Source of the DNA: Octopus vulgaris
Lineage: Eukaryota
Direction of reading: 5' to 3'
Length of the DNA stretch: 64,000 bases
Assembly (NCBI GenBank): GCA_951406725.2
Contig: OX597814.1
Span: 103,788,001-103,852,000 of the forward strand
In this document: in pieces, positions 1-64,000 of the stretch
Layout: each line of letters begins with the position of its first letter
Position numbering within the stretch: position 1 is the stretch's first letter
The notes under the pieces: generated by a model
What the model was told of the DNA's origin: nothing
The model's database searches: none
Seen by the model: the letters and a program-made list of their open reading frames with translations, nothing else
Position numbers and translations under genes: made by a program

Positions 1-519
1 TAGATACAAATGTAATAGGTGCTAGACCACATTTACGTTGCTGGTGTATCACCATTTCCATAAGCGGGGGTGTTGAGAGTTGGGGGTTAGGTGTCTGATC
101 TTCTGAGAGTCGGCGACCAACTCTTTTAACATGTTAGACCTTATGTCTTGCGTGTCACTCGATGTTTTACCGAAGCAGCGGCCTGAGAGTGAGACGAGAT
201 GTTCACCGTTGGAATGCCGTTGTTTAGCCACTGTCAGCTTGATAGCAACTTGTCTTGCTCACGCCGACAATGACTTGGCCAGGGGGATAAAGTATTCCTA
301 TCAGCCTTGAGACTGAATCTGAGGCATTTCGTTTCATGAATATTTTTTCAACTCTGTTCAACTGTTTCCCGGTGAAGAAGAGTTTACCGTTCGAAATACT
401 GTAAAAAAATAACTGTAATATAAAACCATACTATAAAATACATAAAACCAACTGAAAAATACACATAGTTCATACATGTACACGCACACACATTCATACA
501 TACACACACACATATGTGT

Positions 520-995
520 GAGTGCGTATGCTATGTATTCGTGGATATCTCCTCTCCGCTATCCACACACCTCGCCAGAGCACTTCCGTGGACTGTGCCT
601 CTACTCTCTCTCTCTCCCCGCAAACGCCCGCCTCCCGGTTCCCTTACCTACTACCCCTCCACATCCAACGCACCATTCTCCGACCCTTCCGGTGACTCCA
701 GTCCAACCCCACCACTTTGCATCATCGTCCCTATCATATCACTGACTCTACCTGCACTTCTAGCAACGTCACTTACTGCATCTCCTGCTCTTTCTGCCCT
801 TCTCTGTAAATCGCTCAAACGGGACGTCGCTTTGCTGATAACCTCCGAGACATTGGACTCGGTAATGACAACTCGGCCTCGCGACATTTCCACTCTACCG
901 GTCATTCATTACAACATCTGTCTGTGTTCGGATTGTCTTTGCACAGGGGCCATCCAGACTACCGCCTTCGCCGTGAACAGGAATTAATGTTCTCT
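520..995 (+). pseudogene. Penelope-like element, decayed RT C-terminus and GIY-YIG endonuclease
   Basis: Manual translation with stops and frameshifts gives RLPVP/LTYYP..LHIQRTILRPFR*LQSNPTT, then from 753 CTSSNVTYCISCSFCPSL*IAQTGRRFADNLRDI..SASRHFHSTGHSLQHLSVFGL..RLRREQELMF, the typical PLE GIY-YIG signature. Confidence 0.85.
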
Positions 996-1129
996 CCTCG
1001 CTTCTTTACTCCACATGGCTCTTCCCTCTTCATCTGATACCTACTTCATCTTTTCACTCCTACCCACCTCTCCTCTCTTCTCTTACCCTGACACCTACTT
1101 CCTCTCTTCCCTTCTATCCACTTTCTCTC

Positions 1130-1515
1130 TTCATTGATACTCCCATCCATCCACCCCGCCCCACACATCCAACCCCCACACATCTCCACCCCACCCCACC
1201 CCATATCCTCACTCCAAACTCACACCCAACCCTCACATCCCCACACTGCCACACCGCCACACCACACACCACAACACCACCACACCACCACAACACCACC
1301 ACACCACCACATCACACTACCCACACCACTTCACACACACAAGCATTGACCATTTCCCAGCACCCACAACACACCGTCATCTGCATACCCACACAGCATC
1401 ATCCATACACCCACGCATTACAGACAACACACACACGCACACATTCACACGTCAAAGTCACTAGCTTCTATCCACACGCACACACACACTTTCACATACA
1501 CATACGCATACGCAC
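1130..1515. repeat. C/A-rich low-complexity tract
   Basis: Degenerate (CAC)n/(CA)n. Confidence 0.8.
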
Positions 1516-1569
1516 CTTCGTTTTGGGATCACCAGTGCCTTATCTCCCCTTCTTCCTAGCTCTCCTGTC

Positions 1570-1780
1570 CAACTACCTTTCTCCAACCAGTCGCCATGAT
1601 TGACCGCTAAATCCAAAAGTTTTTTTATATTCTCTCTCTGTTTACTTCCTGGTGTTCTTTTCTGTTGAAGAGCATAGACTTGAAACGTAAAAGACTTAAC
1701 TTTTCCCGAGCGTCAAACTAATACACCTGCTTATTGTTTACAGACCTGTCTTCGTCTCTTGTTTTCCTGTGAATTTCAGT
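1570..1780 (+). mobile_element. PLE terminal repeat (pLTR-like) with CUGUUGA hammerhead variant
   Basis: Lies downstream of the GIY-YIG remnant; homologous to 7095-7240 (+) and 63355-63600 (-); contains TTTT-CTGTTGA-A-GAGC..-GAAA-CG-TA-AAAGAC. Confidence 0.7.
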
Positions 1781-1870
1781 TAAGTACATACATACATACA
1801 TACATACGTGACCGCGTGTGTATCGTTTTTTTCCTCCGTCTTCCTTTCCTTGGATCTTTCCTTTTCCTAT

Positions 1871-1905
1871 GTTTCTCACGAAGAGCTCCGCTCCAAACAT
1901 TAAAT
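1871..1905 (+). ncRNA. degenerate hammerhead motif (probably inactive)
   Basis: GTTT-CTCACGA-A-GAGC-TCC-GCTC-CAAA-CA-TT-AAAT: intact stem II, core mutated at G5 and G12. Confidence 0.45.
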
Positions 1906-2023
1906 CATCCTTCTTTCTTTCTTTTCCTGTGCGTCCAATAACACTATACATGTTCCACGTCCTCGCGTTGTTGTTTTCTCTTTGTCTTTTCATGTTTGGA
2001 TTAACTATATACATGTGTGTGTA

Positions 2024-2062
<39 letters not shown>

Positions 2063-2973
2063 ACATACATACATAAATACATACATGCATGTATACATAC
2101 ATACATACATATATTTATAGTGCAGTTCTCGTCTTCTACGATATATGTCTGTACAGGTACATGTCTGTTAATCACCTATATGAGAGAACGCCTCAAGGCG
2201 TTCTAACAAGGCATCTACGTTAAGCTGGGTGTCTGTCTATTCAGATTCTACTGAGGAGGAAATGAGATTAGATTTGTAGAAGTCAGACGTTTGAAATATA
2301 TCCGTTGACTCTGCAGCTATGCATTGAGTACTTCGTTTGAGTATTTTTTTCTCCTTTTTCATATAAATCGGAAATATACAACAGCAATTACCATCCATAG
2401 AGGCGCGCGCGCACAAATATATATTCGCCCACATAGACACGTCCATATATATATGACAGCATTCTTAGACTTTTGTAAAGTCATGAAAGAACGTGACATC
2501 CACAGTAGTGAGCTTTAAATAATGTAGTTGGGCGTTAACGAGGTTTGTTTGTCGTCTTCTTTTATTATTTTCCAACAATGAGGCCGCGGGAATCTTTAAT
2601 TTTACGTTTGTAATAAATTGTTACGCTAAAACACAAAAGACAGAAAGAACGAAAAATATTGTTGATAATACATCTTGTACAATAACGATTGTAATAGCAA
2701 TTATCATCACTATTGTTGTTACTATGGCAACTGACATATATAATATAGTGATAATGTTATCTTTTAATATAGTTTCCCAAACTATAGTTGTGACACAAAT
2801 GACAATACCTACCCACCTACCTATTTACCTACCTACCTACCTACCCACCTACCGTTATAGTTTTGTGTTGGTTCAGAAAATAAAACAGGCCACAAAACAG
2901 AGAAAGTACTCAACACTATTAAGTGACGTATGTGATATAGTTTAGTTTTATATAATTATTAATACTATAATAT

Positions 2974-3007
<34 letters not shown>

Positions 3008-4333
3008 CGTGTGTGTGAGATATGATATGCATTGGAATATATAATGAATAATCATTATTAGTGGAAAGTTAATTACTCTACAGGTATGAATACCTTTTAG
3101 TCACTAGTGGTGACTAAGTACAGTCAATCATTTGTAAATCTCCAGCTAACTGAATCCAAAAGAGAAGCCATCAGACCGTGGAAATGAGAAGCGGTTGAAG
3201 TGTGAGGAATTTGTCCACGGAATAAAAGGAAATAAAGGAAACTGAGAGAGAATTGGAGATTGAAATATTTGAAACATCAAAAGATAAAAGTTGGCAATTA
3301 ATTGGTCATGACTTGATTTCTTGCTGGATGGTTTATAAGTTCGTTTTCTTGGAGAGACAACTTTTACGGAAGTCGTCATTTCCTCTCTGGACCAGACAAG
3401 TGTGTTCCCCTATGAGCTTCAACTTTAAAAACGGTGAATATAGCTACAATGGTGTTAAAATATGATATAAACGATATACAATGTCGGATTTATAACCTAA
3501 ATCAACAAGAGTTATTGATGAAGGTGATAAATATTGTTTATCATCTCCCTATTTTAGAAGTGCTTGATCTATCATATTTATATCGAAATCATTCTATATT
3601 GAACTTCATTCATTAGCTTTCGATGATAATAAAGTTGGTCCATATTTAGCTATAAAACTGAAATTTATATTTTCAATTGTCTTGTTTTGAATATTGTTCA
3701 TATGATTATTTTAACAATGTTGATATATACACAAGAATATTTTTCGGGTGTATTTTAATGTTAGTTGCTAGTAAAGGTTTCTATAACGTTGTCGATATTT
3801 ACATGTGAAGGGTTTTCGAATATTATTTGTTCACCGAATGAAATTCATACAAATGTCATTGATTTTGGCATGCTATGATAGTGAAGTATTAATCTGTTTT
3901 ATTGATCCTTTGCTTACATAATGAAACATTTTCTAATTGCTTATTGATAAGTGTGTTATTTGCAAATACAATAGCATATTTTTCGGTTGTACATAGGCTG
4001 CAGGTTTTTCTTTAATACCACAATGAAATTTCGCGCGACTGATAACACCCCGTTTACTGGTCAATGGAGTATATTTGTTTTTCAAATTCCATATGAACAA
4101 CAATAAAGTAGTGTCTTTACTTATGCTGCAAAAGATTCTGGTGTGCTGATTATAGCGGATATTAAAATCTTGACAGCAATATTTTATGGATGGGTATTAA
4201 ATGTGTTATATAATCAACTAAGTTTTTTTTAAAGAAACGCCTCCTAAATAGTACATTTTAGGAAACTGATTCTTTAATAAAGGAATACGGTCTAATCATA
4301 TCGAATACTTTACTATATTGTGGTACTATTATC

Positions 4334-4737
4334 GGCGCAGGAGTGGCTGTGTGGTAGGTAGCTTGCTTACCAGCCACATGGTTCCGGGTTCAGTCCCACT
4401 GCGTAGTACCTTGGGCAAGTGTCTTCTACTATAGCCTCGGGCCGACCAAAGCCTTTTGAGTGGATCTAGTAGACGGAAACTGAAAGAAGCCCGTCGTATA
4501 TATGCATGTGTGTGTGTGTGTTTGTGTGTCTGTGTTTGTCACCCCAACATCACTTGACAACCGATGTTGGTGTGTTTACGTCCCCGTAACTTAGCGGTTC
4601 GGCAAAAGAGAGCGATAGAATAAGTAAGTACTAGGCTTACAAGGAATAAGTCCTGGGGGTCGATTTGCTTGACTTAAGGCGGTGCTCCAGCATGGCCGCA
4701 GTCAAATGCCTGAAACAAGTAAAAGAGTAAAAGAGTA
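4334..4737 (+). mobile_element. tRNA-derived SINE family A, full length
   Basis: A box TGGCTGTGTGG, B box GGTTCAGTCC, internal (TG)n, tail GGTGCTCCAGCATGGCCGCAGTC..(GTAAAAGA)2; several copies in the window. Confidence 0.9.
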
Positions 4738-4775
4738 CTGAAGGAGGGGCAATAACTCCTGAAATATGCATCTAC
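4735..4775 (+). ncRNA. minimal type I hammerhead motif (A9G)
   Basis: GTA-CTGAAGG-AGGGG-CAATAA-CTCCT-GAAA-TATGCA-TC-TAC: stems I, II and III all pair. Confidence 0.6.
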
Positions 4776-5707
4776 ACACATTACATTTTTCCCTATCTTC
4801 GATCGCAGTGTTTATATAAATATATTCGTATACGAAACATCGCAACTTTCAGTGCTGGATCTAAATTCTATAGATGATTTGTAGAGAGACACTTAAAAGT
4901 GACTATACTAAATAGTACATACTTATAGTATAGATTACAAGTATAGCATATACTATACTATTGAAGTAGTATATCCTATAATCTATTTAAGAGATATACA
5001 AGATTGATCATACTTGTCAACTAGATTTTCTTCCGGGTTATCATTACCAAACGGGACATTAATTAGTGGAATGAATTTCTGAGAAAATATAACAACTAGA
5101 TTTTAGATGATTTTTGTCGCTGGTAAGCAGGAATAAAAAGTGGGAAGGCCGAACAATATTAAGTAATTTAGAAAATAAAGTAATAAGAAAGAATTTAATA
5201 AACAAAAGTATTGAATATATTAGTAAAGCAAAAAACTTCAAATTCTGACCCTAACATAATTTTGGACTATGGAGGATAATATTCCACTAAAATGAAAAGT
5301 TTGGCGGTTTCTACTAATCCAACGTCTGGTAATGATTTCCATATAAAGAAATATAAAAAAAACATTACAACTTTCTAATTTATTCCTGGAATTAAAACAA
5401 AATTGAAAACAGAAAAGAAGAATTTTGAACGTACGCAAAAAGATCCTGGTTTCGCCAATTATATTTTGTCTTGCGTAAAACTATTTTCAGACTTGATAAA
5501 ACATTAAATTCAGAAAAAATAAATAAGTAAAAGATACAAATGAATGATCTAAGTAATTGAATAATCAAAATTGATAGAAAAATATGGAGGGATTTTAGTC
5601 TATACATACACATAAGCACGCTTACACGCACTCACAGAAAGACACACATATTCTTACATACGTACATACTTATACATGTGAGTGTATGTTTTTATGTATA
5701 TATTTCC

Positions 5708-5766
5708 TCTTTGATGAAGCTTAGAGGAAATACGCTTGGCTGAATCAACGAGGCCATGTTGTAAGA
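5708..5766 (+). ncRNA. degenerate type I hammerhead motif
   Basis: TCT-TTGATGA-AGCTTAG..CTTGGCT-GAAT-CAACG..TGTTG-TA-AGA; two core substitutions (C3U, A15.1U). Confidence 0.45.
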
Positions 5767-5949
5767 ATATAAATAAATCTAATTATCGGATGCTTTGTTT
5801 ATAACATTGAGTTCTTTCTTACTTGTGGACTACATCGGTGCTCAGATATAAGTACCCCACTCTCTATTCTCTCTCTCTCTCTCTCTCCCTCTCTTTACTC
5901 TCTCCCTCTCTTTACTCTCTCCCTCTCTTTACTCTCTCCCTCTCCAAAT

Positions 5950-6509
5950 ATATATGTGTGTGAGTCTTTATAGGTGTGTGTGTGTCTTCTCGGATCTCGA
6001 GCATCCTTCATCCGATTGCGCTCAAATTTGATATGTAGATACCGACGGTATCAGGGCGTGTATAAGTCTTGAAAAAAATTACAAAAATCGATTCCAGGTG
6101 AGAATGCGATCGATAAAGCCGTTTTTGTCCTGCTTTTCTTCCGTCAACCTGTACATAACTGCACCTTCCATTTTTTGTTGATATTGTACTGCTTAAAAGT
6201 ACGTTTCTTTCCTGCCAAGCATACTGTTTAAAATCCGTTCTGTGCGTGTGTGTGTGTCTTCCCAGTCAACAGCCTTATCATTACTGGTACTTTAAACACT
6301 TTGGGCGCATATTTGTGTGAATAAAATCGTTTTTCTTTGGAATAGAAAAAAAAGTTTATCTTTATTTCTTCTTTTGTTGGTGTCCATGTTAAATCAGTGT
6401 TTCTCAAATGGGAGGCCTATGAGACGGTCGAACAAGTTGTTTTGAGAAAATTTGGTTTAAATGTTTGACAACTCAGCACCGTCCACTGGACTGGGGGGCG
6501 TTTTGCTCG
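5950..6509 (+). mobile_element. probable non-autonomous Helitron-like element
   Basis: Ends in a GC-rich imperfect hairpin followed by CTCG|T (CTRR-like); start is approximate. Confidence 0.45.
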
Positions 6510-6540
6510 TATATACATGTATATGTATGTATATATATAT

Positions 6541-6879
6541 AAGGGTAAAGACCCCCTTCGGTCATGAATGACCATGGGATTGCACCTAGAAAGTTACCCT
6601 CCTAGACACAAGTCCGGGCAAGGTTGTTTATGGTAGACCAGCAGTCGCCCATGCATACCGGCCTCCCCTCTCCACGCCACCAGTGTTATCCAAGGGAAAG
6701 ACAAAGGTTGATACAGCTTGGCACCTGTGACGTCGCAACTAATTTCTACAGCTGAGTGAACTGGAGCAACGTGAAATAAAGTGTTTTGCTCAAGAACACA
6801 ACACGCAGCCCGGACCGGGATTCGAGCTCACAACCTCACGATCGTAAGCTCGACGCTCTAACCACTGAGCCATGCGCCT
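6541..6879 (-). mobile_element. tRNA-derived SINE family C, full length
   Basis: Minus strand starts GGCGCATGGCTCAGTGGTTAGAGCG..TTACGAT..GAGCTCGAATCCC (A and B boxes, ACG anticodon-like loop), then core TGTGTTCTTGAGCAAAACACTTTATTTCACGTTGCTCCAG. Confidence 0.9.
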
Positions 6880-6965
6880 ATACATATACTTATATATATA
6901 CATGCATATATATATATTTGTGTATATAAAGATATATATATATATACATACACACATATATATAT

Positions 6966-7019
<54 letters not shown>

Positions 7020-7094
7020 TTATATATACATATTTGTGTATATGTATTTGTGCTATACTGGAGCGCCGAAATGTATAAGTCTTTTTCATTCTCT

Positions 7095-7240
7095 TTCTGT
7101 TTCTTTTCTCTTATTGCTTTCTGTTGAAGAGCGTAGGCTCGAAACGTAAAAGACTTCTTAATTTTTCCCCAGCGTCAAACTAATACACTCGCTTGTTGTT
7201 CATGTATCTGTCCTCGTCTTTTATTTATCTATAAATTTCA
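7095..7240 (+). mobile_element. PLE pLTR-like repeat with CUGUUGA hammerhead (7117-7153)
   Basis: CTTT-CTGTTGA-A-GAGC-GTAG-GCTC-GAAA-CG-TA-AAAG; homologous to 1570-1780. Confidence 0.75.
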
Positions 7241-7242
7241 AC

Positions 7243-7453
<211 letters not shown>

Positions 7454-7966
7454 AACATTTTGTATTAGATCAAGATATCAGATATTTGTCTTAAACATTC
7501 AGACCAGCAAATTCATAATTCGGATGTATGACATGAGATATTATTCCATTCAAATTACCACATATTTATATGAAGACATAGATGATAAATATATAGAAAT
7601 ATAAGAATATAAACGTGAAAAATAAAATAAAAACATAAAAATATATAAGGAGTACCATAAAAGTATAAGACATATTTAGAATAGATTAAAGGAGGCGATT
7701 GAGAGGATCAGTCCAGACGGCCGTTTCTGATAAGTTTTAAGAGGCTGTATGAAATAATCCAAATTCAACTTCCTTTCAGGTTTCCTTTCTCGTGGTAAAA
7801 TCCAGTAAGGCACACTGCAGGGTGAAAATCTCAGTTGGTCTTTGAGTATTGAATGGATGAATAACAATAAAAATATAAATGTCAAAATAAAACCGGACAG
7901 GACTAAAATCATAAGAATATAATCATTTGTATACAAATATTAAATACGAAATTAAATATATAAATA

Positions 7967-8362
7967 TCTTTATATATAAAAGTCAAGTTGTTTGTCTGTC
8001 TCCTACGATTTAGATTCCTAACTACTCCCACATTTTGCAGTGTAGTTTAACCAAAACCGGGTATCTTATAGTCGTGATTCATATCGAGCCCTTCTGGGTA
8101 TTAGCGCGCGTCTACGATGAGTCTACGATTTAAAAAAAATTTTACCATCATTTTTTCCATTTTAATGCCTCTTTCTCTATTAAAAAAAGGGAAGTAACTC
8201 TCTAAAAATGTCTACGATGAGTCAACGATTTAAAAAAAATTTACCATAATTTTTTTTCCATTTTTAATGCATTTTTTTGCTATTTTTTGGCTATAACTCT
8301 CTAAAAATGCTTATATAGTTATTTCCCTTACAAACCCGAGCAACGCCGGGCGATACTGCTAG
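7967..8362 (+). mobile_element. non-autonomous Helitron, complete
   Basis: A|TCTTTATATATAAA 5' end; subterminal hairpin CCCGAGCAACGCCGGG (8335-8350); CTAG|T 3' end; internal duplication of TCTACGATGAGTC.. Confidence 0.85.
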
Positions 8363-8777
8363 TATATATATATTATATATAATTTGAATGTACTCATGTT
8401 TTTTGCTTCGGCTTTTTCCATGGGCGCATGTAAGTATCTTATTTATATTCCTTCCTAAGCTCTACTAAAGAGGAATAAATTTTTATGAGATTAATTCCGA
8501 AATTGATTCAATATAGAGATAACGAATTTTAAGAAATTCTAACGGCCAGTTTGCCCGACTTCAGTTCTTCTGTCTTTGCTGTAGCGAGTATATTATATGT
8601 GGAAATTGACGATTTAATAATCTGTTATCAGCATATTGGCTTTGAAATAATTTTCTTTAGCCCTTACTTATAAATTGTTTATAATTTTAACCGTAAAGGT
8701 ATTTTAATATACTGCCACATTTCTTGAGAAAAAAACTTCATCCTATATTAGTAGTAGTATATATATATATATATATA

Positions 8778-9026
8778 TTAATAAAAATGGTAAGATAACA
8801 AAAGAATGAAAGAGACCCCGATATTATGTAAATAGAGGAATTTATCTGTAAAAGTAATATGTAACAGTTTTTCGGTAGCCATGATAAAACTCCGAGTTTC
8901 GGATGCCGAGGTGGAAATCCACGTCGCCACCTCATCAGTTATCTGGCCATCGGAAAAATCTCGGCTTCCGTAACTTGGAGTTTTATCATGGCTAACGAAT
9001 AATTGTCACATATTACTTTTACAGAT
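8778..9026 (-). mobile_element. foldback hammerhead element, family H1
   Basis: Inserted in (TA)n; 8844-8898 is inverted at 8972-9026; homologous to 12965-13125 and 63628-63915. Confidence 0.8.
8877..8948 (-). ncRNA. type I hammerhead ribozyme, canonical core
   Basis: GGCCA-GAUAA-CUGAUGA-[GGUGGCGACGUGGAUUUCCACCUCGGCAUCC]-GAAA-CU-CGG-AG-UU^UUAUC-A-UGGCU; predicted cleavage between 8888 and 8887. Confidence 0.85.
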
Positions 9027-9079
9027 ACACACACACACAGATAGATATATATATATATATATATTTACACACACACACG

Positions 9080-9265
<186 letters not shown>

Positions 9266-9448
9266 CGAATATAATATTGTTCGTGTATGTGTGTGTATGT
9301 CTGTACATATGTACATACGTACACACACACACATACATACATATATACACCTAAATAGAGAAAAATAAATAGAAGAAAATTTTATAAAATGTGTGAAAGA
9401 TAGAGAACAGATTAGAATGTGTATTTGATTGCATTGATACGGTCTTCA

Positions 9449-9560
9449 TATATACACTCGTTTATATGTAGGCAGGTGTCTAGCTATATACACTCGTTTA
9501 TAGGTTGACAGGTGTGTAGCTATATACACTCGCTTACATTTAGGCAGGTGCATGGCAGCT
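9449..9560. repeat. 36-bp minisatellite, 3 copies
   Basis: Unit TATATACACTCGTTTATATGTAGGCAGGTGTCTAGC. Confidence 0.8.
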
Positions 9561-10086
9561 ATCAAATGTAAGCGTATATTCCTTCAATAAAAACCATTTA
9601 CCTTACCAGTGAAAATTTGTATAAATACTTGTGTGTATGTGTGTGTGTGTGTGTGTGTGTGCCTGTGTAATATATGTACGTGTGTGTATGTTTGTATGTA
9701 TATGTGTGTGTGTATGTATATATATAAATATATATACATACATTTGTATTTTATTTTTGTACTATATATATATATGTATACACACACACACTCATCTCAG
9801 CTGATAAGGCGAGATGAGTTTATCTCTAGGCGCGGTGGAAGCCACTGGTGAGCGTTAAGATGCGTTAAGCGTCAAAATGCGAAATCATTGATGATCTGGT
9901 TCTATCTGTGACTGTAGGGAGCTTGTCCCCTTGTCAGCTCATTAAGATAGTGTTTGGTGTGGCTATTGAGTTGTTTTGACTCTTATTTCTAGCAATACTG
10001 GTGCAGATTGGTGTCCGTTCTTCACTTTACAAACATGTTTCTGCCTTTAGGTTATAAATCTGCGAATTAGCCACCCATATCATATA

Positions 10087-10222
10087 TGGCTGTGTGGTAC
10101 GTAGCTTGCTTACCAACCATATCGTTCTGGGTTCAGTCCTACTGCGTGACACCTTGGGCAAGTGTCTCCTACTATAGCCATGTGAGTGGATTTGGTTGAC
10201 GGAAACTGAAAGAAGCCCGTCG

Positions 10223-10225
<3 letters not shown>
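10087..10225 (+). mobile_element. SINE family A, 5' part
   Basis: Homology to 4340-4500. Confidence 0.85.
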
Positions 10226-10281
<56 letters not shown>

Positions 10282-10333
10282 CAACAAATACCTGATGTAT
10301 ACTATACGGTTTATTATCTAATAATAATGACTT

Positions 10334-10410
<77 letters not shown>

Positions 10411-10436
10411 CCATGCATATATATACTTACGAATAC

Positions 10437-10484
<48 letters not shown>

Positions 10485-10493
10485 AAAAACAAC

Positions 10494-10722
10494 AAATAAC
10501 AATAGATTACGGTTTACTACAGCTGTTTCACACATTTTTTTTATTGATGAACAAAAGTGATACAGCATGCATAAAAAACGTTAGAAAACGGGTAAGAATG
10601 AAACATTGTGAACATCATAAGAACAAGTACAAAGTACCATTTGACTCTGCTGACCCAAATTAGTACCGCCGATAAAAAGCACACCTGAAACAGCTGTAGT
10701 GAACCGTAATCTGTTGTTATTT
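10494..10722. mobile_element. inverted-repeat element with hammerhead 3' halves (GAAACAGCTGTA)
   Basis: 37-bp arms at 10494-10530 and 10686-10722 with 2 mismatches; symmetry starts at TGAAA-CAGCTG-TA. Confidence 0.7.
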
Positions 10723-10977
10723 ACTTATCTTTCATCTGACTCGGAACCTGGATCTAGAGTCTAATTGAGTGCAGTGCAATAGGTGCAGTGAGTGTATCCA
10801 TGTGTGACCATGACAATTCGTTGTGCATTCAGTCCGCCATTTGTGATTGAACACACAACCGGAGTACAAATCTGTGTTTCCTTTAGTAAGTACGTATTCG
10901 TCCTTAAATATTGTTTGTACACAATACCGTTATCACCTGATTGTCTTGAATCCTGGAAATTTTTACATACATATGAG

Positions 10978-11259
10978 AAATAAGGATAAACACAAGTTTA
11001 TATTAAAGTTCCTACGCGCGTTTCACCATTATGGTTGTTTGGAACCCTGTGAAAGAAGTTCCAAAGGCATGTAGATGCTGAACCAGAACGATTACTCAGG
11101 GAACCATTTATTGCATTAAATTACTATAAGGTGTTCCCTGGAGGATCGTTCTGGTTCAACACTCAAATGTATTTGGAACTTCTGTGGCAAGGCACAAAAC
11201 TACCATAATGGTGAAACGCGCATAGGAACTTTAATATAAACTTGTGCTTATCGTTATTT
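10978..11259. mobile_element. foldback element with two divergent long-stem-II hammerhead motifs, family H2
   Basis: Arms of about 127 bp; minus 11008-11104 GUUCC-CUGAGUA-[68 nt]-GAAA-CGCGCG-UA-GGAAC; plus 11133-11229 GUUCC-CUGGAGG-[68 nt]-GAAA-CGCGCA-UA-GGAAC. Confidence 0.75.
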
Positions 11260-11404
11260 TGCTTCCATTTACTCTGTAGTTCATAACTGGTAACACCATT
11301 CAGGATAGAATTTATTTAACAACTCTACAAGTCTGGATTAGGATAATCTACGTGAAGCTCTAAACATAACAGTAGCAGTCATACATTTTTCTACACACAA
11401 TCTC

Positions 11405-11412
11405 TACTACTA

Positions 11413-11503
<91 letters not shown>
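11405..11503. repeat. (CTA)n(CTG)n(CTA)n compound microsatellite
   Basis: Direct inspection. Confidence 0.95.
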
Positions 11504-11506
<3 letters not shown>

Positions 11507-11603
11507 CACACGCACACGTGTGTGTGTATACATACACTCATTGAAACTTCACAAGTAACAAAACTACAAGTTTCAGGTTTCCGGTGTTTTTAAGTGTGTG
11601 TGG

Positions 11604-11639
<36 letters not shown>

Positions 11640-12004
11640 GTGTGTGTGTGTGCGTGTGCAGGCGACGGATGTTTAACGGTGCCAATCGTGTCGACTTGAT
11701 TATGAATGGAGATTGAATAAAAGTTTTTTTTTACAAAAGGGAAACCTTTTTTTATTTAATTTCATTCATTTATTTTGTTTTTTTTTTGTCTCTGACGATC
11801 TTGACGACAATTCATGAAAGTGGGGGTAGGATGGGGGGAACATTCCTCCGAAAAAAACTACAAAAGGAACAAGAATAACATCAAGAACAACAACAACAAT
11901 AATAATAAAGCCGATGGGTTGTAAAAGGATTTAAGTTTGAGAGCTTTGTGCAATAATAGTACAACTACTACTTGAATAAGTTAAATATTTACTACTGCCA
12001 ACGG

Positions 12005-12108
12005 CACCACCACCACCACCACCAGCACCACCACCACCACCACCAACACCAACACCACCACCACCACCACCACCACCACCACCAACACCAACACCAACAC
12101 CTCCACCA
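12005..12108. repeat. (CCA)n imperfect microsatellite
   Basis: Direct inspection. Confidence 0.9.
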
Positions 12109-12576
12109 CTTGTCCCAAACAGCAAATAAAATACAGTAGCAGGATATAAGAAGTGTGTTAAGAAAAAGTGTTTAGAAATGAAGGAGTGGGTGTATATTGA
12201 CTGAGGGAGTGTGGAGAAGGGTGGCGGTGGTGGTGGAATAAATATTCAGTTGATTTAGGCCCTTTCTCGCTCCTAATCTCACCCCCTGTTCCACAACCAA
12301 TCCATCACGGAAATCTAAGCAGATCTTTAGAAATTAACGAAAAAAATGTGGTCACTTGTACAAACGCGCGCAAATGTACACACACACACGCACACACACG
12401 CACACACACGCACACACACGCTCACATACATATGCATATATATATATGCATATATGTATAAGTATACTCACGCGCGCCCACACACGCAACACATACATAG
12501 CAATAGCGCTAAGCAGTAATGTGTATAAATACAAACTTCTTACCAGTTCAAATATGCACATGTGTGTGTGTGTCTG

Positions 12577-12964
<388 letters not shown>

Positions 12965-12967
<3 letters not shown>

Positions 12968-13125
12968 AAAAATGGTAAGACAACAAAAGAATGAAAATAG
13001 ACCTTAATATTATGTAAATAGAGGAAGTTATCTGTAAATACAATATGTGACAATTATTCGGTTGCCTTAATAAAACTCCGAGTTTCGGATATCGGGGTGG
13101 AAACCTGCACCGGCATCTCGCTTAG
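12965..13125 (-). mobile_element. family H1 single arm with degenerate hammerhead
   Basis: Homologous to 8778-8940; stem II, GAAACUCGGAGUU and stem I 3' strand are retained, CUGANGA is decayed. Confidence 0.75.
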
Positions 13126-13489
13126 CACTTTCACTACGAATTTTCTTAGGAGCCATGGTGACAAAAAATAAAGCCACAAATGAATGAGAATGAGAAAGTA
13201 GTCGATAAACAGATTAAATTCAAAACAAATCTAAATTCAAAACAATCACGAGTATCACGAGTGACAACGACACCTAACGGTAGATATTGGAACTACAGTG
13301 CAATATGATCTCTGAAAGACCGATAAATAAGACAACACAGCTGATTTCATGATTTCGTTCACTAAGCTACAATACTTTATGGTGTCTAGCTTAACATTTA
13401 CTGCACGTACATTAATATGATTTTATATTCTTTTATTTTTATTAAGTAACATGATTTTATGTGCCTTTAACGGTTTTCTAGTGATTTTA

Positions 13490-13960
13490 CGATTCCAATA
13501 TTTGTGGCGGGCAGACGTAAAGTCGAGTAAAATTACTTAACTGGGTTTTAATTTTTCCATATATTATTTTTGAAAACTTTGTATAGAACTGTGCGCTTCA
13601 CAGTTTCAGTGACGTCGTGTTTGGCTGTTGTGCGCATGCTCACCTGTCCGAGATAGGAAGCTTCATGCTAGGGAAAGAGAGCACTGTCGTTCACGTAGTG
13701 TTGGTGAAATGTAGCGTTTCTTTTTGACTCCACGTGCGTTGTGCTTAAAAACATGTTTATATTCTTGAATATGATAAAGTGCAGAATTAGATTATTACCC
13801 TGCTTCCAGCTTCAGTGTTGCTGCCAGGATTTGAAAAATAGGGCAGATTCCACACCTCCCCCACTTATTTTGTGATTTAGGGGGCGGATTTTTGAAAAAC
13901 AAGGAGGAATTCGCGGCGGTGTTTAGTGAACAAATTAAACATAGTACCCGGCAGTGGCTA
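13490..13960 (+). promoter_or_regulatory. candidate promoter (CpG-containing unique sequence)
   Basis: CCAAT 13495, TGACGTC 13610, TGCGCATGC 13631, CACGTG 13731, GGGGCGGA 13881; strand inferred from downstream splice-like sites. Confidence 0.3.
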
Positions 13961-14363
13961 AAACGCGAATTGATCAAGATTATGTATAAATTTTCTTTTT
14001 ATATGTTTGTTTCCTTTACACAATATTAAAACAACGGCTAAACTTTTTCTGAAGCAGCATCCCCACTAATTTTATCTAGGAGCCACCACTGATAGCCATA
14101 TGTGCGTATACATGTATGATGTATACGCTCATACACATGTATGACGAATGTATGTAGCCATATAGACACCCATGTAGTCGTTGAGTCGTTGTATTCTTAC
14201 AGTGATTAAATATTTCTCTTAGTTTATGTATAATTGCGCCACCTCGACGTATACACTTCATCTACTTTATAGCTCTCCGGTGTATAGAAGCATCCCCCAG
14301 GAAAGCCGTTTAGACGTTTTTTTTTTCTTTTGCTGTCTTTAATATCTAATATTTCTCGGTGTC

Positions 14364-14622
14364 AAGGCAGCATGCTGGCAGAATCGTTAGCACGCCGGGC
14401 GAAATGCTTAGCGGCAATTCGTCTGTCGCTACGTTCTGAGTTCAAATTCCGCTGAGGTCGATTTTGCCTTTCATCCTTTCGGGGTCGATAAATTGAGTAC
14501 CAGTTACGCACTGGGGTCGAAATAATCGACTTAATCCGTTTGTCTGTCCTTGTTTGTCCTCTCTGTGTTTAGCCTTTTGTGGGTAGTAAAGAAATTGCCC
14601 TTGTGGGCAATAAAGAAATAAG
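14364..14622 (+). mobile_element. tRNA-derived SINE family B, full length
   Basis: TGGCAGAATCG A-box-like, GAGTTCAAATTCC B box, core GCCTTTCATCCTTTCGGGGTCGATAAA..GTACCAG; more than 12 copies in the window. Confidence 0.9.
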
Positions 14623-16808
14623 AAACGTTTGCACGCCGAGCACATGAAAAAGCTTCGTAGTGATCTAACATGCTCAAAAATCAAATGTTCAGTTGTAGAT
14701 CTCATAGCAAAATCATTTGAGGAAAACTCAAGTCTTCAATAAGTTTCATAGCAATAAAAAAATTATGAAAGTTCAAATGTTTGATAAATTTCATAGGAAT
14801 AATACTCGATAACAATTTTGAAAGTTCAGTAGGTTTCATAGCAATGAGTGTCGTTAGCAATTAGTTCAAAGTTGTGTTTTGTTGTGTATGGGAAATTGTT
14901 CATCGTTTGCGTCACTGGCGGACCTTGAACTGTTTCAAGCTGATATTGCTTTGTACATATCTATTTTAAGATATGGGTTGAAATCCTGATTAGTCAAAAC
15001 TAAGTTCCGAAAGAACCGTGTAAAGAGGCGTAAGGTGAGTTTATGTCAGCGAACAGATTTCCAATCGCTTCCCATCTTACTGCCGCTACGATAGTTGACG
15101 TTTTTCTTTCTTTTTAAAATAATTTCGTTTTCTTTGATTAGTTACTCAAAGATTTCATTTGTTCTTGTCCACCCGTGGCCTCGTGTTCAAGTTAGCCTAC
15201 CCCACTGAGTATGTCATTTGTTTATCAAATTTTCTGGTCACTTATTTCTCGACAGGAGTTCAGCGCTCTGGTTGCTTGTTTGCTTGGTTGGTTACCTGGG
15301 GATGTCATTTGTTTATTACGGTTTTTTGGTCTCACCCTACATATTCTAATCTTCCACCTGCAAACTTCAGAGTTTGTCCCAACAAACTTTAGAGTGGTTA
15401 AGTTTGTCGGGCGAGGAGAATCTTATTTTTCATTCTACAAGTGTTGCCATGCTATATACTCGCACCCAGTCTGCACTCCCACAAAATATGTAGCTTCGTC
15501 CTAAATTGACACGTTCCTTTCTATTCCGGGTTCAAATTTTGCGCAACTTGGCTTTGCCTTTCATCATTCAGGGATCAAATACTATAATTATTGGACTTTC
15601 TTTAAAACATTGAATCTCTGTTCTGGTTTTGCACCTTAAAAATGTTATTTCATTTCAGATCAACAAGGAGTGAAACATAAAACTGCTGGTTGCTCAGTTG
15701 TATTACTGTAGCAGTGAATGTGCCGCAGCAGCATTGTACGTGGGTTGCAGTGGCTTTGAAATGAACCTCTACCTTTCTTTTTGAAATGTCACAGAATATT
15801 TTATTAAAAAGTTTGAAGAAACAAAAAGATTTTGTGAAAGCCACCAAACCTCAAAATAATGCCCTGCTTAAGGATCGCGGAACTGTTGCCAAGGAATCCC
15901 GATAAAGACTATAAATTCCAATCGTTTGACACACACACAATCACATCAGTTTTAATCGATACACGGATTATATATGGAAACTTTTACATAACCCTGAACA
16001 TACAACAATCACAGGATTGGGAAAGCCATGACTACCTCCACAGCACCACTGATCTGGGCTGAAAGGATGGTCAGCAAAGAAATTGGAACAGTCACAATTC
16101 CCTCTCTCTCTTTCTCTCTCTCTCTCTCCCTCAGCAACACCAACCCCAGGAACCGGTGATTTGAGTCACTCCAAGTTGAAGAGTGACGTCCTTTTCCATT
16201 ACAGATCTCGCGAGAGTCCTGTAATCAACAGTTCCTGTATTGTGGCGATGAGGATGAAGTGGACCCGAGTAATAAAATGGGAAAACAGTTTGGAAAAACA
16301 GAAAACAGAAAAAGGACCACAAAAATAATGAACCCTGACTAAAGGCATGTAGAACTGTGGGACTATTTCCTGGAAAGCGAGGGGGGGGTTCGGTTGGTGT
16401 GTATAACATATAACTTTTTCGAAAAGATAACGAACCAGGATAATGAAATTACTGAATGTGATTTACAAGGAAAAAGGACTCCGTTTTGGTGAACAAAATA
16501 CGGGACAAACACTCCGAATCTTAAAATGTTAGTGAAACAATTAGCAAAAGTATGATGTTTCCTGCCAAATCATGTTCGCTTGCGAGTGACGACTGTGTCT
16601 GGAGGAAAAAAAACACACAAAGAATTTACCAGCAGCTAAAGGATCATTTCGCAGACGTGCGAGGCTTCGTGGGTCGACCAAAACCAAGGTTTTCAAGTAG
16701 CGAATAAAGGAAACTTGTGCTGTAGTCGGGAGATGAGAAAGCTACTTAAAGAGCAGAAGAGGATCAGAGTCGTAAGTTGCCATCATCTCTCTAGATGACA
16801 GCTTCTCT

Positions 16809-16865
<57 letters not shown>

Positions 16866-16889
16866 GAGAGAAAGAGGGAGAGAGAGAAT

Positions 16890-17063
16890 AAGTTAGCATG
16901 CCGGATAAAGTGTTTTGCAGCATTTCGTCCGTCTTTATGTTTTGAGTTTCAATTCCATCGATGCTGACTTTGCCCTTCAACCTTTCAGGAACAATAAAAT
17001 AAGTAGCAGGCAAGTGGGGGTGCATGCAATAGACTTCTCCCTCCCCTCAAAAACTACTGGCCC
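16890..17063 (+). mobile_element. SINE family B, diverged
   Basis: Homology to 14364-14520. Confidence 0.8.
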
Positions 17064-17230
17064 TTGAGGCAAAATTTTAAACCAGTCGATTACATGCCAC
17101 GCCTACTTGCCTGGTACTTATTTTATTGTTGTTATTATTATCATCATCATCATCATTATTATTATTATCATTATTATTATTATTATAATTATTATTATTA
17201 TTATCGTCATATTCATTATTATTATTATTA

Positions 17231-17795
17231 TTGGGTGAGAGAGCAGTGCATGCCATCAAAGTGACACTGGGGTAAAATATACGAAGCCCAGTATACCCAT
17301 CATGACTACCCGTCTGATAAGGGTACACCAGGCACATGCATCACAACCATATGTGCGCGACATGGTGATCTCATATCAAGATAAACAGCACATGACCTTG
17401 CAGGTGGGGCCCAGTTAGAATTTTCTTCAGGTCGAGTAACCCATCCCACTCGAAAGGTCCCTGAATAAGGGTTGTTTAAGGATGTTGAACGAAACACCCA
17501 TGTTTCCAGAGGTGAATTATTCAAACCCCAAAGAATCCCTCTCAACACACGGCTATGATGCTCCCCCACTACTTCTGCTCGTGATCAGAGATGCACATAC
17601 CGCCAGCCACTAAGGGACATGCTCAACTGGTTAAGGTCAAACAACTGACAAGCAAATCTGTGGTATTGAGCAGAATATTTGCTGTAGCCCATCTCTTATA
17701 CCAAAACAAAACAATGTAGATGATAACACTTCCAATCAGTTAAGATCAGAAGCCATGAGAGCCACTGCCTGGTACTTAGAGCCACTGCCTGGTAC

Positions 17796-17797
<2 letters not shown>
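17231..17797. mobile_element. unclassified insertion of about 565 bp in an (ATT)n tract
   Basis: Higher-GC non-coding block bounded by (ATT)n on both sides; 20-bp terminal tandem duplication AGAGCCACTGCCTGGTACTT. Confidence 0.5.
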
Positions 17798-17873
<76 letters not shown>

Positions 17874-18249
17874 ATCGTCATAATCATTATTATTATTATT
17901 TCTTTTAGAATGATTGAATAAATAAGGACAAATCGAATACGCGAAAAGCTAAACGAGAGTGTAAACGCTGTTGAACAATGCAGAACTCGACTGCAGAACA
18001 GAAGCAGTGTAGTTCGACTGAACTGAGTAACCTTTTACTTCAGCCTGTATCAATTTATAACATGATAGAAATTGAGAAGAAAGTGGTCTAAAGACGTGCT
18101 AACGACCGCTTCATTGCTAAAACCTCGCCATACATGCGCCATATTGTGTCTCGTAACAATACGCATAACGCCATTTTGAAGGGAACAAAAAACATATATA
18201 CACCCTCTCTTGATATTTTCTAACCTGACGAACGAACGAACGAACCAGC

Positions 18250-18322
<73 letters not shown>

Positions 18323-18652
18323 ACATGTACGTTAACATAACCTCCATTGAGATATTCGAAGTACAGCCTTGCCTTAGACACGACAGCGTTTCATAATAGA
18401 GTTGATTACAATGAGAAAAGAATGGAGATTGCTCACCTCAATGTTTTGCTGTATATGTATGCATGTACATATGTATGATGTGTGTATATGTATATATATG
18501 TATGTGTGTGTGTGTGTGTGTGTGCATATATGTATTTATATATGTATGTATCTGAATGTGTATATATTTATGAGTATGTGTATATGTGTGTATACTTGTG
18601 TGTGTACGCTTGTGTGTACGCATATAAATATATGTGTATTTGTGTTTCTTTG

Positions 18653-18691
<39 letters not shown>

Positions 18692-18869
18692 ACGTATAAT
18701 AAAAACAATTTTACATTAACCTGAAGGGTCACTCTATATTATTCTAGAGTACAAATTTATTATTCTTAAAAAATAATGTTCTTGACAGTAACTTCGAAGC
18801 TGCGACCAGTAAAGCCATCGTCGGCCGAAACTTTGAAGTCAGTGTCAGCATCATTCTTGTTTAAGAATA

Positions 18870-18931
<62 letters not shown>

Positions 18932-19102
18932 GTGTGCGCGCGTGTGTGTGTACTTATGTGTATATGCATTTATGTGTGAATGGATGCATGTGTGTGTATA
19001 CCCATACCCATACAATATGCTCGATGCAAGTGCGTGACCCCACCCCCGCTTTCTGTCACTTATTCCAATTTCATTCAGTTCACTTGATATTGCGATGGCT
19101 GG

Positions 19103-19280
19103 AAGGCGGCGAGATGGCAGAACTGTTTGTCGCATTTCGTCCATCTTTACGTTCTGAGTTCAAATTCCGCCAAGGTCGACTTTGCCTTTTATCATCTCAG
19201 GATCGAATACTGGAATTGATGTAATCAACTGACCCACCTCACCCAAAATCGATGTCCTTATGCCAAACTTTGAAACCAAT
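19103..19280 (+). mobile_element. SINE family B
   Basis: Homology to other copies. Confidence 0.8.
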
Positions 19281-19402
19281 TTGAGGCCGATATTAAGGTG
19301 GCTACGCTACTCGGAGTATTTCTCTCAAGTTTATTGAGTTTTGTATGGTTTCAGTCAACATATTAGGGAGTTGATGAAGGGAGGGGCGTCATATCAGAAT
19401 AC

Positions 19403-19605
19403 TGATTTATGAATGATACAGGATGATGGTGAGTTATGACTGATATAGAGTGGTGAATTTATGACTGATATACAGTTGCTATGAGTTGTTTATGACTGAT
19501 GTCGAGAGGCACTGAGTGATTTATGATTGACATAGAGTGGTGAGCCATTTAAAATTGATAGAGTGATAGGAGTTATTTAAAATTGACAACCAGTGATTAG
19601 TATTG
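19403..19605. repeat. degenerate 25-30 bp minisatellite
   Basis: Recurrent TTATGACTGATATAGAGTGGTGA-like units. Confidence 0.6.
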
Positions 19606-19854
19606 TATGGTTTAATGTTTAGGCATAAATTATTTTGAATATATCAGTCAAAACTCTTAATTATTCCCCCATATCTCTAAACCTTACCACAGTTTTCTGT
19701 TCTCTGTGTAGTTTGATATCACCGTATTCGAATAAGGTAGCGGGGGGGGGGTACTAAAATCTTATTTATTGGTCATAATGATATGGTGGGGGAAAAGTAA
19801 ACCTTAGCTTGATAGTCAATGGATATTTTCATTTGGTGTTGGCAAACAAGGATG

Positions 19855-19900
19855 GCAACTCTAGATATGTTTCGGTCCTATTAGACCTCTTCAGCGAATC
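19855..19900 (-). ncRNA. hammerhead-like motif, canonical core
   Basis: UUCG-CUGAAGA-GGUCU-AAUA-GGACC-GAAA-CAUAUC..GAGUUGCC; related diverged inverted copy at 20621-20666 (+); stems I and III imperfect. Confidence 0.55.
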
Positions 19901-21070
19901 ATAACTGTCTTCATATTTGATAAGCTATAGATTAAGAGAACCTCGATATTGATGTGCAATGCTCTACACAGCTATAAAACTTCTAATAAGCAGTATATCA
20001 AAAAATAGACATCAGTGTATAATATATAATATGTGAGTGGTCGGTGTTTTCCTTTTGCTTGTTTGTCTTTTGTTGGGTTTTTTTGCTGTTGTTGCTTCTG
20101 TAAAGCTCTTACACCTAATTTTATGGCTGGCATTCAGTGATTTAGTAAAACAACCACGATCCTCTCTTAACCAAAAACAAAACATAAGACTCCATATTTT
20201 TATTTGTCTTCACTAAAAATTTCTAATTCTCTTCAAACAACCCCCCTACACACACACACACACACACACACACGCATGCACACTATTTTTAGCTCAACAT
20301 ATCAACTTTAATGTTCGCCTCTCTAGTTTACATTGCAGAAGTTTAGGCCACAGAACATTATAAAATAACACAAAACGTTTTAAATGGGGTAAAAATGAGT
20401 CAGTAACTTTTCTATTAGCTTTTAGTAGATTTCTGCATATGCATTGCTAGGGTCGAGACGATAATCTCGACATGAAGAACTGCTCAAATGGAATATCCAC
20501 TGATTCGATCTTATAACTATTTCCATGTTGTCAACAAATCATTGATAATAACCACGAAATATGATGTGTAAAATGATTTGTTTATTAATTCCTCTATCAC
20601 ATTTCAGCGGTAGATGTTATTTCGCTGATGAAGTCACAATAACACAGAAACATACCTTGAGTTGCCTCGTGTATTTGGTTGATATGTAGACAACGATATT
20701 AGTCAGGGGATTATACTATATCAAATTTCAAGTTTTAGTTCTTCTACTTTATGTCAGTCTGTATGTCCATCAGTATATCAATCCATCATTACATTAATCT
20801 ATTTCCAATGAACTTTTTTAATGCTTCCTCCTATTAACAATGTTTCGATGAAATTCAGTTCCTCAATCGCCATGCTATCATTTATAACAGCAAAATCTCC
20901 CATTTGGAATTTTTATTTTATTTGAACTCCTTTTCACGTAGAACATTTATATACAACCAGGAATAAGGTTTCTGCTTGGGTTTGCCTTGTGGTATATAAA
21001 CCATCACCATCATCAGCATCATCATCATCAGCAGCAGCTGCATCCCTACTACTACTACTACTACTACTAC

Positions 21071-21143
<73 letters not shown>

Positions 21144-21969
21144 TTACTTAGCAGGAATATTACCTTGACTAGCGGGACCCGCGAATATTTCACGGAATTA
21201 ATGGAGGAAGCCTGAAAGTGTAGTCTGTGTTCAATCTGTATCGAAAGATAGTCGCTCATCTGCTACTCATTGAAAAGTGAAAGAAACTGGAATACAATGA
21301 TTACTTAATGAACTTTATATATACAATTTATATAATTTATGCACAATTCTATAGACTTAATACGCAGCACTCATAAAATAAATATTCACACTTATTTTTC
21401 TATTTTCCCCATAAACAGAAAAAATTACATTTTAAAATGTACATGGTCACAATTTCATATCTAAAAGACAAAAATGTATTGTAAAAAAACCCAATTATCT
21501 TATACATGTAGGGGTCACAATTTCACGGGGGTAAAAATTTGGTGCAATACAGCATACTATGAAAACCATATCGTTGGTAACTTATAAGCCAAAGCGATGG
21601 ATTGCAGCCAATACACATTTCAATTAGCGTACACCTTTCAATCCAATACTTCTTTGCAGACCATGAGCTTCATGTAAGCTCTCCCTCTTGTTTTCCCTTG
21701 TCAGTGTTGATAACTTTAACTCTCACATCAGATAATTTGTGCGAGCCCTTGAGAATGCAACATATAGCTGGGTATGATCGAATACAGGTTCATGCAAATA
21801 TCTGCCCTTGTTATTATTGATAGTCATTGCATATGACAGGCGAACGGGAAACTGGTTTCTTTCGAAAGCGAATGGCAAGTTTGGGTTGCGCATGCGTTAA
21901 GTGATAGGTGATATAAAGAAAACTTTTCACTGTGCAATCACCATTGCACCTCCACCACCACGATCATCA

Positions 21970-22024
<55 letters not shown>

Positions 22025-22500
22025 CTTTAATCTCAGCATCAGAACATCACCCCTCTGCTAAAATTATATTCCTTACACTCCTCTATATCACAACCTTCAA
22101 CTAACTTTTTTAACCACGTAATAAATATTACGTTCTCCTTACCACTTGTCATGGACAATTCTCTCTCCGTCTTTTCTCCCTCTCTTCTTTCTCCCTCTTT
22201 TCTTTCTCCCTCTTTTCTTTCTCCCTCTTTTTCTCTAACCACGCGAAAGCGTTACCGACAGGCTAAGTAACGTAATGACAAGCAGAATCATTATAAGATG
22301 TTTCGTGGCAACAACTCTCCTCAAATCTCAAGAATCTTCCTCGGGATACTTGCAGAATATAGAATGGCACTTTTTCTGCTGGTCGACAATGCATGTCTCA
22401 ATTCCTGTCACTTTCAGTCTTTTAACTAGCATTTGTTGGGGTTCTACCAAATAATTGTTGTTGTTGTTGTTGCTGCTGCTGCTGCTGCTGTTGGTATTAT

Positions 22501-23139
22501 TAGAGCAACGTGGCAGAATCGTTAGGACGCCGGGCGAAATGCTTAGCGGTATTTCGTCAGTGTTTACGTTCTGAGCTCAAATTCCGCCGAGGTCGACTTT
22601 GCCTTTCATTTTTTCGGGGGTTGATAAATTAAGTACCAGTGGGACACTGGGGTCAATGTGATCGACTATCACCCTCCCCCAAATTTCAAGCTTTGTACCT
22701 ATTGTAAAAAGGATTATTAGAGCAGCGATCTGGCAGAATCGTTAGCACGCCGGACAAAATGTTTTGCGGCATTTCGTCCGTCTTTACGTTCCGAGTTCAA
22801 ATGCCTCCGAGGTAGACTTTGCCTTTCATCCTTTCGGGATCGATAAAATAAGTACTAACTGAGCCCTGGGGGTCGATGTAATCGACTCATGCCCCTTCAC
22901 ACAAAATCCCCGGCTTTGTGTCTATAGTAGAAAGAGTAGTCGAGAATCTTTAGCGCATCGGACAAAATGCTTAACTGCATTTCTTCCGGCTCTTTAAGTT
23001 CTGAGTTCAAATGCCGCTGCGATCGAGTTCCTTTCATCTTTTCCGAGTTGATAAAATAAAGTACCAGCTGAGTACTGAGCTTAATATAATCGAGTAGCCT
23101 CCTCCCCCTAAAAGTCTTGGCCATATTTCAAAATTTGAA

Positions 23140-23140
<1 letters not shown>
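22501..23140 (+). mobile_element. three head-to-tail SINE family B copies
   Basis: Copies at about 22501-22716, 22719-22935 and 22940-23140. Confidence 0.88.
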
Positions 23141-23205
<65 letters not shown>

Positions 23206-23207
<2 letters not shown>

Positions 23208-23382
23208 CTTCGTAACAGAGTGTAGGTAAAAATGCACCGAAGCCTTTAGAAGTCTTAAAGTTTCAATGGGATTGAGCCCAACTCTCCGATCACCACTGGT
23301 ATCACTTTTACATTACCCTCTCGCATTCCATACAGTCTAGCCGTTTCCACTTTCAATTCGGAGTACTTGGTAATTTTTTCAA

Positions 23383-23383
<1 letters not shown>
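23206..23383 (-). pseudogene. R4/Dong-like LINE fragment, REL endonuclease
   Basis: VEKITKYSELKVETARLYGM..KVIPVVIGELG; flanked by (TAA)n. Confidence 0.75.
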
Positions 23384-23458
<75 letters not shown>

Positions 23459-23459
<1 letters not shown>

Positions 23460-23936
23460 TATGTTTGACTTTTGTTTTATGTCTGTACAAGTTGGCTCCA
23501 AGTCTCACCCAGAGACCTCAAGAGACAACAGGTTGGAAGTTCACGTTGTTGTTATGCCTAGTGTGCCATATATTTGGGGTTTTTTTTGGTGTTGTACTAG
23601 TGAATGTCTAATACATAAATTAAAAAAAAAAGTTTGTTTTAAACTTTGGGATTACATAGAGAGTATTTTGCGTAGGATATGAGCAGTTCCCATGAGCACT
23701 ATCTTTTGAATTTCTGCCATTTTGGGGTTTCCTGGTATCTGAGTTAGGTAGCAATCAGCCCCTTTCGCTATCATTCCCAGGGCATCTATGACAACAGGTA
23801 TTGTTTTAGTCTCCAGGTTCCACATTTTGCTGATTTCTATTTCAAGATCTTTATATTTGCTCAGTTTTTGGTAGGTCTTGACAGATACGTTTATATCGAT
23901 TGGGACAGTCATATCAATGAGGAGGCATGTTCTTTG

Positions 23937-23938
<2 letters not shown>
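23459..23938 (-). mobile_element. R4/Dong-like LINE 3' end (REL C-terminus and 3' UTR)
   Basis: ORF 23652-23912 IDMTVPID..KLSKYKDLEIEISKMW..IPVVIDALG..ILRKILSM; (TAA)n on both sides. Confidence 0.9.
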
Positions 23939-24009
<71 letters not shown>

Positions 24010-25000
24010 CTGTTTGACTTTTTCTTTGCATTTGTACAATTTGTACAATTTGGCTCCAAGTCTCACCCAGAGACCTCAAGTGACAACAAGTTAGACATTC
24101 ATGTTGGTGTTATGCCTAGGGTGTCATATATTTGGTTTTGCACATAGTATTGTCCTAAGGAATGTTTAAGAAAACAAGAAAATTATGAGTTTGTTTTAAA
24201 ATTTGAGATTACATAGACAGTATTTTACGTGGGATATGGGCAGTTCCCATGAGCACTATCTTTTGAATTTCTGACATTTTGGGGTATCTGGTATCTGAGC
24301 TAGGTAGCAATCAGCCCCTTTCGCTATCATTCCCAGGGCACCCATGACAACAGGAATTGTTTTAGTCTTTAGGTTCCACATTTTGCTAATTTCTATTTCA
24401 AGATCTTTATATTTGCTCAGTTTTTGGTAGGTCTTGACAGATACGTTTATATCGATTGGGACAGTCATATCAATGAGGAGGCATGTTTTTTGTCTGAAGT
24501 CTTTCAATATGATGCCTGACCTATTCGCAACTATCTTTCTGTCAGTTTGAATGGTGAAGTTCCGGAGGAGTGAGATGTGGTCATTTTCAAGCACTGGAAG
24601 TGGTTTGTGTTCCCACCAATTTTTATCATGGGGCAGGCCCAAATTTTTTCAAATTACCCAGTGAATTGTGCTGCTCCGTGATGCCTGTTGAGACACTCTG
24701 TATGCGCAAGAAGACTGCATATGGAGACAACATGATCAATTGTTTCGTTTTGTTGGGCAGCTGCCGTTCTTTAATATATTGGCCTGGTAGTTTCTTATAG
24801 GTAGGCATTGATCTTGGGCTGCTGTGATAAACCCTTCTGTTTCTGATTTTAAGCCAGAAGCCACTAACCATTGATGGGTAAGGGCCTTGTCAACACCGGC
24901 TTTATTAAGTCTCTTTGGGTGTTTGCCATTGAGAAGTTTTTCTTGCCATTTATCAGGAAGAACATCTAAGGCAGCAATTTTAGCACAGGTTTTCATACGC

Positions 25001-25003
<3 letters not shown>
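24010..25003 (-). mobile_element. R4/Dong-like LINE 3' fragment
   Basis: GLKSETEGFITAAQDQCL, then FTIQTDRKIVANRSGII..LLIDMTVP..KYKDL; same family as 23459-23938. Confidence 0.9.
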
Positions 25004-25063
<60 letters not shown>

Positions 25064-26295
25064 GTTTTTTCCTTCTTTCTTCAAATTTTCTTCCGTTTCT
25101 CGCCGAGTGTTTTCCATATTATTATTATCATTATTATTATTATTATTATGATATGTAGGTGGTGATGCAGGGAGGAAGGGAAGGGGGTAAATAGGTAGGT
25201 AAGTAAGAAGGTTGGTAAAAAGTGACGATGGTAAGAAGGCAGAGGGAGAAGGGAGGAAGGTAAGCGTTTTTATATCGTTAAGAAGAGTTCCCAAGCCGGC
25301 TGTTGTGTGAAATTCAACAAAAACTGTGTTTTCTATTGAAGTAATTGGTTTGGGAGAAAGGTTTTATTATCTGATTGATAGATATTTGATAAATACAATG
25401 ATAAGGCAACTCGTTTTTCACACGCACACACAAACACAAAATCACACACGCACACGCACACACATACACACACACACCTGTGATTGTTTTATCTAACACT
25501 TTTTAAGCTTTCACATGTGTGTTGCGTATTTCATCTTCACAATAAATCTGGAGCGTTTATCATTCTGTAATTCATACCATTTCCCCATCTTTCTCTCATT
25601 CGTCGCCATCATCGTTGTCTAACGAGTAGAAAGCTAATTCCGTTTTACTTGATCACATTTCCGTCCAGTACCTTACAGCTTTGAGTTCAAGCCTTGGTCG
25701 GCTCTTGTTTTTTTCTCTGGGGATTCGAAAAATTAAATAAAATTTCAAGTTAAAACCCTTCGTAGGACCCTCCAAAACACAGGACACTTGTCAAGAAACG
25801 CTACAATACCGAATATTTTGTTCCAGTTTTATATTCTCTTCACAAAAATCTTTAACATTTCATCGACAAAATTACATAATCACACTGATTATTTCGTGTG
25901 ATATCTTATTCTAATTAATTGGAAAATATAATTAAACGTTATGCATTAACGTGTTACTTCTCCCCCTCCTCCTCCTCATCATCGTCGTCGTTATACATTG
26001 CTAGAAAAGTTACAGACAAGATATTGTACAGCAATTAGTTTTGTTGCCTTACGTTTTGAACTCAGATTCGGCGTCTGAGTCTGCTGGGTCATCAAGGCAA
26101 TATCTACACCTTTCGGGTGGATTCAATAAATACTGGGGTAGATTAAAGTGAATATTCTTCATATTTTACAAATTTGTATCTTTAGGGTCAATAAGCAGTC
26201 AATGATATTTCTTGTTGTTGAAGCACAAGCAGAAAGAGGCTGGAACGTCTATAATGCACACACACACACACACACGCACACACACACACACACAA

Positions 26296-26339
<44 letters not shown>

Positions 26340-27696
26340 TTACATATGTATATATGTATTGATATTTGTAATTGTCAGTCCTTCACTATAGAATCGACGC
26401 CAGTTAGCTGCGTAAATCCTCCAATATTACATAAAGCAATTAAACCATAAACCAATGAATATAGTAATTAAGAGCTAAGGCGTTACACGTGTGTATCTTC
26501 TTGCTCTCTAAAACCGATGACAACTATCGTTGAGGTTGCTCATTGTTCCAGTCAAAAGTTTCTTTTGGAAAAACAAAGAAAGAGAAGATATTTCATGGAA
26601 TGGGGAGGGATTCTAAGTAGAGAAGTGTGAATGACTGTTGAAGCAATAATGAAAGAACTGAAAAGGAAAGAAATAACATACAACGAATTTGCTTGAAACC
26701 CATGTAAAAACTGCTACAAACAACACATCAACACATCCCCGGGTTTCGTAATATTAGCAAGATTAAAGACATCTTCTCTTATAAACCGGCTGCGAAAAGT
26801 AGATTCACACTACTTTCTGTGAATTGGATCATCGTTAGCGGAGCATAATCTTACGATCACAATAGACGATCTTGCAATATATGTGCCGCAGAAACATGCG
26901 AAATATTATTGTTTTCTTTATCAAACAACCGGAACGCTATATATGCGCGCGTGCGTATTTGTTTGTGCGTGTGAGTGAGCAGTTCGTGTATATATATATA
27001 TACATATGCGTACATGTGTGTGCGTATTTGTTTGAGTGTGTGAGTGAGCAGTACGTGTGTATATAGTAGTGTATATATATATAAACACATATATGTGCAT
27101 GTGTGTGTGTGTATATCTTCCATCCAGCATGCATCTACAACGTCTATACACCACGTTCATTATTCACATCTCTGTTAGTAACACAAGTAATATAAATATT
27201 TCAATTTTATTTTTATTATTTAGAATTCTTAATAGCATCATAAGATTTATCTTTTTTAAGTCGTGTACATCATTTAATGTTATTCTTAATTTAATATTTG
27301 TTCAATACCATTACGGCAGCAATTTCTTATCTTTTAAGTTTCGTAAGTCGCTATCCTGCTTAAAACAGTACATGCAGTTCTTTTAACGGTGAAAGAAAAA
27401 ATTCTATGAAATCTGACATTGTAGGAAACACGAACCATTGATTAGGAAATCACAAATCGTGATTAACAAAATTTATTACACCAGCTTGGCTTCCTCTCTC
27501 TCTTTATCTCTTTCCTTCTTTCATTCTTCGTTTTTTCGTATTTTCTTTCCTTGCCTATTTTTTCATCATTATTTGTGTTGTCTTCGAACTTCTCTAATAA
27601 TAAGAACCAACCCTACACACCCTTTTCTCTTCTTTTGACAATAAATTCCTCTCACGCTTGATAGCATCTCATTTATGGACACAGAGAATGATGAAG

Positions 27697-27905
27697 GTGG
27701 CCAAGTGGTTTGGGTGTTGCACTCACGATCACGAGATCGTGGATTCGATTCGATTCCAGACCAGGGCGGCGCGTTATGACCTTGAGCAAAACACTTCATT
27801 TCCCATTTCTCTGCGGGTGGGACAGTGGCAGAATCGTTGGCACGTCGGCAGAGATGCTTTACGGTATACCTTCCAACTCTCTACATTCTGAGTTCAAATC
27901 CCACC
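27697..27905 (+). mobile_element. SINE family C head followed by family B head fragment
   Basis: GTGGCCAAGTGG..GATTCGATTCC..CCTTGAGCAAAACACTT, then TGGCAGAATCGTT..GAGTTCAAATCC. Confidence 0.7.
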
Positions 27906-27909
27906 TACC

Positions 27910-28085
27910 TGGAAAAAGCAACGGGAAACCACTCTAGTATTCATCCTCAGTCTAGTCATGTTAGCTAAAGTTCCAGTCACCCGCATAACGGCTGCATGGG
28001 AGGGTACAGGCCCTCCCAGGTCGTATAGAGATTGCTGGAGGCAGTTCACATGCACTGGGGCTGCCCAAGAGCAGACCACCACTAG
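27910..28085 (+). mobile_element. RTE-related UTR/tail fragment
   Basis: GGAAAAAGCAACGGGAAACCACTCTAGTATT resembles the RTE/BovB-type GGCAAxCCACTCCAGTATT motif; hairpin TGGGAGGG..CCCTCCCA. Confidence 0.4.
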
Positions 28086-28460
28086 AAGATATATATATAT
28101 ATATATAACAAAGTGGAGTTGTGGGGTACCGCACGAGTGGAATTATATACGAAAGAAGGTTTGAAAATGCAATTTAAAAGATGTTTATTTACTTTACCGG
28201 TTTCACTCTTTGGAAAAAGATTGTCAAAAGTAACATGTGGAAGTTTGGTTGCGTTAATTATTGGTTGTTGCAAATTATGCATGTATGTATGTATGTGTGT
28301 GTGTTGCCCGAAACCGTTATGACTTCAGCTATTTGATTGAGGAAAGAAGGCCACGATTGACCCGTCTTTTTTTTTTGCCTGTCCAAATTGTTTTCTCCTG
28401 TCTGCCTTTGTATCGTCTACCTGTCCGATGTTTTATTGTCTTTTATTGCGTTTTTGTTCC

Positions 28461-28544
<84 letters not shown>

Positions 28545-28706
28545 TGTGTGTGTATGTGTGTGTGTGTACACCCCCACGATACATGTTTATTAATGTTGCC
28601 TGTTTGATGTCTAGTTATATATAAACACAGTCAGATGATAAATTGAACGATCACTAATGCCTTTAGAGGAATATAAAATTTATTTTATTTTTACAAGAAA
28701 GAAGTT

Positions 28707-28742
28707 GGCTCTTCGACGTTTCGGCTTGGTGGCCTTCATCAA
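28707..28742 (-). ncRNA. partial minimal hammerhead motif
   Basis: UUGAUGA-A-GGC-CACCAA-GCC-GAAA-CG-UC-GAAGAG; 5' strand of stem I not retained. Confidence 0.5.
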
Positions 28743-30226
28743 ATTGTAAATGACTTTACTTCTTTATTTCACAGGCTTGTCATGGTTGGGTTTTAAATTG
28801 ACCTGTGAACCTACGAAGAAGAGTTTGAATAGTAATGTGTGTATACATCAGTGTGTGTAAGTGTGCATGTGTGTATATACGTTATTGTGTACATATGCGT
28901 ATCTACATCATCGCGTGTAATGTAGATATGTATGTATAAAGGCGGTATCGTTCTTTTTCGTCTTATTTTTGACCAGACTGGTCACGCTGGCCTCGGCTCC
29001 TGCTACGTCCGTTCTGTCCTCTAGGAGTTTATTTCCTCTTTGCGCAACCTCACTCAGTTATTTTGTCAGCTGCAGAGCTCTTTCTGTTGTATTTGTGGTA
29101 TATGTATAATTATTATCTTTTCTTCGATTGTGTATAGCCGTAAGGCTTCATGCTGTGGAATTGGGTAGAGGTGGGTGAACAGGTCATAGGTCTTGGGCAC
29201 TAGGTGGGTAAAGCGAATTAAAGATTAAAGTATATTCTGCATTGACCCCCTTTAGCCACTTCTCCTTCCGCATCGACCACCCTCCTCATTTAAAATATTT
29301 TAATACCCTACCATATCTTAAACGCGTACCGGGTACTGAGGCTGGCAATTAAAAATGTTAGCTAAAATATACTTGTATGACAAATTAAGAAATTCTATTG
29401 AAGATGACACTTTTTATATTTAAAACTACGTGTCCGAATATGCAGTATTAAACTTGCAATTTCTATGAAATTGTTTTCACTGTTAGAAAATGTGAAAAAC
29501 GCATCGTATTGTTGGAATATCTTTTATTGAAATTGACAACATCAGTGTGAGGGATGGGCATGGCGCTGACTAAGCATTTCAAGCAGCTCATCTGGATGAG
29601 CTGGTCTTTCGCACGCCGACCCCCATCGGTCCCCTGTAATTCCTCACAGACCCCTAGGGGCTTCCTTGGACCTCCTTTCGCGTCCTCTCTTCTAGGTGGA
29701 GGATTATAAAACATTGGGATACTCGCATGGGTAAAACCTCGAACAAAGCTGCGTAGGAATGTCTCCCTTGGATAAATATGTGCTGCAACTGAACCGACCA
29801 AATGCATACAAATATTACATCAAAGGATAATTAAGATATTTAGCCACGAGAAACACGCGTCAGATTGGAATTTAATGAGAATTTAATGAGATTAATAAAG
29901 AAATTTTCAAAATGCATAATTTTCCATCTTTCTTTATGATGTCGTCTTCATTGTATTCTCTGCATGTTCTCTGGTATGCTACATGAAATCCAGGGAACTC
30001 AAGATTTACCAGTTGAGTGAAGGACCGTGTAATTGTTTATCTGAAACAATTCTGTATATTCCCTATCGTTCGATGTGGTTGGCCAGATCTGGATTATGTC
30101 AGACTGCTAATGAGGTAGCTGCCCGGATTCCAAATCCCTATTGCTTTACGCTTACACACACACACACACACACAGAACTAGTCACAGCGAGAGACAAGCA
30201 CAGAGAGAAAGACACAGAGAAAGAGA

Positions 30227-30265
<39 letters not shown>

Positions 30266-30284
30266 ACACACACACACACACACC

Positions 30285-30359
<75 letters not shown>

Positions 30360-30764
30360 TTAGATATGACGGTCAAATCTGGTGAGTCATGTTGAGTAAT
30401 TTGTTAAGATAAAGTGTGTGATTATTAGGGCGTCGTGTGGAGATGGGAAGTTGACTGGCAAAGATCTGATTATTTGTCAGTGACAAGTAGATTGTTGGAG
30501 AAGAAGAGGTGAGCTTAAACAATTGACTCTCACTCCAAGCTTATCTTCTCTTTACTCTCAAACGTCCGTTCGAAGTTTTAAGTTTCCCCTTCACTTATTC
30601 TGACTCATAGTTTCCTTTAGAAAAACATTTACGGTCTCGCGTCGTTAAGAAAAGGTCTCACATACGTAATAAAGAGAGGGAAAAAAAACTTGGAAGATTT
30701 TCAGGTCACTGTATTTACATGTTTGTGTGACTATTATAATTGTATCTAATGTATGGAACACGCA

Positions 30765-31168
30765 AAGGCAGCGAGCTGGCAGAATCGTTAGCAGGCCGGA
30801 CAAAATGCTTGGCGGCGTTTAGTCTGCCGTTACGTTCTGAGTTCAAATTCCACCGAGGTCGACTTCGCCTTTCATCCTTTCGGAGTCGATAAATTAAGTA
30901 CCACTTACGCACTGGGGTCGATGTAATCGACTTAATCGCTTTGTCTGTCCTTGTTTGTCCCCTCTGTGTTTAGCCCCTTGTGGGCAATAAAGAAATAAGA
31001 ATCGTTAGCACGCCGGGCAAATGCTTGGCGGCGTTTAGTCCATCTTTACGTCATGAGTTCAAATTCCGCCGAGGTAGCCTTCATCTTTTTGGGGGTTGAT
31101 ATAATAAGTAGCACTGGGTCGATCATCCCTCGAAATTGCTACCCTTGTACCAAAATCTGAAACCCATT
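30765..31168 (+). mobile_element. two tandem SINE family B copies
   Basis: 30765-30998 full length, 30999-31168 internally deleted. Confidence 0.88.
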
Positions 31169-33372
31169 TATGGAACACACGGCCCGGGTTTTTTTTTTTC
31201 CTCGGTGATATTTTTGAAAGATATACACTGAGGACAGAAAAGAAGGGAAATGAGAAAAGGGAGTCAATCGATAAATTATTGGGAACGTCTGTGCTGCAAT
31301 TCATCGATAGATAACTGCTGTTGATGACTGGATAACTAGATAGATTGATAGCAACCTTGTGCGCAATTGTTAGAGTATGAATCGAAGGGTTGACCGTTCG
31401 TATCTTATAAACACTTGCTATTTAAGATAAAACTTAGTTCAAATAGACAGAGAAACGCTCATGATGTTTGTGGGTTCTTTCAGGCTTGTGGAGTTGTGTT
31501 CCAAGAGCCTGTCCGTCGTGTTTAATGCCTGGTTCCTGTTGAATGAGATTTCGTTTGTAATACGTCTGTTGCAGGATTTTTCGAAGACTTTTTAACTTTA
31601 TACCTCATTTACAACGGGTTTAACTATGTCTGTGCGTCCCTGTAGACTTCGTGCATTTTTCTGAATTTAGTTGTCTCGAAGAATCGACAATTTACATCTG
31701 CAGACGCAGCAACTGAAGAATCGCATCCATGAGTTCAATTCCGGCATCAGGCAAAGCTCTCTTCACAGTTATTTTTTCATTTGTTAACAAAAGGAAATCA
31801 AAATATCGCTGATATAAAGGGTCAGTTGTGTGGCTGTTGTTGTTTAGCTTTAGGTCAGTGTTAAGAGAACAGATTTATAATCAAAAACATTTCGGCTTTG
31901 ACCAGCTCATCTTTTTGTATATCCACGACTAGATAATCCGAAGTACTTCCGTTTTTAGGCGATAGGGTGCAATTTTCGGAATATTTGGCTATTATATCTA
32001 ACAGATCAAGTGACCACGTAGAGGATACCTGGTTTAGAAGGTATCCTGATATGAAGTCGTATCTCTGTAAGGGGCACAGTGGGAGGCCAGTGTACAATAT
32101 TATCCTGCTACCACATCACCACTCATGTGGGGTGGAGGGAGAAAGAATGAGAGAGAAAGAGAGGGAGAGACTTTAGGAATAAATTTTCAAAAATAAATGA
32201 AAGAGTAATAAGAATACGAGTCATTCATGCATTTTTCATTTAGCCGTTAATGAAGATCTGTTTTTGTTAGTTTACAGTGGCGGAGGGAAATCCTTCCCTG
32301 TGTTAAGCTTGGCATAGACTGACGTTTCTATCGAGAGAAAGGTGGGAAGAGAAAGACAGGAGAAAAGAGGAGAGAGTAAGAGAAGGGAGAGAAAGGGAAG
32401 AGAAAAAAAGGCGAGAGAGAGAGAGAAAGAGACAGAGAGATGAGTTTTTAAGCTGTAGCAGGGATTCGATACCAAACCGCTATATACTCGGTCAGCCACC
32501 TCGTGTGAACCACCAGTTTCGTGTGATCCATCTATGAATTGATAAATCAGCCTGAGGTTGTGGTGTGATGTGGTTCCCTCAAATATTCTAAAATTTGATT
32601 TCTTATCCCCTACAAAAAAAAAACCGTTTGGCGCATAACTTATAGGCAGATAACCCTTAGGCCGCTGACGCCTCAGATCTCCTCGGGGATTTGCGCAGAT
32701 GACTTCATGCATTTTTGAACTGGCAGCATGATGTCACACAGTTAAATGTTTATAATATCAAAGCAATTTTCCTCTTTTCTCATTCGACAGTTATTAATGT
32801 TGCTCACTATAATTCGCCAACACCAAATATCTTTATGTCCGACAATAAATATTACAGATAAATGCTCTTCAGTTTACTTCAGTTAGTATTCACGCAGCCA
32901 GCGAAAGATGTCTTCGTTGATCATCTCAACCCAGGCGACAGCAAAATGTCTTGCGAAAAAGTGTTTAACATCCTAACATGTCGATTGAAGTCTGGTAAAC
33001 CGTTCTGGTGGAAAAGAGCTGGAAGACTTTGCTTAAATTGAAATAAATACAACGTCAGCCATCTTACTATCCACCCACCTTCAGCAATCTGCACCCCACA
33101 CTCGATGAAGACCGTCAACCACGAAATAATAAAAGGGAAGCCGTAGAATTCTTGCGGAATTCAACGGCAATCGAAACTTAACCAAGTCTTCATGCGATGA
33201 GATTTACTCGTCATGGCCGAGGAATTTACTGAAATATTGGTGGAGGTTCTATGTATGAAAACTAACGTTAAAATTGTATGGAATAGGCTATCGCTTACAT
33301 ACACACACATGCGCACACACGGACACAGACAGACAAACAGACAGAGAGACACACATTTCTAATTATACCTAG

Positions 33373-33506
33373 ATTCAATGAGGTGGCCATTGAGGAAGTC
33401 TTTTCCGTGACATCCCCTGCCTTCGTCAATGCGGGATCTGTTGAGGTCAGATACAATAAACCAACTGTCCACAACAGGTTTGAATTGATGCGTTCTGAGC
33501 AAGAAG
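33373..33506 (+). CDS. candidate internal exon, unknown protein
   Basis: TTCTAAT branch-like motif and CTAG acceptor, AAG|GTAAAC donor, open frame FNEVAIEEVFSVTSPAFVNAGSVEVRYNKPTVHNRFELMRSEQE; no homology recognised. Confidence 0.25.
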
Positions 33507-33990
33507 GTAAACACCTCGTTTACTCGGCCATTCCACATACGTGAAATGAATAAAGAATTATTTCAACAAGGAACAACATAAAAGAGATCGAAGCTGTCTC
33601 GGTTGTGATTGATCTGAGGAAGATGAAAGAGAAGACGGTCCGTAAAAGTGATTTGAACTTAGAATCTCGAGACGTGAAAGTGAACAAGTTGGAATATTAA
33701 ATATGTCGACGACTGACATGAGATAAAAATATAATCTTCAAAGTAGGCCTCTGAATTACTTTAAGTGGGGGAGGATGTTGAAAATGATGTCGTTTGTGTC
33801 TATAAATACCGTCAAAGTTATAAAAGTTTTTCGTTTCTTAACATCGGACACAGCAGAGAGATTTTCAAAGAATGTAGTCTTAAAGTGACACAGCGGGTTG
33901 GGGTGGGGAATTAAACAACAACAGTGAATGTAGGTTATATTTTACTCTGACTATACTCTCTCTCTCTCTCTCTCTCTCTCACCCACTCTT

Positions 33991-34025
<35 letters not shown>

Positions 34026-34027
34026 TA

Positions 34028-34099
34028 AAGGAAAATAAGACAAGGTAGAAAATGATTTACTACTGCCCACCTACGAGGCATTCACAAAGGAATAGAAAC

Positions 34100-34144
<45 letters not shown>

Positions 34145-34357
34145 TAGATAGACTGACTATCTGAAGGCTATGGAAATATTTGCCTATTTAAAGACTATGG
34201 AAATATCTACAAAACATTTCACTTAATTTTTTGCTCCAAATTTATTGTTTTCCATATTTTACTCTAAGTTGAAAGAATCTAAAAGGCGGAAACCGGTACT
34301 AAAATGTTCGTCATGATAAAATTATTTTAGTATTTTCTACCTTGTCTTATTTTCCTT
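34028..34357. mobile_element. inverted-repeat element with hammerhead 3' half GAAACCGGTA
   Basis: Perfect 26-bp IR at 34028-34053 and 34332-34357; GAAA-CCGG-TA at 34289-34298. Confidence 0.6.
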
Positions 34358-34426
34358 ATACATATCAACTCGTGTGTTCCTTTTCAACCTTTTTTTTTAT
34401 TTTTGTATGCATATATATATATATAA

Positions 34427-34711
34427 GCTTTTACTTGCTTTAGTCATTGAAACGCGGCCATGCTTGCACACAGCCTTCAAGAATTTTAACCGATTCCAAT
34501 GCTTTTTTAAAGCCTGGTACTTATTCTATTCGTCTCATTTGCTGAACTGCTAAGTTATGGGGATGTAAATACACCAACAACAATTGTGTCTGTACTTGTC
34601 CCCACCGGCGCTTTTGGGGTTGATAAAATAAGTACCATTTGGGTACTGGGGTCGATGTAATCGACTTTTCCCCTCCCCAAATTTCAGGCCTTGTGTCTGT
34701 AATAGAAAGGA

Positions 34712-34712
<1 letters not shown>
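34427..34712. mobile_element. SINE A tail (-) and SINE B 3' half (+)
   Basis: Homology to other copies. Confidence 0.7.
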
Positions 34713-34799
<87 letters not shown>

Positions 34800-34821
34800 C
34801 ATTATTATTATTATTATTATT

Positions 34822-35830
34822 GTTTTACTTCTCAGAGCGCTCGGTCTTGTTTGCTCTGGTTGATTCTGTGAGAGCAGAGGCACTAGCATGTTTTCAAAAG
34901 TCCCACAAGGTCTCTTTCCACACATTATAAGCTTTGATACTTGGTTGTTAATTATCATTCAACATCCAAATACCAATCTCAAAATCCTAGATGTCCCCCA
35001 GTAGAGCGGTTTTTGGAGCCGATTTCTCTGACATATTTCTCGAACTTGGTTGTCAGTTCTCCGAGTGCCCCTACGATTATTGGAACGACAGACTCTCTCC
35101 TCATAATCCACATTCTTGCAATTTTATCTTTTCAATCATCTCTATTTCTTTGTCACTTATGCGTGCATCCACAGGTATTGCAATATCTATGATCTTGGTT
35201 TCTTTTTCCTTGATCTACCACAACAAAATCTGGTCTTCGAGCTTCGATTAGGGAGTCACAGTGGATTGTAAAATTCCACAGTGTTTCATATTCCTTATTC
35301 TCAGTGACTCCTTCTGGCTCATGTTCACACCATTTCCGGACTCTGTCCAGGCTGCACTTTTCACGTAGCATCCAGTAGAAGAACTTAGCCACGTTATTGA
35401 GCATCCTTTTGTGGTGCTTTTAGGCCTGCTTGCCACATTCACTCACAATATGTAACATCGTTTCGTTTCTGCTGCCACACCTCCTACAAATGGGGAGATT
35501 TGCTGCTCTTATCTATTGCGTAATTAGTTCTCAGAACTTGTTCCTGGGCGTTGCATATCAATGCCTCAGTGCATCCTTTCAGATCACTTTTCCTCAGCCT
35601 TCACCAAGAGTTGATCTTGTTTTCATCCTTCGATTTCTCTGAGGTATTACTCGTGCAGTGATTTCATTTTCAAATTGTTTAATCTTTCTTCTTCATTTTG
35701 TTTCTTAAATGTTTGTGGTTTCATCACATTTTCCGTAGGTATTGTAGTGTTAATTCTAACAGCAGCAAGCAAGGATTGACTCTGCTGTTTGATGTATCAT
35801 CCTAGACTGATCTTCTCGTTGACAACACAA
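34822..35830 (-). mobile_element. R4/Dong-like LINE fragment, decayed
   Basis: NNVAKFFYWML..WCEHEPEGVTENKEYETLWNFTIHCDSLIEARRPDFVVVD; (TAA)n flanks. Confidence 0.85.
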
Positions 35831-35847
35831 TTATTATTATTATTATA

Positions 35848-35906
<59 letters not shown>

Positions 35907-35913
35907 CATCATC

Positions 35914-35981
<68 letters not shown>

Positions 35982-35987
35982 CATTAT

Positions 35988-36615
35988 TTATTGTCTTTGC
36001 ACAGCCCCTATCGCTGGAGATGTACTACGGTGCCAGCTGTTCACTACTAGTGATCTAAGGCAACACCCCTTATTTTTCGAGCACCATCCGGTTCCAAGCA
36101 GTGTTGCTTTCTGCCAGTGCTCTACCCTTATTGCAGCCCCTATTTGTTCCATGTACTTCTCAAAATTTTTACTCACGACTTTTCTTTCTTCCTTATCGCA
36201 TACCTTGTTGTCAGTTGGGCATGCTATATCTATGATCCAGCATCGTTTGCTTTCTTTCTTAATTAAAACTATGCCTGGTTTCCTATTCTCTATCTCATGG
36301 TCGCACAGAATCATAAAATCCCATAGGATCATTGCATTATCATTTTCAGGTTTGTGGCCGTACCAATTTTTTGCTCTGTCAAGTCCATACTTGTTGCAAA
36401 GTGTACAATGGACAAGCTGGACAATATTGTTGGGGCGTCTATTAAATCCCGTCTGGGCTAGTGGCATACATTGGCTGGTAATATGCCATACGGTTTCACC
36501 GTTTTGTCCACAGATTCTGCACTTATCACTTTCTGCTGTGTTGTCTATTCTGTATTTTATGTAGTTTGTTCTTAGTGCTTACTCTTGAGCAGCACAGATT
36601 AGAGCCTCCGTTTCA
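35988..36615 (-). mobile_element. R4/Dong-like LINE 3' fragment
   Basis: Zinc knuckle CRICGQNGETVWHI..C and ILWDFMILCDHEIENRKPGIVLI..WIIDIACP; same family as 51565-52672. Confidence 0.88.
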
Positions 36616-37038
36616 TATTTTATTTTTTAATCGTCATAACCACCATCATCATCATCATCAGCAGCAGCAGCAGCTGTTCAAGAATTTGGACCTGGAGATC
36701 TCCATTTTCAGATTTTCAGCGACTCCGAGGGCCACATCCCAGTGGTGTCGGGCATCAACGAAGAGCCCTCGACTACAACAAAACGACCAAAGTTTTTTTT
36801 TTTCCAAGGTCTGGGGTCTCCCGCCCCTAAGCCCTAGACCATCACTTAATCACTCTTACCCGTCTTGTTGCTTAACAACAACAACAACATCTAAGACAAA
36901 TGATGTTAAACAAAACGAGAGATACACACATGTGCACAAATACACACGTATTCATACACGCACACACACACAACACACACGTACACACACACACACACAC
37001 GCACACACATACACACACACACATATATACACGCCTGA

Positions 37039-37071
<33 letters not shown>

Positions 37072-37086
37072 TGTATGTATGCATGC

Positions 37087-37131
<45 letters not shown>

Positions 37132-37192
37132 CACACCTGAATATATGTATATATGTATATATTTATGTGTGTGTGTATATATATATATATAT

Positions 37193-37234
<42 letters not shown>

Positions 37235-37286
37235 GCATGTAGGCATGAGACATGCATAATGAGTGTATGTGCCAGTTTGTTTTATA

Positions 37287-37317
<31 letters not shown>

Positions 37318-37635
37318 ACACCTCCTCAATGAATAATGACTCCTCACCAAGTGACTCTTTCTCTTATTTACTATAAAATGACGTCTTCAAGTTCCAGTTT
37401 GTCTTCGTTGTTGGTGATTTATACTTCGAACGAAGATCAAACCCTCAGCCGCTGTCTCGGCCACATTCCATTATCAACAGGAAGATCAAAGGCGCTGAGG
37501 CACCGTGTGTGGTTGTGGTGTATGTGTGTGCGTGTTGCGGTGCAGTTCGAGTGTTTACAGATATATAAGAATGTCTATTTGACTGGGTGTTTGATATAAA
37601 GTGATATAGAGGAGCACATCAGATACATACACATA

Positions 37636-37732
<97 letters not shown>

Positions 37733-37976
37733 TTGTGTGTATATATGTATGTACGTATGTATGTATACATACGTACATACTGGGATACCCATGTACATAT
37801 ATGCATGCACACGCGTACAAAGAGACAATCATGCATTCATGCATGCACACATACACACTCATGTATACGTACATACATACATACATACATACATACATAC
37901 ATACATACATACATACATACATACATACGCGCACATATAATACAAACACACATACACACGCCCACACTCATATATA

Positions 37977-38780
37977 CTAGCCTCAGTACCCGGCGTTTCT
38001 CGGAAGTGTAAAGAATGTTAAAGGAAATAAATATATTCTGATAAAAAAATATATTTTCAGAAAAATTCTCTCAGATGACGTGAGTATAAACAAAGTTATT
38101 AAAACAAATCCTGAAATCAATCACAGTTTATTTTTGTAGAACCTCTAAATATACAATGTTTTCCGTGTGTCCTTTAATTGGGGTTGAACTTCCAACTCGC
38201 GAACATCCTATATATAATTGCCCATGAAAGAAGCAAGGAAAAGCAAGGTTGGGTCGAATGACTTTGAGAGATTGTCCTTGAGACCTGTTTATTGACATAG
38301 CAAGATTTAGTTTCACTGGGAACTGGAGCCGTTTAAATTCAAAGGGGAGGTCAGATGGGATTAACGAGATCCATGGAATGAAGACATCCTCACCCTTATA
38401 TTTCCCAGTGAAGGGACATGGGGTTGCATCGCTTTCACCACTAGTCTGGGGCCATTGAACAGACGAAGTGGATCCAGATTTCTGAGCAGCATGAATGGGG
38501 CCCCTTTTTTTTAAGTGTTTAGTTGTGAGGTGGCATCCTAGATGGCCGTAGAGAGTTCAGGAAATCAGTTGGGAAAACTACAGCTTGGTCCTGATCAATG
38601 ACAGTGTAGAGGGATTTGAAAGACTGTCCTTGTCCTGGCAACATCTGCAAGAGATCCCAATTGATTTTGTCGCTCACATAGCCATTGACTGTTGTTAAAA
38701 TCTTGTTACAATGTTTGGAAACACATGCATTTTGAGATCATTGACAGTTTGGTATCATCTCACCACAGGGTAGCTTGTGT
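37977..38780 (-). mobile_element. Helitron 3' end with PIF1-type helicase C-terminal pseudogene
   Basis: LPFEFKRLQFPVKLNLAMSINRSQGQSLK..CFFHGQLYIGCSRVG..TENIVYLEVL; hairpin CCGAGAAACGCCGGG and terminal CTAG|T at 37977-37980. Confidence 0.9.
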
Positions 38781-39379
38781 TGCTGTTGCAATTCTCCATA
38801 TAAATGACAGCAAAGTGTGTATCAAATGAAATTAAAATCCTGGTTCAGTGACAGAGCGATCAAGTTAGTAAAGTTTTGGTAACATCATATTCTATCTTTT
38901 AATAATTAAATATTGAAAAAGAGAGAAAATGCTACCCTCTCTTTTACAAGAGAAGTTTATTTTGACGGTAAGGACTAAACCCCTTGTTTCATTATCACAA
39001 TTAAAAAACGTTTATCTTTACTTTAAAAAAAAAAGAGGTGGGGGCCGTAAACATGCAACGGAGAATTATTCAATATCGTCTTTGCTTCTATCAGAATCGT
39101 TTACCATTAAAGTGAAAAAATGAAACCGATTCATATGAGAGGTATGTAGAACATATTTCTCTTTACTTTCTCTGTTCATTCGCATAAGCTGTAAAAACTG
39201 TTGCGCATATGCGCACACAAACACAGAAAAATTTCCGGACATTTAGCTGTTATTTTTAGCAGTTCATTTTCAGTTTTAGACAACGGGATGGGGTGGCCGG
39301 GGGTATGTTGCCCGGAAGCTTGAAGAAGACAGTAGAATTGACACGAAGCGCAGCCGCTGTTAGACACAAGACCACTACA

Positions 39380-39503
39380 TCACATCACACTTTGAAGGCA
39401 ATGCATTTGCAATCCAGGAACAGGAGATTGCCACAAAGTACCTGGTGAACAAAAGAGACAGTGACGCTCTTATAATCCCGAGGTGCAACCGCATGTGTAG
39501 GCT

Positions 39504-39506
<3 letters not shown>
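39380..39506 (+). pseudogene. REL-type LINE fragment (pre-zinc-knuckle)
   Basis: TSHFEGNAFAIQEQEIATKYLVNKRD..CNRMCRL. Confidence 0.65.
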
Positions 39507-39547
<41 letters not shown>

Positions 39548-39739
39548 CATACATACAATTTAAAAATGGGATAAAATCTTTATAAGAAATTATCAAGTAG
39601 TTAGCGTGAAAAAACCTCATAAGAGAAAAATTTATTAATTCAATTTATTAATTATTCCCTTTAAATATATTTGTTTATATTAAAGGCATTACTATACATA
39701 AATGCTTCACGCTAGGAGGGGCTCTTAATTGGTCGACCC

Positions 39740-40182
39740 GAAGCTATCGCAAAAGACTCTTGCCCAAGGTGCCATACAATGGCACGGAATACAGAACCAT
39801 GTGGCTGGAAAGCGAACGTCTTACCACACAGCCACACCTGTAGATATGCATTCTTCTATTCTTTTGTGTGTTTCAGTCATTTGACTGCGGCCATGCTGGA
39901 GCAGCGCCTTTAGTCGAACAAATCGATCCCAGGACTTATTCTTTGTTAGCCTAGTACTTGTTCTATCGGTCACTTTTGCCGAACCGCTGGTTACAGGGAC
40001 GTAAACACACCAACATCACATATACGACGGGCTTCTTTCAGTTTCCGTCTACCAAATCCACTCACAAGGCTTTGGTCGGCCCTAGGCTATAGTAGAAGAC
40101 ATTTGCCCAAAGTACCACGCAGTGGGACTGAACCCGGAACCACGTTGCTGGCAAGCAAGCTACTTACCACACAGCCACTCCT
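39740..40182 (-). mobile_element. SINE family A, near-full copy (39852-40182) plus a head fragment (39740-39840)
   Basis: Reverse complement of 4334-4737. Confidence 0.88.
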
Positions 40183-40603
40183 TTTTAAATGGTTTTGATG
40201 TCTCTTCTGCTATGAAATGATTGCATAAGAAAGAGAAGTAAAAATACACTGTGGTTAAATGACTTGCAGGGATCATGTGGGCAAATTAATTAATTAATTA
40301 ATTAATTATTTAATTCTGTATAAGAAAATATTGCCACTTTTGTTCTAAAGCAATTTCCCAGTGAAATAACCCCCCAGGGAGAACGTGCAAAGCGAAAAGG
40401 CGAAAAATCGAAATTTTCGTCAAGTTTTTTGTCGATCACATCAAGTTTACAGTAACCGATTACTATGTTTTGGGCATCGATTGATATATATATATGTATA
40501 TGTATATGTGTGTGGTGGGGGGATGCGCGCACAAGCATACAAACACACATACTTCCTACGCGTATATATTTATAAGTGTGAGCTGGTGTATTTGTGTGTG
40601 TGT

Positions 40604-40694
<91 letters not shown>

Positions 40695-40923
40695 CTGTTT
40701 ATAATAATTTGAAATCTGCCTCTGTGGAAGGAGCGGCTTTTTTATCAAAGATACAAAGCTCCATCGTTAGCATGTCGGTAACGAAAGTAAAGTCGCATAA
40801 TTTTACTGTTCCGCTTACAGATTGTAACTGTGTGAATCTGTTGGCTGATTTCTTCTGAAAACCCTTGCTTATCCAGATTGTCACTTAGGCATTTACTCAC
40901 GAATCCAAGCGCACCAATAATTA

Positions 40924-40981
<58 letters not shown>

Positions 40982-41087
40982 ATTGTTCAGTTTGAAATTT
41001 CAACAGCAACAACAGGGTATGTATGTATGTATGTATGTATGTATGTATGTATGTATGTATGTATGTATGTATGTATGTATGTATGTA

Positions 41088-41118
<31 letters not shown>

Positions 41119-41126
41119 ATGTATGT

Positions 41127-41495
41127 CAGTGTTCAGTTTTATATCAAGATTTTTTGCCAATAGAGATAGAACCGGTTTCTAACCAAGATTTAAGGCTCCT
41201 TCATTGGAATTTCAACATCAGCAGCAGGTTACTTTTGTTTGTGTGTATGTATGTATATGCAGATGTGTATGTTTTGTTTTATGCATGTATTCTCATGTAT
41301 ATAGTTACATATCCAGACGCGCACATATATATTTACGTGATAAACTTCTGGAAAGTTTTACAGATTTTTACAATTCCAGTGATGGATTGGACTTGTAGTC
41401 TTCGAATTAGCTTTCTCCTTTCTGGTTTTGAGAAGCCTAATTTCTCAAGATCAGTATTTAGGCCGAGTGTTACATACCCAGGGCCCCAATAATAA
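41127..41495 (-). mobile_element. REL-type LINE 3' end in a (TATG)n tract
   Basis: GYVTLGLNTDLEKLGFSKPERRKLIRRLQVQSITGIVKICKTFQKFIT* followed by a 3' UTR and (CATA)n. Confidence 0.65.
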
Positions 41496-42117
41496 TGTAT
41501 GTATGTATGGATGGATGGATGGATGGATGCATGCATGCATGTGTGTGCGTGTGTGTACGTTTTTTTATTGGGGGTGGGGGTTCATGCCCGCAAAGGTATA
41601 TCTGCAGATGAGGACACATACGTTCCTACTACAAATCCTAAGCACACCTGAATATACACATACGTGTTTGTCATTTGTTCTTTGTAGATTGGACGTTGCA
41701 AGAGTTACTCTGCTGAATGAATATCAGTCACTTTGGTTGAGATTCTCCGTGGGTTGTAGGCTGGCCTCGCCCCTGCTCGAATTACGGTAGCACACTTACT
41801 GGTTAAAGACTTTAGGGATCTGGTGGGGTATTTAGGCTTTGTTCAATGGATAAGAAAGTGGTGACATAATCTTAAGGAATGGTTTCAATCACCCTGCTTA
41901 CTGTCTCTGATGGGTCACGTGTGGGTCACATGGTTGTCATGTGTGCTGTCAAGAACAATTGGCATAAATCTCGAGGGAGATTTCACTGTATTTCTAGTAG
42001 GTCGAGTGTTTGTGTAGGAGCTGGCTCATAGCCATGTTCTCGTGATGATAGGGATAAGGGTGGCGGCGGTTGATAATTACAGCGATGGCTGGTCGTTCTA
42101 AATAAGTAAATAAATGT

Positions 42118-42168
<51 letters not shown>

Positions 42169-42309
42169 TGTGTGTGCGTGTGCGCGCGCGTAATTCTACA
42201 AATAAATAAATGTTGAAGGAAAAAAAAGAACAGGATATCAGAGTCGTAGAAAGGGTAGAAATAATTTCACTGCGAACATTTATGTAGACGTACATCTATT
42301 TATCTATCC

Positions 42310-42387
<78 letters not shown>

Positions 42388-42405
42388 ATATATACATACA
42401 TACAT

Positions 42406-42457
<52 letters not shown>

Positions 42458-42505
42458 ACACACATAAATAAATATATATATTTATATATGCATGTATGTA
42501 AATAT

Positions 42506-42541
<36 letters not shown>

Positions 42542-42576
42542 TATATATAAAAAAATATATATAGACACATATATAC

Positions 42577-42623
<47 letters not shown>

Positions 42624-43165
42624 TATATATACATACACACACGTACACACACACATATATATAGGAATCCGTATATAAATGCACATGCATACACATATTC
42701 CTGCCCCCTCCTCCCTTTCTTTGGTAAGTAAATTTAAATGTCAAAATCAAGTCATGTGATGTAATTACAAATGAAGACCTAAATTCCTCAACCGGATGGT
42801 AATGTCTGCTGATGGCACTAATATATCTGTGATTCCATACAATCACCTTTACAACCCTCGGCTCATAGTTTCTCACACACACATACACACACACATACAC
42901 ACAAAAGATAATTCTATTACAAATTTATTTAATTAGACGACAACAAATCGGAAATAAAATTCATGATTGTGGCTATTGTATTTATGTTATTTATTATTTG
43001 AAATGTTAAGTTGTATCCCTTTGGGTTATTGGTTCGAATCGAGCTGTAGTAGTTAAAGTTGATTGCTACACTCGGTCTCAGACGAAGCCGTATGCCAAAC
43101 AAATCTCCGAAATTATGGTGCAAAAAATACCACGGTCCAGTATTTTTGGAATCGCATGAAATATT

Positions 43166-43368
43166 GATTTCAAATTTTGGCACAAGGCCAGAAATTTCGA
43201 GTCGATTACACCAACTCTAATGTTCAGCTTGTACTTATTTCATCGACTCTAGAAGGATTAAAGGTAAAGTCGACCTCGGCGGCATTTGAACTCAGAACGT
43301 AAAGACGAACAAAATTCAGCTCAGCATTTCGCCCGGGGTGCTAACAATTCTGCCAGCTCACCGCTTTA
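43166..43368 (-). mobile_element. SINE family B with 17-bp target-site duplication
   Basis: GAATCGCATGAAATATT at 43149-43165 and 43369-43385. Confidence 0.92.
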
Positions 43369-44679
43369 GAATCGCATGAAATATTAGCAGGAAGTGAGTC
43401 ATTTTTGGTGTGTTCAATTCTATCTTGTAAAGTGTTATCTGCATCAGTTTTGAACAATTTATTGGGGGGGGTGTCTTTATTGTTGTTGTTGTTTAGCAGA
43501 AACGATTTGGGGTGATACCAAATGTTCCCTGAACTAATCTTAACCCCATTCACCAATCGTGCAGGTTTTATCGACGCCACATGGCAGCAAATTCTTTCTT
43601 ATATGTCTCTAGCTTTATGGTTTTAATTTTAGTTTACATTTACATAAGACCGCTGCGTGTTTTAATATCCTTTCTGACACAAAAAAAAAACAGGCTCACG
43701 CATCCTCTCGTATCCATTGCTGACGGGGTTTATGTGGGCAAAAATTAAACAAATTCATAACAGAAAACTATTTAAAAGCTATCGTCTGGTCACTCGTCCA
43801 CAAATATATTAAATCTGAACATTTGTAAGAAAAAATGGTGTGGACTATACAGAACACCTCCGATAGGTTGCGACTTAACTCTTGCAGTCTCCTGACATGT
43901 GGAAAAGAGTTCTTCCATAGATCAGTTAAGGATCCCAAAAGTTAGTACCAGTACTTCAGATACTCCGTGGTATATTGCCATGTTGCACAAGGAGACACCC
44001 ATCCATCTTCTTCTTTTTTTTTTGTTTAAAGTCGGATATAATATTCATTAAGGTAACATTATTTTTGAAAACCTTTGTATGATGCACTGAAGGCAATATT
44101 GCGGTAAAATAATTCATGAAAAAAGGCTCGGATCCTGGAAAGTGTTTATCACGCATCAACTACCATGTAAGGAATTATCGTTTTGTCAAATTCCATCTCC
44201 ATATCGACTAAAAATGATGTTACCAAACATAGTTATTGATATTGACTGAGAAATTATGGGTTCCTTAGGAGACTCTTGAATTCTTCTTTCAATTCACACA
44301 ATAACAATTGTCGATTTTTGACGACAAAGATCGATTAACTCTGAAGAGCTGTTCAAAGTCTTACGTGTCGCTCATCTACTTTTGTCTGAAATATAAATAC
44401 TACAGCCATCATTACACTGATTATAAGGTCTGGTATGCTCTAATATCATCAAATAATTTTACACTTTCTAATATTATTATTTCTTAAAGTCCAATGTATT
44501 CCATCAAACTTGGGTCGAAAGATCTCTCAGCATTTCTGAAGTATGTTGAATGATGATTGGATCATAAGTTAAAAGGATTCTCAGTTAACCCCATACAATC
44601 ATTAGAAACCGAATTAGTCGCTGGAGTTACATTCGATGAACAAATGATTTAAAAAAACAGGAAAATATTTAGTCGACGG

Positions 44680-45040
44680 CTAGCAGAGATACCCGGCGTT
44701 GATCAGGATTAAAGTGGCATAGTTTTTTTTATTGTTTTACTTGTTTCAGGCATGTAACTACGGCCATGCTGGAGCACCGCCTTTAGTCGGAGAAATCGAC
44801 CCCAGGATTTATTCTTTGCAAGCCTAGTACTTATTTTATCGGTGACTTTTGCCGAACTGCTAGGTTATGGGGACTAAAACACAGCAACATCGGTTGTCAA
44901 GCGATGGTAGGGGTACAAACACAGACAGACACACACACACCCGCGCACACGTACGCATACACAAATATACACATATATACGACAGTCTTCTATCAAGTTT
45001 CCGTGTACGAAATCCACTCACAAGGTTTTGGTGGACCTCA
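44680..45040 (-). mobile_element. Helitron 3' terminus remnant (44680-44725) abutting SINE family A (44725-45040)
   Basis: CTAGCAGAGATACCCGGCGTTG resembles the 8335-8362 terminus; SINE A tail and body homology. Confidence 0.75.
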
Positions 45041-45097
45041 GGGTATATATATGTGTGTGTGTGTATGTGTGCGTGTGTGCGTGTGTGTGTGTGTATG

Positions 45098-45131
<34 letters not shown>

Positions 45132-45375
45132 ATTGAACTAAGAGAATTTCCAATCATTATTCTTCATTTAGGAATAGCAGTAAACGTTATAGCACAGGGC
45201 TAAGTAAATTATATTTGGTATCTTCAAGACAACAATAAGGATTTTAAGTTAGATTGGTTCATCCTGTCCATCTCTTCCCTTATGACAAGGGCAAAGGATT
45301 TTGTAACATTTGCAACTCTGAACTCTTCCACATTCCAGAGAGAATAAAAAAGGCTTTTGGTGCAAATGATCAAGC

Positions 45376-45450
<75 letters not shown>

Positions 45451-45467
45451 CATACATATACATAATC

Positions 45468-45504
<37 letters not shown>

Positions 45505-45511
45505 CATAATC

Positions 45512-45550
<39 letters not shown>

Positions 45551-45844
45551 TACTTGGAAGAGGATGCGTGGCATTTCGTCTTTACCTTCGAAACACGGAG
45601 TAGACGAAACGGAGGCGGCTGAAGAAGGGGAATTTTCCTTGTGTCGTATGTCTTGTACCCTGTTTTTTCGTTGTTTAAAAAAATGTCCGTTTCCATGGTT
45701 CTGTTTTTATGTTTTCGTTCCTTATTGTGTTCGATGCTTTTTTTGGGTGTCCTGTACCTATATATGCATGTATATATACATATAGATGTAGGTACGTACA
45801 TATATATATATGTATATATGCATATGTTTTATTTATTATTTTGT

Positions 45845-45956
<112 letters not shown>

Positions 45957-46330
45957 TTTAGACGAGTATATTACATGCACATCTATGTATATTTACGAAT
46001 ATCTACGTATGTGTGTATGTGCATGTGTGTGTATGTGTGTGTGTGTATGTGTGTGTGTGTGTGTGTGTGTGTATTATCGCCCAACAGGTACCCGGATCTC
46101 AGTTCTGCCATCGACTTCAATGACGTCAACACAAGGATGTAGAAAATGAATCGGAAACGCCAGCAAGTAGTTTCATTGTCATTTTATCTTATTAGCGCTT
46201 CCGATCCTGTAACGATTTCACCCCCACCACCATTGCAACCACCACCCTTACAGACACCAACATCACAACCATCACCATCACCAACAACAACAACTGCTGC
46301 TACTACTTATGCACTCAAAACCGTTATCAT

Positions 46331-46411
<81 letters not shown>

Positions 46412-46762
46412 AGCAGTAAATAGAAAGATATAACACCAAAAATCGCATACAAACACACATATGGACAGACAGGCACACACACTTACACATACACGCGCGC
46501 ACACATGGACAGGCAGACAGACAGACACACATATGGACACACATACACGTATGTAGGCACACACAAACACGTATGTAGGCACACACAATCACACACAAAC
46601 ATACACACTCACACACTCATATGCACACAGACCCAAACACACACACGTACACGCACACAGATGTTAATAGATGACAAATAAAAGATGAACTCTGTTTTAG
46701 TCTTCGCTAAAAGTCTGTGGTCGGCCTTTTAATTCTCTACGTAACACTTCAATGGCTATATC

Positions 46763-46983
46763 TATTTCTTTATTACCCACAAGGGGCTAAACATAGAGGG
46801 GGCAAACAAGGACAGGCAAACGGATTAAGTCGATTACATCGACCCTAGTGCGTAACTGGTACTTAATTTATCGACCCCGAAAGGATGAAAGGCAAAGTCG
46901 ACCTCGGCGGAATTTGAACTCACAACGTAGCGGCAGACGAAATACCGCTTGGCATTTCGCCGGTGTGCTAACGTTTCTGCCAG

Positions 46984-46987
<4 letters not shown>
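46763..46987 (-). mobile_element. SINE family B
   Basis: Reverse complement of 14364-14600; 25-bp direct repeats at 46738 and 47098. Confidence 0.9.
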
Positions 46988-47054
<67 letters not shown>

Positions 47055-47199
47055 ACACACACACACACATGCACACATGCTTGTATGTACAAATACATAC
47101 GTAACACTTCATTGGCTATATCGAGGCAATATTGTATGTGGCAGCGAAACCTAACGGAAATTAGCCAGAAATTATCAAAGATATTAAACTCTGAATATC

Positions 47200-48190
47200 A
47201 ACTATAAACCGTCGGTGAGAAAGAGAATATAAAATTGTGATGAAGCGGAACCTGAAATCCTGCCATAAGAATGCTTGGTATTCTTTACCAATCTAAACAA
47301 TGTTGTTAACCTGGAGTGTCAACAGAAAGCTTATGAAATTTTCTGTTCGGATTGATAATCCCTCACTAATAGGTCACTTATATTGACAAAGGTTCCTGTC
47401 ATCCAGCCATAGTTTTCAATAATCTGGTAAAGGGCGCCAGCAGAAGAATCTCGAACCTATCTTGAAATAAAGATATTTGTACTACAACCAGGTTCTGGCA
47501 GCCAGACCCTAACCCCTCGAAGAGAAGGCGCCACCGGAAATTGTTGTGGTTCACACCACCCTTCTTTTTAAGCGTTAAAACCCAAGTAGGTAAGATTTGT
47601 CTTAGCTTAATAAATAAACACTTCCCCCGTACAGATACGTTTAAGCAAAATATTCAATAGGCATAGCCTGAGAATTTCCTCTAGCTGTACACCCAGTGTA
47701 AAACATTTTAATAGGTAGTCCCACATCTGAAACAGAAGTAGGATGCTCATGTAGGGGTAACTCAACATGTCCACTGAACTACCACTGTAACATGGAGACC
47801 GTCGTATACGAGTCAAAGGTAACAGCCATGGGACCAAATGAGCAACCAAACGTGCGAAAGTACGTGGAAGCAACTGAAGCCCCCCTTCAGAACCTGCTAT
47901 AACTACCACAAGTTCTTCTTCAACATCCCGGAGAGATGTAATACCACAACCCTGACCAAGCACATTTGGTCTTTTAAAGAAAGCGCCACCAAGTACAGCG
48001 TAAAGTGGAAGATCTTACAGAAATGTAAACTGTACAGGAAGTGCAAGTTATGCCTGGCTGAGAAAAGAGCGATTTTAAAGAGTATCCAGCACCCAGGTAT
48101 TTATCAGAATAGCAGAAGTGAAATTTTTATTCCTTGCCCACATGAAAGGAAATACATTCTATCATACCTGCGTGCTCCGTTATGATTATA
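47200..48190 (+). pseudogene. Penelope-like element (Neptune-like), RT thumb, linker and GIY-YIG remnant
   Basis: YIDKGSCHPAIVF..RRISNLS; RKLLWFTPPFFLSVKTQVGK..INKHFP; KIFNRHSLRISSSCTP; ORF 47838-48185 FRTCYNYHK..TTLTKHIW..VKWKIL..CKLCLAEK..RSEIFIPCPHERKY. Confidence 0.88.
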
Positions 48191-49125
48191 ATCACCAATC
48201 CCCCCAAGTTCGGTCCTCCACCATTACCTCGGAGTCCGGCAAAGAGTATGACCAGAGCATACACTAACGCACCCACAAACACGCACGCCTCAACACGGCG
48301 AACACCTACTCAATAGACTGTCCCCCCCCCAAATAAACCCACATACACATTGTACCCCTACATACTCCATACTCCATACTTTCATCTATTGTCGGTTAAC
48401 GTTTCTTACAGTTCGTTTATATTAAATACCAGCATCCAGTTATATCACTGATATTATACTTTAATTTCTGCTGACCCTAATTAGTTTAATCTCTGCTAAT
48501 TCTCCACACTCATGCTATAACTGTTTAAACGGATTATTGTTTCCTCGACCAAACATTTTCGGATTATTCCTCTTCTCGAACAATATATTTTTAAGATTAT
48601 TATAATTTATAATTTTCATATCTCACTTGTTTCTTTATAATTCTTTACTTGATTAATTTTTTTTTTTTGATTTCTTAATTTTCAAACGTAATATATTATG
48701 TATTCAACCCTAATCCCGGTTTAACTTACACTCCTCCACTTAATAAAGATTTAGCAACGAACTACATAACTAATTAATATCTATTTTAATTTATTTTATT
48801 TTTGCTGATTCTAAACTCTTAATCTCAATTTTTTGAATTTTGTACTTTTAAAAACTTTTTAAAAGTAATATGTATTTACCCCCAATCACTTTGATCCTCA
48901 GTCCCCTTCACTGGGCTGTTATTTATGTGTCACTAGCTAAGTATTAATTTTCACTCTATACATCTTATCTATTTATTCTCAGTTTCTATATTTGGTGTCC
49001 CTATATTTTCTCTATTTTTTCTTTTTTTATCTTATACATCTTCAATTCACCCAAGCCATATTTGTTCAGACTAGAATAGTTTATAACTTTCTTGGCTGCT
49101 TTTCAATTAAACTCTAAATTCTTAA

Positions 49126-49583
49126 AGTAAAGCGTATTTGCCAACATAATGTGGCAGTCTTGGATGGGACGAATGCCACTGTTGTTTATCCCCCAGGAAA
49201 CATCGTTTCCGGCTGGCTATACGACACAATATCTTCGTCCTTATATTTTCGAACAGGGGAGCTCAGCACCCACATCCAGCACAAAGCAACATCTGTGGAC
49301 CGGTTTCTGGATTATTGCCCTTTGTCAGCACAGAGTAGCTGCTCGGCTAGACGGTGCTGCTGAATTCCCGTTCGAAAATATATAATTTTCAAAGTGACAC
49401 ACAGTCACTGATCTAATAAATAGAAACGCTTCAAAGATGTTGCTTTGTGCTGGATGGGGGTGTTGAGCTCTCTGTTCGAAAATATAAGGACACAGATATT
49501 GTGGAAACGGCGTTTCCTCTGGCAAAGTAGTAACATTCGTTCCATCAAGGACTTCCACATTATGTTGGCAAATAGTCTTTACT
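49126..49583. mobile_element. MITE with long TIRs and TTAA target duplication (Kolobok-like)
   Basis: TTAA|AGTAAAG...CTTTACT|TTAA; imperfect inverted arms of about 150-170 bp; no ORF. Confidence 0.75.
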
Positions 49584-49993
49584 TTAAAGAACTGTTACTG
49601 TTCTTAGTTTCTGCTTTAACTCTTTAGGGTCTATTAGATTTCTCCATCTTTTTCATATTGGCATCACTTTTTCCCTTGCTTACACCTTCTAAGGTCACAA
49701 AGTGGGTCTGCTAGTGAGGCGGTGATTTATGCCTGCAACTAACCACACTGCTCCGCCACCACAAATATCAAAAGTATTCTCATTATTATTATTTTCGACT
49801 TGTCAGAATTATCGGTTTAATCGTTCCCCCCCTCTCGTCTGCTCAACGTTGTCGCTGATGAATGCCGTCTGGTGTTCAAATAAAATTTCACTCATCAAAC
49901 GAAATTTGGTACCAGTGGCATGGCTGTATTGACCAACCACTAAAAATCCAGATAAAGCGATTTGCTCTATATGGCCCTACCTAATTTATTAAT

Positions 49994-50097
49994 CTTCTTC
50001 TTCTTCTTCTTCTTCTTCTTCTTCTTCTTCTTCTTCTTCTTCTTCTTCTTCTTCTTCTTCTTCTTCTTCTTCTTCTTCTTCTACTTCTTCTTCTTCT
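49994..50097. repeat. (TTC)n microsatellite
   Basis: Direct inspection. Confidence 0.97.
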
Positions 50098-50421
50098 ACA
50101 CCCCCCTCCGTCATGATCTCTACGCTGATTACTTATCCCCTAAACACACTCTTATATACTTTTTGTTTCCTCCCAATATGAGCAAAAACGAAAAGAAAGA
50201 ACAAAGCAAACCAATGCCTGGAGGACGCGTGGTGTGACAGCGCCCGTTTGATACTACTAGTCTGGGGAAGTGCCACTCTAATGTCTAAAACCGCAAACAT
50301 TACGTACATTTTCTCTTCGAATGTTTGCGTTAACAGGTGTTGCAAGCAGATTTGGTACAAAAACAATTGTAAGGAATCACTAAAGATGTGTCAAAGGATT
50401 TCTTTGTTTTCTTGTTATTTG

Positions 50422-50487
<66 letters not shown>

Positions 50488-50534
50488 GGAGATGTACTTG
50501 CATAGCAAGTGACCTGATCATGTGCTGAAACAGA

Positions 50535-50779
50535 AACAATTGCAGCGTGGAAGGTGTTTATAAAACATTTAAAAACACACAAAACCCGTTAGATTCACTT
50601 TAACATTTAAATTTAATTTGTCAAAATATTTTCGTCGCTTTGAAATCGAGACCTGTCCACTGACAAAATTCCTTGCAGCACAGAAATATTTTGACAAATT
50701 AAATTTAAATGTTGAAGTGAATTTAACGTTTTTTGTGTGTTTCTAATGGCTTATAAACACCTTCCGCGCCGCAATTGTT
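50535..50779. mobile_element. foldback element, family H3, with G3:C8 hammerhead-like fold (50617-50667, minus)
   Basis: Arms of about 96 bp at 50535-50631 and 50684-50779; UUUGUCA-GUGGACA-G-GUCUC..GCGAC-GAAA-AUAU-UU^UGACAAA. Confidence 0.7.
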
Positions 50780-51459
50780 ATAGTAGTATTATCTGTATAT
50801 ATAAATTACTATCGTATAACCTTATACCATTATATATTATTCTACAATTCCTTTATTCTAAATCTCAACGACTTTATTTTGAAACTTTATTTAATTTTTG
50901 TAGTAGAAGACCTGGGGATAAAACATTTACACGTAGCAAGGCAGACAGAAACTCCATCTGGAGTGGAAGCCAAAGGTATTTGAATGCATCGACATTTTTA
51001 CAAGAGTTGATCCTCTTTTCGAACGTGTGTGCATGTATGCCTGCATTCATGAATGCATGTAAGCATGTAAGCATGCATACTATCAGAGTCAGCAAGAAAC
51101 ACTGGAGAAATATAACAGAATTATTTGCCCTTCATTACGGGAATTAACAGAATTATTTGCCCTTGGTATTTCTCATTAAGTGGATTATCTGCTCTTGGTT
51201 TCATCAAAAAGCATGACTGTTTTGAATTCAATAAATATAATACTTGTGAAATAATAGCATGATAATAACATATTGCCTCTCCAGGGACAAGCCACTGATT
51301 TCCACTTAAGACACAGCTTAACTTGATCAACCCCAGTACATAACTAGTACTTATTTCATCAACTGCACTGAGGTTTGAATTCAGAGTATGAATATTTGAA
51401 ACTAAATACTACACGGAATTAAAATCTATCGCTTCACTTCTACTGCTAAACACTGACTT

Positions 51460-51518
<59 letters not shown>

Positions 51519-51528
51519 CAACAATAAT

Positions 51529-51564
<36 letters not shown>

Positions 51565-51565
<1 letters not shown>

Positions 51566-52672
51566 GAAATTAGGAGGAGCATCTTCCAAGTGAACTGCAT
51601 GTCCCCACTGATCTTTGTACTGCGCTTGATACCACTGACACTGATTCTGAGGAAAGCAAAAGCTGGGTATGTATTCAAAAGCCGCCAGCAAAAAGTCAAC
51701 CATTTGTTATTCATGGATGACCTCAAACTTTATGGTAAAGATGAAGCCCAAGTCAGTTCCCTCGTTGATACGGTGTATACCTTCAATACTGATATCAGAA
51801 TGGAGTTTGGACTGAGAAAGTGTGGTGTGTTAGTATTGAAGAGAGGCAAAATCAAATGTATGGACGGCCTAACGATACCGCCGGGAGAGGTTATGAAGCA
51901 GATAGAAGAGACGGGCTATAAGTACTTGGGGATTTTGGAAATGGATAAATTGATGGAGAAAGAAATGACAGAAAAATTTAAGGTGGAGTACTTACGCAGA
52001 CTGAGACTGATCCTTAAGTCGAAATTAAACGGACGGAATAAGATTGAAGCTATCAACACCTGGGCGGTTTCACTTCATATATCTGAAGCAGGGGTAATCG
52101 CATGGACAGTAGACGAACTAAACAGCTTAGACAGAAAGACAAGGAAGTTGCTGACTAGATATGGGCCACTCCACCCAAAAAGTGACACAAACAGACTGTA
52201 TGTACCAAGAAAAAGAAGGGGAAGAGGACTTATTGGATGCGAACACAGCATTAGATCAGAAGAAAACAACATAGCATGGTATGTAAAAAAAAATGCCACA
52301 GAACCGCTATTATTAGAAGTATGAAGGTCAGGCTTGTGTAGGATGAAAGATTACAAAGATAAAGCACTATACAAGAAATTGAAAACGAATGAAACTGAAA
52401 ATAGGTGGGTAAAGAAAAGAATGCATGGTCAATTTCATAGAGATGTTGAAGATAAGACAGAGAGAGAACAAAGATGGCTGTGGATGACTAAAAGTGATCT
52501 AAAACCGGAAACGGAGGCTCTAATTTGTGCTGCCCAAGAGCAAGCACTAAGAACAAACTACATAAAATACAGAATAGGCAACAGTGCAGAAAGTGATAAG
52601 TGCAGAATCTGTGGACAAAATGGTGAAACCTTATGGCATATTACCGGCCAATGTGCGCCACTAGCCCAGATT
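51565..52672 (+). pseudogene. R4/Dong-like LINE, RT domain to zinc knuckle, truncated at both ends
   Basis: SPLIFVL..VNHLLFMDDLKLY..MEFGLRKC..YKYLGI..RLYVPRKRRGRGL; LKPETEALICAAQEQAL..CRICGQNGETLWHI; preceded by (TAA)n/(CAA)n. Confidence 0.93.
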
Positions 52673-53226
52673 ACTTTGATATTATTGTATCGTATATTCC
52701 TATAGTGTATATGCGTAAGTAGACATATGCCTTGCATGTGGGAAGAGTGCTGGCATGACATGCAACATGAATGAAGCTCCAACATCAATAATGGAAAACG
52801 TAGGGCTATAAGATGAAATGCACTTCTATTGAGAGAACGTGGCTTATAAAACAATGAAAAATTACTATTTTACAGACAAAATGTAAATTTCGAACGGGAC
52901 TCGTAGCCGTCTGCTCACAACGTTTTTTTCCGTCTTATAAAGGTAAAATACCCAATTGTTCCGCTGTTTTCAAGGCCATACTATGTCGGAAATTTACTTT
53001 TTTGTCTAACGTTTCCAAAAAGTTTGTTTATAAAAAGTTGTCGCATTCCAGAAACAGTTGTTATTATTATTATTTAGCGTTAAAACTGACGGTAATTGTT
53101 ACCAGCTGAGCTTAATAGCTGAGTGCTCAGCAGGTACATTCTATGTGACACCAGTACGTGCGCTTTTTACATGATGGCCGTACCCGTGGGGTCCCAAATG
53201 GTTTGCAAGACAAGTGTGTCTTAACT

Positions 53227-53269
<43 letters not shown>

Positions 53270-53619
53270 GGGAAGAGGAACGGAGAGAAGTGACAGTGCA
53301 CCAGGCGAGAGACTAGAATATGATAGAGGGACAAAGATAGCTGTCTTACTACAGAGGAGATACTTGGCTACCCCATTCGGACAAGGAAGGAGAGGAAGGT
53401 GAGAGAGATAAAGAGAGAGAGAGAAAGAGATTGGGCATATGCATTGGGAACAATGGTGGAGAGTATAAGTACACAAAGGAGTTGAAGGAGATATTTAGAG
53501 ATAGCAAGTGGTGTTGAGAGGAAACTGGAGGAGCCTGTAGTGGGTGATGGGGTTGGGAAGATGGTTGTGGGAGAGTCTTGCCAGAGACAAATTAATATGT
53601 TTGTGTGTGTGAAGCGAAG

Positions 53620-53775
53620 GTGCAGATATGACCGTCAAGGACATGTCTTTATGTATGGATGGCCACAATTTTAACATAGCTTGATATGTCTTCTCATGTA
53701 CAGCAGATCGCCAGAAGTTTCGGTCCCGTGTCATCTCAGTGAGCTTCAATATCTGATGATCCTTTCTTATCCCTT
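53620..53775 (-). mobile_element. RTE-type LINE 3' end fragment
   Basis: IRKDHQILKLTEMTRDRNFWRSAVHEKT, with the DRxxWR C-terminal motif. Confidence 0.6.
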
Positions 53776-53779
53776 GTGC

Positions 53780-53864
<85 letters not shown>

Positions 53865-54195
53865 CGCGTGTGTGTGCATGTATTTATGGATAGATACATA
53901 CATATGTAAATATGTGTGAAGGTATGTATATATGCATGTATATCTATATATTTATACAACTGTCTATTGATCCATCTCTGTGTGTGTCTCTCTCTCTCTC
54001 TCTACACACACACATATGTGCGCGTGTATAAAGCATCTAACATTATGAAAGTGATCACATGACAAGCAGAAGCAAAAATTACACAATTGACATCCATTTA
54101 ACCTAGTTTAGGATTACATCCCATTAAACTAGTATTTACTAAACTAATTATGTGTATTTTGATCATTAACAATAAGCCTCTTAATTAGGCAAGTG

Positions 54196-54258
54196 TTCAA
54201 ACCGTAGTTGTTTCAGGTTTTCGTAACAAGTTCCCGGTATTTGTCATCGTCAGTGCAG
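54196..54258 (-). ncRNA. hammerhead-like motif
   Basis: CUGACGA-UGACAA..UUGUUA-C-GAAA-ACC..GGU-UU; stem I poor. Confidence 0.4.
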
Positions 54259-54674
54259 TGTGTTTATATCAATTATACCAACCTCACCACCATCATCACT
54301 AACCCCACCACCATCATCATTTATGGTCACTGACCCTCTTCCTTTTGGCTTCTAATCATAAGTTTGTGGGTTCAATTAATTCCAGAGCCAGACAGATTAA
54401 TGGGTTGTTTGAGCCAGACACTTCATTTCCCATTGCCTCAGTCTACTTAGCTGTTAGGGGTACCAGTCATAACTCCCTCCAGCAGTCTCATCTTGGATGC
54501 TCCACTGAGTCAAAGGATGAGGAGTGCCATGGTGTCTTTATGTTTGCTAGTAATTTCATATCTAAAATATTTAATGAAGCTCTGGTACAGCACACGACTT
54601 ACGACAGCGGCGTCTAACAACCATTTCTGCTGGTGTCGTTGTGTTGGACCTTTCTAAATCTTCTATATTAAGTG

Positions 54675-54995
54675 AAGGCCTGCGGCTTAGTGGTTAGGAT
54701 GTTCAGCTCAGAGTAATAAGGCCATGAGTTCGATTCCTGCTGGTGGTGCATTGTGTCCTTGCGCAAGCCACTTTATTTCACGCCGCTTCAGTCCGTTCCC
54801 ATGGCAAAAATGAGTCATACTTTGTTTCGAAGGGTCTGCCATGTTATATTCCGAGTCGTGCTGAATCCCTGGCAGCTGTGTTAAAGGTAGATGCATCTGT
54901 GGTGCGCACAACTACTTGCATGGCAATTCCACGAGCAGGCCGTTCCATTGACCGGATCAACTGGAACCCTCATCGTCGGAATTGGCAGAGAACCA
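54675..54995 (+). mobile_element. SINE, family C-related
   Basis: GGCTTAGTGGTTAGG..GAGTTCGATTCC..TGTGTCCTTGCGCAAGCCACTTTATTTCAC; different tail from 6541-6879. Confidence 0.8.
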
Positions 54996-55842
54996 GCTTT
55001 ATATAAAACAGCAGTTTTACATGGATTAAAAGTGGTGTGATTATAAGTGTGGGTAATCTCTGCAGCTCTTATTTCACGATAACAGCTTTCATTCGGTATA
55101 GCTAATAACGAGCAATTCACAAAACGAGTTAAAAATCTACTTAGTGTTTATAAGAATGGAGAGGTTAAAGCTAAACTTAATTCATTCATACCTTAAAGTA
55201 AATTATGTTAACAGCTATTCAAATTCATTCCCTCTGCATTGTGCGAAAGTACATTTGTATGCGTGTAGGCATCTTGAGAGACTTTCAGAAACTCTATTAA
55301 TGATCTCTTTGATCCACAGAACAGACAGATGATGTCGAATGGTTTTGCATGCCTTACTATGAACCAAGTTATGTTGTACTTAATTTTATCTCTCTCCAAT
55401 CGCTATACAAAATCGACCAAGGATGTTGAATGTCTCTTATTGATTCTCTTGAAGCTGGAAACATGGTTGCGATAACGATTCTTAGATGAATCAGCCGTCT
55501 ACACAATGTAAACATACGGCCCTCCCCTTGTGTGCATGGTACATTAATATACAATATTTGTACTCATACAGAGGTTCATCAATGGGCATTTTGATTTTTC
55601 GCTGCATGAGCATTTATCATATTTATTTGTATAAACGGCAGTTCTGACTTCATTTTCCAATGTTGTTACTGTGCTAGCTGTATCATAAGTATTTCTACTA
55701 TTACAATTTCACCGAAATTGGTGCTTTTCATTGCGGTTTACACCTCATTTGTTGGTATTTAGATGCGTTTATTCGTTAGATCCAGTAGGTGGGTTATTGA
55801 ACTGTTGTTGCATTTTACTGCCATGTATTCGTATAAATATGT

Positions 55843-56125
55843 GAAAGCATGTGGCCTGATGATCAGAGTATTGCATTCACGATCGCTAGATCGTGAGTTC
55901 GATTCCTAGGCTGAGAAGAATATTGTGTTCTTGAGCAAAACACTTTGTTTCACGTTGCTCCAGTCCACTCAGCTGTAAATAGGTCACCCTGCAAAGGAAT
56001 AGTCTTCCAATCAGGGAAGAACGTTGGCCTCCTCGCCCAGCCAATGGGGTGGCATCCTTCAAAGGTTAAAAACAATGTCAAGCACATTGTGGTCAGCAAT
56101 GTATAACCTCGTCCAACAGACTGCT
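55843..56125 (+). mobile_element. SINE, family C-related
   Basis: GAGTTCGATTCC B box and TGTGTTCTTGAGCAAAACACTTTGTTTCACGTTGCTCCAGTCCACTCAGCTG core. Confidence 0.82.
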
Positions 56126-56229
56126 CAATACTGTGTGCGCGTGTATGTGTGTATATATATACACACATACATATACACACACATATATATATACACAAAC
56201 ATTTATATATGTGTATATGTAGAGAGAGA

Positions 56230-56263
<34 letters not shown>

Positions 56264-56327
56264 CAAATTGAGATAGGGGTTGTAAATGCAACCCTCCATG
56301 GGATAACATTTCTCCATTTTCTTATCT

Positions 56328-56367
<40 letters not shown>

Positions 56368-58009
56368 TATGTATATGTATATATATATATATATGCATAT
56401 ACATATGTATATAACGTATAAACATCTGATTACATTATTAAAAAAAAGAGAAACGAAACTCATTATGATTGACTCTTAATTAGAAGCTCCATTTTATTAA
56501 TTAGCTCATTAATTAGGCTCTAATGTGTGTTTTCTATTTTAAACTCATTAAAAGATAAAATGAACAATAAAACCAATTCCTAGACACAGTTGGAAGCTGT
56601 GCCGAGTTTCATGTATTTACCAAAATATATTCTTCCATAGTTCCTTCACATACAATTGCTCTCATTTTCCCGAATGCCTTTTAATTATTTCTTCAACTTC
56701 GTTTAGCAAGATGTCATTAAGGTTTGGTATTTTCTTCACATCCGCTGACGGCCAAGTGAACAAAAACATTTTGATCTGTAAATAAATGTTTCTGTTCAGG
56801 TGTCATCATCATCATTGTCATTGTCATCATTATTCATCACTCATTATCATTCTTCATCATTTATCATCAGTTCTAATTTTTCATCATTCTTCACTCATTG
56901 TTCCTCTTCGTCGTCATCGTCATCATCACTACTGCCACCTTCATCCCCACCACCATCGCCACCACCACCACCACAACCCTCTTCCTTTTAATTCTACTGT
57001 GAACTCACTTTCTCCAAACTTGGATTCAGTCTAAGACATCACCAGCAAAGCTCTAACGCTTTACTGATTCCGAATTTTTAACTTCGAAATTTGTTTGATC
57101 AGAACTTCAGGAATAAATCATTCTAATTAATCTAATAGATATATTAATGAATATTTTTGCTGTTTTTTTTTATTTCTAAATATGCTGAAACAATTTCTTT
57201 AAATTGAGAAAAACTAACATTTTTTTATCGTGTTGATGCCAGTCTGTTCATTCCATTAATTTCTGAATAAGAACCGGTCTGGGACTGACCAAACTAGCAA
57301 CCCTCTGTTTAGTGTGATAGAATTAGCAGCTAAATTCACCTCAAACTATAACCTTTCGTGTCAAAACAGAAGAAAAATGTCCTTCCAATTCCATCCTTTG
57401 TAAAAACAAAAGAGAGTCAGGGTTGGGAAGCTTTTAATCAAGGATTGATTCAATCAGGCTTGACCTAGGGCTAAACAAGTCTAGCACAATGCCAAAAGTT
57501 TCTGACGTGAATAAACAAAAAGAACAATTAATTATCTGTAATTATTCTGGTAAATACATCTGGTTTAGATTATTTAAGACTTGATGTCTTTGGCATCACA
57601 GTAATTATTCGACAATAATTGAGGTGCTTCATTAATAATGAATTTCAGAAAACTGTAATGTTTGTGTGGAGGGTAGAACAAAGTGTGTGGTGGTGGGAGT
57701 GTGTGGTTTTCTTATTATTATGCTGATACACAGGATGAGACATCGGCCACCACATGTTGATCTCTTACTTATGGAAAATCAGAGACAATGTTCATATCAG
57801 ATACTTGGAAAATACTAGACTTCGGGCAAAAGACCCCAAAAAACAAAGGGTTAGCAGAAGTGAGGGCTACAAGTCCTGTCAGTGAAGTTTCAGAGAAAGC
57901 CCCTAGGTGGTTTGGATTAAAAAAGCAGGCCAGTGGCTCGTGCTGTTGCTGCTGCTGAGTTGCAAGTTGGGATTTGATCAGCATTGACTAGAGAAAACTG
58001 GAAAAGAAA

Positions 58010-58408
58010 GAGGGTCTGGTTGGTTGGATTCCGACTTCAGTCAGAACCGGAAAAATTGGACCCCATGTTACTGCTGTGGAGAACATTCATTCTGAGTCAC
58101 CTGGATTCATGCTTCCAATTATTGTTGCTACAGAACATCATTCTCCGTCCCATGGATTCCAGCTCCCAATAATGGTTGCTACAGAGTTTCATTCTCCATC
58201 CTCTGTATTCCTGGTCGCAATAATGTTTGCCACAGAACATCATTCTCCGTCCCTTGGATTCCTGCTCAATATTATGTTTGCCACAGCGTATCACTTTCCG
58301 TCCCCTGGGTTCCTGCTCCCTATAATGGTTCCCACAAAGTATCATTCTCCGTCCCCTGGATTGCTGCTCACAATAATGGTCGTCAAAGACGATCATTCTC
58401 CGTCCCAG
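58010..58408 (+). repeat. 51-bp minisatellite (about 6.5 copies) derived from a CR1 LINE fragment
   Basis: Unit AGAACATCATTCTCCGTCCCNTGGATTCCTGCTCCCAATAATGGTTGCYAC; first unit reads MLLLWRTFILSHLDSCFQL, compare MLTLWRAFVLSHLDYLSQLW in the LINE at 61871-62152. Confidence 0.8.
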
Positions 58409-58519
58409 AGCCCTGTTAGCTCTATTAAATCAACTCTATTAAATCAATGCTAGACGCCCAGTAAACAGTTCTGCCCAAGGGCCCTTAATCCACTCAGTCT
58501 GTCCCTGGATGGTAGATAT

Positions 58520-58733
58520 TGGCTTCAAATTTTGGCGCATGGCTAGCAAGTTCGGAGTAGATGATAAGCTGATTACATCAACCCCAAAGCTCGACTGGTA
58601 CTTATTTTATTGACCCAGAAAGAATGAAAGACAAAGTCAACCTTGGTGGAATTTGAACTCAGAACATAAAGATGGACGAAATGCTGCTAAGCATTTTGTC
58701 CAGCATGCTAATGATTCTGCCAGCTCACCACCT
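58520..58733 (-). mobile_element. SINE family B
   Basis: Homology to other copies. Confidence 0.85.
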
Positions 58734-58885
58734 TTATAAGATGATTGATATCGATGACCAATAAACGATAGATACATGACAGGTGCTCTGCAGGTCCATG
58801 GTGGGGGCCTGTTCATGACTGCATTAAATATTTAAAACAGTTGGTAAAAATGCTACAGGGTCACTCAATGGCAATCGATGTTAAC

Positions 58886-58941
<56 letters not shown>

Positions 58942-59134
58942 ACGTGGTGGCGGCGGCGCTATCCTCTTGTCACAAATTGTTACATCATTCAAACTATTTT
59001 CAGTCCCCGCCCCCTCTTAAATACAGGAAAACAGGTCAAACCTTTCGCTTTGTTCTCAGCCAAACCCAGCCACTGACTGGTCCCAGTTCAGTTTCGCTGG
59101 TTTTTATTTCACATTTTATACTATTTCGTCGTGA

Positions 59135-59345
59135 ACTTATACTAACTTACCTCACAAGTTATACCAATTAATTTCACCTGCTGTTCTAATTAATCTCACA
59201 GATTTTACTTACTAATTTCATGAGCTATACCAACCTTACAAGTTATATCAATTAATTTTACTAGTTATACTAATTAATAAGTTATACTAATTAATTTCCC
59301 TAGTCATAGATTACTATGAATTTCATTAGCTACCCTAATTTATCC
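59135..59345. repeat. degenerate 21-22 bp AT-rich minisatellite
   Basis: Recurrent TATACTAATTAATTTCAC-like units. Confidence 0.55.
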
Positions 59346-59461
59346 TTAACAAAACTGTTAACTGCAAGTCCTTGCTGAGCCACAAGTTCCCCCTTCGAAC
59401 CTCATTCAGCATTTATTAATTCCATAGCCATTAACCAGAATTATCTCTAAATCATAGCAAT

Positions 59462-59779
59462 CTTTTCTATTATAGATACAAGGCCTGCAATTTTGGTGAA
59501 GGGGTCTAGTCAACTACACTGACCCCCCCCCCCCCATATTCAACTGGGTCTCATTTCATCGACCATGAGAAGATGAGAGGCAATGTTGGTTTCAGCAGAA
59601 TTTGTACTCAGAACGTCAAGACATGAAATGCCACAAAGTGTTTTGCCAGACATGCTAACGAGTCTACCAACTTTGCTGCCTTAATAATAATAATGATAGA
59701 CTTGACAAGCGGTACAAACCCCCGGTAGACGCAATATCTTCAATCAACAACCCCATGACATTGTATATTGTGCGACGTC

Positions 59780-59820
<41 letters not shown>

Positions 59821-60048
59821 TGATGATGATGGTGATTTAAAATTTTGGCACAAGGCCAGCAATTTCGTGGGAAGGGGTTAGTCGATGACATCAACGCCAG
59901 TACTCAACTGGTACTTATTTTATCAACCCTGAAAGGATGACGGGCAAAGTTGACCTCAGCCGAATTCGAACTCAGAACATAAAGACAGACGAAATGCCGC
60001 TAAGCATTTTGCGCTTTGCACAAATGATTCGACCAGCTCCCGCCGCCT
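59462..60048 (-). mobile_element. two SINE family B copies (59462-59683, 59835-60048)
   Basis: Homology to other copies. Confidence 0.82.
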
Positions 60049-60184
60049 TTCCTGCCAGCTCGTTCCTAAATAGTAGACTTGGGTTAAGCTGTGGTTTGTT
60101 GTGTTTGAATTTAAGTGGGAACATTTGAAAATTGCCAGTTGTAAAAGATATTGTGTTGAAGACAATGGTGCGGGGGGGGGGTTA

Positions 60185-60198
60185 GTTGCTATAGTAAC
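60185..60198. promoter_or_regulatory. RFX X-box-like palindrome
   Basis: GTTGCTATAGTAAC in unique sequence. Confidence 0.3.
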
Positions 60199-60446
60199 AA
60201 CAATACTTGAGAAATCACTCGAGAGTTGGTAAAGGTGCTAAATGAGATATTTGGCATTTTTTTTCTTTTTCATAACAAAATTAATGAATTGACTTGTTTT
60301 TGTCCCTTTATTTCGCTTTTTGCTTGTTTTGTTTTGATTTTCTTATATTTCGCATTTATTGTTGCACAACGAAGATCGCAATGGAGACAAAACGCATTTG
60401 TTGTTCAGTTCAATCACAAGGCAGAATTAGCATTTAAATATTATGG

Positions 60447-60519
<73 letters not shown>

Positions 60520-60593
60520 AGAGAGAGAGAGAGATGCGATGTCTGTGTGTTCCTTTCAATGTAGATGGTCGTTGGATGTGCACGTGTGCGTGT

Positions 60594-60651
<58 letters not shown>

Positions 60652-60789
60652 GTGTGTACCTGCGTGTGGTGACAGTGCTCATATTCACATAGATTTTCTT
60701 CCTCTTTTTCATTCTGTATATATCTGTGTGTCTGTGTCTCTATATGTAAATAAGTAAACAGCTTGATCAATAGACAGATATACACACAC

Positions 60790-60879
<90 letters not shown>

Positions 60880-61369
60880 GTGAGCACATAGTGCAAAACA
60901 AGGTGGAAAAAATAGTACTCGAATACCAAAGGTAGTGTAATATACTTTTTATTTAATTTTGTAGTTTAGATAAAAAGTATGTATATCCGTTGGGATATTA
61001 AAAAAATGGAAGTTAGTTTTCCGTGAAGTTTTTATTTCAACTCCGTAATGCACTTCAATGTGCAAATTTGAATGCAGTAACAAACTGAAACACTGCATAG
61101 GCAGTATGAATAGACTATGATAATTAATTAATTAATTAATTAATTTAAAAAAAACCCGATTATTTTATGTATGTATTCTCCATTTTATTTATATTTATTT
61201 ATATTGTTAAAATCTTTTCTTGTACATCGAAAGTAATGGAAACTTCTGCAGTGACAACTGGAATTTCAGAAGTATAACGTGCTAATATTGAAGAAGAACT
61301 GACAATAAACGCGAGTACATATACAAATATGGAAGTTCCAATATCATAATCAATATAAAGCTAAACTAC

Positions 61370-62800
61370 TGTACGCTTCAGTCATATGGCTGTGGTCATG
61401 CTGGAGCACCATCATGGTCTTTCTGATTTCCTCAGTCTGGATATTTCACATCACCACTCCTCTATGTGCCTGTATCCAAGCTGTTGGTACATTTGGTGTA
61501 TAATTGAGTTTGATTCCGCTGCCCTCGTCTGTACCTCATGTGGGGCTGTTGGTTTATCAGGCATTGTGGAGAGGAGGATGTATAGTTCCTTTCTGAAGAC
61601 ATCTACTTCCAACTTATGCAGATTTAAAATTTTTTGTGGCAGAGAATTGAAGAGCCATGGGCCTTCGAATCCTAGACTATTGCAGTACCTGGTCCTGAAT
61701 TTAGATGGAGTGGATGGTACCTTTGGTACAATACAATGGCAGCCAGTTCTGGCATTTGTATAACACTCAATGCGAAAGTTAGGGACTAGCCCTTCTAGGA
61801 TTTTCCATATGTCTGTCATGCCTTTGCTCCAGGGAGTAGAGCTGTAGTTTTCTCCACCTATCCCTGTAGCTCATCCACTGCAATGTTTCAATCTTTTTAC
61901 TGCTTCAAGCTCCGCTGGTTGGACTGCTTCAAGCTCCGCTGTTTGTTTGGCAATATGTGGTGACCATAACTGGGAAAGGTAGTCCAGGTGGCTGAGAACA
62001 AAGGCTCTCCACAAGGTCAACATAGTTTCTTTGTCTCTTGTCTTGAATGACCTCAGTATCCATCCTGCTAATTGTCTGCACTTTGCTGCCATCTTGCTAA
62101 TGTGCATAGGAAATGATACGTCATTGCACATACTGATCCCCAAGTCTTTCACTGAATGTGACTCCGGGATTGTAGTGCCTTCAGGTCCTGTAAATGTAGA
62201 TTGTACTGTATTTGTGAGTTGATAGTGCAGCGCTTAAAATTTTCCAGCATTAAACTGCATGTTCTTTATTTCGGTCCAGTTGTACATCGAATTCGGGTCC
62301 TGCTGTAAGCTTGCGACCTCATCTTGGATTTTATTGCCCGTGATAATTTTGTATCATCGGCATAGCTAGTGACAGTGGCTGTCCGAGTGACTGCGGGTAC
62401 GACTAAGAGGGCTGTTATGAACAGTAATGGCCCCAGAGCATTTCCCCGGAGAACACCACTTAAGATTTGAGTTTCCTCAGAAAGGGTGTCATTGGCTGCA
62501 ACTACCTGACTTCTGTTTTTAAGGAAGTCATGCAGCCACTCTCCCAGTTTACCAGAAATGTCAAGGTCTCGTAGCTTATGACTTATCATGCCATGATCTA
62601 CCTATCAAATGCCTTTGAGAAGTCAAAGTATATCACACTGACATCTGAATGGTCAAGCAGCTGTTTCAAAACCCAGTCATAGTGCTGTAGGAGCTGTGTG
62701 AGGCAGCTTCTTCCTGTGAGGAAGCCATGTTGTATATTGCTCAGTTGGATATTTTCTTCTGGGAACATTATCAACTTCTTTCTGATGATTCACTCCATGA
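61370..62800 (-). mobile_element. CR1-group LINE, 5'-truncated, decayed RT and 3' end
   Basis: HGFLTGRSCLTQLL..YFDFSKAFD; SGVLRGNALGPLLF..YADDTKL; KDLGI; WKILEGLVPN..LFNSLP; 3' end GGTGCTCCAGCATGACCACAGCC. Confidence 0.92.
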
Positions 62801-62825
62801 CTTGTACACACACACACACACACAC

Positions 62826-62902
<77 letters not shown>

Positions 62903-62982
62903 TTAATTAGGGTAGAAATTGATATTAGTCAATTAAAACCAGTGGTCTAGCATATTAAAAAGAATCCGAAGATTAAAATATT

Positions 62983-63347
62983 TATATATACCAATTAAGG
63001 ACTGAACACGAAAAGTGGACAGTCAACATGCTAGATATAGACGTCAAATCGCCATTCTCCACAAAGGTTATGTTCTCAAAAAATAAAATTCAGCACAAAC
63101 CAAAGCAATAAATAAGACAAATGAAAATATACGAAATGAAATAATCACCTGTGTACCGATCGGTTTCAGTACCGATCGGTACACAGGTGATTATTTCATT
63201 TCGTATATTTTCATTTGTCTTATTTATTGCTTTGGTTTGTGCTGAATTTTATTTTTTGAGAACATAACCTTTGTGGAGAATTTTGACGTCTATATCTAGC
63301 ATGTTGACTGTCCACTTTTCGTGTTCAGTCCTTAATTGGTATATATA
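62983..63347. mobile_element. near-perfect 365-bp palindrome centred on a hammerhead stem III, family H4
   Basis: Arms at 62983-63164 and 63171-63347 with one 5-bp indel; axis ACCGATCGGT-TTCAGT-ACCGATCGGT; minus strand reads GAAA-CCGAUCGG-UA. Confidence 0.85.
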
Positions 63348-63354
63348 TACATAT

Positions 63355-63600
63355 ATATATAACGGGAAGGTTTATGAAAAGAAACAAAAGACGAAGGCAG
63401 GTGGAGTACAAACAAACAAATGTATTAGTATAGCGCTCAGGAATAGAAAAAGTCTTTTACGTTTCGAGCCTACGCTCTTCGACAGAAAGTTACACTGAAA
63501 AAAACAAGGAGAGAAAAAAATGCGTGTAGTGGCTAACGATCTATCATGGCGTCCTGACTTCGGACAGTGGTCAGACGCGAGAGGGACAGTAGGGGAGATA
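63355..63600 (-). mobile_element. PLE pLTR-like repeat with CUGUCGA hammerhead (63452-63489)
   Basis: CUUU-CUGUCGA-A-GAGC-GUAG-GCUC-GAAA-CG-UA-AAAG; homologous to 1570-1780. Confidence 0.78.
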
Positions 63601-63657
63601 AAAGGGTCAAGTGACTTCCAATATATATGTAAATATAATATGTGACAATTATTCGGT

Positions 63658-63729
63658 AGCCATGATAAAATTCCGAGTTTCGGATGTCGGGGCGGAAACC
63701 CACACCGCCATCTCTTCAGTTATCGGGCC
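63658..63729 (-). ncRNA. type I hammerhead, family H1, left arm
   Basis: GAUAA-CUGAAGA-GAUG..CAUCC-GAAA-CUCGGAA-UU-UUAUC; one stem III mismatch. Confidence 0.72.
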
Positions 63730-63745
63730 ATCGAAAAATGCTTAA

Positions 63746-63819
63746 TGGCACGATAACTGAAGAGATGGTGGCGTGGGTTTCCGCCCCGAAATCCGAAACT
63801 CGGAGTTTTATTATGGCTA
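63746..63819 (+). ncRNA. type I hammerhead, family H1, right arm
   Basis: GAUAA-CUGAAGA(63757-63763)-stem II-GAAA(63795-63798)-CU-CGG-AG-UU^UUAUU; predicted cleavage after 63807. Confidence 0.8.
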
Positions 63820-63925
63820 CCGAATAATTGTCACATATTATATTTACAGATAAATTCCTCTATTTACATAAGGCCGAGGTCTCTTTCATTCTTTTGTTGT
63901 CTTACCATTTCTATCAATATCTATG

Positions 63926-64000
<75 letters not shown>

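What the first reader, a model, noticed from the sequence alone, without database searches (positions are those of the whole stretch)
10978..11259. Second double-hammerhead hairpin with a 68-nt stem II insert (family H2)
Seen: both arms keep stem I GUUCC/GGAAC, the stem II base AUCGUU/AAUGGU, GAAA and a CGCGCR-UA stem III. Both have exactly 68 nt between the core halves, although that segment has diverged. Each 5' core is imperfect (CUGAGUA, CUGGAGG), suggesting an old copy of a CUGAGGA consensus (inference). So long a stem II domain would escape typical short-helix hammerhead searches.
Basis: partly seen in the sequence, partly recalled or inferred. Interest (0 to 1): 0.7.

Follow-up and report, generated by a model that had tools for sequence, protein, structure and literature searches.

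The report
Fossil retrotransposon hammerhead with oversized arm
This is a decayed, back-to-back pair of ends of what is likely a Penelope-like retrotransposon; both hammerhead ribozyme cores here are broken, but the family, like several others in this genome, has a full core around a predicted 54-68-base arm that standard ribozyme searches miss.

Summary
Observation confirmed: two inverted arms, each with stem I, GAAA, a CGCGCR-UA stem III, exactly 68 nt between the core halves and a broken 5' core. The arms lie on opposite strands, so this is not a working double ribozyme. It is one old copy of a dispersed family (at least 73 loci) with Penelope-like (PLE) insertion anatomy: scattered 5' ends, a fixed 3' end about 40 nt past the cleavage site, head-to-head pairs at 28 of 73 loci, a ~150-nt tail usually on one arm only, microsatellite flanks. 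The family majority has a complete type I core (CUGAUGA; CUGAGGA in one subfamily), a U.U pair at 10.1/11.1, and a predicted 12-bp stem II capped by two hairpins. Covariation is weak, and no ORF was found for this family. Four other families here carry 54-61-nt stem II arms downstream of Hydra-type GIY-YIG ORFs; one is young, with intact cores. Published Hydra hammerheads span at most 26 nt there, and Rfam misses the long ones. Verdict: ordinary fossil locus, new variant of the PLE hammerhead; cleavage untested.

The parts
10975..11124 (-). Left arm: 5'-truncated element end, stopping at the family's fixed 3' end (no tail)
   Evidence: family profile positions 75-232, E 2e-48
11122..11259 (+). 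Right arm: 5'-truncated element end up to the fixed 3' end
   Evidence: family profile positions 85-381, E 2e-80
11260..11405 (+). One-sided tail of the element (~150 nt), followed by a (CTA)n/(CTG)n microsatellite
11122..11125 (.). Head-to-head inversion junction
   Evidence: profile hits of both arms meet here; crossed by contigs of three other DNA runs
11093..11104 (-). Left stem I 5' strand and broken 5' core CUGAGUA
   Evidence: sequence
11025..11092 (-). Left 68-nt stem II domain; still predicted to fold as a stem capped by two hairpins
   Evidence: z -2.6 on 65 of the 68 nt
11008..11024 (-). Left GAAA, palindrome CGCGCG, GUA cleavage triplet (would cut after 11013), stem I 3' strand
   Evidence: sequence
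11133..11144 (+). Right stem I 5' strand and broken 5' core CUGGAGG
   Evidence: sequence
11145..11212 (+). Right 68-nt stem II domain; inner hairpins decayed
   Evidence: z +0.5
11213..11229 (+). Right GAAA, CGCGCA (palindrome broken by a CpG-type change), AUA triplet, stem I 3' strand
   Evidence: sequence

Best explanation
The locus is an old, inactive insertion of two 5'-truncated 3' ends of a dispersed repeat in head-to-head orientation, most likely the pseudo-LTR of a Penelope-like retrotransposon (probably Hydra clade), whose master element carried a complete type I hammerhead core around a predicted 68-nt three-way-junction stem II. Shown: both cores at this locus are broken; the family majority has the full core, stem I, a palindromic stem III and complementary stem II strands; copies have scattered 5' ends, one fixed 3' end, a one-sided tail and microsatellite flanks. 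Inferred: the inverted pair arose during insertion, when the element's reverse transcriptase/GIY-YIG protein copied the RNA end onto both strands of the cut target. Inferred: in the master, the ribozyme would cut at GUA about 40 nt before the fixed end, only as a dimer of two same-strand copies in a tandem transcript (6-nt palindrome as shared stem III), and perhaps with help from the element's protein. The long arm would be a tolerated extension of stem II pointing away from the core. Cleavage is untested.
For: 73 distinct loci, 114 profile hits. 3' ends pile up at profile positions 220-239 (44 hits) and 370-400 (40 hits); 5' starts are scattered; 28 of 73 loci are head-to-head pairs against 2 tail-to-tail; 20 of the 28 pair a fixed end with a tailed arm; 34 of 44 fixed ends are followed by (TA)/(CA)/(TG)-type repeats against an 18% background. 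This matches the PLE layout in PMC8557442: inverted 5'-truncated copy, one-sided tail. Majority pairing: stem I 5 of 5, stem II 12 of 12, hairpins 4 of 4 and 10 of 11; the insert folds to this structure unconstrained, z -4.0, 2 of 1000 shuffles as low. Among three subfamilies 27 columns differ, but of the core only the free N7 does; subfamily B swaps a U-A pair for C-G and the palindrome CGCGCG for CGUACG. U.U at 10.1/11.1 is in 14 of 25 Hydra families in File S2 of PMC8557442 and is the best tolerated mismatch per PMC3088659. Four other families here have 54-61-nt stem II arms downstream of Hydra-type GIY-YIG ORFs.
Against: No RT or GIY-YIG remnant was found in sense orientation upstream of any copy; the longest reach only ~900 nt upstream, so PLE and Hydra membership rest on anatomy. 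RNAalifold returned no consensus structure. Covariation on the named structure is weak: 80.4% of cells paired against 79.5% shuffled (7 of 500), both-side changes 38 against 26 (2 of 500), but pairs with such changes 15 against 14.5 (245 of 500) and extra pair types 49 against 49.8 (339 of 500); some changes are CpG decay. Subfamily B also breaks three predicted pairs. The antisense of the insert folds almost as well (-22.1 against -25.9). The tail (~150 nt) is longer than the 30-40 bp in PMC8557442. U.U also closes stem II in a non-Hydra PLE here (L131). Only 14 of 47 copies keep an intact core.
Confidence: 0.8

Rival explanations
1. The family is a non-autonomous ~1.1-1.3 kb PLE derivative (SINE- or retrozyme-like) with no ORF of its own, moved by another PLE's protein; the hammerhead reading is unchanged.
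For: No ORF found. The three longest copies (L062, L122, L055) begin within about 50 nt of each other. A preprint derives animal retrozymes from PLE pLTRs (10.64898/2026.07.22.740005).
Against: No head-to-tail arrays of three or more units among the 73 loci. The ORF-bearing relatives have 3' UTRs of 200-700 nt, so ~900 nt without coding sequence is not out of range. Old long copies are hard to find with seed-limited searches (3 hits each).
Confidence: 0.25
2. The master's hammerhead was already catalytically dead or negligible, and the motif was kept only as a protein-binding or priming structure.
For: U.U instead of G10.1-C11.1; a very long stem II removes the usual loop I/II contact; PLE hammerheads cleave poorly in vitro (PMC4209133); hammerhead mutants did not affect insertion in vitro for an Anolis PLE (PMC11167929).
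Against: Core positions other than N7 are the same in three subfamilies and the stem III palindrome is kept through a double change; the young relative has an intact core in 29 of 30 loci read.
Confidence: 0.2
3. The locus has been taken over by the host as a long hairpin RNA (small-RNA precursor) or as a working double ribozyme.
For: The outer parts of the arms are more alike (78 of 89) than in other pairs (884 of 1159, 76%); the hairpin is very stable.
Against: Both cores are broken and on opposite strands. Overall arm identity (114 of 148, 77%) is within the range of the 22 pairs measured (66-82%). The orthologue in run X19 differs at 36 of about 383 bases. Rfam miRNA matches are far below their thresholds.
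Confidence: 0.04
4. It is a MITE or foldback DNA transposon whose terminal inverted repeats happen to resemble hammerheads.
For: A near-symmetric 282-nt inverted repeat.
Against: 45 of 73 loci have no head-to-head partner; inner breakpoints vary from locus to locus; the outer ends are asymmetric (fixed end against tail) in 20 of 28 pairs.
Confidence: 0.02

Closest known systems
Type I hammerheads in pseudo-LTRs of Penelope-like elements (Cervera and de la Pena 2014, PMC4209133)
   Same: Type I core, 5-bp stem I, short palindromic stem III that implies dimer cleavage, mostly truncated dispersed copies, some pairs on opposite strands 100-700 bp apart.
   Different: Their descriptor has stem II of 3-7 bp and a loop of 3-10 nt, and they note a conserved G10.1-C11.1; here 68 nt with a predicted 12-bp stem and two hairpins, closed by U.U.
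Hydra-clade PLEs (Craig et al. 2021, PMC8557442)
   Same: Microsatellite targets, inverted 5'-truncated copy, one-sided tail; U.U-closed stem II in 14 of 25 families of File S2. Long-arm relatives in this genome have the CxCX5C linker and flanking CxxC/CxH motifs.
   Different: The listed Hydra hammerheads have at most 26 nt between core halves; tails are given as 30-40 bp. No ORF was found for this family, so its clade is inferred.
Spike-moss PLE-X1_sMoe and PLE-X1_sTam hammerheads (File S2 of PMC8557442)
   Same: PLE hammerheads with about 50 nt between core halves, so a long stem II has a precedent.
   Different: Plant, endonuclease-less elements; flagged only as deviating from the canonical structure; cores or stems imperfect; not shown to recur across families.
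Anolis Poseidon element PAc (PMC11167929)
   Same: Hammerhead in the pLTR; genomic tail; protein extends both target strands, a likely source of inverted pairs.
   Different: Short stem II that overlaps the ORF start; activity was tested there and needed protein.
Animal non-LTR retrozymes (10.64898/2026.07.22.740005)
   Same: Non-coding repeats with type I hammerheads derived from pLTRs.
   Different: Defined by head-to-tail tandem units; this family is dispersed, 5'-truncated and head-to-head.

Membership tests
Type I hammerhead (family majority) | 5' core CUGANGA | tested here: met
   each fixed position 37-45 of 47 copies; N7 variable
Type I hammerhead (this locus) | 5' core CUGANGA | tested here: not met
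   CUGAGUA and CUGGAGG
Type I hammerhead (family majority) | GAAA, A15.1-U16.1 pair and NUH cleavage triplet | tested here: met
   GAAA 42-45 of 47, U 37, A 46; triplet GUA
Type I hammerhead (family majority) | Stems I, II and III can pair | tested here: met
   5 of 5, 12 of 12, palindrome CGCGCG; covariation weak; RNAalifold empty
Type I hammerhead (family majority) | G10.1-C11.1 (or purine-pyrimidine) pair closing stem II | tested here: not met
   U.U in 32 of 47; a known natural, tolerated variant
Type I hammerhead | Tertiary contact between stems I and II | tested here: inconclusive
   a 7-bp pairing between the second hairpin and the strand upstream of stem I is possible but shows no covariation (odds ratio 1.1, p 1.0)
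Type I hammerhead | Self-cleavage at the NUH site | not testable with these tools
   needs an in vitro assay
Penelope-like element | 5' truncation with a fixed 3' end holding a hammerhead | tested here: met
Penelope-like element | Inverted 5'-truncated copy adjoining the 5' end | tested here: met
   28 of 73 loci head-to-head, 2 tail-to-tail
Penelope-like element | [quoted passage not shown] | tested here: met
   20 of 28 pairs; ~150 nt rather than 30-40 bp
Penelope-like element | ORF with telomerase-like RT and GIY-YIG endonuclease | tested here: inconclusive
   none found within the ~900 nt reached upstream
Hydra clade of PLEs | Endonuclease with CxCX5C linker and no CCHH | tested here: inconclusive
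   no ORF for this family; met by eye in long-arm relatives L160/L272, L020, L008, L207
Hydra clade of PLEs | Insertion into (TA)n-type repeats | tested here: met
   34 of 44 fixed ends against 18% background; (CA)n and (TG)n counted too
Non-LTR retrozyme | Head-to-tail tandem units each with a hammerhead | tested here: not met
   no array of three or more units in the hit table of 73 loci, 1.5 kb flanks
MITE / foldback DNA transposon | Uniform unit with symmetric terminal inverted repeats | tested here: not met
   variable junctions, asymmetric ends, 45 of 73 loci unpaired

The most novel reading that the evidence does not exclude
Hydra-clade PLEs of this animal have repeatedly enlarged hammerhead stem II into a 54-68-nt domain that is a functional module: a docking site for the element's own RT/endonuclease that switches on dimer cleavage or places reverse-transcription priming. 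Thousands of such ribozymes would be invisible to current descriptors in invertebrate genomes, and the young 59-nt family gives an intact RNA and protein to test what PLE hammerheads are for.
Probability: 0.25. Interest if true: 0.7.

Novelty: new variant of a known kind. Interest (0 to 1): 0.42.

Why it matters
The locus itself is a dead fossil. The class matters modestly: hammerheads with 54-68-nt stem II arms recur in at least five sequence families of this genome, are missed by Rfam and by the published PLE descriptors, and so may be undercounted, and some PLEs scored as lacking a hammerhead may have one. What PLE hammerheads do is still open; a young family with an intact core and a removable long arm makes a direct test possible (arm deleted or kept, with or without element protein).

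Tried and rejected
RNAalifold on 47 copies: no structure, as expected for copies about 83% identical to their majority. Walking upstream for an ORF: one search hit low-complexity DNA, one search hit a nested repeat, searches gave 3 hits each and none reached coding sequence. Checking 80 GIY-YIG loci for this family downstream: none. Hydra endonuclease remnants near copies (L008, L020, L044, L057, L069) are in the wrong place or orientation, and three have their own different hammerhead. A faint F-N-x6-F-L-C resemblance to a Hydra ORF end at the 5' edge of L062/L122 scored nothing with a profile: rejected. Pseudoknot from the second hairpin to the strand upstream of stem I: no covariation. Exact 29-mer of the 3' core region: only this locus in the genome, so no young copies were seen. 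Sequencing runs: no RNA holder listed; the one run guessed to be RNA showed no listed piece across the junction; neither bears on expression. Earlier findings of the scan: none returned. Lunse et al. on PLE hammerhead variants was not held.

Full report
OBSERVATION. Their 5' ends face each other. Contigs from three other DNA runs, labelled as three other organisms, cross the junction (X4 and X5 with 1 and 2 differences over 291 bases, X19 with 36 differences and 6 gaps over about 383), so the pair is real and older than those splits. The runs had been picked with another copy, L010. The genome is 2.8 Gb and rich in microsatellites; one of its elements has a hammerhead nearly the same as the published Hydra-1_oBim, so the host is probably an octopus (inference).

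THE FAMILY. Three DNA searches of the own genome scored 40 of 177, 40 of 227 and 30 of 30 candidates; the 90 loci fetched reduce to 73 distinct loci with 114 profile hits, a lower bound. 54 copies span the hammerhead; 47 were aligned after dropping 7 with large gaps or poor alignment. Copies average 83% identity to the column majority, best 92%, and an exact 29-mer of the 3' core region occurs only at this locus: the family is old. The majority reads stem I GUUCC/GGAAC, core CUGA(U/G)GA, U, a 66-nt stem domain, U, GAAA, CGCGCG, UA. Fixed core positions are kept in 37-46 of 47 copies, N7 is U 29, G 10, A 4, C 3. Fourteen of 47 copies keep a whole core; the two window arms do not.

THE 68-NT ARM. 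In the majority the arm pairs as a 12-bp stem (12 of 12) topped by a 4-bp hairpin (4 of 4) and an 11-bp hairpin (10 of 11); unconstrained folding gives this three-way junction at -25.9 kcal/mol, z -4.0, 2 of 1000 shuffles as low. The left arm and copies L123 and L010 still fold so (z -2.6, -2.9, -2.1); the right arm does not (z +0.5). Against: RNAalifold found nothing; pair counts are only slightly above shuffles on three of five measures and not on two; the antisense folds at -22.1. Subfamilies give better but thin evidence (36, 26 and 11 copies, split by diagnostic columns I chose): 27 columns differ, and in the core only N7; subfamily B changes a U-A pair to C-G, repairs an A.C mismatch to A-U and turns CGCGCG into CGUACG, still a palindrome, but it also breaks three predicted pairs. 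PMC3088659 (passages) reports natural U10.1-U11.1 hammerheads and calls it the best tolerated mismatch.

INSERTION ANATOMY. 3' ends fall in two groups: profile positions 220-239 (44 hits, about 40 nt past the cleavage site) and 370-400 (40 hits, the tail); 5' starts are scattered. 28 of 73 loci are head-to-head pairs, 2 are tail-to-tail; in 20 of the 28 one arm stops at the fixed end and the other carries the tail; 34 of 44 fixed ends run into (TA), (CA) or (TG) repeats against 18% of random windows. The window is such a pair: the left arm stops near 10975, the right arm has a tail to about 11405. PMC8557442 (passages, section 11 and part 2 of the supplement) gives this layout for PLEs; PMC4209133 (parts 1-2 of 4 and supplement passages) reports PLE hammerheads as mostly single truncated copies, some paired on opposite strands. 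Arms of a pair are slightly more alike (mean 73.6%) than copies from different loci (71.1%; 22 pairs, p 0.002), as expected for one insertion followed by neutral decay. Because the arms are on opposite strands, any transcript would pair them into a hairpin of -152 to -164 kcal/mol and could not form the dimeric ribozyme.

NO ORF FOUND. The longest copies reach about 900 nt upstream through a pyrimidine-rich stretch. Five walking searches and protein or profile scans of the loci found no RT or endonuclease joined to it, and none of 80 GIY-YIG loci had this family downstream. PLE membership therefore rests on anatomy.

LONG ARMS RECUR. A scan allowing up to 120 nt in stem II over 847 kb of fetched DNA gave 39 distinct hits against 0, 1 and 2 in shuffles (the loci were selected for PLEs, so this is no genome-wide rate). 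Besides this family there are: a young family with a 59-nt arm and G-C closure (1868 candidates, 40 scored, best hits 96-98% identical; intact core in 29 of 30 loci read), lying about 600 nt behind an ORF with an RT thumb-like region, a CxCX5C linker and a GIY-YIG domain (Pfam 23.5 bits, cut-off 22.6); a 54-nt family behind a similar ORF (L202, L206); a 59-nt arm with U.U closure (L020) and a 61-nt arm (L008), each behind such an ORF; and a 55-nt arm without known ORF (L034). Three of these arms were folded against shuffles: z -3.1, -3.5, -3.6. The ORF motifs fit the Hydra clade as defined in PMC8557442 (by eye, no tree). The window's other double hammerhead (8870-8995, 31-nt arm) matches the end of a Hydra-type remnant in L044, and L262 has 23 nt. 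The family profile does not match these other ends significantly (best E 0.13), so they are separate families.

COMPARISON WITH PRINT. File S2 of PMC8557442 lists 25 Hydra families: 14 have U.U closure, none has more than 26 nt between core halves; two spike-moss PLE-X elements have about 50 nt and are flagged as deviating. The descriptor of PMC4209133 allows stem II of 7 bp and a loop of 10 nt; the core-only search of PMC8557442 allowed 7-17 nt and marked 35-50 nt cases as half cores. Rfam gave no hammerhead match at E<=10 on this locus or on an intact copy of the young family. Six searches of the library showed no paper on 54-68-nt stem II arms in animal PLE hammerheads. Limits: Lunse et al. 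was not held, Arkhipova et al. 2017 was not read, file 1 of the PMC4209133 supplement was not searched, and preprint supplements are closed; any of these may show such variants. Also seen: PMC11167929 (passages), PMC6765202 (passages), PMC13725137 (passages), 10.64898/2026.07.22.740005 (parts 1-2 of 5).

MECHANISM. Shown: anatomy, complete core in the family, broken cores here. Inferred from PMC4209133 and PMC6765202: a 6-nt palindromic stem III makes the monomer weak, so cleavage at GUA would need two same-strand copies in a tandem transcript. Inferred from PMC11167929: the element's protein may be needed for cleavage, and its extension of both target strands could produce the inverted pair and the tail. 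The long arm is most simply a tolerated extension; that several families keep folded arms of like size leaves room for a function.

VERDICT. The locus is an ordinary inactive inverted PLE-type insertion. The hammerhead it descends from is a new variant of a known kind. Interest 0.42.

Noticed in passing
L159 1620-1700 (+); L160, L272; G000 genome-wide: Young Hydra-type PLE family (1868 candidates, best hits 96-98% identical) with an intact hammerhead core, G10.1-C11.1 and a 59-nt stem II; the best material for a cleavage test.
   Followed up: partly
window 8780-9030; also 12966-13103 and 63620-63914: The other double-hammerhead family (31-nt stem II, intact core at 8938 on the minus strand); three places in the window; its match in L044 lies behind a Hydra-type endonuclease remnant.
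   Followed up: partly
window 47823-48185 (+): C-terminal remnant of a Hydra-type GIY-YIG ORF; its relatives carry a hammerhead with a 54-nt stem II about 600 nt downstream (L202, L206).
   Followed up: partly
window 1623-1707, 7081-7170 (+), 63447-63489 (-): Short minimal PLE-type hammerheads (13-nt stem II) whose core reads CUGUYGA, a change at A6, in several copies.
   Followed up: no
window 28190-28235 (-): Hammerhead variant with the U3-A8 core pair and U.U closure of stem II.
   Followed up: no
L134, L139 and many places: PLE family with intact 781-aa RT plus GIY-YIG frames at many loci, and a U3-A8 hammerhead variant with an 18-23-nt stem II; probably recently active.
   Followed up: partly
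window 49100-49600: Another head-to-head inverted pair of about 200 nt per arm, with no hammerhead found by my scans.
   Followed up: no
window 10978-11259: Outer parts of the two arms are 78 of 89 identical but the inner 42 nt only 28 of 42; other pairs show a much smaller gap (76% against 72%).
   Followed up: partly
L122 1177-1250 (+); L257; L034 1750-2450: Further long-arm hammerheads: 57 and 59 nt (older relatives of the young family by their 3' ends) and a 55-nt inverted pair with no ORF seen.
   Followed up: no
window 51392-52705 (+), 35988-36578 (-), 24256-24648 (-), 61451-62601 (-): Remnants of non-LTR retrotransposon ORFs; the first has a weak RVT_1 match.
   Followed up: no
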